Shown here: positions 1 through 64,000 of the stretch, in pieces
How the letters are laid out: each line of letters begins with the position of its first letter
Position numbering within the stretch: position 1 is the stretch's first letter
DNA from: Piromyces finnis finn
Taxonomy: Eukaryota > Fungi > Neocallimastigomycota
Length of the DNA stretch: 64,000 nucleotides
Direction: 5' to 3'
NCBI GenBank assembly: GCA_002104945.1
Contig: MCFH01000057.1
Coordinates: 124,001 to 188,000, forward strand
Position numbers and translations under genes: made by a program
The notes under the pieces: model-generated
What the model was told of the DNA's origin: nothing
Database searches by the model: none
The model's input: only the letters and a program-made list of their open reading frames with translations

Positions 1-174
1 TTTTATTAATTTATTGTAATAAAATTGTTAATAACAATTATATTGATAAAATGATGAAAAATATCTTCTATTTATATTTTTCCTAAATACATTTATATTA
101 TATTATAACTATTTATTTCTTATATATTATTATTTAAAATCTACACTAAAATCTTAATTATTAATAAATATTTA

Positions 175-400
175 AGATATAACTATTTTTAGTAAAATAC
201 AATTGGCAATTCAAATTAAGTACTATTCAATTTGAATATGTGCCCATGTATTATTGATATATTAATCATTTATTATTTATCTATTTCTATAAAAAAACAA
301 CACTAAAACTAGGGGTTTGAATTGAGAAATTTAATTTATTTGCTATACATTAAAAATATATTAATAATTTATTTTGTTTTAAACTTTATAATTATTAATA
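175..400 (+). repeat. AT-rich LTR-related repeat fragment, with a direct copy at ~2015-2215
   Basis: ATAACTATTTT(T)AGTAAAA...GGCAATTCAAAT...TTTGAATATGTGCCCATGTATTATT...AATTGAGAAATTTA occurs at both ~180-370 and ~2019-2200. A more diverged version (CAGTCCATGTATTATCTATATATTAAT) lies inside the solo LTR at ~1225-1265. Confidence 0.75.
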
Positions 401-409
401 AATATAATA

Positions 410-700
410 TTTAATTAATATATAGGTAATAAATGGACTGTATTCAATTTGCAGTTTACTCAAGTGTATTTAATTAGTTTTAGTTTTGTTTTATTCTCTT
501 ATTTAATTAAATTAGTATTAAATTAGTTTTGTTTATTTTATATTGAATATATGTATAATTAAATAGGATAGTATATTAAATGTAATTTACAAAAAATTTA
601 AATACATATAAAATTTCGTAATTAAAACGATGTAATTGTTATTGACTATTATTTAATTAATAACTAAATAAAATTAACAAAAAGAGATATTTAAATACGA
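410..700 (-). repeat. Inverted partial copy of the solo-LTR interior (pairs with ~965-1265)
   Basis: 410-700 is a near-perfect reverse complement of ~965-1265. For example, ATGGACTGTATTCAATTTGCAGTTTACTCAA pairs with TTGAGTAAACTACAAATTAAATACAGTCCAT, and AAAACGATGTAATTGTTATTGACTATT pairs with AATAGTCAATAACAATTACATCGTTTT. Confidence 0.85.
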
Positions 701-786
701 TATTATAAATAATTAAACAAGAAAAATAATAATATTGTTGATTTGCAAGAAAGCAATATACTTTAACAATTGCACTTAAACGAACA

Positions 787-2010
787 ATGGAGCGTCAAAG
801 TGCAGCTTTGAGGATAGTAAATGATCCTCTAACTTTCTTTGGCCGCAGACAAGAACTAGACGGGTGTAAAAGGTTTTATATATCAAAACAGATTATAAAA
901 TTTTTACAATAAAACAATAAACACAAAATAAATAAAAAAGAGACAAGAAAATAAATTATATTTAAAAAAAATATCTCTTTTATTGATTTTATTTAGTTAT
1001 TAACTAAATAATAGTCAATAACAATTACATCGTTTTAATCAAGAAATTTTATATGTATTTATATTTTTTGTAAATTGTATTTTAATATACTATTCTATTT
1101 AATTATACATATATTCAATATAAAATAAACAAAACTAATTTAATACTAATTTAATTAAATAAGAGAATAAAACTAAACTAAAACTAATTAAATACACTTT
1201 TGATTCAATTTGAGTAAACTACAAATTAAATACAGTCCATGTATTATCTATATATTAATTAAGTATTAATAATACTATTCATTATATATTTATTATTAAA
1301 AATGTTAATTTAAAATTACGCTAAAGTTATTAAACTAATTTTAATTAAATAAAAACTTTTTAAGATTTAATTTGAATATTTAAAATATTTAAATTTAATT
1401 ATCCATTAATTTAAACATTTATCCAAATTTCATTTGTAACTTTGATATTTTAAAATTAATTTTTATTTAATTATTCCATAAAATTTACTGAATAAATTTT
1501 ATATATAATTTCCATTAAAATATCAAAATTATTTAATAATTATTAATTAATTATTAAATAATTTAAAGATATACTTTATATCTTTACAACGGGTTCTTGA
1601 CAAGGATTGAACTAGCTATTGACCAACCCTGATCGGTTCGCCAATGATGAAGCGAGAGTACGCTTCTTAATCTCGTATTTCGTTAATAGACCCTTAGAAT
1701 GGGCCGCTCGTTTAAGATAAAATAACGACGCCATTCTAAGAAATTGTAATCAATTCGTTGCTGCTCTCCGCACTAATTTCGGAGATCCTAATAACGACAC
1801 AATTGTTGCAAATGGAAGATTTTGCAACATAAAAGAAAGAAAGTTTGGCAAAGTGTTTGAATATATTAATGAATTTCAATGCGTTAGCCAAAACTCTAAT
1901 TTCAATGAAGCAGCGAAGATATATATGTTCACAAAGGGTCTACATCTAAAAATGCGTGAACATTTGGCAATAGTCAACCCAAATCTTATTCAACTAGAGC
2001 ATCTTTACTC
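787..2010 (+). mobile_element. Degenerate Ty3/gypsy retrotransposon gag (Retrotrans_gag type), split by a solo LTR and truncated at ~2015
   Basis: With 865-1588 and one TSD copy removed it reads MERQSAALRIVNDPLTFFGRRQELDG|FLTRIELA...NPDRFANDEARVRFLISYFVNRPLEWAARLR*NNDAILRNCNQFVAALRTNFGDP...FEYINEFQ...AAKIYMFTKGL. It carries a frameshift and a stop. Confidence 0.85.
865..1588 (+). mobile_element. Solo LTR (724 bp) with 5-bp target-site duplication ACGGG
   Basis: Begins TGTAAAAG and ends CTTTACA (TG...CA inverted termini). It is flanked by ACGGG at 860-864 and 1589-1593, and excision restores the gag frame (L-D-G-F-L-T-R). Confidence 0.9.
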
Positions 2011-2219
2011 TGATGTTATAACTATTTTAGTAAAACTAAATAGGCAATTCAAATCAAGTAGTACTCGATTTGAATATGTGCCCATGTATTATTTATATAT
2101 TAATCATTTATTATTTATATACTATTTATCTATTTCTATAAAAAAAAACAATACTAAAACTAAGAAATTAAATTGAGAAATTTAGTTTATTTGTAGAACA
2201 TTAAAAATAAATTTTAAAT

Positions 2220-3465
2220 TTTAATTTTAATAAATAAATTATGTCTCATTTTCTTTTTCTTTAATATAATTTGTGTAACTTAAACAATAATATTTATGAC
2301 TTAAGTTACATTAAATATATCAAGCTGAGGTGTTTGATATTTTTACAATCTCTCTCTCTAAGTCGAGTTCCTGCGAGATTAATTTATAAAAAATCCTTTC
2401 TCGAAGGAATTTCAATTACAAATGGTTGGTATCTGTGCTTGATTAAACTACCAACTTTATTCTTTCTAATTTTCATGGAAGAGTCATTCGACTTACATTT
2501 TAATTTTTTAGAGTTTCTTTCAAACTCTTATATCTCTTGTATTAATTGTTTGTCTGGAATCTGATCTTTAGAAATCCAGGTGGATTTGTCAAATCCTTTC
2601 CACGATAACTTATAAAATGTTTTACCATTGACAGATTTCATCTTCTCAATTTTCTCTGGAATTTTTTCAATCAAATCTGTGTTAAGGTGAATATTTCTCT
2701 TCCTACGGTTAGACCTATCGTTAAATTCATTTTCAAAGTATGGTTCTAACAATGAAAAATGAAAAACTGTATGGCATCTCATTGTCTTTGGAAGTTTCAA
2801 TTTAAAAGCGAGAGAACTAACTTTTTCAATAATTTCAAATGGGTGCTAGTTTCTTCTTCAAGTTAGTTCCAGGAGAATCTTTTAATAACCATACCTTCTT
2901 TCCCAGAATCATTCTTTTAATATCAGAATATTTCTTATATGTTTCTTTAGCTTTTTCTAAATTTTCTTTTAATAATTTAAAGTTTTTATTCATATCAATT
3001 ACTCTTTGTTCAGCTCTACTAGGTCTATCATTAGCTGGAATTTCTAAGCTGAACTTCTAGGTAATCCATAAAGTTGAATTACCTAGAAGTGATTTTTTCA
3101 TCGGTGCATGCACTTCTCAGTCCTTTTCACTAACACCTGATGGAGTTGTAAGTGTTTCACTTTTTCCAACTTAATTCCAAGATCTTCAGCATGATTTTGA
3201 TTAATAAAATTTAATTCAGAACCAGAGTCAATTAAAACTTTAATCTTGGCTTCTGGAACTTCATTGGTACTTAAGTATAAATCAACAAGGTTTAAATCAC
3301 TTTTAACTCCCTTGACTCCAACTTTGTAAATTTTTGGATTAACAATTTTTGGAGTACTTTACTTAACTATTCTTAACACTTTTCTAGGCTTTATTCTATT
3401 AGGACAATTAAATTTTAAATGTCCTGGTTGTTTACAAAGAAAACATAAACCTTTTTTATTATATA
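2220..3465 (-). mobile_element. Internally deleted chromovirus (Ty3/gypsy): gag CCHC knuckle, aspartic protease, integrase C-terminus with chromodomain, PPT and start of 3' LTR
   Basis: On the minus strand: CFLCKQPGHLKFNC (~3410-3450); VLIDSGSELNFI (~3200-3240); HTVFHFSLLEPY and chromodomain FYKLSWKGFDKSTWI (2528-2800); purine tract AGAGAGAGAGA (~2349-2361) followed by TGTAAAAA at 2347. No RT or RNase H sequence lies between the protease and the integrase tail. Confidence 0.9.
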
Positions 3466-3812
3466 AAAAGTTAATAACTAAATAGTTTATATTTTATATA
3501 ATAGTTCATAATTATTGTAATTATAATATTATAAAATAATTATTATGATAATAATAATATCTTAGTAAACTTTTAAATAATATCACCTATATTATTTAGT
3601 TTACTTTTGATTCAAGTTAAAACTAAACTTTAAATAAAAAATAAATTAAATAACACATTTAATTCATACCCTTTTTTAATTTATAATATTAAAATAATTT
3701 TTTTATTATAAATAGATTCAAAATAAAAAAATAACTATTATTTATTATACCTTTAAACAAAAAAAATAGTATTAAAAATATTATTAATTTTAATTATTAA
3801 ATTATCTTAAAA

Positions 3813-5112
3813 ATGAAATTCCAACAAATTAGTGTTATTCTCACTTTTTTTTCTTCTTATCTTTTTGCTTTTCTTATAAATTCTGTATGAATATCTTGAT
3901 TTTGTAAATTGATATTATTACCAAAAATATCTTCAATATTTTGTGGTTCAATTTCTTCACTACCACTTCCTATTTTTTCAGCAAAAGGTAAGGATAATAC
4001 CTTGAGATTTAATGAAAGAAAAGTAAATAAGGGAGAGAAAGAAAAAGAAAAAGAGGAAGAGAAAGATAAAAATGAAAAAATTAAATATAAAAAAGATGAA
4101 GTAATATATTAAAAATATATTAATTTAAAGATATATGTTTATTAATACTTTTATTTCTGACAAAAAATAATAACTATAAATAAATAAATTTTATTATTTA
4201 TAATTTTGTAAAATTTTAGATATGTATTAACACATGCTTTTGATGGTACTGGTAGACAATCTGATACGGATGGTAGTATGACTAATTGGGTGAGTATTAT
4301 ATATATAAAATCTTCGATATATAAAAAATTACAATATATATAATAATTATAATATATATTGGCAAATCTTTAATTCCCTTATATATACTTTATTTATATT
4401 TTTCAAAAATATTAATTGAGTAAAATAATTTTTTAAAAAAAAAATAGTGGTCTTTATTAACTGCAGAAAACTTCAGCAATGCCTCTTAATGTTTCGTTGA
4501 TCAGTAACTATTTTCCAATTCATTTAAAATATATATAAAAATACTTTTAAATTTCTTTATTAATAATATTTATATAAATATATTGAAAAAATTACAAAAA
4601 TTTAGATATTCAAATTATACAATAGTAGGAAGTGATGGAAATAATTACAATGTTGATGGTGAAGTAAGTTAAATATTTAAAGACTAAAGATTATTGTAAC
4701 AATAACATAATAATATAATATATCTTATAATGATATATATATTAATAAATTTTAATTATTTAATTTAAAAGTTTATTCTTAATGAAAACGAAATCATTTT
4801 TGATAATGGTGGTGTTGATCGTGTCTATGAGGCTTGGAAAATATCTATGAACAAAGATACATATAAGGCCATAGAACGTAATAAAATACTTTCAGATTTC
4901 ACTAAATATACCAGAGATCAATTATTCATTATCCCATTTGGTCAAATTTGATGTTCCAAAATGAGACCAGAAGTTGCTGTTCAAAGATTATCTCAAGATA
5001 ACCATGCTCCAAGTGAATGGCGTGTTAAGGGTATTTTAAGAAATTCAAAACATTTCGCTGAAATTTTCAACTGTCCAGTCAATTCACCAATGAATCCAGA
5101 ACAAAAGTGTTC
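3813..5112 (+). pseudogene. M13 (neprilysin/ECE-like) zinc metallopeptidase pseudogene: signal-peptide start plus C-terminal exons only
   Basis: MKFQQISVILTFFSSYLFAF at 3813. Intron-separated exons read LTHAFDGTGRQSDTDGSMTNW, AENFSNAS*CFVDQ, YSNYTIVGSDGNNYNVDG and DNGGVDRVYEAW...QLFIIPFGQI*CSKMRPE...DNHAPSEWRVKGILRNSKHFAEIFNCPVNSPMNPEQKC. There are in-frame stops, the HExxH motif is damaged and the N-terminal domain is missing. Confidence 0.85.
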
Positions 5113-5835
5113 AAATTCCTTTATTCCTTTTAACGCATATTCTTCGAATTCTTTTACTTCTTTTTCATTCATTAAATTGCTAGGGGCTTCTATAGCAATA
5201 TTGTTTCTTCTTCAATTTCTTTAAGAGTTCTTTCATATAACATTTCTGATGTATCCGAGAAACACAAACCAAATTCACTTTGCACAATATTTTTCAATAG
5301 TTCCGCACTAACCATATTGACTATAATACATATTATTAGGGCAATTGCCAATATCTTTTCCATAACTACCATCGTATGAATACTTGATTTCTTCATTACC
5401 GTTGAAATACAGTCCAAATTCATTTTGACAACCAATACCACAATATTCTTCGGTAGTACACAATATCCGTATTTACTAAAGCATTGGTCATCAGGGCAAA
5501 CGCCTTCTCCAACATCATAAACACCATCAGTAGAAAAATTAATTTTATTTTTATCCAAATTATTATCACATTCGCCGAATTCTGATTGACACCCCTTCCC
5601 ATGGTATTGATTACCAATTCTACAATAGCCATAAAGGCCACAACACTGTCCTGATGGACATTTACCATGATCCTTTCCACATCCTCTATCAAGACTAGTT
5701 TCAACATAATTTAAAAATTTAAGGTCAGCTTCGATACATAAATCAGTATTAATTTGAAGTGATTCACAATTAATACTAGGATTTAAAATTTTAAGTTTTT
5801 CTATAGAAATATCATTATCTATAGCTATTTGATAG
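5113..5835 (-). pseudogene. Degenerate LysM + 3x CBM18 (hevein-like) chitin-binding protein fragment
   Basis: Minus strand reads IAIDNDISIEKLKILNPSINCESLQINTDLCIE (LysM-like), then CGKDHGKCPSGQCCGLYGYC...GCQSEFGEC, GVCPDDQCFSKYGYC(fs)GTTEEYCGIGCQNEFG and GNCPNNMYYSQYG*CGTIEKYC...SEFGLC. It contains frameshifts, stops and lost cysteines. Confidence 0.8.
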
Positions 5836-5879
5836 TAGTAATTATTATTAAATGGTAATAATAAAACAGGTAAGGCAAC

Positions 5880-6175
5880 CCTCAGTCGTTGATAGCATTT
5901 TATAATAGTGGGTATCGTCCTTATTTAATATGGTGGTGGTTGAGATATATCATCGTTATTACTTTTTAGCTTTAAATAAGTAGTTTAATTTTCTTTTGAA
6001 TATGGGCTACTACAATCTACATTAACTTGTGAAGTTTCTTCATCTTAGCTGGATTTTCATGATAAACATGTTGATATTCCTTTTTTTCTCTTCTTAATTC
6101 TTTTAATTAACATTAAATGACTAAAATAATGATTATAACATTTACTTCAGCAATAATACTACCAAGAAAAAAACT
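5880..6175 (-). pseudogene. Decayed C-terminus of a single-pass membrane protein (TM helix, basic stop-transfer, PPPY tail)
   Basis: Minus strand reads FFLGSIIAEVNVIIIILVI*C*, then after a frameshift KRIKKRKKG...DEETSQVNVDCSSPYSKEN*...NNDDISQPPPY*. Confidence 0.5.
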
Positions 6176-7743
6176 TTTCCTTTTTTTAGACTTTATAGTA
6201 ACAGAAAAGGCAACCTTTGAACCTACTTTAGTAGTATATATATAACCAAATGCAGTAATATTTTATAAATTTAGAGGTTGTAAATTTTTATTGTGACTTA
6301 ATAATGGTAAATTAGAAGTAAATGTACTTAAGTTTTTTTTTTTATTTTTATTTTTATATAAATAATTTTTATTCATTATATAATATTTAAATACATAATG
6401 GTAGATAATATTTCTGTTAAATAATATAATATTTATAAACTATTATTACATAGTTATAGTTTGTGCTTGTGTGTGATTTTTAAGTATTTTAAAAATAAAG
6501 GAGAAAGAAAGAAAAAAAAAACTTAAAGGTGATTATCTAATTTATATATAACTAATTTTTATTTAATTTTTCTAAAACTTATAAACATTTTATAAATAAA
6601 AAGAAAAAGAATAGTTTAATTGTTTATAATAATATAATATTAAACAATTAAACTATTCTTTTTCTTTTTCTTTTTTTTTATTGCTAATAAAACAATTATA
6701 GATAAAAAAGTATATAAATTAATTATTCCATTATAAAAGAATAAAAACCAAAAAAAAAAAAGTGAAACGTATAAAGGGAATTCTTTATTATTAAATAATA
6801 GTTATCTTGTAAAGCCAGACATTATCATTATAAATGAAAATATAACGAAATCAGAAAAAAATTAGTTAAAAGAAGTGTTAAAGAATCGGTTAATAATAAA
6901 GAAAATGAAAACGAAGAAGATTCAAATGAAACACAAAAACCAGAGAAAATAACACTTCTAGTTTTAATTCATCAAATCTTGATAATAACAATATTATGAA
7001 GAATGATATTAGTTATAAACTAGTAATGAGGTTGAAAATAATGGAAAAAGAGGCATTATTAGATCAAGTTTAAATATAAATGATAATAGAGGTAATAAAA
7101 ATAAATGATGATAGATATAATAATAAATTATGAACCTCATAAAGCTAATATTAATTATAATAATTAAAAAGATTATTAGTATACAAAATATGAGGTAAAA
7201 TATATTTATTTTATCTATTATATATGAGTCAATTAAGGAAAAAAAAAGATTTTTTATTTTAGAGATGTATTCTACATTTGGATAAAATAATTCATATAAA
7301 TATAAAGTTTATATTTAAAATTTTCAAAAAACATCTTTTTATATTATTTTAAATTATTATACTAAAATACTTTAACATTTAAAATTTTGATATTTATTAT
7401 ACTTTTAAATAATAATACCAAAAATAAATTTTATTTATATCATTTTAGAAGTTTAAAATATTCCTATATAAATAATATTATATATATAAAATAGGTTTAA
7501 GTTTTATTAATATTATTATTTAAATGAACAAATATTCTTCTTTTAACTAGTATTTTATTATTAATTGTATATTTAATATTTTTATATTTTTATCAAAAGA
7601 AATATTAGATTTTTTTTCTTATCAATAAGATATAAGAACGTAACCTCACATAATCTCTTTTTTTTTTTTTTTTTAAAAAAAAAGTGAGATCAAAAGAGAG
7701 AATTTACTGTAGAATTTATTAAAGAAGAAAAATTATTATTAAA

Positions 7744-10700
7744 ATGAAATTATATCATTATTTATTATTTTTGGCTGGTTCGAAATGTGCTTTTGGTCAT
7801 AACAAAAGAAAGGAGCCAGATCCTGAATGTAAATTTATCAATTCTTTATTAGGACAAGAAGATAAATATGATTGTTGTTCTGTCTCTGGAATTGTTTGTG
7901 AAGATAATCATATTATTGAAATGTATTAATTAATATAAATTATAAATTCAATTTAATATAATTAATTCTAATGAAATATTATCCTTTTCTATTTTAATGT
8001 AAAACTATTGTTATTTTGAAACCTATATTACATTATATGACATATAACGTTTATTAATGATGATGAAATAAATAAAACAAATTCATAGTGATTTAAAGAA
8101 AAGTGATATTAAATCTTCAACTTTACCAACATCATTTGGTAATATGGGTTACATAAAAAAATTGTAAATATTTAATATAAGGGTGATATTATTTTTTTTT
8201 ATTAAAATTGTATAATAATATATTAATGTTTGACAAAATAATAATAAATATAAAATATACTTATTATAAAAAAAACAAATGATAAAGGAATCTTATGAAT
8301 TGTGGTATTATGGGAAAAATACCTGAAGATCTTGGAAATTTAAAAAATCTAACATCAATGTAAAAAATATATATATTTATGTATTGATACATTAATGTAA
8401 TGATATTAAAAACAAAATTATATTATTGCAAATCAATTTATAAAACATTAATATATAGTAATTTATCTTATAATGATATCTCCGGAAATATACCATCAAC
8501 CATTGATAAAGTTGTAAATTTAAATACTCTGTAAGTTTTTAATATAATGTTAATTTAAGAAATTTATAAATAAATAGTCAAATCATATATTTAATTATTA
8601 TATATATTTATATTTATAATGATTAATGTTATTATATAGTGAATTACAAAACAATAGTTTAGATGGTTTTGTTCCAGGTACATTACATGGATTGGAGAAT
8701 TTAAAAAAAATGTAATTTTAAGATATACATAATCATAATTTCTTTAAAATATAAACAATAATAGTTAAAACTATTTTAATAAATGTATAGCCATTTAGAA
8801 AATAATAAATATTTACATGGAAAAGTTCCAAGAAATAAGGGTTTAGAAGAATGTGATTTTCGTGGAACGATGTTATGTATTTCAAGTAAAAAGAAAGCTG
8901 AAGAAATGAATCCAAAATGTTCATATCCAGAAACAGAGTATGATTGTGATTCTTGTTCAGCAAATTCCCAAAATTCAAGTGCAAATGAATTTTGTCAATG
9001 TAATGATGGATTTATCGGTGCAGGTTATACCGAATGTGTTAATGGTATAATATAAATAAATAAATAATTTTTAATTTTACTTATTTTCTTTTAAATATAA
9101 TCTTTCAATTTGACTTTATAGAATTACATAAATATGATAATAAATAATTAAAAGTATTTATATTATTTATTTAATAATTAATGTTTATCTAATACATAAA
9201 AGATTGTCAATATATAAATAGTATGTTTAATTGGAATAAAACGGAAAACTGCTGTAGTAAGCAAGGATTTACATGTAATAAAATTTATTTAACTGAAATG
9301 TAAGTATTTTCTAAAAAAAAAAAACCAAAAATTAATTATAAAAGTTTGTTATTTTGTTGTTTAACAAAATATTTCATATACTTTTGTTATAGTAATGTAC
9401 CAAGATACAACATTAATGGTACTATTCCAGAGTCTATTGGAAAATTAAATAAATTGAAACAATTGTAAGAAAATTTTATTACTATTATATTCATTTATAT
9501 ATATTCTATTTATCTGTATAATATAAATTATGAACATAAATTTAAAAAAAAATTAAAATATTTTAAAATGAAAATAGATATCTTCATTATAATAATTTAG
9601 AAGGTCCTATTCCATCCTCTATTTCCAATTTAACCAGTTTAGTGATATTGTATATCTTTTTTTCCTTTTTTTTTCAAATAATATTTATTCCGATAAACAA
9701 ACTATTTCTATAATTTTATTTTTATTTTCTAATTATTTTTTGTATAATTTCATACTATATAGTGATATATCTAATAATAAAATTAGTGGTAATATTCCAA
9801 AAGAAATTGAAGCTTTAACAAATTTAAAGAGAATGTATAATCAATACTTTTCATTTATTATTTTTTGTATAATTTTTAAAAAATATAATATAATTATTAA
9901 AATTAATATTTTTCAAAATAGTGATTTTTCTGATAATAAATTAGATGGATCTATTCCTTCTATTCTTGGAAAGCTTAATGGATTAACATATATGTAATTA
10001 TGATGCTTTTATATAAATATTCATTATTTAATTATTATATTATTTTAAATGTTAGTTAATATATTATTCTAATTTTATAATAATTAAATATTTTTTTATA
10101 AATGGTTAAATATAAAAATATATGAATAGTGATTTATCAGGAAATAATTTAAGTGGAAAAATTCCTTCTGAACTAACCGATCTTAAAAATATGGAACACC
10201 TGTAATTATTTATTATTTATTTTTACTATTACTTCTATTTTATAAAATATTAAACATATAAATATCAAATGCTAAAATAAATATAAATATGAAAAATATA
10301 GATTTTTAGATCATAATTCATTTGAAGGTTCCATTCCTTCTTCGATTGAAAACTTAGTTAAATTAAAGAAATTGTAAGTGTAGAGTATTATTATAAATAT
10401 TTTTATTTTATAACTTAAATATATTAAATTTAATTATTATATATATTATCTAATTATAAATAAAATAATACCACCATATGAATGCTTTATAAATAATTTA
10501 TAGATGGTTAGATCATAATAAATTTAGTGATGCTATTCCTTCATCTATTGGAAATTTATCAAATTTACAATATATGTAAATTTAAATTTTATCATTATTA
10601 AATTATAAACCTTTTATCTAATAAAGTTAATATAATCCTAATATCTTTTATAAAATTAATTAAAAAGGGATTTGTCTGCAAATAATTTAAACGGAAACAT

Positions 10701-12006
10701 TCCTTCTACTATTGGAAATTTAAAGAATTTAGAATATTTGTAAGTTTTTTTTTTTTTTTTTTTTTTTTTGAATAAAACTCATATAAATATACATGTATAT
10801 GAATGATTAATTTTTATAAAATATAATTAATAGGTATTTATCAGAAAATAATTTGGATGGTCAAATTCCAACTTCAATTGGTGGTTTATCTAATTTGGAA
10901 TATTTGTAAAAATTATTTATTTCCCCTTCATTTTTATTAATAATAAAAAGATAAATATTTAAAAAAGTATTTAATTATGTATTAATATATAATTAAATTT
11001 AAATTTATAATATAATTTAGATGGCTACACCATAATAAACTTAGTGGTTCAATTCCAGATTCATTAGGAAATTTAGCTAAATTACAAGTTTTGTAAATAT
11101 TTTTTTTTTCTATTTTTATTTTTCAATATATCGATTATTTTAAAGGATAATGTTTAGATGCTAAATAAATTCAAATTCATTATTTTATATTTTTATATTA
11201 AACAAAAAAAAGGGAATTAAATAATAATGAATTAGATGGTACTATTCCAAGATCTCTTGGTGAACTAACAAAATTAGAATACTTGTAATTTTTTTATATA
11301 ATATTTATATTTTTTGATAATTATAATGTAGTAAATAATTCATTAAATTAAAAATATTTTTTTCTTTTTCTTTTTCTTTTTTTTTTTTTTTTTTAATCAA
11401 CTTCTAGATATTTGGATAATAATAAGCTAAGTGGTGAACTTCCTTTCTCTTCTGAAAAGATTGCCGAATTAAAAGCATTGTAAATATTATTAAAATGAAA
11501 TAACTTTTTTTTTTAAAAAAAAATTTTTAGAAATTATTAATTTTATTTTCTCATTTTTTTATAAACTTCAAGACATTTTGAAGTTAATAATGGTAATGCT
11601 ATAAATAATTATGTTCTTAATGAAGAAAGAATGGCTGGAGATATTGAATTATGTTACAATGAAGGTAATGATATATACATATATTTTTATTTATACATTA
11701 TTTTTTAGTTTATTAATATATTTTTAAATACATAATCTTTTATTCTTTATAATTTTATTTAGATGGTATGAAATGCCAAAATAAAAATGGTAATACTATT
11801 ATGAATTTGTTTATATCATTAGATATTTATTTTATTAAAAAGTTTTTCACTTAACAATATTTATTTATACATAATATTATAAAATTATAGGTTTAGAATC
11901 TAATATAGTAACAGAATATGGTGAATCTTTTTCTCCAAAAAGTATTAGCTATCATTTTATAAATGTTATATTCATTATAACAACTATTGTGTTATTGAAA
12001 ATGTAA
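7744..12006 (+). CDS. Secreted, probably GPI-anchored LRR protein (plant-type GxIP LRRs) with two LRR blocks and an EGF-like linker; ~22 exons
   Basis: Signal peptide MKLYHYLLFLAGSKCAFG and Cys N-cap DCCSVSGIVCED. Fifteen 72-nt phase-2/2 exons each encode xLxxNxLxGxIPxxIGxLxxLxxL (starts ~8288, 8459, 8641, 9393, 9578, 9763, 9922, 10130, 10302, 10504, 10668, 10834, 11021, 11213, 11408). An EGF-like CQCNDGFIGAGYTEC lies at ~8995-9040 and a second N-cap at ~9200-9300. The last exon ends FINVIFIITTIVLLKM* at 12006. Confidence 0.9.
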
Positions 12007-12568
12007 TGTAAATTAGATGAAAATTGAATTTATTTTATTTTTTTTATTTTTTATTTTTTTTTTTTCATTATTCAATATAAGTATACAAATATATAAATAT
12101 ATATAATAATGTATAATATGTAATTTTAATATAAATTTTGTATTTTTAATGAGTACTTATTTTTTAAAAGTTTTAAATAAAAATATTTTTATTATTTATT
12201 TATTATTTATTTATTATTTATTTATTATTTTTATTATTTTTTTTTATTAATGATCATATAATAAAAAGTAATATTTAATATATATATATATAATTATGTT
12301 TTTTTTTTGTTTTGTTTATACATTTTCTTTAAGAATTTGTTTATACATTTAAAAATCTTTTTTTAATATTAAAATTATAAAAAATATAATTCTTTCATAA
12401 TAATGATTTAGTTTTATATACTATAATTAATTATATATACCTTTTTGTTAATATTAATATTATTAATTGAAGTATTTCGTTATTTAATTGTACATATGTG
12501 ATTAGTTATATATAACTTTGTTATTAATTTATATTATAATTTTAAGCAATATATAATATATTGTTGTT

Positions 12569-13400
12569 TTAATCATCTAAAATATGTTTTCTTTTTCCTT
12601 TTAGAGGTTTGTTTACTTTTCTTCCAAAGTAAAAACTACAAAATAGAACTGATGTGATAAGTAATATTATAAGCATTATAAAAACATAAAATATATTAAC
12701 TTCATTATCAAACTTTTTTTTTTCATTTGAATTATAATCGTCAAGGCAAACACCAGAATAATCACAACAGTTACTATAACAATTTTCATCCTTTGAACAT
12801 TTTTGATTATTACTAAGTTTACAAATAACACCTTTTGAAGTAGGTTCCTTTTTGTTTGGTGTACATATTAATTCTTCAATATTAGAATTTGCTATACAAC
12901 AGTCACCTTTACAAAGCTCTGAATAACAATCTGAATCTTTTTTACAAAACATGTAACATTGACTACTTTGCTCTAAACTTGATTTCATTTTTAATGAAGT
13001 TTCAGTTCCCATGGAAAAATCTTTCTTGTATTCCTGTTCTACATCAACAGAAAAACTATGACTAATTGTTTCATTTCTATCTAATTCTTTGATACGTGGA
13101 ATTATTTCATTACTAATCTCATCTGGAATTTCAAGAAAACATGCATAATTTGTTCTACAGTAAAATTTAAAATCACAATAACTTTTTCCATCGTCACCAA
13201 TACTACAAGCAGTTGAATATTCTGGGCAATCGTCAAGACTATTACATTCTTTACTATATTAATATTTTTTATTTTACAATAATAAGAATTATATTTTTAA
13301 TCATAAAAATTTTTAAATAAATTAACAATTATTTTTCTTACTTTAATAGAATTAAAATGATTTTAATAAATTACTTTTCTATTTTCCTTTTCTTTATTAT
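12569..13400 (-). CDS. Cys-rich single-pass membrane protein (CxxxxDCxSxxC repeats); 5' end unresolved
   Basis: The frame is open from ~13255 (KECNSLDDCPEYSTAC...) through CKKDSDCYSELCKGDCC and CSKDENCYSNCCDYSGVC to the TM helix IFYVFIMLIILLITSVLFCSFYF and a basic tail. The candidate first exon (~13342-13390) has a GTAAG donor and hydrophobic codons but no clean in-frame ATG. Confidence 0.65.
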
Positions 13401-15062
13401 TATTATTATTATTATTATATTATCAAGTATTAATTTTTATGAATTAAAGAACATTGAAAATAACAATAATAAAATAGATAATTTTAAGAATATAACATTA
13501 TATTTTAATTAAAAGCAACTTACATTTTAAGTTTTTTTAAATCACTTATTAAGAAATTTGTTTCATAAAATTTTGAACCTGTTGCTTCATCTGTAAAAGA
13601 ATATCCACTATTTATAAATAGAGATATTAGTGTTATTAATAATAAAAACATTTTTTTTTTATATCACAAAGTATTTCTTGGATGAATATTGCTTTTTAAT
13701 TGTTTTACACTATATTTTATAATTTTTTAATTGTTTTATAATTTAATTTGTAAATTACAGTAAATTATATATTTTTTTAAATATTATATATTTTGTTGTT
13801 TATATAGTTAATTTACAATAATTTTCCATTTATTCTTTTTATTATTTTTCTTATTCTTATTATCATCTATTCCTTCTTTTTTTTTTTTTTTGTTTACATT
13901 GAACAAAAAAAAAAGTTTCCCTTTTTTAAAAAAAAGATTATTTCAATATAAATAATAAATAATATTAATATAAATTAATATTTATTGGATAGCTTAAACT
14001 TTATTAAATAATAAAAAATATTAATCTATTTTTGTGTAACACCTTTTTTTTAATAATAAAAAAAAGTGGATCTAAAAGAAATATTTTCTTTTTTTTTTAA
14101 AAAAAAAGAAATGAAAACTTTCTATTATGATTAGTAGTAGAAATAACAATATTATCAGTTTTATTAATAATTGTAATTGTAGCAGTAGTAATAATAATAA
14201 CATTATTATTATTCAATGCGAAATATATTACATTACATATATTTTTTAAACTTTTATAGTTGTTTTCAAACTTATTTTCAGAATTCAAGTATTACCAAAA
14301 AACAGCCTCTCTCTCTCTACTAACATATTACCACTATGACTATGTTTAAATAAATTATATTATACTTGGATAAACCATTATTTTAAAAGTATTTATGGAT
14401 AGCTACTAATATATTTTTTGTTATAATTTCTAATAGCATATTATTTATAAAGAATTTTATATTATAATATAATTAATAATTTGATAAAGTATTATTAAAT
14501 AAAAAAGAAAAATTACTTTTAATAATGGATAAGTTTAAACAGATTTAAGATTTGATTAATAAAATAAAGTTAAATTAATCAAGGTAACAAAACTTTCAAG
14601 ACTTTAGTAAAATTAGCCTCACATCCTCATCCTTGTCCAGGTTGATGACTTTTTACTAAATCATCTTACTCTCAAATCAAAAATTAATACTTTTGTATTA
14701 CGATTAATAGATAATATTATTATTATTAATTAAGACTAAATACATCACAAAATGTATAATTGTATTGTTTTAATTATATTAAGCATTGCTATATTTTATA
14801 ATACCATGAAAATAATTGACATTGTTCAATAGTCTGTTGAATCTATTAATAACTTTTCATCAAATATAAAATTTCATTTTTTTTTATAAATTTTTAATAA
14901 TTTTTAAAAATTAAATTGTACACATTTTTAGCCAATCACATCTTGACTATAGTTTCAATTTTGTCTTTTTTTTTTTTTTAAAAAAAATTTAAAAAAAATA
15001 AAAATTTAAGAATTTGAAAATTTTTATTTGTTATATAGATTTAGCGAAAGTGTAAAGACAAA

Positions 15063-17200
15063 ATGGTAGAAAAAAGTAATAATAATTTTGGAAAGAAGTT
15101 AGCTTCTACTGGTAATACATAATGTTTATTACTAATAACAAAATTAAATTTATTATAAAATAAAATTAATCAAAATTCTAATTGAATAATAATTAATAAA
15201 GATAAAAAAACAAGAGATAATGCAGTTAAAAGCTTGTCTAAATTTTTATCACATAAAAAAAACTTATCTGATTTAGAACTTTTAAAATTATGGAAAGGCC
15301 TCTTCTATTGTAATTTTAAAACATAACGTTCATTTATTTTTTAGTTTATATATATATATAATATATCATAAATGTCTAATTTAAATATAAATTTAAAAAA
15401 GGTTATTGGATGTCTGATAAACAATTAATTCAACAACAATTAGCAAATCAATTGGGTTCTCTTTTATTAAAAATACCAAATGAAATGGTTTTTAAGTTTT
15501 TAAGAGCTTTCTGGAAAATCATAATATCAGAATGGAATGGTTTAGATCGCTTAAGGTAAAACATATAAATATGAGAACTAAATAATAATTAAGATCTTCA
15601 ACCGTTTACTTATAATAAATCTCTTTATTATATGTAGAATTGATAAATATTATTATTTAATGAGAAGAATGCATTATTATACATTTAAATTTTTAGAAAA
15701 AGTTAATTGGAGAAAGCAATATGTATTGGAATATGTTGATTTATATGATACAGGACCATTATGGTATTTTTTAATTTATATAAAATTTTAAATTTCCCTT
15801 TTTATCAAAATATAAGCGCTAAATAAATATATGTGTTTCTAATAAAAAAAAAAACTTTTAAAAATAAAAAAAAATAATAGCTTTTTAAATGATAAAATTC
15901 CACGTGCTATTCATTATCATATATGTGAAGTTTTTTTCCAAATATTTGAAGAAGCAGTCGAGAAATCAGTATGCAAAAATAATTTAATAATATATAAAAT
16001 TATTAGAAATTTAATGTCTTTATTTTTTTTCAAATGAATTTTCAAACTAAGCTCTTTTTATTATACATTATTTATATATATTTTATCAAAAAGGTTCCAA
16101 AAAAAGCCTTTCAAAAGTTATTAGAACCATTTATTGATATTGTTACTTTTTCATTTGATTTTATATTAATTGAACATGCTACATCAGAAATATTTTTATA
16201 CTTATATAAACAATTATCAAAAGGTAAATTTTTATTAATGCAAAAAAAAATCTAGTATTATCAAAGTAATAATATATATATTTTTTATATAATAAAAATA
16301 ATAGGATTCAAAAAAAATATAGACAATGACGACAGCGACGATAGTGTAGAAAGTGATGAAAACGAAGAAATAGATAATAGTAATAAAAATGATAAAATTT
16401 CACAAATATATTGTAAATCGGTTGATATTCCAGAATTATATTGTCAAATAATAGATTTAACTGAGGAACCAACAACAAATCCATCAAATATCGAAATTTT
16501 AAGCTATATAGCAGAATTATTTTACCCAATGGCTAATGATAAGTTAGAAAATGCTGATACTGATTCAGATGATAGTGAATATGATGAAATTAATGCAGAA
16601 TATGATATAGAACCAGAAATCATAGTAGTTGGAAGTGAAAATAAAGGTATTTTTTTTTTTTTTATTTTTTTTTTAAAAAATAGTTATATTATATATATAT
16701 AATTACATAATAAAAAAAATTAATTTATATATTAAATGTATTATATAATTTTTAAAACTCTAAATTTCTAAAAATTATCAATAAAAATCAATAGAAAATA
16801 TTATAAATAAGCCTTCTATATTAAAAGTTAAAACCCCATTTAAAAATGGTAAGCATTTATATATTAACATATAGTAAGCATAATTAAATAGATTTATTAA
16901 TAAAGTATAAAACAAAATTAACAAAAATAATTTATATAATAGAAAAAGATGTCTCTAAAAATATTTTAAAGAAGGTTAAAAGTAAGAAAATAAAGAAAAA
17001 TACACCAAAAAAGAATGTTCACTGGAATTTAAAAACAAATAAAATTAAATGTAAGATAGATAATTAATTATAAATTATTATATAATATTATAATTATTCA
17101 AATATAACTAAAAACATTAATATATATACATATATACTTTAATAAAAATTATTTTATAGTATTTGACAAAAACGAGAAAATTATAGAATTAATAAAATAG
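15063..17200 (+). CDS. RRP1: Ribosomal RNA-processing protein 1 / Nop52 family (multi-exon)
   Basis: Spliced translation MVEK...[20 protein letters not shown]...[27 protein letters not shown]...[30 protein letters not shown] matches the Nop52 signature. Acidic and basic C-terminal exons follow, with the stop at 17198-17200. Confidence 0.92.
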
Positions 17201-17548
17201 ATATGACAAATGGACTATGAAAATCACTAAAATCTTTTAAAATTTTAATTTTATAATATAGAATAGAAAGGTTTCCATTAAAGCAATAAATGTAGTATTA
17301 TATATATAAAAAGATTTATAAAACAAAAAACAAAACAAACAAAAAAAAAAAAACATTCAATTTTTAGCTATAAATTATTTAATAAATTTAATATAACAAT
17401 AATAGTTGTTTTTTTTTTTACAAATTTTATTATTTCTATTTTATTTATATATTTTTAATTATATAATTATAGAGAATAAAATATATCAATTATTATTAAA
17501 TAAAGAAAATATGCATAAATTATCAAAAATAAAAAAGGGAAAAAAAAA

Positions 17549-19923
17549 TTAATTTTCTTTTTTCGATCCACCAGAAACAATAGAATGTAAAACTGTTAAT
17601 ACAACAATAATAATTAACCAACTACGACGATCTTTCAATATAGTCATTGTATTTTGTAATACAGAATTTTCAGTTTTAGTACTTTTTTCAATTTCAGAAT
17701 TGTTTTCTTTTTCATCTAATAATTTAGTATTTTCATTAATTTCCTTAGTATTTTCACTTTTCTTTTCTAATATTTCTTTTTCTTCCTTTTCTTTTTCTAA
17801 TCTTTCTTTTTCTTCCTTTTCTTTTTGTAATCTTTCTTGTTCTTCCTTTTCTTTTTGTAATCTTTCTTTTTCTTCCTTTTCTAATCTTTCTTTTTGTAAT
17901 CTTTCTTGTTCTTCCTTTTCTTTTTGTAATCTTTCTTTTTCTTCCTTTTCTAATCTTTCTTTTTCTAATCTTTCTTGTTCTTCCTTTTCTTTTTGTAATC
18001 TTTCTTTTTCTTCCTTTTCTAATCTTTCTTTTTCTAATCTTTCTTGTTCTTCCTTTTCTAATCTTTCCTTTTCTAATCTTTCTTGTTCTTCCTTTTCTAA
18101 TCTTTCTTTTTCTAATCTTTCTTGTTCTTCCTTTTCTTTTTCTATAACTTCTTCATTTTCTTTTTCTTGGTTTGCCTTAAACATTTCTTTTTGTAAGGAT
18201 TGATTATCTTTTTGTAAAGGTTGAGATTCCTTAAATACTTTACTTTCTGTAATTAGTAATTAAATATGAAATGACAATAAAATTTTTAAAAGTTAATAAC
18301 TTTAATCAATAGAACAATAATAATAAATAATAATTATATAATAATTTCTTAAATTCCATACCACTTCTATAGAAACCTTTAGTTGGAACTATAATTATTT
18401 TTAATGTATAAATATAAATAATTTATTAATTATATTGTTTCTATATAGTATATTTAAATATTTATAAAACTATATATACTAAATTCATCCAAGTCAGAAC
18501 TGTCTTCTTTATCAAAGTTTACTATTGTTTAAAAAAAAAAAAAAAGGAAAAAAGTATTAAAAATAAAAATATAATATATTTATATATTTTATTTTGTAAA
18601 TAAAATATAGACGGTGGTTCTTACTTGATGAGGTGTCATCATTTTTCTTCAATTCTTCATGTAATTTATTTTCTAAATTATTGAAAGTTGGGAGATTTAT
18701 ATTATTTTCTTTAAAATTATCATATTGGGCTTGAACTTCGTTATCTATAATAAATAATTTTTGAAAGTGGTTTTAGATTATTTTTTCACTTTAACATTAT
18801 ATTTATTAACTATTTATCTTGCTATTGAAAATTAATTATCTTACCAGTAAATTCTAATTTACCAACAAGATCTCTTACAGCTTTTCCATAACCTCTTAAT
18901 TCTAAAAAGTGACTATTAAAAAGAATTTTCATAATTATAAAATTAATATTATTAATAAATAATTGTTATAATGAAAAGGATTGCATTACTAAAAATTATA
19001 TACCTTAAAGCATGAAGACAATATATAACTTTTGGAGAATTTTTCTTTTCGTAACAATCAGTAGTTTCAAAGTAAAAAATCTTTTTAAGAATATATATTA
19101 TTATCATTTTTTTTTTTTTTTTTTTTAGTAAATATTTATAAATCTTATTTTTTTTTTTTTTTTTTTGATGAATTTTTTATTATATAACACAGTATTTTTT
19201 ATCTTACTTCTGGGAATTTTATTTTTCTTAATGCATCAAAGAAATAATTGATATTATCTGAATGACGGAATTGCAATTTTTCACTCTATTATTAAAATAT
19301 ATTATTTTTATTAATTATTATATATTATTTAAATTATTATTATCATTTCTCTCCTTTTTTTTTTTTTTTTTTTATTTACTTCAAAAATCTTTTTAACAGA
19401 TTCTTGTGAAAATAATCTTGCTAACTCTGCCAAGGTTATACCGTATTGTAATTGATTTTCAAATTCAGAAATTGGTGCTAATTCTTTCTTTAACATACGT
19501 TCCATCCATCTATTATTAAATATACATATATTTATATAATTTAAATTTAAATAATTTTATTAATAATAGTAATTTTAGTTTTTTAGTTACATACTCTTTT
19601 GCTTCACCAACGTGACATAAATATTCATAAACTCTAAATTTATTTCTCTCTTCATCCATAATATCACTATTTAATCCATCTGTTGTATTAATAGTCCACT
19701 TCTTTCTACGATCTTTTTCAATAATTTATTTATAATTTTCAACATTGAAAAATTATATAATATATTATTTTTAATATAATAACATTATTAAATATATATA
19801 TACATATGTATATATAATTAAAATGTATAATAAATATTTACTATTTCCATTAGTTGAAAGAACCGAAGAAGAACGATGAATTGGTCTTTCTATATAATTA
19901 TTGTTATTAGCTACTTCAGTCAT
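17549..19923 (-). CDS. IQGAP-type calponin-homology domain protein with an EK-rich repeat stalk and C-terminal TM helix (no IQ/RasGAP)
   Basis: Spliced translation includes MDEERNKFRVYEYLCHVGEAKEWMERMLKKELAPISEFENQLQYGITLAELA...LQFRHSDNINYFFDAL...FYFETTDCYEKKNSPKVIYCLHALS...DLVGKLEFT. Phase-consistent short exons lead into the 17549-18247 exon, which ends RRSWLIIIVVLTVLHSIVSGGSKKEN*. Confidence 0.85.
17765..18140 (-). repeat. Coding tandem repeat (EKEEQERLEKERL-type units, 39 nt with shorter variants)
   Basis: Repeated TTCTTGTTCTTCCTTTTCTAATCTTTCTTTTTCTAATCT and ...TTTTGTAATCT variants on the + strand. Confidence 0.95.
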
Positions 19924-21203
19924 TTTATTTTAGATTATTAATAATATAAAAAAGATTATTTTTTTTAAAAAAAATATTTTTTTAAAAAGATATTTTTTTT
20001 CTTAAATAAAATATAATTAACTAAAATGATGCATTATGAAATATTTTCATTAAAACAATAACTTAATGGGATATTAATTACATTTCATATTATAATTATA
20101 TAATTATAGATAATTAATTCAATATTTATAGATTTAAATATTAATCTTTTACGAAAAAAAAAAAAAAAAGTTGACAATTTATTGTAATAAAAAATAAAAC
20201 TTTAATTTATAATATTTAATGGAAGTAAAATAAATGTTATAATTACGTTTATAAATAGAATTAAATCTCAAAAAAAGAATATATATATTTGTTAATTAAT
20301 TAATACACACAAATGATTTGAAAACTTTATAGATATAATAATAATTAATGAAATAAAAAAAACTTTTTATAATTTTACAATATTAAATATCTTATTACTA
20401 GCTTTAAAATCTATTGTAATTTTATGAATGTTTTAAAGATTATTCTATTACATTATATATAAAAAGTTATATATTATTCTATTATAACAAAGTTTTCATT
20501 TATCTTTGTTGCATTTTCTTAGTGTATGATGAACTAAATATTAAAAAAAAAAAAAAAAAATTATATTAACATTACTAAAGTTATTCTGTTCAATATGTTT
20601 ATGTGTATTACAAACTTTTTATAAAAAACTGAATAGGAAATAATTAGCTTTGCTGCTTTATATTTTTATTCAATTATTTTTACAATATGACTACTATTAA
20701 AATAATATGGTTGAAATTACTAATTCTACAATTATAATATATCATTAAATTTTAAAAAATATATATTATATATATTTACAAAAATAACATTATTATATAT
20801 ATATAATATATGATAATGATAAGCTTTTTTATTTATTTATTTTTTCATCTTACTTTGAAATTAACTTTATATACTTTAAACTTGTTACATTTTTTATTAC
20901 ATAATAAGTACAGAACATTCAAAAGTTTTTAGTTATATTCAAAGAATGTATACAGAAAATTATAAAAGTTTACTAATATTTAAATATTTTAATTAAATTT
21001 AAGCTTCAATGTAAACAGATTTTATATATTTTATATTTTATTATTACAGCAAAAAAAAAAAAAAAAAAGAATTTTTTTTTCAAAGTTTAAATATTATGCT
21101 TTTTATTATGAATAAATGATCTGAAGCAATGATTAAAAAAATATTTCTTAACATTATTTTTCAATACACAAAATAATTATAGTAATAACATTAAAGTGAT
21201 CAA

Positions 21204-22112
21204 ATGCTATATAGTAATCAACGTGCTAAAGTAGATAGTAATTTTGGAAGACCATATAAAAATGTACAACAATATTCTAATCATTCACTACCAAATACTA
21301 TATCATTAATTCAACAAAAGTACTTATATTATTATTATAATAATATTATTATTGTATTAGTGTTGTTATCATATTACTTTTATAATTTTTTTTAAACATG
21401 TAATTAACTTATATTATATTATAGATACCAAGTAAAAAATGATAAAAATGATGTAAGTATAAAGAATATAATATAATAATGAAAAAAAAAGACTTTGTAA
21501 TAATTATTATTTTATTTAGATATCAAAAAAAAGTAAAAAAAAAGTAATTACTAATGATGAAAATTCACCAGATTATGTATTCAAAGATGATCAGAGTAGG
21601 AGTTTATGTTATCATTATAAACCCATTTTTTTTTTGTGATATCTAACTTTATTTTTCATTTTTTTTTTTTAAATTATATTTTTGTAGAATTATGGACATC
21701 ATCAACTTGTCTTTATATTGAAGTAAAATTTATTTATTTATTCAATTATCTGTGTATTTATTTATTTATATATAATTTAAATAATCAAATCTAATAAAAA
21801 AAAATAGTCTATTGGGAATGGCGACAAACTCAACAAAGTTCAAAATACATCTCAATCTAATCCAAAACTCAATAATAAATATATAAATTCCACTGATTCA
21901 AATATATCATATATAAATTCAAAATTAATAGATGGAACAATTAACCTAAAGATAAATAATTTTAGTCAAGATATGAATTTATATAATGATGATTCAATTA
22001 CTAAATACGATACCATATCGGAAAGAAATAAAATGAATAAACCTTATTCTAAAGAAGTAATGAAAAAAAAAAAAAAAAAAAAAAAAAGAAAAAAATACAA
22101 TTTACTATTAGA

Positions 22113-22198
<86 letters not shown>

Positions 22199-25100
22199 CA
22201 TTATTATCTAATAAAAAGAAAATAATAAATATATTAATATAAATAATTGTTACTTTTATTCATATAGCCATCAGAAAGATATTCTTATTTAAAAATTGAA
22301 GATACAGGACAAGAAAGAATCAATCTTAGTAGAAAAAATCTTTATGTAAAAAAAAAAAATAATTAGTTTAAAACTATACCCTTTTTTTTTTCATTAAATT
22401 AAAATTAAATCTTTTCATTTATATTAATAATAATATAACAAAAGTCATGCGTTCATATATCAGGAGAGGAAAGAGTTAGACTATTGAATTATCAAAATAA
22501 TTTTATTTCACGTATAGAATGTTTATCGAATTTTAGAAATCTTATATTTTTAGATTTTTTTAATAATAATATTGAGGTATTAATAAAAAAACAATTCATG
22601 ATAATTCAACAACAACAACAAAAAAAAAAACATTCTTGTTTGTCATTCATTATTATAACAAACTAAAAAAAAACAGTTATTAATAAGCAAATATCCATAT
22701 AATTATTTATCTAGAAAATTCAAGGATTGGATAATTTAAATTCATTGAGAGTATTAATGCTTGGAAGAAATAAAATATCAAAAATTGAAGGATTACATTT
22801 TGTTTCAAAATTGGATGTATTAGATTTACATAACAATGAAATTACAGAAATTGGTAAATTAACTATTTTTATATTTTAGTACCCTCATAATATTCAATGT
22901 ATTTAGAATAGTTTTAATAATTAAAATTATCAAAATTATAAATAGAAAACCTTAGTACCTTATCCGAGTTAAGAGTTTTAAACCTTGAAAATAATAAAAT
23001 TACAGAATTAGCCAATCTACATGGTTTGATAAGTTTATCTGATTTAAACCTAAAAAATAATCATGTAACTTTCTCATTATCTATGATGCTATTTATAAAA
23101 ATCAAATATATATATATATATATTATTATTATTATTATTAATTAAATACAATTAAAAATTCTCAATAGATTTCAATCGTTAGAAATATTCCTAAATTAAA
23201 TAATTTAAAAAAAGTATGTCTTGCTGGAAATAAAATAAAATCATTCAGTGATATCAACGACTTAAACATTCTTCACCTTTTTGGTAAGAAAGAAAAGAAA
23301 TTATTATTACAATTATTAATTTTGTTACTAATGAATAATTTAAATTTAATCATTTGGATTTTTAAAATTTATATTTACTTTTGAAAATAAAAGATATATC
23401 GTTGGAGCATAATCCAATATTTAATATACCCTTATATAGATCAACTCTTATATTCAAATTTAGATATATCAAAATATTAGATGGTCATAGAGTAACAGAA
23501 GAAGAAAAACGTTTATCCTATAAAATTACAAAAAAAGAAGAAGAAAAAAGAAAAGAAAATGAAAGAATTACACAAAAAAACGAAGAAAAGTAAATATTCT
23601 ATTTTTATTTTAATAAAATTATAAAATTAATAGTAATACTATCAAGATAAATAAAAAATACAGAATAGTATTAATCGTATATATATATATATATATTATT
23701 ATTTTACCAAATAAAGAAAAAAGAGTATTAATAATATTCAAGAATTATGGAAACAAAAAATGAGAATTATTCAATCGAATCTGAATGATAATGGTGTTGT
23801 AGATTTAAAGTGTCTCAAATCAATTAATAATAATTCATTATGTCAAACCAATACTCAATTAGAAAATAACAATTCTTCCACATCAATTAAACCAAATTCT
23901 AGTATTTCATCAATTGATTCAAATTCAAATTCTACTACTACAATTAGAAACAGAAATAAGCTCGGTTCAGCATCGTCAAATTCACGTTCACTACTAAATT
24001 TGTATAATGGAAGTAACTCAGAATCAACTCTTCATTATTCTTCTTCCTCTTCTCTTTTAAATTCAAAAGATTCTTTATCTACCAATTCTAGGCCATTAAG
24101 TTCTAAAACTTCATATTTAAGAAATTTTACTAATAAAGTAAGAAATAGTATTAGTTCTTCGAGTCAAAAATTGTTATCAGTTAATGAAAGTAATAATTAA
24201 AAAATAAATTAAATAATTTAAAAATAAATTATAGAATATATTATAATGATCAAAAATTATTATCATTATTTTTAAAATATACTTTAATGTTTTATTATTA
24301 AATAATAATAATCATTATTTCTCTTTTTAAAATAATTTCTTTTTTTTAGTAAAAAATGATTCTCTCACATCATATATTGAACAGAATAAAAATGAAATAA
24401 GATTGTAAATAATTCAATATAAAAAGATAAATAATAATATATACTTATTTTTTCAACATATTCATTTTTAAATATTACATTATTTTAGATATGGTGATAC
24501 AAATGTTAATCTTGATAAATTAGATGCAACAGGAATAAAAACAATTTGCTTTTATTATATTCATATAAATAATATTATTGAAATAATGGATAAATTAAAA
24601 AGATTTACTGAGCTCAAAAAATTAATATTTTCAAATAATGATTTTTCTTCTTTAAATCAGGTAATGTATATATAATATTAAAAATAAGAGTAATATAAAT
24701 TAAAAAAATTTTTTTTTTTTTTTTTTTTTTTTTAATTGGATTTATAAAGTATTCATAAATTGTTAACAATCCTACATTTTAATTGAATTTATTATTTTTT
24801 TTTTAAAAAAAATTTTATATATAAATATATTGCTATTAGTTACACTCATTTTCAATATTAAGAAATATTGAGGAAATCGATATATTATCTTATGATAATC
24901 CAATAGTAAATTATGATAATTTAGTCTATTATATATTATATCGTTTAAAACACCTACCACTAAAAGTAGTATGTAAAAAAGAAATAACTGAAACCGATTA
25001 TGAAAATGCTGAACTAATGTTTGGTAAATAATATTATATAGTATCTATTTACTTATAAAACACAATAATAATATTAATAGGATTGAAATATTTAATTAAA

Positions 25101-25936
25101 GTAAATAAATATATATATTTTTTTTTTTACATTATTATTCATTTAAAGCTGGTTTACAAAAAGTAATATTGAAAATACCAACAAATATTATTTATCATAC
25201 TTCTGATCTTACCCTTCCCATTAATTTCACAGGAACAGTATGTCCCATGATAAAACAATATAAGTCAAAATATATGAATTTGGAAACATTAACCACTCTT
25301 CGGAAAAATAAAATTAATAATGACAAATCATCTAATAATAAGGATAAAGACAATAAAAATAATAGAAATGTCAATATTATTAGTAATAATAATAATAATA
25401 ATAGAAATAGTAATGAAAAGGAAAAAAATAAAGAAATCCTTCATAATAAAGATAATAATGATGACAATGATAAATCACAAATAAATAATGATAGTAATAA
25501 TAATAACACCAATACTGAAAAAAGTGATGACATAAAAGAAAAAACCATCATTACGAATAATGATACATCACCTACTGATATTATTACCAATTCTAACACT
25601 AATGATCATTATGGTGAAACAAAATCTAATACCCCACCTTCATATATGAGAAATGTTATTCAACAGTACTTTCAACTAAATTCATTATTTGTTATGGTAA
25701 CACAGGAAAATATTTCTATTCGTAATAAATTGATGGAATCAGGAAACTTTTTAAAATATAATCAATTTTTTAGTCTATGTATGTGAAATATGTGTAATAT
25801 CTATTGCAATAATAATTCCTTTTATTAATAATAACAATTATTTTTATTAAAATTAGCAACTAATAATGATTCTGAAGCCATGGAAATGAACTATAATAAT
25901 AGTAAAAAAGAGGCTAAACTTTGTATGCATATTTAA
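21204..25936 (+). CDS. LRRC49: Leucine-rich repeat-containing protein 49-like (tubulin polyglutamylase complex / centriolar satellite protein), with Ser- and Asn-rich insertions
   Basis: Spliced translation contains GEERVRLLNYQNNFISRIECLSNFRNLIFLDFFNNNIE, SLRVLMLGRNKISKIEGL, LDVLDLHNNEITEI, LRVLNLENNKI, NPIFNIPLYRSTLIFKFRYIKILDGHRVTEEEKRLS..ITKKEEEKRKE...KKSINNIQELW and NPIVNYDNLVYYILYRL. These are collinear with LRRC49 as recalled. Confidence 0.85.
22107..22205. repeat. (TTA)n microsatellite preceded by a poly-A run, intronic in LRRC49
   Basis: Direct inspection. It generates the spurious poly-K/poly-L ORF 21973-22242. Confidence 0.95.
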
Positions 25937-26604
25937 ATATAGAATGAATTAATTATTTTTCTTAATTTTTTCTTTTTTATATTTTATTTTATTTCTTATA
26001 ATGAATGTACTAAAATTTCTGTAAATGATATTCTTATATATATAAATTATAATAAAAATATAGATGTTAATAAATTAATATCTAAATGTAAAGAAGAACA
26101 TAAAAAATCCGAACTATTTACAAAAATGTTTTCCAATATTTTAGCTGATAATTGTTGTAAAATCTTACAAAAATCCAATAATATTAATGAAACCATGGAA
26201 GAAGCATTGATCAATATTATAAATAATACACCTTTACATGAAGAAATATCTAAATAATCAAAACAATCATAATAATTCATTAATAAAACTTTTTTTTTTT
26301 TTTAAATAAATAAATAATAGAAGTTGGTAAAAAAAAATAAAAAATAAAGAATTTATAAATAAAATAATAAAGAAAGTTGATTATTAATAATAAAATATCT
26401 TTTCATTAAAAATTCATATTTGTTTTCATTTATAATAAGAATTATTTATTTATATCAAAATATAGAAAAAAAATAATAAGGAAAATTTTTTTTATTATCT
26501 TTTTTATTTATTTATTTTTTTTATAATTACATTTTTTTTTTTTTATTTATACTTTTTTCTTTTTTTAAACATTATTAATCATTTTCATAAAGAGGTTTTA
26601 GAGT

Positions 26605-29600
26605 TTAGGTTAATGCTAATAAAAAATAATTAAATGATAATTATATTTACATCTTTATAATGATTTTTTTTTATTTTGAAACTATATATTATAAAATAAT
26701 AAATGATAATATAATAATTAAAATAATAATTAGTCATTTATTTATAAGTAAAAAAAAAATTATAGTATTCTTGTTTTATATATTTACCAGCTGCTAATGC
26801 TTTGCTTGCATAATATCTAACATCATTATCTGGATCTTCATTTAATATTTTTAAGGTTGGTTTTAAAACACTATCCTTTAATGCTATTAAATCTGGGGTT
26901 GTCATTGATGAAGCCATACATTCATAACATTTAGCTACATTGAAACGAATATTTGGAATTGGATCTGAAGCTAATAAATTAATAGTTGGAATCATCATAT
27001 CTTTTATTACTTCTGGAGATACAGCAGAAGAAAGTTTCTTTTTTTTTTTTTTTTTAAATATAATATAAATATTTTATGAATATTTCATAAAAAATGATAT
27101 ATATATATATATATTTTTTTTTTTTGTTTATTTTTTATTAGTATTCAATATATTTTGAAAAAAAAAAAAATACTATTAATATATAATTATAAATTATTAT
27201 AAAAATTTGTAAATAATATTTACAGTTAAAGCAAAAATCATGGTTAAGCGGTAAAGATAGTTTGAATGTTTGGCATAACTTAAGATTTGAGGAATAACAG
27301 TACCCTTAGCCCAATCAGAGCCGAAAATCTTTGTAAGCTTACAAAGATTATTAATGGCTGCTTCACGAATAGAATAAACAGTATCACCGAGCCATGACAT
27401 ACATAAGTTGCATAATTTTTCATTAAAGAAATTAACACCCTTTTTTTTTTTAAAAAAAAAAAAAAAAAAGAAAAGAAAATTTTAAAATAAAAAAGTAATC
27501 GGTACATTAATGATGGATTAATATTGACTTTTTAAATTTTGAAATATATTTTTGCAAAATGAAAAATATTATAAATATAATATTTAATATATTTACAAGT
27601 TGAGTAGCAATAATTGGAATATTTTCAATAATAGCCATTCTTACTCTCCATTGCTTATCTTCGGATAAACTAACAACAGCAGGTAAAATGGATTGGGAAA
27701 GAAGTTCAACACCAATAACTATATAATAAAAAATATATCATTTATAGTAGTGTATTAGATAAAAAAAATTATTTTTATCAAAACAGTTATAATATTATTG
27801 TGTATATTACCCTTATTAATTTGTTCTATATTAGTAATAACATTTAATCTTACTTCTGGAATTTCATCCTTTAATAATTGTAAGAAAACAGGTAATAAAT
27901 GTTCAACAGTCCTTTATAATATTAAAATATCATTACAATAGTATAATTAGAAAAAAAAAATCATTTAAAAAAAATTTAAATAATCATTTTTAATATTAAA
28001 TATTTATATGTTTACTTTTCTTTTCCAACAAATGAACAAATAAATGGTGTTTTTTCGGCTAAAGCAGAACGAACATGTTGAGAAGTATCATGAACTAATT
28101 CCTTTAATATTGGGATATGAGAGTTTATGATGGTATCAGAGGTAATTAATTTAAAGTATTCTATGAAAAAAAAAATATATATTATTTTATATAATTATAT
28201 ATAAAGAATAATCAAATATATAGATTAATAAATTAAATATTTTTTTACACCTATTGTAAATTTAATTTTTTATATTTAATTTAGTATAAATAATTTATTA
28301 TTACCTGGAATTTGTCCTATAGCTGCAGTTCTAACTTCAGCTTCAGAATCTTTTAATAAATTATTGTAGGATGTTTCACCGATATCTTTCATAATTTCTA
28401 CACTTAAAGCTTTACAAATCTTTTTGTAAAAAAAATATACGAATATTATTATTGAATTATTATAGTATTGTATTGTTACCAATATGAGAAAATATTTAAT
28501 AAATATTCACATAAAATATGGATATAAAATAAAAATTATAATAGCTTATTATTTAAATCATACTTTAGTGTAATTATCGGCAACCATATAACGAACTCTC
28601 CATGATCTATCACTACAAAGATGTTTAAATGCATCTAATAAATTAATTCTATATTCGTCTTTAGCAAGAGTTTCAATGATTGATACCATAACTTCAACAG
28701 TTAAAAGACGAACAGAGTCCTATAGATTATATATTAATATTTAATTAATATAAATAAAAAAACCCTCAAAAAAAAATAGAAATATTGTTTTTTATTACTT
28801 GTTCATCTTGAGCTAAACTAGTGAATGTTGGTATAATTTCACTCAAAATGAATTGTTTTTGAATGACTTTGGTAAATTTCTATTTATTTGAATTATAATA
28901 ATCAATAATTAGACAAATTAGAAAACAGAAAAAATTAATAACGATATATATAATTATTATTTAAAAAGTATTCTGTTTTTTTTTATTTTTATTTTTATTT
29001 TTTTTATAAAAAAAAAAAAAAGATTATTACAGCAAGTTGGGTTGCAGCAGCTCTTCTAACCATAGGAGTATCATCACGGCATAATTGACGATATATTCTT
29101 TAATTAAATAATAAAGATATAAATTTATATAAATGATTTTTCAAATTTGGTATAAAAAATAATTAATATAATATTCTTTAATATTTGTATTTTTTTTTTT
29201 TTTTTTATTATATTTGCTACAGTTGTTGTTATTACTTTCTTAATTCTTCTTGAATAGTATTTGTACATCTTGAATAAACAGAAGTAAATAATCCACAAGC
29301 ACTAGTTCTACTAGTAAACCAATCACCGGCAGCTAATCTTCTGATTAATCCACAAAAATGTTCTTCAATTTGTTTATCAGATAAAACTTCAACAATTTTA
29401 TTTAAAGATTCAACAGCCTTAATTAAAGATGAGTGTTTATTATATATATATATTAGTTAATTATTATATTTTTTTAAATCAAATATTCCCCGCTTAGCAA
29501 TATAAACTGTTTATATAGTATTATTTATTCATTAAAATTATTAATAACCTTGTCTCTAACTACAGTTTCTTCAATTGCAGCAAGATTTTCTAAAGGACCT

Positions 29601-30022
29601 AAAAGAAAATGGGCATATTGTGGACCACCAACATATGGTACAAAATTACCTAATTCTTCAGATAAAGCAAGTAATACTTCATCTTCGTCATCAATTGATT
29701 CTTTTTAAAAATAATAAAATAAAGAAACGGTTGATCATTATTACATTATACAATAATTACATTCAACAATAATAGCAATTATGTATAGAGTATATATATT
29801 ATTTTTCTATAATTTTATTTTATTTATTTATCAATTTAGTATTGTATATATACCATCTAAAAATGGAATTAATTCTTCTCTTGTTCTTTCAGCTCCGAGA
29901 GCAAGGGCAATAGTGGATAATCTTCTAATTGCGTTTAATCTTAAAGAAATATCATCATTCTTTAATTCATCAATTAAAACAGCAATTGGATATAAAGCTT
30001 CATTTCCTTCTTCATTATTCAT
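26605..30022 (-). CDS. PPP2R1A: Protein phosphatase 2A scaffold (A / 65 kDa HEAT-repeat) subunit; TPD3/PPP2R1A ortholog, multi-exon
   Basis: [46 protein letters not shown]; [13 protein letters not shown]; [12 protein letters not shown]; [14 protein letters not shown]; [11 protein letters not shown]; [13 protein letters not shown]; [12 protein letters not shown]; [11 protein letters not shown]. The final micro-exon stops at 26605-26607. Confidence 0.97.
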
Positions 30023-30788
30023 TATTGATATATTATTTTATTTAAACTTTTTACAATACAATTTACATTAATAAATATATTAATAGAAAATAGAAAATAT
30101 TAAAAGTTAAAAATTGATATTATTTTACTCTATCTAATATTATAATGATAAAAAAAAAAAAAATAAATTTGACTTTCAACTATTTTTATGTGATATTTAA
30201 AAAAATGATAATAATTAAATGATATATTAAGTATTCCTTCCTAATAATTTTACAAAAGTCTATTATCATTTCAATAATATTTCAAAATTATTCTTTTTAT
30301 CACACTTTTATTATTATTATTATTATTGCTATTTATTTATTATTTTTTTTTTTTTTTATGTTCTTGAAAATATTTAAAAGCATTATGTTTAAGGATAATT
30401 TTTGCTTCATTTTACTATTTAGTATAAATAATATAGTTATACTATCAATTTGATTATTTATTAATAAATTTTATTAATAAATACTACTATAATATACTTT
30501 TGATATATATCTATATTTATATATAGTATCTTTTTATAGTTTTTTTTTTTTTTTCTTCTTCTTCTTCTTCTTCTTCTTTCTATTAAATTTTAAATTTCTT
30601 AGCTTCTAACAACATAAAAAACATTTATATTTGCATTTATTCATTGTTTTTCATTATTACTATTATTATTTTGTATTTCCTATTTTTGTTTTTTATTATA
30701 AATATTAATATGCATATTATTATTTATTTGTTTTAAAAATAAAAAAGGAAAGTATTATGTAATACTGCTTTTTTATTATCTATAAACC

Positions 30789-30820
<32 letters not shown>

Positions 30821-31418
30821 GAAAATTTAATATTAATATTAAATAAATATGGAAATTTCATTGAATTCTTGGTATTTTTCTAATAAAATGTATCATTCAT
30901 TTTTATTATTATTTTTTTTAAAAATAATCTCTTTATTGTCATTTCTTATACCTTTTATCCTACAAAATGGAAAAGTATAATATAAATATTATTTATATTT
31001 ATATAAGTTATTTTATATTATTTTTTTAATCTTTTGTTAGAATTAAATGATTCCTTTTATTATTATTATTTTTTTAATAAAAAAGGATAATTATTCCCTA
31101 TTTAAATTTAAATTTAGTTTATTTTTATATTATGAATTATAAAGTTTAAAAATTTATTTATTAAAAAAAATTTTTTGGTAATCTAATCCTTTTAATATTT
31201 ATATTTTTATTTCATTTAGGATGATTCAATAAAATACTATTTTTTATTGTATAGTATCTTCTAATCTAATTGACACACAGTTACCCTTTTTTTTTTTTTT
31301 TAAAATATTTTATTTTATTTTATAAATATGATGGGAAATGAAATACTAATATAATTAAACATTCAAATTAAAAAATAGAATTTTTTAAGATAAAGAAATT
31401 AAATTTTAATTGCGATAA

Positions 31419-33489
31419 ATGGAAAACTTTGAAAATCTTTCTTTTGAAGAAATAATCAATAATGAAGAATTGGTGGATAACTTTATAAAGTCAAAACAGG
31501 AAAATTTCAATTATAGAGAATTTATTTTTGATACCATTCCAAATTATACATTTTATGAAGAAAATATCTATGACCAATTGAAAAATATAGACTTTAAAAA
31601 AATTAATAATATATTTGAAGAATTAGTTAAAAACAATAAATATAAAATTAATAAAGATAAATACAGTTATTTTATCAAATATCCACTACAGTCGCTGTCA
31701 TTCTCTGAAGATTTTGAATCACCAGAAATTAAAGAAAAAATTTATGGTAATTTTAATTCTTTAAAAGAAGTCATTGGCTTTATTAAATTTAACCCTGATG
31801 AAAATGAAAAGTATTTGATTGAATCTGAAGTAGATAGCCCTAAACATAATGTTAGTAATTCAAATCAATTCAACATCAATAATAAAGATCAACAAATTGA
31901 AGTTAACCCTGATGAAAATGAAAAGTATTTAATTGAATCTGAAGTAGATAGTCCTAAACATAATGTTAGTAATTCAAATCAATTCAACACCAATAATAAA
32001 GATCAACAAAAATTATCATTTTTCACTATTAATGTGGATGACATTCAACAATTGAATCCAGATAAAGTTGAAGAATTTATTGATTATAGTTTTGAACCAA
32101 ACAAAAAAATTAAAAATAGTACTAAACTTTGTATTCTAGAAAAGATTTTAAACACAAAAAATAAAGAAATTTTAGAAAGGTATATAAAGAAAAATACTTT
32201 GAATTATTTATTATATTCTATTTATATAATAATACTAATTTCTAAAACTAATTTCAAATGGATTAAATTAATAATATAAATAGATTAGCAAATGATTATA
32301 AATTACTAGATGGAATTCTCGATTGGTTGAAATATGAGATAAAAAAGCCATCTTCAGTATTATTATTTATTTGTGAAGTATTAAGACATTTACCAATAGC
32401 AATTACTTATATAAAAGAATATCATTTTGAAAAAATTTTAAACAAAGTATTAAGAAAGCGAAAAAAAGATTATGGTAACTGAGCAATGTTTTTATTTAAA
32501 TATATTATAAAAAATAAATAGATATATTTTTTTAATATTAAAATATATACATATATATATTAATTTTATTAACAAAAAAAAAATGGTAATTTTCGAAAAA
32601 TAGAAGCGAAAAAAAGAGTTGAAGAATTAAAAGAATCTTGGAAAAAATTAAAACAAAGAAAGAAAAAAGGTACAAATTTTAAAAAGTTTTTTTATATATA
32701 TATATATTTATTGAAGAAAATACGATTAAATAAAAAAAATTTTTTCTGTCTATTTTTTTTTTTCTATATGAAATAAAAGGTATTAATAATTTAAGTGGTA
32801 ATGGCGAAAAGAAGAATCCTACGATCATTAATGTCAAAAATAGTCAAAAGAAAAATAAAACAGATTTATTTGATAAAATATTATCAGCAAAAATAAGACC
32901 ACCCACATCAATAATATCATCATCAAATTCAAATATAAATACCATCACTACCATCACAACCCCTAAAACAACACCAACTAAAAAAAGTAATGCTATTAAA
33001 AATAAATTTACTATACGTAAAGCTAGTAATATAATATTCAATCCAGAGAACCAAGCGAATTCGAATCCAATATATAATTCACCTACAGAATTTATTGTAG
33101 GTAATAATACCTACAATAATAATTCCAATAATAATAATACCTATAATAATACTCTTATTAATAATAATAATAATATCATGGTAAATAGTACGTTCTCAAA
33201 AAATCCGCAAAAGCATATCCTATCAACTTTAAATACGATTAATTCAAAATATTCTTATAAACGACTTAAATTAAATTCCAGTGACAGCCTAAATAACATT
33301 TCATTTACTGAAGCTACAGCTAAACCAGTCACTTCTATTCTTAAAAAGTCAGTCAATAAAAATTCTAATAGTCGCAAGAAGCATGTTTCTTTTAAACCAG
33401 ATGGTGTTATGACACAATATCGAATCATTTTTGATGATGGACGAGATTTAAACAAGTTAAACCATAAAAGACCCCGATTTAATAAATAA
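31419..33489 (+). CDS. PNUTS/Ppn1-like PP1 regulatory subunit (TFIIS N-terminal-like domain + SILK + RVxF), 4 exons
   Basis: Exons 31419-32179, 32284-~32473, ~32604-32669 and ~32781-33489 join in phase. The TND-like segment reads YKLLDGILDWLKYE...LLFICEVLRHLPIAITYIKEYHFEKILNKVLRK...KKRVEELKESWKKL. The C-terminus reads TSILKK...RKKHVSFKPDGVMTQYRIIFDD. Confidence 0.7.
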
Positions 33490-33823
33490 AACGCTAAAGT
33501 GTTTTATTCTCTTTTCGATATAACAAAGACTATATTTTATTTATCTGTCATGATAATAGAAAAAAAAAAAAAAAAAGGAATCTATATTAAATTATTTAAT
33601 CTTTTTTTTTAAACACCAAAATCAAATCTATTATTTATTCACCTTTTTACTACTGCACTTCAATTATAATTTATTAAATAATTCATTTTACTAATACAAA
33701 TTTTTATTCATTAGAACGATTACAAGTTTATTTATTCATTCGTTTATATATATAGTATTTTATCATATTTAACAATAAACAATGCATAGTTGCAAACTAC
33801 AAATAGAATACTAAACATTAATG

Positions 33824-33854
<31 letters not shown>

Positions 33855-35207
33855 CCATCCCCATTTACGTTCGATGATTAAAAATAGTTAATTTAAAAAA
33901 TAAATTTATATCTATTAATTATTCTTATTTTTTATATGTTTATTTATTTATATTAATGTAGAAGCTGATTAATTGTGTAGATATTGTTAAAATTATTATT
34001 CTTTATCATACAATTTTTTTTTTTAAAAAAAATTAGCCTATTTCCTAATTATTCAATAATAAATAAATAAAATTTACTAAAGGTTTAAGAAATACAATGA
34101 TAATGCCTATATGTATATTTATATTTCTAAACTTTAATAAATTTATTGATATTTATCTTATAGTTGATTTTAGTTGTATACAGGGTTTTTAACTATAATC
34201 AAAATTAAAAGTATTAAAACGAAATAACATTAAATAATAACATTTTTGTTTAAAATAATCTTCTTATATTTATTAAAATTAAATATAAATAAATAACCAA
34301 GAAAATAAAAACTTAATTATTAAACTTGTTTATCCTAATGTTTCAATAATACTACAATATATTTATGTAGATATATTTTTAATTAAGAGGCATCTAGAGT
34401 TCAAACAATTATATTTAATTATAAGAATTTTATAATATAAAAATATTCATGTTTAATAATTCACTAGAAGAGGTTTTTGTAATTAATAATAAAATACATT
34501 TCGTATAATGATAGTTAAACTATAGATACACTATGTGTTAGAAAATCTCAAATTTAAATATAAACTTTATTCATAAGTAAAATGTAGCAATAATAATGTA
34601 ATGTATTGATAATGTAATGTACTTTAGCATTAGCCATAAATTTTAGCATAAATACAAAAATGTAGTAATAAAATATTAATAAATTACCTCAAAAAAGTAA
34701 ATATTAAAAAAACTAAAATTCTAACACTATTTAATAAATATAGTACTTTATATTCAAATAAAATATACTATTTTTGTTACCTAATAATATATTTTCTATA
34801 TATATATTATTATATTGTAATATTTATTTTTGATAAGTTTAATTATTACCATAAATGTACAAATTATATCAAGTAAGATAGGTATGATTTATGAAAAGGC
34901 ATCATTATCCAATGAACTAATTTTTAATAATTCCTATATAATTTATATATTTATTATGATGAAAATTCATATAGCGGATATATAACGATATTTTAGAATA
35001 AAAAAGAAAAAAAAAAAAAAAAGGTGAATTATGAGCGGAGTTTTCCCACTAAATTATGAAAAAATATAGATCCATTTTTAAAGAAAATTATAAATATCAA
35101 ATCTTTTCACACTTTCTCTTTTTCAAAAAACCAAAAAAAATATATATATATCTATTTATAAATTTTTTTAAAAAAAAAAATCAAAAAAGAAAAACCCCAC
35201 CAATAAA

Positions 35208-35747
35208 ATGACTAAAACACTCTTTGTTATTGCTCATCCAAACATTAAACAATCCATTGGTAGTAAGACTATCATTGAAGCCTTCAAAAAATTAAATATG
35301 GATACTGAATATGATAATATTTACGAACTCTACCCAGATTACAATATTAATGTTAAAGCTGAACAAGAAAAATTATTAAAGGCTGATGCTATTGTTTTAC
35401 AATTCCCATTCTATTGGTATAACTCTCCATCTCTTTTAAGAAAATGGTTTGAAGATGTTCTTGAGCATGGATTTGCCTATGGTTCAAATGGTGTTGCACT
35501 CAAAGGAAAAAAATTAATTGTTTCTTTTACTACTGGTGCTGCACTTAATAGTTACAGCGAAAGTATTCCAGGAAGCTGTACTCTCGATGATTTAGTTAAA
35601 GGTTTCCAGCAATTAGCTAATTTATGTGGTTTAGAATGGTGTGGTTTTGTAGCCACTGGTAGTATAACTTACGGAGTTAGTGCTGGTTCCGTTGCTAGTG
35701 ATTTAGAAAAACATGCTAAACAATTAGCTGATAAAATTAACGCATAG
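35208..35747 (+). CDS. NAD(P)H-dependent oxidoreductase, Flavodoxin_2 family (KefF/KefG/YwrO-like); intronless, bacterial type
   Basis: AHPN...S; IYELYPDYNINVKAEQEKLLKADAIVLQFPFYWYNSPSLLRKWFEDVLEHGFAYGSNGVALKGKKLIVSFTTG. It is a single 179-aa exon. Confidence 0.92.
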   Translation: MTKTLFVIAHPNIKQSIGSKTIIEAFKKLNMDTEYDNIYELYPDYNINVKAEQEKLLKADAIVLQFPFYWYNSPSLLRKWFEDVLEHGFAYGSNGVALKGKKLIVSFTTGAALNSYSESIPGSCTLDDLVKGFQQLANLCGLEWCGFVATGSITYGVSAGSVASDLEKHAKQLADKINA

Positions 35748-38700
35748 ATAATTATCATAACATAAATTTTATATATTTTTTCTAATAAATATTCCCATAA
35801 ACAAAAACTTATTTTTAATATAAGAAAGTTCATATCTATATCTATAAATATATCTATAAAAAGACAAAACTGTCCTTTTTATATAAACTCTTTTTTGTAA
35901 AAGGATAAAAAAAACAAATGAAAATAAATATTATATGTATATAAAATATAAAATAAAAAAGAATATTCAAATAATAACCTACCTTTTTATTTATTTTTCT
36001 TTTTAAGCTACTCTATAATAATACATTATTATATATTTTGTATACATTATATACATTGTATTAACCTTTTTTAATTTCTATATAACTATAATTAGTATTA
36101 TTAAATTTTTAAATTATAAAAGATAGGTTGTGTCTTGTCTGAGTATTTAATTATTATTATCTAATAATAATAATTTTTGTATGGCTTAGTGTAAAAGTCA
36201 GTCAAACGATTAAACTATTAGATTTAAAAAAAAAAAAAAAAAAGGGAGGGAATTATAGATATAACAAGTCCACTTTTTATTTTAATAATTATTACATCTT
36301 GAATTTATTATTATAGACTCATTATTATAGATAAATGTATAATATCATTATTATTATTATTATATTATTATCTAATATTATTATTTGTTATTATTCACTA
36401 AAGTTTAATTAAAGCATAGAAATTGTTTATGCATCTAAAAGAGTATTTATTATTAGGTTTATCAAAAAAAAAAAAGAACATTTGATAATTATTATATAAT
36501 TATAATTCTCCAATTATAATACATAAATTAAATCTATGGATTATACACTTACATTATTTTTGATTCATTAAATGAAATAAATGTAATTCTAATAAAAAAC
36601 TAAAGATGAAAATTATAGAATACACATTATATATTTTTTTAATTATTTCATATTAAATATCTTTTTAAATAAAAAAGAATAGCATTATTACAATGAAAAT
36701 AACAACATTTTAAACAAATTCAATATAAAATTTTGATTATCCCTATTATTCAATTATTATTCAATACGACAAATATTTCAATAGAAAAATACGTTTAAAC
36801 AATGTTAATTCTTTTTTATTTTATTATTTTCTAATGTAACTTGATTTTTTTTTTTTTATTTGTGCTTTCAGTTTTTATAAAATTTATCTTTATTAACATT
36901 TTATTAAAAATTTCATTGCTTTATTTAAAAATGGTTATTCTAGGAGCAGTAAAATAAATATTGCTTAATTATTCCTAATATACAAAGTATAAGAGATTCG
37001 ATGTTTTTTTAACGTTTTATGTTAAAAAGTCTTTACATCGTGAATACATTCTGTATTAGAATGTATACATTAATTGCTAAATATAATTTATTTTAATATA
37101 TGAATTATAGATTAATAATAATATTTATAGTTTAAAAAATCTGTCGTTTGATTATATTCACTATATATTATAATATAATTGATATTATATAGATTTCAAT
37201 TAATAATTATATTCTAATATATATTACATGTTAGAATCAATTTATTTGATATATTACACAAAATATGATAAAAATGGTAATTAGATTCATACGTATTAAA
37301 ATAAATTTAATCAATTATTAAATAATATAAAATTTAAAATTCTTTATTGGTATAATACAGTTAATATATTAATATAATATAATCTAATATATTATGTTAT
37401 ATTTATATTAAATTATTATTATTTTAATAAAATTAACTAGTTAATATATTGAAAAATATATTATGTACTACCATAATAAATTAATTAAATAAAGTTACAA
37501 AAAGTATAATACATATTAATGATACGTGGCTCTTATACTAAATAAAATGTTTAATATACAAATCTTATTATAAAAATTTAAAGTCGTATTATATATTCGT
37601 GGCGTAATTCTCTATAAATACATTGACTCTCTGAGTTAAACGGTTAAAGAAGCTTTTTTGAGGATGGGAAAAAGAAAGACTTTGGATGAAAAGTTGACTA
37701 TTAAAAAGGTTTTGATTAATAAAAGAGAATAAATCCAATTAAAGAGTTTTAATTCTATTCTTTAATGGATATTCTTTATATTTTAATCCTATGTGTATAG
37801 ACTATAATTTCTATAGTATTTTTTGGTATACTATTTGATTAAAAATTATATAAAGTAATGAACATCATTTTCATGCTTATCGCTATGACTATCATTATTA
37901 CAGCAGAATAGGTATATACATTTTAAGCTCTTTTTAAGCTATAATAATACCAAATTGTCCAAGAATAATCTTGACTTTTTTTTTTTTATATTTAATTATA
38001 ATTAGTATTAATTTTGGTAGTAGCAAATGTTAAATTTTTTTTTTTTGTTGTCATATTATTAGAAAGAAAAAAAATAAAATAAAATTTAATATGACAAAAA
38101 AAGAAAATGAAATTTTTTATTAAATTAAAAAATAATAATAATAAAATTTAAAAATAGAAAAAAATAAAAAACAAAATATTCTTATTTTAATTTTTCTTCC
38201 TCCTCCCTCCTCATTATAGATTAATTAAAAAAAAAAAGTTAACCACCCAATCTCTTGTTTTTTTTTTATTATTAGTATTTTAGAAGAAGAAGAAGAAGAA
38301 GAAGAAGAAAAAAAAATAAAAAAAAAAGTATACAAATAGATATATAAAGAATATTAAAGTGATAATATAGGTTTAAATAAAATTTAAAATATTCATTCAT
38401 TCATTTTTTTTTTATTTTATTTTATTTATATATGCCTATTCAAATCTTTCAACGTAACAGTATAATTTATTATTATATATAATACAATATTGAAAAATAA
38501 ACAAACATGAAATTAATTATATAGGTATTACTACTACTATTATTATTTTATTAAAATATAACAAAATAAATGATGCTTATTTAAAAAAAAAAAGTTGGAA
38601 AATTGTCTATTTTGTGGAATATAGTATTACTTAAAAAAAAAAAAAGCAACTACCACCACCACAACAACATATTATTTTACAAAACAAATAATTTATCTAA

Positions 38701-39349
38701 TAATATTGTTCAATAAAATATTATATTACCAAAATAATTTTATTTATACCTACTCAATTGAAAATTTTCAAACTGGATATGAAATTATGGGTAAAATAAT
38801 GAGAGGTTTATAAATAAGAGAATATACTATATAAATCTATTTTATAAAGTAATCAATAATTAATAAAAAAGTTATTCAAGAAAAATGAAATAATATGTGG
38901 TAAAGACTAATCAATAGAACAATAACAACAATTATTATTATTATTATAATAATAATAACAACAATAATAATGAAATAACATTAAATGTTAAATGATTTAC
39001 TTAAACAATTTGATAGTTTCCTTTACAACTTTATATATAATAATTATTAAAATTATTTATTATATTTAAAAACTAATTTTTTTTTTTTTATTATTCTTTT
39101 ATTATATATATTATTATATTTCCATTTGGTATAACAGTTTAGCATATTTATTATTTTATAATTTAATAGATAAATAAAAATAATAATAGCAGTAACATCA
39201 AAATAAACAAGCGAGAGAAAAATACCAAAAAAAAAAAAAAAAAAAAACCTAATTAAAAAGGATAAAAATAATTTTTGGAAAACGTCAAAGTAACAATTAT
39301 TAATTAGAGAAAAAAAAAACAAAAAAGATAGTCAAAAAAGCTAAATCTA

Positions 39350-39383
<34 letters not shown>

Positions 39384-39787
39384 CAATAAAATTTAGCGTT
39401 ACTAACTATAATAATGATAATAATAATGAAATGAAATATTTATTAAATATCAAATTATTTTAAAAACAACAATAATAATTTAAAATAGAATTATTAATTT
39501 TTAGTAATTTTTTAAAAGAAAAACAAAAGCAAATATATGAAATATACTATCAATTCAATTAATAAATAAAAAAGTAATAAAGAAAAACAAATTTTAATTT
39601 ATTTTTTATCCAAAAAAAAAAACACAACAATATATGTACCATTGGTATATAAAAAGTAAAAAGTAAAAACAAAACCCCCCAAAAAAAAGCATTTTCAAAT
39701 AACAATAATAATAAATTTTAAATCAATAAGAAAACAATAATTAAAAAAAATCTTAAAAAATAAATAATAATATAATATATATAAATA

Positions 39788-42700
39788 ATGAGTGGGCTTA
39801 GGCATTTTGATATAGTAAATTATCCAAGACATGAGACCTTACGTCTTATGGCTAGTTATTTACAAAGTGTCATTGAAGAGACAGATAAGATGCCAGAAAC
39901 AAGGAATGAACTTGTAAGTAAAAGTTTTAAAGATAAAAGATAAAATGGAATAATAATATAATAGTAATAGTAATAGTAATAGTAATAGTAATAGTAATAG
40001 TATAGTAATAGTAATAGTAATAGTAATAGTAATAGTAATAGTAATAGTAATAGTAATAGTAATAGTAATAGTAATAGTAATAGTAATAGTAATAGTAATA
40101 GTAATAGTAATAGTAATAGTAATAGTAATAGTATAGTAATAGTAATAGTAATAGTAATAGTAATAGTAATAGTAATAGTAATAGTAATAGTAATAGTAAT
40201 AGTAATAGTAATAGTAATAGTAATAGTAATAGTAATAGTAATAGTAATAGTAATAGTAATAGTAATAGTAATAGTAATAGTAATAGTAATAGTAATAGTA
40301 ATAGTAATAGTAATAGTAATAGTAATAGTAATAGTAATAGTAATAGTAATAGTAATAGTAGTAAAAAAAGAAAAAAAAGAAAAAAAGGTAACAGAAATAA
40401 TTAATATGTATATTTATATATTCAAATTTTTTAGACAAGATTTCATGCAAAATCTATTCCAACAATTGATATTTTAGCATATTTAAATAGAATTTTAAAA
40501 TATGCTCCATGTGAGAATGACTGTTTTCTATCGGTGTTGGTTTATTTTCATAAAATGGCAACCCTTCAAAATAAACCACCATCATTTGTTAGTTCATGTA
40601 AAAAACGTAGAAAGCCAATAATCATTAATTCCTACAATATTCATCGTTTATTGATCATTGGTATCATGATAGCCGCCAAATTTTATAGTGATATTTTCTT
40701 TACAAACTCTCATTATGCAAAGGTAAGTTGGTGTTATAAATAAAAGTCCAATTAATAAAATATGTATTATTTTAAAGGGCATTTTAATTAATCCTTTATT
40801 GTTTATTTGATCCATTTTATTTTTTTTACCCTAACGCATCATAAAGGTTGGCGGTTTACCAGTAATAGAACTTAATCAGCTTGAAGTAGAATTTCTTTTG
40901 ATCAATGATTTTGATTTACATATTAGTGTGGAAGAAATCCAAGAAACAGGTGATCTTTTACTTAGTCATGCATTAAAATATCCAATTCAAGTTGGTGTTA
41001 AATCACAAAATGAAATAAAACCTACTTCAAACACTTCTCAAAATCAAAATTCATTAACTCAAAAGCAAACACCGCCAAAGGAAGTTCCAATTCCTCCAAG
41101 AGTACAATTAAATGAATCTGAAGAAAGTAATCGTCGTATTTCTGTTCAATCGAAACCTCTAAGTACTGTCAATCTCAATAACAATCAAAGACCCAATCTC
41201 AACTATAACATCCAATTCTCAAATTCTCCAAAACCAAAACATTCTTCTTCTTACGATGAATATAATAGAGATCTTTTGGAATCTACAGCTGTTGCCATTG
41301 ATTCTTTTGACGGTGAACCAATTCCTAAATTCACAACATTAAGTTCTATATCAAAGAATAATCACCGTTCACCAATTCCAAATGTTTATACATTAGCTCG
41401 AACAACATCTAAAAGTGCTTCAGCTAAATTAAGAAATTCAATGATAATGTCGATGAATAGTAATATACCACTTTCATCTTCCAACAACAACAACAACAAC
41501 AACAACAGCAATAACCACAGCAATAATAATAGTAACACTACTACACCAAACTTTAATGGTATGAATGAAAATGTATCTGTAGTGACTCAAAATCTTAGAT
41601 ACAATAACAGATATTCATTTCAACCACCACAATCCCAACAATCCTACACCCAACCTCCACTACAACCACCACAACAACAATCACAACAAATGTTGCAACC
41701 AAACCTTTATCAATCACTACCACCACAAACCCAATCACCAAATGGTATATTAATGGATAGCCAATATTCAATGTATGAGGCACAACAAAAGTCTTCAGAA
41801 ATGATGAAGAAATATGAAAGTCTTAGAATGAGCAGTACCAATCAAGGAAATAGTATGATATATACTCAAATTCCAGTTTCTGTTCCACCTAAAACTTATT
41901 TCACTTCACCGGAATCCACTGAAGCCATTCCACATCAAAATTCTATGATAAGTGGCGTCGGTAGTTACAGTACAAGTGAATTATATAATTCAAAGAGAAC
42001 CAGTACAGGAAGTCATTCCTTCAATGGAAATAATACAATGCAAGTGTATAAACAACCGTCAAAAAGTAAAAGTAGTTCTTCCCTTAATATCATTAATAAT
42101 GACTGGCATAATAAAGAATTACCACCAATAAATAATATGACCCATAGGAATGACAATCCTCGTACACTCAGTAATGTTAATCTACACAACACAGATATTT
42201 TATATCAACAGCAACAACAGCAACAACAACAACAATCCATGCAAATTCCACCACCACCACCACCAAAAGCTGTTCCACCCATGTATAGCAATTCTCCGAT
42301 AAAGATGAATAATGGTGGAGGTAGTAGTAATCCACAAGATAAAAGAAGTAGCCGAATGTCAATGAATTTTGCTGGATCTCAATTTTCAGTAGAATCACCA
42401 ATGGATGCACCACCACGTCTTTCAAAATTTTTTGGTTACATGCCAAATGAAATTATTAGTCCAATAAAGATTACCGATGATTACCAACAAGATATACAAA
42501 AAATGGAAGATATGACAAATAATTTTTACCTTTCTCCTTTAAATCCTCATTCTTCCCCATCCATTAATCCACCATTCCAAAATTATCATATGAATTCCAA
42601 TCCTTCTTCATCTTCAAATACACCACATCGTTCCTATAACAATTCCCTTTCCAATGTTGCTTCTCCTAACAGCAATCCAAATATGAAAGATCCAGGTGTT

Positions 42701-43198
42701 TCTATTTCTTCTTTAGCTGCTAAGACAAGTAATCTTTCCCTTTCTGTAAGTTATTATTAAGCATAAAATATATATATATATCATCATCATCATTATCATC
42801 AAATAGTAAAAAAAAAAAAATTGAATTTGAATTAGAAATTATTATTAGAAAGCATTAGAAAACAACAGTATAAAAAAGAGAATATTTAAAAAATAGTAAA
42901 AAAAAAAAAAAAGGAAAGGAAAGGAAAGGAAAAAAAAAAAAAAATAAAAAAAAATAGATTAGAAAAATTAGAGGTATATAGAAAAGAAAAAAATAAAACA
43001 TTTATAGTATTACTCAGTAAAAGAAAGAAAGAAAGAAAAAATATACATATATATATAATTATTAAGGATAGAAAAAACATTATGTGAAGTTGTAGTAATG
43101 ATTGTGAAACGACAATAATGTCACTAATCCTAGTAGAATAATTTATAATTTGTTAAAAGAAGAATATGAATAAACAATTTATATATACATATTAAGGG

Positions 43199-43232
<34 letters not shown>

Positions 43233-44002
43233 ATTATTTTCAAAAAAGTATATCCATTGGATAAAATGATTTTCCTTTTTTTTTTTTTTCTCTCTCACTT
43301 ATATATATATATCTATTCTATCTTTTACTTTAAAAATGGATCTACATTTTTTTTGAACCTATATATTTTCTACTTAACATCATCATCATCATTAATACTT
43401 TTTTCTATTTTATATATATATATATATTTTTAATATACTCTTTCTTTTATATTATATATACAATAATAACTTTTATGGTTTATAAAAATCATAGAATAAT
43501 AATTATTCACGATCTAAATTAAATAATTCTAATACAATAAATTAAAAAGTTTTATTATTTTATTTTAATAATATATTTCTATATAATATATAAAACACAC
43601 ACTATAAATACTATTTTTAAATATTAATATTAGTTATACAATTAATTTATATTGTTATTTTTTTTTTTTTAACAAATATATATAAATATTTTAAAGTAAT
43701 AATTTATAAATAATAATGTATTATTCATTAATAAAGAAATATATATAAATATATATTCCTATCTACACTAACACCACCAATCCCTTGTATACTTTTTTTA
43801 AAAATAGAGATAATTATAAACAGAAAATGCACTAATCATCAAATTAATAAATATATATTATTTGATCATCATCATTAATGTATATTTTTTTTTTTCTTAA
43901 TTTGTTTGATTATTTATGAATTATTACTACTACACTTTAACGATAGATCAAAATATTAAAAAAAAAAAAAAAAAAACGTTGTATAAACGATAGATCAAAA
44001 TG

Positions 44003-44038
<36 letters not shown>

Positions 44039-44744
44039 GTTGTATATTAACTATTTTTTACTTTCCTTTTTGTATAATTTTTCAATTATTCCTAATTTAA
44101 AAAAAAAAAAAAAAACTTTTTTTTTTCCATTTTAAGAATTTAATTTCATGAGTAATAATATAAATTTATTGTACACTTTAGATAAAAAAAGAAAGAAATT
44201 AAATAATAGAATGATTCAATTTATCTATACCCACAAAACTAAAATATATATATTTATGATGATGATTCAAATTTTTTTTTTTTAACTTTCATTATCAACA
44301 ATAGTATCATATAAAATAAATTTCATTAATCATGTATATATATATTTTTTTAATATATATTCATAGCCATCACTACCACCTAATAATCGTCCTTATAGTA
44401 TAAACCTTGATTCACCACTTAAAATGAATAATTTAAATTCACCAACTAAATTGAATAAGCATTTTTCAATACAGTCAGTAGAAAGAGGTATACCTAATTT
44501 ATCTTCAGGAACCTTTATGAATAAACGTTTTTCTACTCAACCCAATCAAAACTTATCCGTAAATACTACTTTACCTAGACATCTTCCAAATTCAAATGAT
44601 AGGCTATCTATGAATTTAACAACAGAGAATGGTACTATAAATACAATGAATACAACTTCAGGAGATGCCTACTCCTCCACTGTACCTAATAATAATCTTC
44701 CACATTATTTAAATAAACCTCCCATCAGTAAAAATTATCGTTAA
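39788..44744 (+). CDS. Pho80/Pcl6-7-type (Pho85) cyclin with a long low-complexity C-terminus; exons 39788-39913, 40435-~40722, ~40846-42745, 44367-44744 (or stop at 42760 if the last intron is unspliced)
   Basis: TRFHAKSIPTIDILAYLNRILKYAPCENDCFLSVLVY...INSYNIHRLLIIGIMIAAKFYSDIFFTNSHYAK|VGGLPVIELNQLEVEFLLINDFDLHIS. A phase-0 GTAAGT donor at 42746 matches a phase-0 CATAG acceptor ending at 44366. Confidence 0.9.
39959..40360. repeat. (TAATAG)n hexanucleotide array (~400 bp) in cyclin intron 1
   Basis: Nearly pure array with two single-base deletions at ~40001 and ~40132. Confidence 0.97.
43939..44046. repeat. Two-copy tandem duplication AACGATAGATCAAAAT-polyA-CGTTGTATA
   Basis: Copies start at 43939 and 43986 and differ mainly in poly-A length. 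Confidence 0.85.
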
Positions 44745-45779
44745 ATTCAAAAAGTTTAATAAAAAAAAAAAAATCACATTATCAAGCCATAATCTGAATA
44801 ATAAAACAAAATAGGCTAAAGGAAATCAATTGAAATAAAGAATAAAAAAAAATCAAAAACTTTTGATAAAAGGAAGGAGATGTCAAAGTCGAAAAACTAA
44901 GAAGGAATCATTGAAATGAATGATATTTTCTATTCTTTAATCTACTTTTTACTAATTAAAAAAAAAAAAAGTAAAATATTCATATATTTTATTTTATTTT
45001 TTTTTTTTTAAATAAATTAAAAATATATAAAAAAAAAAAAAAAAAATCGTTTATTCAACTGAACTTTTTCAAAAAAAAAAAAAAAAAAAAAAAAAAATAA
45101 TCTTTATTCTTATAATTAAAAAATAAAAAAAATTTATTTATAAATAAATAAATAAATAAAAATAAAGTAAAAATAACAACAATAATAAAAGTCTTTTTTT
45201 TTTTTTTTTTAATTTCGTTTTAATTAAAATACTTTTAAAAATAAAAAAAAAAGGTTATTTGTGGTGTATGCGTATTTCTATTTCTATTATTGAAATTTTA
45301 AATTTTTATTTTTTTAAAAAGACTATTCTTCAAAATGTAAAAAAATATTATTATAATTATATCATAATCTATCTATCTATTTTTTTTTTAATTTTTCATA
45401 AATTTATCATTTTTATTGAAACCAACAACAACAGCAGCAGCAGCAGCAGCAATAACAGCAGCAATAACAACAAAAAATAGAGAAATTTAATTACTTCTTT
45501 TAAAAGTATGGTTCGTTTTTTTATTACAATTTTATGTTTTACCTTTTTTTTTTAAATTTGAACAAAATTGATCAATTATTTAATATTAAATCTATTCATT
45601 TAATTTAATATGGTTATTTATCTAAAATTTATTTTTATATTCATTTATATTTTATGTTTTAGGTTGGAGTGGTGATGAAACATTAATAATAATAAATAAA
45701 GTTTCAAAATGATTATTTTGTGTAACATCAATACAACTCAAAATTTTAATTTAAATGCATTGAACCAATAAAAATAAAG

Positions 45780-45918
45780 TTGCTTACTTTTTTAGCATAA
45801 ACGAGAAAAAAAATATTCTTTGGTGGTAATTTCTAGGCAAAAAAAAAAAAAAACTTGCTTTTTAGCATAAACGAAAAAAAATATTCTTTGGTGGTAAAAT
45901 CTAGGCAAAAAAAAAAAA
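45780..45918. repeat. Two-copy tandem duplication (~70 bp)
   Basis: TTTTAGCATAAACGA...AAATATTCTTTGGTGGTAA..TCTAGGC-polyA occurs twice. Confidence 0.85.
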
Positions 45919-46049
45919 GTATAATGGATTTGTAGTAAAAGTAATGGATTCATAGGAATATGATGCTTTAAAACAATGAATTGGAGAACTCGAAATTGAC
46001 CCCTCTACAAGGCAGAATATGTATTCAAAATTATTATTAAGGTTGATTT

Positions 46050-46250
46050 CTTTAAATGAATTTAATATTCATAACCAACTATTATGACTTTGACACCATT
46101 CCAATTACTTACATCTACTAATATAAATCCAAACAAGTACATGATCTATTATTAATTTTTATACTACTCCTCTTCATTTCTTTCCTACCATTTAATGGTA
46201 GTAAAATAATGCCTTTATAAATATTTCACTTTTTCAGTAAATTCATAAAA
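46050..46250 (-). mobile_element. Possible highly decayed SWIM zinc-finger (MULE-like transposase) remnant
   Basis: Minus strand reads ...SSIKINNRSCTCLDLY** followed by a frameshifted C..HII-like segment. Many stops. Confidence 0.25.
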
Positions 46251-47531
46251 AGACGAAACCTTTTTTTTTTAAACAGGTCTTCTACTCTCTTTTAAAATTT
46301 ATAAACATTTCTTTTCATATATTAACAGTTGATTGTTGATTTATTTTTGTATTTATTATATAGTACTGTTAATATATTTATTTTTTATTTCGTTTTATTA
46401 TTTTATATATTATTATTTTATTTTGGAATTAGTATTGATATATTAAATAATAAATTAAAGAAGATTAATATAACTATAAACTTTATTTTATAAGTTTTTA
46501 AAATGTCAAATTTACTATTTAATTAAACATTTTGGGTCGTACAATATATTAATATATAGGACATAGAATAATTATATTGAGTTCATATATTATAATAAAT
46601 TATTAAATTTTATAAAATAAATTAAATTTAAAAGATAGTAAAAATTGGTAGGATAGATTAAAATTTAAATTAAAATAAAAAAGATATATTAAATATTATT
46701 GTAATATATATATAATTATATTTTAATATAAAACTAATATATTGTAATATTAAATTCAGCTTTTTAATTTATTTATTAAAGGTATTACAATTTTATATAT
46801 AAGTAATACAAACATCTCGAAATTGAAATTAATATATAATACAATATAACACAAAGTATATTGTTTAATTAGTAATCAATAGAGTTTTAATATATTAAAT
46901 TTAAATGAATCCATAAACAAAACTTGAATAATAATTCAAATTTCCTTTTTTTTTCTTAATTGGAAAACTTTAATTTATAATAAAAATAGAAAAAGATCAA
47001 AATAAAAAAAAAGGTTAGGCGAGTGTAGCATGAATAAAAAAAAAAGCCAGCCTTGGAAAAGGAAGAGAATGAAATAGATGAGGTGTGGGAGGATGTCCTA
47101 GAAAAGAAAAATTCTTATTTAATGAATTAGTGCTTTTGAAACTTTAATAAAAAGATTTTAAATAATAAGAATAAAGCTATGAAAAGTAATTTGAGTAATT
47201 TGAGTAATAATATCAATATACTATTTAATAATATTTGTATTGAAGGAGATTGCATTAAAAAAAGTTTTAAAAGATGAATATTAAAGGATAATAAAAAAAT
47301 TACATTATGGGACATTAACTTTGACATTTTACATTTAAACAATAAAAAAAATAAAAAAGATGACATGATTGTTCATCTTACTCTACAATGTTAATGCTTA
47401 TTGCACTTTAAAATCTAATATTTTGTAGTTTAAATCATGATTTTATATTTTATTTTATTATTAATTACAAATTTAAAAAGAAAAATTACTTCCTGGTACT
47501 ATAATAGTAATTCCTACTAAAGATCATGAAT

Positions 47532-47614
47532 TCAAAAGTATTTCATTCTATTTTTTATTTCATACCATTGTCAAAAGTATTTCATTCTATTTTTTATTTC
47601 ATACCATTGTCAAG
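47532..47614. repeat. Perfect 39-bp tandem duplication
   Basis: TCAAAAGTATTTCATTCTATTTTTTATTTCATACCATTG occurs at 47532 and 47571. Confidence 0.9.
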
Positions 47615-49018
47615 GTAATAAAATAAAATGGTGTAGTATTATGTTTGGCAACTTTTTAAAATATTTATATCAATGATGATGAAATATAAGTTTGTACCTA
47701 TTTTTTCATTTAATATTTTCCTCAATATCCTTTTTTACATTGAGTATTTTTTTTTAAAAGAAAAAACTTTTTATTCTTTCTTTTCTTTTCACCATCTTTC
47801 TTTACCTACCTACCACTTCTTTGCCTCTCTTTACCTACCACCTCTTTATAAAGTTTTGAATTTTTTTTTTTTTAATTATTAAAATTTTAATTAAATTACT
47901 TTTTATTAATATATTATATTAAATATAAAACAATAGAATTAAAATAGAATTTAATATATGATGTATTATTAATAATTTAATTTAATAATAAAATACAAAA
48001 AAAAAAAAAAAAAAACCAAAACAAGATTTGAAAATTTTCTTTTTTTTTTTAATATTTATTATTATTTATATTAAAATAAAAAAAAAAAAGTGGAAAGGAA
48101 AGAGAAATAATAATAATAAACAGGCAGTCTAAATGTTTTAAATTCGAATATTACAACCTTTTTTTTTTTATTTTTTTTCTTTTTACTTTATTACAAAAGC
48201 ACTTTAAAAAAAATACTAAACAAAAGATTAACAAGTCAATTGCATAAATATTAAAAAAAAAATTGATATTTTTTTTTATTATAAATCCTAAAATTTGTTA
48301 AATTTTTTTTTTTCTACACAATTACAATAACAAAAGTTATTATTATTTCTTCCCTTTCTTTATATATATGTCATAAAGAATATATCAATAATTAAAAAAA
48401 AAAAAAAAAAAAAAGCGAATTACAAAATATATACATAAAATAACAAAATCTTTTTTTTTATAAAGTAATATATCTATAAACATCGTAAACCTCTTTATTT
48501 ATACCTATAAGGACATCTTAAAAAAGATTCCCTATTTTATAAACATTTTTTTATATGATTTTTATACTTATATAGTATATAGAAATGATGAAATAAATAT
48601 ATACATATCAATTTATAAATATCTTGAAAATAAAAATAACAATACTACCTATAATAATAAATGATATACAATAAAAAAATATAAATTGCCTTTAGATTAC
48701 TATAATATTTACTTTTTTTTGAAAACATATAAAACTAATACTTTTTATAATTAAAAAAACGTTGATATTATCATAATAATAATAATAATATAAAAAACCT
48801 TTTTACACACAAATTAAATAAAAAATAGTTATATGAATCAATGATAGTATATTCTACAGAGAATAAGTTATAATAAAAGCATAATAGTAGTAGAATTGCT
48901 TTTAAAATATAATAAACAAATTAAACTATTTAATAAATAAAAATTAAATCGATAAAATTGTTTATTCTTTTAAAATAAACAGAAAACTACAACAAAATAG
49001 ATGATAACAATTATATAT

Positions 49019-49118
49019 AATCATTGATAATTATTTCAATAGAGTTTGCTTCAATTTAACCATTATTTTATTTTATAATCATTGATAATTATTTCAATAG
49101 AGTTTGTTTCAATTTAAC
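49019..49118. repeat. 58-bp-period tandem duplication upstream of the 49399 gene
   Basis: AATCATTGATAATTATTTCAATAGAGTTTG(C/T)TTCAATTTAAC occurs at 49019 and 49077. Confidence 0.9.
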
Positions 49119-49398
49119 ATTTATATTAATTGTTGTAGAGTCTATGTTATTATTTAATTTAGATAATAATAGAAAATAATTGTTTTAAAGGCAATTTTTC
49201 ATTATTTAAATAGTTGTAGAAAATAATTATTATAAAGCTTATTTCATTATTTAATAAAAATAATTAGTTATAAATCAAATATAAGCTAATAAACTAATTT
49301 TTATTTCTATATTTTTTATTAATCAAATTTTTTTTTATTGATGTATAGTTTACAATAATACAATAATTTAGATAACTATAATATATATATATAACAAA

Positions 49399-52300
49399 AT
49401 GATAGCAAACCAAGGTCAAGAACAAATAAGAAATTTCGATAGTCCATTACAACCAAACTTTGAAAAAACAGGATCACCTTCAAAAGGAATGGAACAATAT
49501 AATAATATTCCACCAGAATTATTAAATGATCCAAATTTCATTCGTCAACAACAAATACTAAAACAACAACTTATGCAACAACAATACATACAACAACAAC
49601 ACATGCAACAACAACAATTTATGCAACAACAACAATTCATGAATTCACCCCATTTTGCTAATGGTATGAGCCCAGCTAATTTCAAAGGTCAATTTGTTGG
49701 TGCAGAGTTAGACCTTTCTTCAGATGAAGAACTCTTAGATGATATTGTACCCAGAAGAAAACCTACCGAAACTGAAGCTTTAGCTGAATTTTTACGTCGT
49801 ACTGGACCAGAGGATTTAGAACCACCAACGGCTCAAAAGAAAAAGAAGAATTCTATTTTTAGTTTTAAGAAACAAAATAAAAAGGAAAAAGTTAAAAATG
49901 ATAATGCTATTAATCGTCCAAGACATATTCCTTTAATACCTGAAACTGAAGGTGGTATGTATGCTCAAAGTCCAAATAGTATTAATTCAACTAATCCAAG
50001 CCCAAGTGGTATGATAAGTCCTTCTAAAGGACCAAATCCAAATAATATGCCTGTTGGTGGTGGTATGTCTATGATGCCTTCAGAAGAACAACTCTATATG
50101 CATACCCAACCCGGTCAAAAGAAACCAAGAAAGAAGACTAATTCTCAAATCTTAGAAGATTTCTTAAAGACATCTAATCAAACAAAACAATTTATGAACC
50201 AAATTCAACAAATTAACAATAGTGAAAATCAACAAAAACAACATATTATGGGATATTCAGGAGGTATTAAGGATCCACAGGCTCAACAACCAATGAGACA
50301 AAGTGTCTTCCTTCAACAACAACAATTCCAACAACAACAAGATCCAGATGATGAAGAATTTGAATATCAACCTTCCCCAATTCCAGCTCAACAACATGCC
50401 TTTATGGGTGGTCAAGGTATGGGTGCTATGCTTCCAGCTAATTCTACTAATAGTTTGGATAGAAAAACAAATAGTCGTCATCCACCACGTACTTCTTCCA
50501 TGGTAATTAGCCATTTCCTTATTAATCAACAAGGCATGGAACCATATGAAGTTCAACAGCGTATGGATGAATATGCTCTTGGTATTAACGAAAATGGTGA
50601 AATCATATCTGACGAAGAAGAACTCGAAGATGATTTCTTCTCTGATGATGACGAAGATTTATTCTCTGAAGAAGATAGTGAGGTTATTCGTAATACTAGA
50701 CTTAACGCTGAAATGCGTCCAGAAAATTGTTCCTTTATTGATGATCCAATTCCAAAGGCACGTACCAATAAAACCGTTCAGTTCTGTGAAGAAGTTGGTG
50801 AAATTTCTGATTCCGATTACTATGATGACGATGAAGACGAATACGATTCCAATGATTATAATGAAGATATGGAAGATGAAATGCTTCCACAACCACAACC
50901 ACATATGCAAAATGGTTCCTCTCAAACTGCCAGTGTTTCTACTGGTACTTCTATGGAAGATATGCCAAGAAATGCTACTCAACAAATGCCACAACAACCA
51001 CAACATTCTGCTGCTGCTTCAATGAACAAATCTGCACCAACTGGTCCAACTGGTCCAAATGGTAAACCAGCTCAAAAGCATGTAATTCATAAGAGTAAAT
51101 TAAAGGATGAAGAAAGTAACAAGGAAGTTGTCAGTGGATATAATATGGTCTCTTTACCACCACCAGAAGTTGCAACTTTAGAAATTACCTATAATCCAGA
51201 AGAAGCTGAATTAGAAGAAGCTGAAAAAGAATTAATACAACAAGAAAATAAAGAAAGAAACGAACGTCGTAGATCTAACGTCCCACCAAATAGAAATGGA
51301 CCACCAAGAAGAGGACCACCAGAACCAAGAAGAGGAATGAGAGATCAAAGACCAATTTCTATGAGTGTTAATATGAAGAATATACCATCCTATCATAAGC
51401 ACCATCAACAAAATCCAGAAGGTCAAGATTCAAAACAACCTTATTCTCAAAATCAACCACGTCCAAGACGTAGACATGTTCAAATTCAAACTCGTAAACC
51501 ACACCTTCGTTCATCTAGTGTTCAAACTGACCCAGAAGCAACAAAAGAATACGAAGCCTTGGTAGAAGAATTAAATGCTACTTCCACCGAACAAAACGCT
51601 ACTATAGAAACTCTTCAAGAAGAAGTTTCCAAATACCGTGTTTCATCGCAAAAATTATCAGATGAATTAAAATTGGCTCAAGAAAGATACCAAAAAACTG
51701 CAGAAGAAAGAGACGCTTTATCCGAGAAGAATAAGGAATTGGTTAAGATTAGTGATGAAAAACAGGTTCAATTCGATAATTTATCTGCTCAAGCCTATAC
51801 CAAGATTCAAGATTTAGTTGTTAGTCAACAAAAACTTTTACGTGAACGCCATGCTATGGAAAATGAAATTTTAAAGTTGAGAGAAGAATTAAAGAAAGCT
51901 AAGGCTTTTATTAACCAAAATTATCCTAATGCTGCCTCTGTTAACAGTCCAAAAAGTCCATCCAAAAAGGGAGCTTTACAAGCTAATGTTACCAATGTAG
52001 CTAATATTACTAACACTGCCAATGTTGCCAATGGTCCAATCGTTGATTCTGCTATACCTGTTCAAGCCTCATCAACTCCAGTTATCGTGGAAAATGGTGA
52101 AGGTAGTGGTGCTCAACCTCTACCACCTCAACCACAACCACCAGTCAATTATCGTATGCAACCACCACCACCACAATCACCACAACCACAAATGGTAAAA
52201 AGTCCAAATGCTGATTTAAATATTCTTTCTCAAAGTATGACCCCACCACTTTCAGCTTCCTCACCAAGTATTTATGCTCAAAAAATGAAGAATAATGGTA

Positions 52301-52437
52301 GTCCAGTTGTCATGGCTCATCGTAATATAAATAATAGAGTAGCATCACCCAAGCCATCTATTCACAGTGTTCAATCAATAGAAGCTGTAGATGCCATTTC
52401 TACTAATGTTAATGGTGAAACTAATCCATCTGTATAA
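49399..52437 (+). CDS. Uncharacterised 1012-aa intronless protein: Q-rich and acidic disordered regions, coiled coil, Pro-rich tail
   Basis: Long uninterrupted ORF with clearly coding composition. Coiled-coil heptads at ~51540-51910. Motifs EALAEFLRRTGPE, NKTVQF, RRHVQIQT and SSSVQTD. Confidence 0.9.
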   Translation: MIANQGQEQIRNFDSPLQPNFEKTGSPSKGMEQYNNIPPELLNDPNFIRQQQILKQQLMQQQYIQQQHMQQQQFMQQQQFMNSPHFANGMSPANFKGQFVGAELDLSSDEELLDDIVPRRKPTETEALAEFLRRTGPEDLEPPTAQKKKKNSIFSFKKQNKKEKVKNDNAINRPRHIPLIPETEGGMYAQSPNSINSTNPSPSGMISPSKGPNPNNMPVGGGMSMMPSEEQLYMHTQPGQKKPRKKTNSQILEDFLKTSNQTKQFMNQIQQINNSENQQKQHIMGYSGGIKDPQAQQPMRQSVFLQQQQFQQQQDPDDEEFEYQPSPIPAQQHAFMGGQGMGAMLPANSTNSLDRKTNSRHPPRTSSMVISHFLINQQGMEPYEVQQRMDEYALGINENGEIISDEEELEDDFFSDDDEDLFSEEDSEVIRNTRLNAEMRPENCSFIDDPIPKARTNKTVQFCEEVGEISDSDYYDDDEDEYDSNDYNEDMEDEMLPQPQPHMQNGSSQTASVSTGTSMEDMPRNATQQMPQQPQHSAAASMNKSAPTGPTGPNGKPAQKHVIHKSKLKDEESNKEVVSGYNMVSLPPPEVATLEITYNPEEAELEEAEKELIQQENKERNERRRSNVPPNRNGPPRRGPPEPRRGMRDQRPISMSVNMKNIPSYHKHHQQNPEGQDSKQPYSQNQPRPRRRHVQIQTRKPHLRSSSVQTDPEATKEYEALVEELNATSTEQNATIETLQEEVSKYRVSSQKLSDELKLAQERYQKTAEERDALSEKNKELVKISDEKQVQFDNLSAQAYTKIQDLVVSQQKLLRERHAMENEILKLREELKKAKAFINQNYPNAASVNSPKSPSKKGALQANVTNVANITNTANVANGPIVDSAIPVQASSTPVIVENGEGSGAQPLPPQPQPPVNYRMQPPPPQSPQPQMVKSPNADLNILSQSMTPPLSASSPSIYAQKMKNNGSPVVMAHRNINNRVASPKPSIHSVQSIEAVDAISTNVNGETNPSV

Positions 52438-54480
52438 TAATAGGATGTTCAAAACGTATAAATATATATTAGAATATCATTATTTAATTTCATTATTTAG
52501 GTAAAACATGTAATAATTAGAAAATAGTATCAAATAATTCATATCAAAATTCAGTAGGAATACAGCAAAAATAATTTAAAATCACTAATTTCAACATTTT
52601 TTTAATATTTTTTTTTCCAAAAAAAAAAAACATAATACACTTTTATACCTAAATTCTGCAAAGTAACGATACAGCACAATTTTTTTTCTTTTTTTTTTTT
52701 TTTAAATTTCTATTCATAAATTTCTATTTTTTTTTTTTTCATGATTTTTTTTAATACTATTTTTATACTAATTTTATATATTGAAATGAAAGAAGAGAGA
52801 AAAAAAAATAAAAAAAGAAAATATAATTTTATATATTTACTAAATTTAGTTTTATTCATCATAGTTTCAACAAAAAAAAAAAAAAAGTAAAATTTAAGAA
52901 AAGACAAAAAAAAAAATAATAATAACACTTACAAAAACAAGAAAACAAAAAACAAAAAAAACAAAAAATCACACTTTATAAATAATAAAAATATGAAATT
53001 TTAATAATTAAAAAAAAAAAAAAAAAGGAAAAACCTTTTTTTTTTTTTTCATCCTAAAGTATATATGAATTTTTTTTTTCTTTTTCACTTTATCATTTAA
53101 TAAAAAAAGAATAATATTAAAACAAAAAATAAAAGTAAATACAATAATAATCAAGGAAATATACAAAGAACTAAAAATAATACAGAAAATATTAAACACT
53201 TGAAAAAAAAAAAAAAAAAAGAATATATTTATATTTATTTCACTTGATATCAATAAAATAAATATAAAGTAGGTTTAATAATAAGGAATAGGGAGAAAAA
53301 AAAATTAAAAAAAAAAAAAAAAAAAAAATTAAAGGGTTTTTTAAATGTTTCATTTATTTTTCTTTTATTTATAAAAGATTAATTTTTGAAAAGAAAATCC
53401 TTTTTAAATTATTCCTTTTTTTTTTTTTTTAATCCTCTATTATTATTATTGTTATTATTATTATAATAATTAAAATATATAATATATATAAAAAAAAAAA
53501 GTAATTTTTTTTTTTTTTTTCAATTTAGTTTTTCAATTATAATCTAATATTAAACTATCCTTGTTTAAAAAAAAAAACGAAAAAAACGAAAAAGTAATTT
53601 CGGTAAAAAAAAAACAGCAAAAAATAATTTTAAACAAAGTAAAAGGAAACACAAAAAACAAAAATAACAACAACAACTAAAAAAAAAAAACCCAATAATA
53701 TATTATAAAACAATAAAAAAAACATAATTTAAGTGATGTAAAATTTTTATATAATTTTTTTTTTTAAAATAATAAAATAAAATAAATAAATAAAAATATA
53801 AAATATCGTAAAAGTGCCCTTTTATTTTATTTTTTTTTTTTAATAATTGATCTTTTTAATTCACTATTTATGCTGATTAAATGTATGGATATGAGTTTTT
53901 AACTCTAAAAAAAAAATTTTTTTTTTTTTTAAGACATATCCATTTTTAATGGTATTGATTAGAAACATATTAATAAACGAATGTAATGAATAGCAAGGAT
54001 GGTAAATTGTAACCCTTTTTTTTTTTTGAATATTCCTTCATGATTGATAAAATAATAAAAAAAAAGTAAAAAAAAAAAAAAGTTTTAATAAATAAAAATC
54101 AAATCACAATCCAAAATAACTATGATAAAAAAAAAAAATTATATGGAATACTTTTAGAAACATGGAAATAAATAAAAAAAAAAATAAAAAAAGTCATTTT
54201 GATTAATTTTATTCTTCAATTTTTTTTTTTATTTTTTCTATTTTATAATAAAAAATATATCTATGTATATCTATGTATTTATTTTTAAGGATACTTTAAA
54301 TATATATATATATATTTATATTTCTTTTGTTAATAACGATGGTCTTTTTCTAGTAATTTTAAATAAATTAAATAATTTAATAAGATAGTAAAAAAAAAAA
54401 AGGTTTTTTTTTTCTATTGGATTTTTTGTTTTGTTTTTAATAATAATAAATAATTATTATTTCTCTAATATTATTTCTAT

Positions 54481-54492
54481 TTATTATTATTA

Positions 54493-54580
<88 letters not shown>
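54481..54580. repeat. (ATT)n microsatellite just downstream of the ABC transporter stop
   Basis: Direct inspection. Confidence 0.95.
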
Positions 54581-54582
<2 letters not shown>

Positions 54583-54645
54583 ACCTTTGGTTGTAATAAT
54601 TAAAAATTATTGTATTCTATTTTTTTTTTTTTTTTTTTTTTTCCC

Positions 54646-57600
54646 TTAATATTTCATTTTAATAACACGATCTGCGATAGCAAGGGTAGATTTTCTATGT
54701 GATACAATAATAATAGTTTTGTTCATTGCTTCATTTTTTAATGATTTAATAATAACAGCTTCGTTTAAACTATCAAGGTTACTTGTAGGTTCATCCAAAA
54801 ATATAATATCACTTTGACTTAAGAATGCTCTTGCAATTCCAATTCTTTGTCTTTCACCACCAGATAAAGATTTACCCAGTTCAGAGAGTTTGGTTTCGTA
54901 TCCTTTTGAAAGTTTTTGAATACGTTCATGAATGGAGGCTTTCTTACACGCCTCAATAATTTCTTCATCCGTAGCATCTAATTTCGCAATACGTAGATTT
55001 GAAGCAATAGTATCATGGAAAAGATAGGTTTCTTGTGTGACGTATGAAATATGTCTTCTAAGATTGGCGGATTTAATTGTATTGACTTCATTTGAACCAT
55101 AATAAATACTACCTTGATGGGTTTGGTAGAAACGCATCAAAAGTTTTAATACGGTAGATTTACCACAACCACTTTTACCAATAATTCCTGTAATTTTTCC
55201 TTTTTCAAAGACAGTAGAGAAATCGGTTAAAACGGTATTGGGATTAGGTTGAGATTCAGAAGGATAGGAAAATGTAACGTTGGAAACTTTGATATTTTCA
55301 TTTGTATTTATAGTACTTCCTTCCATTATATCTTGAGTTATTGGCGTTTCTTCAATTAAATCAAGTACCCTTTCACCACTGGCTAATGTATGATTTAGAT
55401 TATTGGAAAGACTACTGATGGCAGCAGTTGGACCAAAAGAACTCATCATGGCAATGATAGCAATAATTCCACTGCCAAATTCAATCTTTCCATGATAACT
55501 TAATAAACCAACAGTAATTGTCATGACTGCACCAGCTGCCATAATAACAGTATTTGTTATCCCGGTTTGAGTACTTTCATAGGAATTTAATTTTTTTTGT
55601 AATTTTCCAAGACGTTCATTTTCCATGTCAACCACTTTCTCCCTTTCCTTTCCATGACCATATTGTATGATCTCACCCATACCAAGTAAATTATCAAGTA
55701 CAAGAGTATTTAGATGGGCAAATCCTTCTCTGTATCTGAATCCAATATCTCCACCAATACTACTGTTGATAACCGGAACAATCACCCCAACCATTAGGTA
55801 AGCAAGGAGGGCAACACTTCCAAGAATCCAGTGTTTTGTCCAAATGAACGCTACCATAATTACAGAGGTAATGATAGCAATAGCAATAGGAGAAATGGTA
55901 TGAGCGTAAAAGACTTCAAGTTGTTCGGTGTCAGAGGTTATCATTGAAATAAGACTACCTTTCTTCTTTCCATCAAGTTTAGCTGGAGCAAGACGACGAA
56001 GCGAATCAAAAATAATGTCTCTAATTCTGGCTAATAATTTAAATGCAATGTAATGATTACACGCTTGTTCACCATACCGTAAAAATCCTCTACAGACGGC
56101 AAGAATAATTAGTACGATGCATAGCGTGGTAATGTGTTTGGAATAATGGATCATACCATAACCACCAAGAACAGTAATGAATATAGCTGAAAAATGTCCA
56201 AGACAACCTAAAATAATGGCTAGGACCATATAGCCCATCATTGGAGCTACAAGTGTAATTAACTGAACCATGATACTAATCCCTGACCGTTTTCTTTCCC
56301 CATTTTTAGTATCATTTTTATTTTCTTCCTTGGTATATGATATTTCATCATGAATTAATTTATCCTCTTCCTCACTAATACCTTCATAATCCTTCTTTAA
56401 TGCTTCAGATAGATTAGTGTCGGTATACCTTTCTAATTCCTTCTGTCTGGTAAACATAATTTTATAGGGATTCTCATCATCACCACTCATAAGTTCATCA
56501 TGTGTACCTTGGGCTACAATTTTTCCTGAATCCAACATAAAGATTTGATCAGCCTCTGTAATGTTAGCGAGACGATGAGAGATGACGATGACGGTTTTTT
56601 CTTTAGCAAGTTCCCTGATGACGTCCATACATTTTTTTTCACTTTCAATATCAATATTGGAAGTTGCTTCATCAAAAATATAAATCTCACTGTCATGAAG
56701 AATGGCTCTAGCAAGAGCAAGTCGTTGTTTTTGACCACCGGAAAGATTTGTACCATTTTCCATGATTTTCATATTTAATCCACCATTATTCATAATAAAA
56801 TCGTAAATTCTTGCCTTCTTCATCGCATTTTTCATTAAATCAGTAATTTTCTTCATTTCTATGTCGGTAATTTCTATATCGATATTTTTAACTATACCAT
56901 TTAATTGTTCTCTCCTAACACCCATAAAAAGATTATCAAAAACAGTTCCCGAAAACATATAACTATCATGAGTAACCCTAGTAATTTTTCTCATGCAATC
57001 TGAATCTATCATGCTACTTCTTTCTCGATTCCAGATAAATAAATTTCCATCATAGTATTTATGTTCGCCCATTATTAATGAGGTAATAGTACTCTTACCA
57101 CAACCAGAAACACCAACAATACCAACAAAACTTTTTGGTTTAATATTCATGTTGATAGTATCAAGAACTTTATGATGATCGTTTTTATAGGTGAACGAAA
57201 TATTTTCTAGTGAAATGGCCATATTCTTGTTCATTGGATCCATGATGGCTTTTTTATTATTATTGGTAGTAGAATTAATATCTATCTTTACGGAATCTTT
57301 TACTTTGTCCATAACATCCTCAGTGACATTATTTTCAGGTAGATTTTGGAAATCCAAATAGTTGAAAACGCGCTCAGCAGCCGAATTACCGTTCATGGCA
57401 ATATGGAAGAAAGAGCCGAGTAAACGCATTGGTAAGAAAAATTCAGATGAAGTCATAGTGATAAAAAAGACTTCTGCTATATTAATATGTCCTCTTTTTA
57501 ATTCAAGTAAACTAAGAATAATGCCAATAGCAGATCCACCATAGGCAATCAAGTCCATCACACTAACAGAATTTAATTGCATGATAAGAACACGCATTGT

Positions 57601-58293
57601 AATTTTTCTAAATTTTTCAGATTCCTTATGCATTTTATCTGCATAAAAGTCATCTGCCTGATAAATTTTCATAGTGGTAAGACCTTGAAGGTATTCTAAG
57701 AAACTATCACCTAATTCAGTATAATGACCCCAATACTTGTTAAGTAATCTTTTTGCAAATTTCTGTACAATAATAATAGATACTGGAATAAGTGGAACGC
57801 ATATTAACAATACAATAGCGATCAACCAATTTATTGTAACCACCACAATAAATAATGTTAATGGAGCAAGTAAAGCATAAAAGAATTGAGCAATGTATTT
57901 TCCAAAGTAAATTTCCAATTGATCCACCCCTTCCGTAGAAAGTTGAACAATTTCTGAACTTGGACAAACTTCATGATAATTTGGACCAATTTCAATAAAT
58001 TTATTATATATCATACTTCTAAGTCTTCCTTTTACCATTGAAGAGGATTTAAAGGAAACTACACCACCGATTTTTTGTAAGATAAATCGAATAAGAATAA
58101 TAATAATGACAATAATAATATACCTAGTAATATCTTTTTTCTTTAATTGGCCTTCAAATATATTACCAACAATTTCCGAAGACATATATATGAATACAAT
58201 ATTAGCTACCATCATTAACCATTGTGTAAGTATAAAACTACCAATATATGGCCAGGTAACTTTAAATTCTTTTAATAACCTGATGTTTAACAT
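54646..58293 (-). CDS. cydDC: Fused CydD-CydC-type ABC exporter (TMD-NBD-TMD-NBD), intronless, bacterial type
   Basis: Two Walker A motifs (GVSGCGKST, GKSGCGKST), two signatures (LSGGQKQR, LSGGERQR) and two Walker B motifs (IFDEATS, FLDEPTS). The first half has the CydD-like EGVDQLEIYFGKYIAQ...TMRVL. The second half has the CydC-like RYGEQACNHYIAFKLLARIR...SDTEQLEVFYAHTISP. Confidence 0.9.
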   Translation of the reverse strand: MLNIRLLKEFKVTWPYIGSFILTQWLMMVANIVFIYMSSEIVGNIFEGQLKKKDITRYIIIVIIIILIRFILQKIGGVVSFKSSSMVKGRLRSMIYNKFIEIGPNYHEVCPSSEIVQLSTEGVDQLEIYFGKYIAQFFYALLAPLTLFIVVVTINWLIAIVLLICVPLIPVSIIIVQKFAKRLLNKYWGHYTELGDSFLEYLQGLTTMKIYQADDFYADKMHKESEKFRKITMRVLIMQLNSVSVMDLIAYGGSAIGIILSLLELKRGHINIAEVFFITMTSSEFFLPMRLLGSFFHIAMNGNSAAERVFNYLDFQNLPENNVTEDVMDKVKDSVKIDINSTTNNNKKAIMDPMNKNMAISLENISFTYKNDHHKVLDTINMNIKPKSFVGIVGVSGCGKSTITSLIMGEHKYYDGNLFIWNRERSSMIDSDCMRKITRVTHDSYMFSGTVFDNLFMGVRREQLNGIVKNIDIEITDIEMKKITDLMKNAMKKARIYDFIMNNGGLNMKIMENGTNLSGGQKQRLALARAILHDSEIYIFDEATSNIDIESEKKCMDVIRELAKEKTVIVISHRLANITEADQIFMLDSGKIVAQGTHDELMSGDDENPYKIMFTRQKELERYTDTNLSEALKKDYEGISEEEDKLIHDEISYTKEENKNDTKNGERKRSGISIMVQLITLVAPMMGYMVLAIILGCLGHFSAIFITVLGGYGMIHYSKHITTLCIVLIILAVCRGFLRYGEQACNHYIAFKLLARIRDIIFDSLRRLAPAKLDGKKKGSLISMITSDTEQLEVFYAHTISPIAIAIITSVIMVAFIWTKHWILGSVALLAYLMVGVIVPVINSSIGGDIGFRYREGFAHLNTLVLDNLLGMGEIIQYGHGKEREKVVDMENERLGKLQKKLNSYESTQTGITNTVIMAAGAVMTITVGLLSYHGKIEFGSGIIAIIAMMSSFGPTAAISSLSNNLNHTLASGERVLDLIEETPITQDIMEGSTINTNENIKVSNVTFSYPSESQPNPNTVLTDFSTVFEKGKITGIIGKSGCGKSTVLKLLMRFYQTHQGSIYYGSNEVNTIKSANLRRHISYVTQETYLFHDTIASNLRIAKLDATDEEIIEACKKASIHERIQKLSKGYETKLSELGKSLSGGERQRIGIARAFLSQSDIIFLDEPTSNLDSLNEAVIIKSLKNEAMNKTIIIVSHRKSTLAIADRVIKMKY

Positions 58294-58324
58294 TTTTTAT
58301 TTATAAATTATGAAAGGTATTTTC

Positions 58325-58712
58325 TATTATTGAATATTATTGTTGAATATTATTGTTGAATATTTTCTATTATTGAATATTATTGTTGAATATTATTGTT
58401 GAATATTTTCTATTATTGAATATTATTGTTGAATATTTTTTATTATTGAATATTATTGTTGAATATTATTATTGAATATTATTGTTGAATATTATTGTTG
58501 AATATTATTATTGAATATTATTGTTGAATATTATTGTTGAATATTTTTTATTATTGAATATTATTGTTGAATATTATTATTGAATATTATTGTTGAATAT
58601 TATTGTTGAATATTTTCTATTATTGAATATTATTGTTGAATATTTTTTATTATTGAATATTATTGTTGAATATTATTATTGAATATTATTGTTGAATATT
58701 ATTATTGAATAT
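58325..58712. repeat. Minisatellite of 13-bp TATTATTGTTGAA units with 13- and 17-bp variants, ~30 bp upstream of the ABC gene ATG
   Basis: Units TATTATTGTTGAA, TATTATTATTGAA and TATTTT(C/T)TATTATTGAA are interleaved over ~390 bp. Confidence 0.95.
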
Positions 58713-61326
58713 TTTTTTTTTTGCTGAATTACAATATATATTATTAAATTTTCATTCTTAAAATTATTAGTTTTTTTTTTTAAATATTTATTGTTTTAAT
58801 GAATGAATGGAAATATACATTTTCTTTTTTTTATATATTTTACCATCACACTCTTTATTTTGTTTAAAAATAAAAAGGAAGAGTAACAAGGTTTCTTTCT
58901 TTTTTTTTTTAAAGAAAAAGTTAAGTTTTTTTGGTTACACTCAAAAACTTTTTTTTTAATTCTTGAAATGTATTGGTTTCAATACCCGAAATGGATTAAA
59001 TTAAATTAAAATTTTAAAAATAAAAAAATAAAATTCTTTTTGTTACACACAAAGTTAAATTAAAAAAAAAAGAAAACATTTTCTTTCTTTCTTTTTATTT
59101 TATAAAAACATAAAAACTTGATATAGAAAAAACTAAATGATATGGCATTTTTCTTTACTAGATTATATATATTTTTGTAAAAATAAATAGTATAAGCGTT
59201 GTAGGGAAAGATTATTTCTTAAAAGAAATTATTATAATCCAGCATCAATAGGATTCAACAACTTTATATGTAGTAATTATTTCTTATTTGTAAAGATACG
59301 AATATATACCTATATATTTGTATAACCCTTTTTTTTATATATATACAGTTATTTCCTATTGATTTTTTCATTTAGAAGTAATTCAATTTATTTAAACCCA
59401 CGAACTCGAATGAAAAATCAATTGAGCACTATCTATTATCTTTACGTCATTATAATGACATAAAATATTACTTTTTTATATATTCTTTTTAAAACAAAAA
59501 AAAAACTTTTCATTTTTCAAATATAATTTTTAATACTAATGTGGTATGAAACATATTGCCATAAAAATAAAAATTGACTACTTTGACAAATTATTTAAAA
59601 ACTTTTATGTTTAAATATCTTTTTTTTTTTCATCATCTTATACAATAATGAAAATATGAAAATGAAATAGTATGGAATAATCTTTTCTAAATTATTTATG
59701 GTTGTCTAATTTTTTTTAAATACCAAACTATTAACTAATGATATGGAGCATCCATTTATATAATCTTTAACCTTTACAATACATTTTATTACATTGTAGA
59801 AATAATGTAATAAGACATTTATTATTAAACCTTAATGAATAATAAATTTAAAGTATGAAAAAAAAAAAACAAAAGAAATTTCTTTTAAAAAAGTGTTTAA
59901 TGGTTTTTTACATTACTATTTCAATGATATTGTAAAAAAAAAAAAAGTTTTCTTTCTATGATATTTTTGTAAAAATAATAATAATAATTATAATAATTTT
60001 TAAAAAAATTAATGTTTTTTTATTTTCATAATGTGACTGGTAGTATATAATTGTTGATAGGATAGTTTATATAGTATTGTATTACTTTATAATAGTTAGA
60101 TTATACCATGATTAAAAAAAAAAAAAAAAGGTATCAGTATATCAAATATTTATAGTAATTTTAAGATTCTGTGGTATAAAAATATAAAAATATATTGGTA
60201 TAATATTAATGATAAAAAAAAAAGGTCATAAAAATAATATATACTATATACAATATTTGGTTTGTTAATATATATAAAATAGTTTGACTGTATGCTTTTT
60301 TTTTTTTTTTAACTTTAGAAATATATCTTTTCTCTTCATTTTTTGAATAAATATTTTTTATTTCCTTTATAATTCCAAAGAAAAGATTTATTAATAATTA
60401 TTATTGTGTTGACAGTATAAATAACTTGCAGTAAAAAAACCTTAACAATTTACTAATAATTATATTATAGAATTCAAATTGTTTAAGGATCAAAACAAAT
60501 CGTGTATTGTTAATGAGTTGAATATATATATATTATAATTAAATATGTACTTTTTTATTACACTCAAATAAGACATCTTAAAAAAATCGAGAACTTACAA
60601 ATATATATATATATATATATATTTTATTTTCATTTCATATTTCAAACATAATTGTTTTTTATTTTTATTTTTCTTTCTTTTATACTAGTTCCAGTATTTT
60701 AGTTTTAAGTTAAACTACACCATAGAACTCATAAAAAAAAAGAGGATATTATCTAAAGAAATTAGAGGAATAATTGTTTGATTTCATCAATTCTTTTATT
60801 ATAATGTGTTATAAAAATATAAGGATGTTCAGGACTATTTATATTCCTTAATGATATGTTTTTTCAAACACTATACAAAAGTTTAATTAGAATATTATTA
60901 ATGATAAGGTTAATAATATAATATTATAATTTTTTTTTTAATAATATAAAAAACGTATATTTAAATAAATTACATTTTTTTTCACTTAAAAAATAAAAAG
61001 TAAAAAAACATCGTTTAATAATTCACGATAAAATAATAAACAGCATTCATTCTTGGAATTCTTTTAAAGTCTTTCTTTTTCAATTCATTTATTATTCATT
61101 TGGTAGATAACCCTTTAAATAAGCAAAATTTTTACTTTTATCTTTTTATATATCTTTTTAATTTATTCTTATTTTATAATAGAGTGATATATACTTTTTA
61201 TCTTTTTACATTTAAAGTCATACCATATGAAAAACAATCACAACCACAACAATAATAATAAATAAATAGTAATGAGGAGGAGGAGGATATTCTTATTAGT
61301 ATTAGTATTATTAAATAAATAAATAT

Positions 61327-61420
61327 TTATTTATTTATCTATCTATTCATTCATTTAATTATTACTTATTTATTTATCTATCTATTCATTCATTTAATTA
61401 TTACTTAATTATTTATCTCT
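61327..61420. repeat. ~40-bp tandem duplication of TTTA/CTAT/TTCA-rich sequence
   Basis: TTTATTTATCTATCTATTCATTCATTTAATTATTACTTA occurs twice, plus a partial third copy. Confidence 0.8.
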
Positions 61421-63159
61421 CTATTTATTTTTTTAATAATAATTAATAATCATTATTTATATTATTATATATATTAATTTACATTGATTTCATATATTAG
61501 TTGACTTCTTAATTGTTGGCTTTTTTATTTTTTTTTATATTTAAAATAATATATTATCCATTATAATCAAACATATATTAAAGTCAATAATTAAAAGTTT
61601 TTAATTTATTTTTGATTAAATATTAATTAAAAACCAAAAAAGTCACCAATTCCTCAGGCTTTATAAATAAGGAAATAGTTTAAGTCATCGTCATCATGAA
61701 ATTGAGTCGTGGAATTCAACAAAAAATGAAGGTGAAAACATTAAAAAGAATAAATGTAAGCATGCATGCTATTGAAAAGGTAAATAGACATCAAGTTAGA
61801 TTAACAAAATTCTAAATATTTCTATTAATTAGCCAGATAAAAGTTATTACTACCTGTAAAAAAAAAAAAAGGTTCAATGATTGAAACTACTTACAAAAAT
61901 TTTGTGGATGATTATTTATTGATGTGTTGAAATGTAATTTCAAAAAGTTATTTAAAGAGTGTTGTAGCCATTCTCTTGTCAATTAGTTGATTGAAGAAAT
62001 CAACTTTTTATATGAATGATGTAATTTTTAAAGGTAAAATGATTAATGTATATAGACAATATACGATGCAATTAATTTTAGATACTATACTATACTATAA
62101 TTTACATTACATCTGGGGTGGGTTTCATTTTCCCTTATCATTTTTTTTTAAAAAAAAGAATATTTATTAATATGATTATGAATAAAGTTTATTGGTTATA
62201 TGCATGGTTTTATTAGTCATATCATATTATATTTCAATATTATGTAAAAAATTGTTTTGATATAGTTTATTAATATTTCATTTTTGAATTGTCATGCTTT
62301 AAAGTTCAATCTTTATTTTTTTTTTAAAATAAAAAGTGGTAGTAAAGCTTATTCTATTATTAACTATAACATTTAATATTTAAAAGTCAGTTGTAAAATT
62401 TCCATTTTTTTTTTTTTCAATTCATTTTTAATACTCTTAATAATAAAATGATATCCATTAATAATAAAAAAAAAAAAAGAAAAAGAAATTTATACATTAC
62501 AAGACTAACTATTTTTATTATTACTATTACTATGTTAACATTTATCTTTTTTTTTATCAATGAAATTAATGCACATCCATTTCCATTTAAAAGCTTATTA
62601 ATTGATGTTTTTTTTTTCGAATTATATTTCAAGGATTAATAATGCAATTTAATAAATGAATAGTATAGTAATTAATACTATTATAATTGTTTTGCTTTCT
62701 TTTCTTTTTTTTATTTTAAAATTGAAAAGAATGCTTTTCCTAAAGTTTTTGTTCTTTTTTTTATGGTATCACTTCTACCTACAGTTCTTTTTTCTTTGCT
62801 GAAAATTCTGTTCCAATAATGTAATACAGCCACCACCACCACCTCTTTCTTATTTTACTAAATTTTGTACTATAAAACTATATATTACAATATATTTCTA
62901 TATATTATTAATAAATAATAAATTCTATTGTTTTATTTAAAAAACGGTAATTTCAATTATAGTAAATTTCATTATTTAAATTAATTAGATTAAATTAATT
63001 TAAATATAAATAAAGTTTTGAAACTAAAAGATATACCGATAATATATTATAATATATATTGTATGTATTCCAAAATATAATAAATACATTTAATATTCAT
63101 TTTTAATATATTATACATTATAATACAATACATCAATGTAATTCATTCATTCTACTAAT

Positions 63160-63230
63160 TAATAAATAAATAAATAACTAGATAAATAACTAAATAAAGA
63201 AATAAATAACTAAATAAATAAATAAATAAC

Positions 63231-63261
<31 letters not shown>

Positions 63262-63305
63262 ATAGATAAATAAATAAATGAATAATTAGATAAATAAATG
63301 AATAA
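63160..63305. repeat. Imperfect (TAAA)n array
   Basis: Direct inspection. Confidence 0.85.
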
Positions 63306-64000
63306 TACATATTATACATATTTAAATGTTAATTAATATATAATACTATAATAATAATATTATTATTATTTTTAGGTATTATTTAAATATGTATTATTAT
63401 TTAATTTGTTAATAAATTAATAAATCTAATCTATTAATTGTTCTATAAATAATTAAACATTTTTTTTATTTTATTTATTGTATTATTCATAAATAAAGAA
63501 AAAAAAAAAAAAAGGTAAATCTGTTCATCAATTTTAAATTTTTGTAAGAAATATTTTGAATAAAAAAAAAAAAATATTTTTGCTTTTTAGATATAATAGA
63601 AAAGTAGAGGATAATAAAGATTATTAGGTAAAACCCAAAAGTATTATAAGAAAACAACAATAAAAACAGTAAAATTTCAAAAACAACATCAAAGGAAAAC
63701 ATGGCAATAAACAATAAATAAACAAAATTAATTCAATAAATTAAAAAAATTCTAGTTGTTTAAAAATAATTTAAATAAAAAGTTTATATACATATATTAC
63801 ATATATAAAATAACTTTTAACTATCGGTATAATGTATTAAAAAGAAATGAAAAATACAACAATTAATAAAAAAGTAAATTATAAACATTAGAAATAAACT
63901 GATTTTAAAAGAAATTTAAATTATTGAATGAGTGAAAGAGTCAACACAAGTTTCTTTAACGTTGATATTATTTAAAAATAAAAGGAAATAATAAATAATA

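Follow-up and report, generated by a model that had tools for sequence, protein, structure and literature searches.

A conserved and expressed gene of anaerobic gut fungi (Neocallimastigomycota) joins the calponin homology (CH) head of an IQGAP duplicate to a spacer and a predicted transmembrane (TM) helix. Because the CH head is joined to a spacer and a putative C-terminal anchor, the product is probably a natural tether between F-actin and a membrane. The gene lies on the minus strand at positions 17549–19923 of the window, which is the whole 64-kb stretch of Piromyces finnis DNA that was analysed. It has 10 exons and a CDS of 1440 nt with an intact frame, and encodes a protein of 479 aa. 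The introns are 85–129 nt each and 9/9 are GT...AG. In the protein, the IQGAP-type CH module is followed by a linker, then a 23-aa ER/K repeat and last a single C-terminal hydrophobic helix. Database searches were run exon by exon, and full-length orthologs (P0011, P0012 and others) were used as proxies for the joined 479-aa product, which was built for the frame check, hydropathy, dN/dS and alignment.

Exon 1 (19842–19923, minus strand as for all features below; start codon 19921–19923) matches the P. finnis annotation P0014 exactly and encodes a disordered N-terminus with a [HR]RSSSVLS motif, which is kept in all orthologs. The pre-CH helix and the CH start (…YEYLCHVGEAKE) are encoded by exon 2 (19595–19712), whose top PDB match is IQGAP1 (3i6x, residues 25–53) and which, at 118 nt, equals the Anaeromyces robustus exon in length and phase. 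The first part of the CH domain follows in exon 3 (19380–19509), which matches IQGAP1 55–98, Rng2 19–60 and Pfam CH positions 10–51 and is 88–95% identical to the orthologs. The domain continues through exon 4 (19208–19285; …LQFRHSDNINYF…; Rng2 1p2x residues 63–87, E 2e-4) and exon 5 (19004–19080; IFYFETTDCYEKKNSPKVIYCLHAL; Rng2 88–112, E 6e-8; IQGAP1 133–157), and the junction of these two exons falls exactly at Rng2 87|88. The CH end is encoded by exon 6 (18845–18912; SHFLELRGYGKAVRDLVGKLEFT), which is collinear in the ortholog tblastn and lies within the match of P0011 to Rng2 31–201; searched alone against the PDB, this exon gave no match. When exons 2, 3, 4 and 5 were searched singly, the top PDB matches were IQGAP1/Rng2 CH structures in collinear order, and the exon-wise Pfam scan gave weak CH scores (E 0.014 and 0.13). 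The preliminary description had recognised an IQGAP-family N-terminus from YEYLCHVGEAKEWM, FRHSDN and ETTDCYEKKNSPKVIYCLHALS; these come exactly from exons 2/3, 4 and 5/6, and the matches of exons 2–5 to Rng2 and IQGAP1 agree with that reading.

The three short in-frame exons that had been described upstream of the repeat are exons 7–9 (120, 42 and 27 nt). Exon 7 (18625–18744) carries the post-CH segment common with IQGAPs (…NNINLPTFNNLENKL…), as aligned with canonical IQGAPs, after which the variable linker begins; its length and phase equal those of the A. robustus exon. Exon 8 (18480–18521) encodes an acidic linker, and its donor at 18480 is left unspliced in the deposited P. finnis model. 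Exon 9 (18362–18388) encodes the conserved IPTKGFYRS, with the family pattern F[VI]P[ST]x[SGN]FYR by tblastn of six orthologs, and is also 27 nt with identical phase in A. robustus. Exon 10 (17549–18246) encodes a SLQKEMFK motif, the ER/K spacer, a juxtamembrane helix, the putative TM helix and a 5–8 residue tail, with the stop codon at 17549–17551. Beyond the stop codon after the hydrophobic helix there are ~850 bp of intergenic DNA with 13% GC.

The full-length ortholog P0011 aligns at residues 37–207 with Rng2 31–201 (E 6e-44, 48% identity); the match to IQGAP1 has E 9e-43, and calponin, the next CH type, follows at 4e-5. The CH fold matches Rng2/IQGAP1 with a TM-score of 0.89–0.90 (0.90 for Rng2) and an rmsd of 1.8 Å. 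In ESM Atlas, only generic CH clusters were found (score 0.75). All family members retain 42/49 of the IQGAP-(near-)invariant columns. One IQGAP-invariant Leu is changed to Cys (ETTDCYEKKN) and is among nine fixed, family-specific residues of the CH block. A dN/dS of 0.07–0.13 indicates strong purifying selection on the CH module. The region equivalent to Rng2(1–189), the fragment used in the engineered construct curly, is present as CH plus the following segment, and the post-CH motif is common with canonical IQGAPs. The preliminary description had noted that IQ motifs, RasGAP domain and RGCT are absent, and the searches gave the same picture. No Pfam match to IQ, RasGAP (GRD) or RGCT was obtained, either with the single exons or with the full-length orthologs (five scanned, CH only), while a fragment of the canonical paralog (contig L013), as positive contrast, scored IQ at E 4e-18. 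By tblastn, three canonical IQGAPs and the L013 IQ/GRD ORF matched nothing in the window besides the CH exons. Compared with S. pombe Rng2, S. cerevisiae Iqg1 and human IQGAP1–3, the family therefore shares the N-terminal pre-CH helix, CH and post-CH segment, but it is without IQ, GAP-related domain and RGCT, has a spacer and a hydrophobic end, and is 342–506 aa rather than 1100–1800 aa in length.

In the CH tree, the family forms a clade (100/100) with a long stem of 0.59 substitutions per site. This clade is sister (91/92) to a canonical transcript, P0020, beside chytrid IQGAPs. The P0020 contig is L013, which runs on from CH into the IQ motifs and the GRD start, and its GC3 of 0.19–0.20 is like that of gut-fungal CDSs. 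In this tree, the family is monophyletic with a canonical CH-IQ-GRD IQGAP transcript of gut-fungal composition as sister, which accords with the suggested origin from an IQGAP duplicate. A separate full-length IQGAP had also been sought. This canonical transcript was found, and no named full-length gut-fungal IQGAP was among the best 120 matches of word-index searches with the CH regions of canonical IQGAPs. P0247 was considered as a gut-fungal canonical IQGAP and rejected, since it belongs to a GC-normal organism. Orthologs with the same architecture, as had been looked for, were found in Anaeromyces robustus, Piromyces and AT-rich transcripts, and within the searches made the CH-spacer-anchor layout occurred in gut fungi only, as expected from the suggested lineage specificity. 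In the literature, no paper pairing IQGAP with Neocallimastigomycota was found, and the sole paper found for 'calponin homology' and anaerobic fungi concerns focal-adhesion proteins.

The A. robustus ortholog BCR32DRAFT_269905 (P0012, 506 aa) is annotated as 'CH domain-containing protein' and is uncharacterised. It shares with the P. finnis gene the CH module, the anchor, the position and phase of 9/9 introns and the synteny of a divergent neighbouring gene; it differs in its spacer repeat, and its annotation adds one 5' intron. In intron-free ortholog transcript contigs, CH, linker, spacer and anchor are in a single ORF. JGI contigs from several samples, 4 for P0041 and 7 for P0018, run uninterrupted from CH to anchor, with AT-rich UTRs and no introns. 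These transcripts and the nine phase-identical introns support the view that the parts belong to one gene, as had been assumed. P0002 lacks the anchor, and this was rejected as biology; its contig L001 is frameshifted within the repeat, and the cluster sibling P0041 has the anchor. Four small runs of organism A contained 0.27–0.41 of the locus words; about 0.43 would be expected if exonic words alone were present, from which we infer expression. The deposited P. finnis model P0014 (246 aa) matches the 10-exon model for 238 aa, then reads 'SIYSFINI*' and ends inside intron 8, so that the spacer and anchor architecture is hidden. The deposited Piromyces sp. E2 model also ends after exon 8.

The EK repeat of the preliminary description is a tandem repeat in exon 10 (17774–18141) of a 23-aa EKEEQERLEKERLEKEEKERLQK-like unit (TRF at 17818–18141: period 69 nt, 4.6 copies, 92% matches). 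It contains opposite-charge pairs at i,i+4 at 0.49 per residue versus 0.25±0.03 in shuffles. The a/d occupancy is 0.21 with no hydrophobic seam, which rules out a coiled coil. In Piromyces and in P0011/P0041, ~70% of the spacer is E/K/R/Q, and the equivalent region of P0011 is modelled by AlphaFold as one 109-residue helix (pLDDT 84–97). On this modelling, the EK repeat of the window gene and P0011 is predicted to be an ER/K single-helix-type spacer. ER/K single alpha-helix spacers are found, for example, in myosin VI/X and caldesmon. The spacer of Piromyces and P0011/P0041 resembles them in that i,i+4 salt-bridge pairs are twice as frequent as by chance; the difference is that the spacer type is not conserved in the gut-fungal family. 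The A. robustus spacer consists of EKVEEQPVEP repeats and that of P0013 of PPVD repeats, both being Pro-rich and not of the ER/K type, and the spacer of P0018 is merely short. The spacer is hypervariable and its structure differs between genera, so a role that needs fixed length or rigidity is doubtful. Length and charge, rather than sequence or secondary structure, appear to be selected. Outside the CH domain, the conserved motifs are RRSSSVLS, FVPSxSFYR and SLQKxMFK. An acidic-F motif was considered as FFAT-like and rejected because its positions misfit the motif.

The terminal hydrophobic helix that had been described is W457–G474 (WLIIIVVLTVLHSIVSGG; 17567–17620), located 5–8 residues before the stop, with a Kyte-Doolittle mean of 2.0–2.35 and a GRAVY17 of 2.35. 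The hydropathy of the rest of the 479-aa protein peaks at ≤0.46. Across family members the top KD19 outside the tail is 0.46–0.63 and the N-terminus is polar and disordered, with neither signal peptide nor second hydrophobic segment. A single C-terminal hydrophobic segment (GRAVY17 1.84–2.54), followed by 1–9 residues of charge 0 to +2, is present in 7/7 full-length members and in P0030. In all these 8/8 complete tails the core has no charged residue, basic residues flank it, and a His is invariant and in register. The AlphaFold model of an ortholog has a confident terminal helix at 402–421. Among random stop-free segments of the 20% GC window, 21.5% end as hydrophobically; since a hydrophobic C-terminus alone is within chance, the anchor claim rests on conservation across orthologs. 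The tail sequence evolves fast (dN/dS ~0.9 over 41 codons), and in a neutral simulation at the observed divergence such a tail was kept in ~4.5% of trials, per lineage. The tail is a putative anchor, probably of ER type. In yeast, ER tail-anchored proteins have a TMD GRAVY >1.75, and a weakly charged tail favours the ER (PMC5450235). The nucleus, ER or hydrogenosome had been named as possible targets; the tail-anchor rules, which are yeast and mammalian and may not be gut-fungal, favour the ER over the hydrogenosome.

The proposed tether layout is consistent with the sequences: every complete ortholog retains the anchor geometry, along with most IQGAP-invariant CH residues. The IQGAP gene of the lineage was probably duplicated, and one copy would have retained only the N-terminal F-actin-binding module, namely CH and a ~45-residue post-CH segment equivalent to Rng2 ~31–201. 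In place of IQ, GAP-related domain and RGCT, this copy would have acquired a hydrophilic spacer, which evolves fast, and a TM helix at its C-terminus. The protein would be synthesised in the cytosol and then inserted post-translationally as a tail-anchored protein, with its hydrophobicity and low tail charge directing it to the ER and outer nuclear membrane. A single ER/K alpha-helix, in Piromyces, or a Pro-rich acidic stretch, in Anaeromyces, would hold the CH module ~16–24 nm off the bilayer. The displayed module would bind F-actin and couple the membrane to filaments. As it could diffuse laterally in a fluid membrane, the tethered CH may also stabilise curved filaments, as membrane-tethered Rng2(1–189) does.

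This engineered construct, curly (Palani et al. 2021, eLife 10:e61078; PMC8315802), binds single actin filaments in vitro when attached to a fluid membrane, and it bends the filaments into rings (PMC8315802). IQGAP CH fragments of three species, once tethered to a membrane, both bind actin filaments and bend them, for which lateral membrane mobility is needed (PMC8315802; PMC10111394). In cells, CaaX-tethered curly showed no enhanced bending, with high cell death according to the authors (PMC8315802). The gut-fungal protein contains the equivalent IQGAP fragment, and its membrane attachment is predicted. Curly is attached directly, through an N-terminal His-tag on Ni-lipids, whereas the gut-fungal anchor is natural, C-terminal and behind a 16–24 nm spacer. 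The protein could be a naturally membrane-anchored curly, an actin-bending module on an organelle membrane (the ER/nuclear envelope, less likely the hydrogenosome) that would shape curved filaments or rings round organelles or along cleavage membranes in zoospore formation, but we consider this specific role unlikely.

Four other explanations were weighed against the actin-to-membrane tether. The protein may be membrane-anchored with a CH that mainly recruits other partners of IQGAP CH domains or acts as a decoy against canonical IQGAP. The long stem and the nine family-fixed CH residues, including the Leu to Cys change, would fit such a shift, the motifs outside the CH suggest further partners or regulation, and IQGAP CH also engages WASP and Arp2/3 (PMC10111394). 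Such a function seems unlikely, however, for a module that keeps 42/49 invariant residues under low dN/dS and spans the whole actin-binding fragment of Rng2, Iqg1 and IQGAP1. Alternatively, the protein may be essentially soluble and its hydrophobic helix no TM segment, serving instead in oligomerisation, in lipid-droplet or amphipathic association, or as a degradation signal. The core is indeed short (~15–17 residues) and contains His, the tail has a dN/dS of ~0.9, and hydrophobic ends are common by chance in the genome. This is rather improbable given that hydrophobicity, uncharged core, basic flanks and a stop ≤9 residues away recur in 8/8 tails, that neutral retention is rare, and that the helix is modelled with confidence.

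A fungal nesprin analogue, held by SUN at the outer nuclear membrane as a KASH-like nuclear-envelope linker, was suggested by the layout. Actin-to-membrane linkers with a CH head, a rod and a C-terminal TM helix occur in animals and amoebae and include the nesprins/KASH proteins, calmin and Dictyostelium interaptin. To our knowledge, none is known from fungi and none is built on a single IQGAP-type CH; a literature search for a fungal one found none. The likeness noted in the preliminary description holds for this layout of actin-binding CH head, extended rod and C-terminal membrane helix, and the outer nuclear membrane is indeed reached by tail-anchored proteins of ER type. It does not extend to the parts. 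The known linkers combine tandem type-1/type-2 CH domains with rods of spectrin or coiled-coil type, and nesprins also carry a luminal KASH peptide, in which the TM helix is followed by ~30 luminal residues ending in PPPX. The gut-fungal protein has a single IQGAP-type CH and an ER/K or acidic Pro-rich spacer; no tandem CH pair, spectrin repeat or other Pfam family was found in the full-length orthologs, and the 1–9 residues after the helix have no PPPX-type or Pro-rich terminus in any tail compared. A KASH-like role is accordingly quite improbable. That the CH exons and the EK/TM exon come from different genes, or that the locus is a decaying duplicate, is very improbable. The models deposited for P. 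finnis and Piromyces sp. E2 do end after exon 8, but all the parts stand together in ortholog transcripts, synteny is kept, introns sit at conserved positions, 1440 nt are open in frame, and the CH is under strong purifying selection.

The truncated public gene models of P. finnis (BCR36DRAFT_400137) and Piromyces sp. E2 (PIROE2DRAFT_14544) merit correction, and proteome-wide domain-architecture surveys of these two genomes currently overlook the family. With its evolved spacer lengths and putative anchor, the family offers a natural test case for the in-vitro bending of actin by membrane-tethered IQGAP CH. If the bending role is true, it would be the first natural case of membrane-tethered CH-domain actin bending, which so far is known from engineered constructs only. 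In the gut fungi, a large cytokinetic scaffold appears to have been cut to its actin-binding head and redeployed as a putative integral membrane tether.

The gene occupies 19923 to 17549 on the minus strand of the window, whose GC content is 20%. It forms a 10-exon ORF with exons of 82, 118, 130, 78, 77, 68, 120, 42, 27 and 698 nt, all introns are GT...AG (85–129 nt), and the joined CDS of 1440 nt encodes 479 aa. Because the flanks on both sides (~850 bp 3', >1 kb 5') have ~13% GC, the gene is a self-contained unit. The CH-region peptides quoted in the preliminary description are exact products of the predicted splice junctions, and its three short exons correspond to exons 7–9. The deposited P. 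finnis model (P0014, BCR36DRAFT_400137, 246 aa) is identical to the window model over exactly 238 residues, up to the end of exon 8, and then reads SIYSFINI*, which is intron 8 translated; it therefore lacks exons 9 and 10, and the window comes from P. finnis or a strain almost identical to it. Both this model and that of Piromyces sp. E2 (P0016, PIROE2DRAFT_14544, 239 aa) run past the exon-8 donor into the intron (window 18454–18521) and are without the spacer and anchor exons, and SHFLEL, at the exon 5/6 junction, is missing from the E2 model. A 167-aa S/F/L-rich ORF at 17700–18203 (+) was rejected as a gene, being the EK repeat read antisense. The window also holds an ORF of 147 aa at 12569–13012 (-), rich in Cys and with a hydrophobic segment at its C-terminus, and another at 21973–22242 (+) that contains ~34 residues of poly-Leu.

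Homology searches were run exon by exon. The Pfam matches of single exons were weak and to CH (exon 3, E 0.014; exon 4, E 0.13). Among solved structures, the CH of IQGAP1 or Rng2 was the best match of exons 2 to 5, in order: IQGAP1 25–53 for exon 2, IQGAP1 55–98 and Rng2 19–60 for exon 3, Rng2 63–87 for exon 4 and Rng2 88–112 (E 6e-8) for exon 5, with the exon 4/5 junction exactly at Rng2 residue 87|88. Exons 6 and 7 alone matched no solved structure. CH is the sole Pfam domain in five full-length orthologs (E 1e-13 to 3e-15). The family protein P0011 matched Rng2 31–201 at E 6e-44 and IQGAP1 at E 9e-43 in PDB, the next-best CH type being calponin (4e-5). Its modelled CH module overlays those of IQGAP1 (5l0o) and Rng2 (1p5s) with a TM-score of 0.89–0.90 and an rmsd of 1.8 Å. 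Across 19 canonical fungal IQGAPs 49 columns are (nearly) invariant, and every one of the nine family members shows the same residue at 42 of them; a single clear family-specific substitution occurs in such a column, Leu to Cys in ETTDCYEKKN. Canonical IQGAPs, as well as the IQ/GRD (RasGAP-related domain) part of contig L013, which carries a canonical-type IQGAP transcript, had no match in the window beyond the CH exons. The reported absence of IQ motifs, RasGAP domain and RGCT was thus borne out by Pfam and by these comparisons. Of the four domains that define an IQGAP, three were looked for and are missing, so the predicted protein is not an IQGAP by membership; nor is it a KASH protein.

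Three independent lines of evidence indicate that the CH exons and the spacer/anchor exons belong to one gene rather than two. The first is orthologous transcripts. On ortholog contigs of 1.1–1.5 kb the ORF is unbroken from the CH domain through the hydrophobic end, with UTRs of 5–18% GC, and these contigs are spliced transcripts because the genomic genes carry nine or ten introns. Uninterrupted P0041 and P0018 were found on four and seven contigs, respectively, from several samples. The second is intron position. When the Anaeromyces robustus protein was threaded onto its own genomic locus (exons of 49, 57, 118, 130, 78, 77, 68, 120, 51, 27 and 746 nt), all nine introns of the window gene matched in position and phase. 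The third is collinearity: both loci share a divergently transcribed neighbour, with tblastx blocks up to 100% identical, and tblastn with six orthologs gave collinear matches on exons 8, 9 and 10. In the window this neighbour is a multi-exon gene at ~21200–24400 (+), syntenic with a 1050-aa Pfam-less gene beside the A. robustus ortholog. The four sequencing runs containing the stretch are small (20–45 million letters each) and hold 0.27–0.41 of its words, where we would expect ~0.43 for exonic 31-mers only and ~1.0 for genomic DNA. An anchorless form, suggested by the family protein P0002, was rejected as an assembly frameshift within the repeat, because the "3' UTR" of P0002 is coding sequence for the stretch that comes next in P0041, its cluster sibling. 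In contig L007 (1–3108) the P0018 transcript is joined with an ABC-transporter ORF; the contig is probably chimeric, since upstream of -12 it differs from the six other P0018 contigs.

Because exon-sized queries in word-index searches miss full-length proteins, exon 3 was searched exhaustively, which gave P0002, at 95% identity, together with a canonical Smittium IQGAP of 1647 aa. With P0002 as query the family was retrieved: besides the two deposited Piromyces models, it comprises A. robustus P0012 (BCR32DRAFT_269905, 506 aa) and the JGI/Logan proteins P0011, P0013, P0015, P0017, P0018, P0030 and P0041. Orthologs of the same architecture do exist in A. robustus and among the JGI/Logan proteins. 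As far as searched, the family appears limited to Neocallimastigomycota. Maximum-likelihood analysis of a CH-module alignment with 28 rows and 170 columns recovers it as monophyletic (100/100), with a long stem (0.59) and short internal branches. Its sister (91/92) is P0020, the CH ORF of contigs L013/L014, whose sample series also yielded the family transcripts, and together they adjoin chytrid IQGAPs with weak support (61/60). A second ORF on L013/L014 overlaps the CH ORF, offset at an A-run; it contains three IQ motifs (E 4e-18) and aligns to canonical IQGAP 285–558, reaching the GRD start (E 1e-49). Positions 186–1785 of these contigs carry the 5' portion of a transcript with canonical CH-IQ-GRD layout and gut-fungal base composition, which the gene caller divided into two ORFs at the A-run frameshift. 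Its GC3 is 0.19–0.20, against 0.13–0.18 for family CDSs and 0.49 for an unrelated IQGAP transcript. The position of P0020, the IQ/GRD-start ORF and the GC3 make it most probable that gut fungi have a canonical IQGAP alongside the family, and that the family is the lineage-specific IQGAP duplicate first proposed. Word-index searches returned no named full-length gut-fungal IQGAP among the best 120 matches listed.

AlphaFold modelled P0011 with a mean pLDDT of 76.7, giving a confident CH module (~45–220), a disordered linker (237–265), a single 109-residue helix (262–370, pLDDT 84–97), a second flexible stretch (369–387), a juxtamembrane helix (388–400) and a terminal helix (402–421). The kind of spacer varies between genera: ER/K repeats in the window protein, P0011 and P0041, EKVEEQPVEP repeats in A. 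robustus, PPVD repeats in P0013 and a short stretch only in P0018. Opposite-charge i,i+4 pairs in the window spacer number 0.49 per residue versus 0.25±0.03 when shuffled; hydrophobic residues make up 14%, and heptad a/d occupancy reaches 0.21 at best. These values are not those of a coiled coil. The EK-rich repeat described as helical thus bears, as judged from its residues, an ER/K single-helix signature, and it has a modelled helix as counterpart in P0011.

In this genome 21.5% of random stop-free segments end equally hydrophobically, so the hydrophobic end alone means little and the evidence for an anchor is comparative. Each of the seven complete proteins keeps the terminal segment, as does P0030, a last-exon fragment (GRAVY17 1.84–2.54); 1–9 residues with a net charge between 0 and +2 follow it, and no second hydrophobic stretch occurs in these eight sequences. 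Aligned on an invariant His, the tail reads [W/L]-Φ7-[T/S/A]-Φ-Φ-H-[S/A]-Φ, preceded by a conserved juxtamembrane Φ-[LF]-[KQRN]-D. Under neutral substitution at the observed divergence (~0.4 per site), only 4.5% of simulated trials keep an end that is open, equally hydrophobic and terminates within 10 codons. Yeast ER tail-anchored proteins have a TMD GRAVY >1.75, and a weakly charged tail combined with strong hydrophobicity promotes ER targeting (PMC5450235). Extrapolated to gut fungi, these rules point to the ER/outer nuclear membrane over mitochondrion-type organelles or peroxisomes.

Against three orthologs, dN/dS of the window gene was 0.07–0.13 for CH and post-CH, 0.37–0.61 for the N-terminus, 0.29–0.46 for the linker, 0.21–0.94 for the spacer and about 0.9 for the last 45 residues. 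Directly before the CH module, [HR]RSSSVLSxxG…(R/K)(R/K)KW (residues ~14–35; window 19842–19923 and 19595–19712) is kept in all orthologs, and RRxS in this disordered N-terminus is a candidate site of phosphorylation by a basophilic kinase. The otherwise variable linker has conserved [DE][DE]F[VI]P[ST]x[SGN]FYR and SLQKxMFK (18362–18521 and 18200–18246).

Tethered to a fluid bilayer, Rng2(1-189), which comprises the CH domain and the unstructured stretch after it, attaches to single actin filaments and bends these into rings; Iqg1(1-330) and IQGAP1(1-678) behave likewise, and the tether must be laterally mobile (Palani et al., PMC8315802; summary PMC10111394). In cells, bending was not enhanced by CaaX-tethered curly, the engineered membrane-tethered Rng2(1-189) (PMC8315802). 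Our literature search found no paper linking IQGAP or such CH domains to anaerobic fungi. The gut-fungal proteins retain exactly this type of fragment; unlike curly, they appear to add a real membrane anchor, and their tether is C-terminal, 16–24 nm away. The preliminary description of a gene with CH, EK repeat and hydrophobic end was confirmed, and sequence analysis, within its reach, supports the interpretation given there. These results indicate that the window protein is a predicted member of an IQGAP-derived, tail-anchored CH protein family. With the fragment kept and a membrane anchor added, it would most economically be read as an F-actin tether held in the membrane by its tail anchor, and actin bending is an additional possibility.
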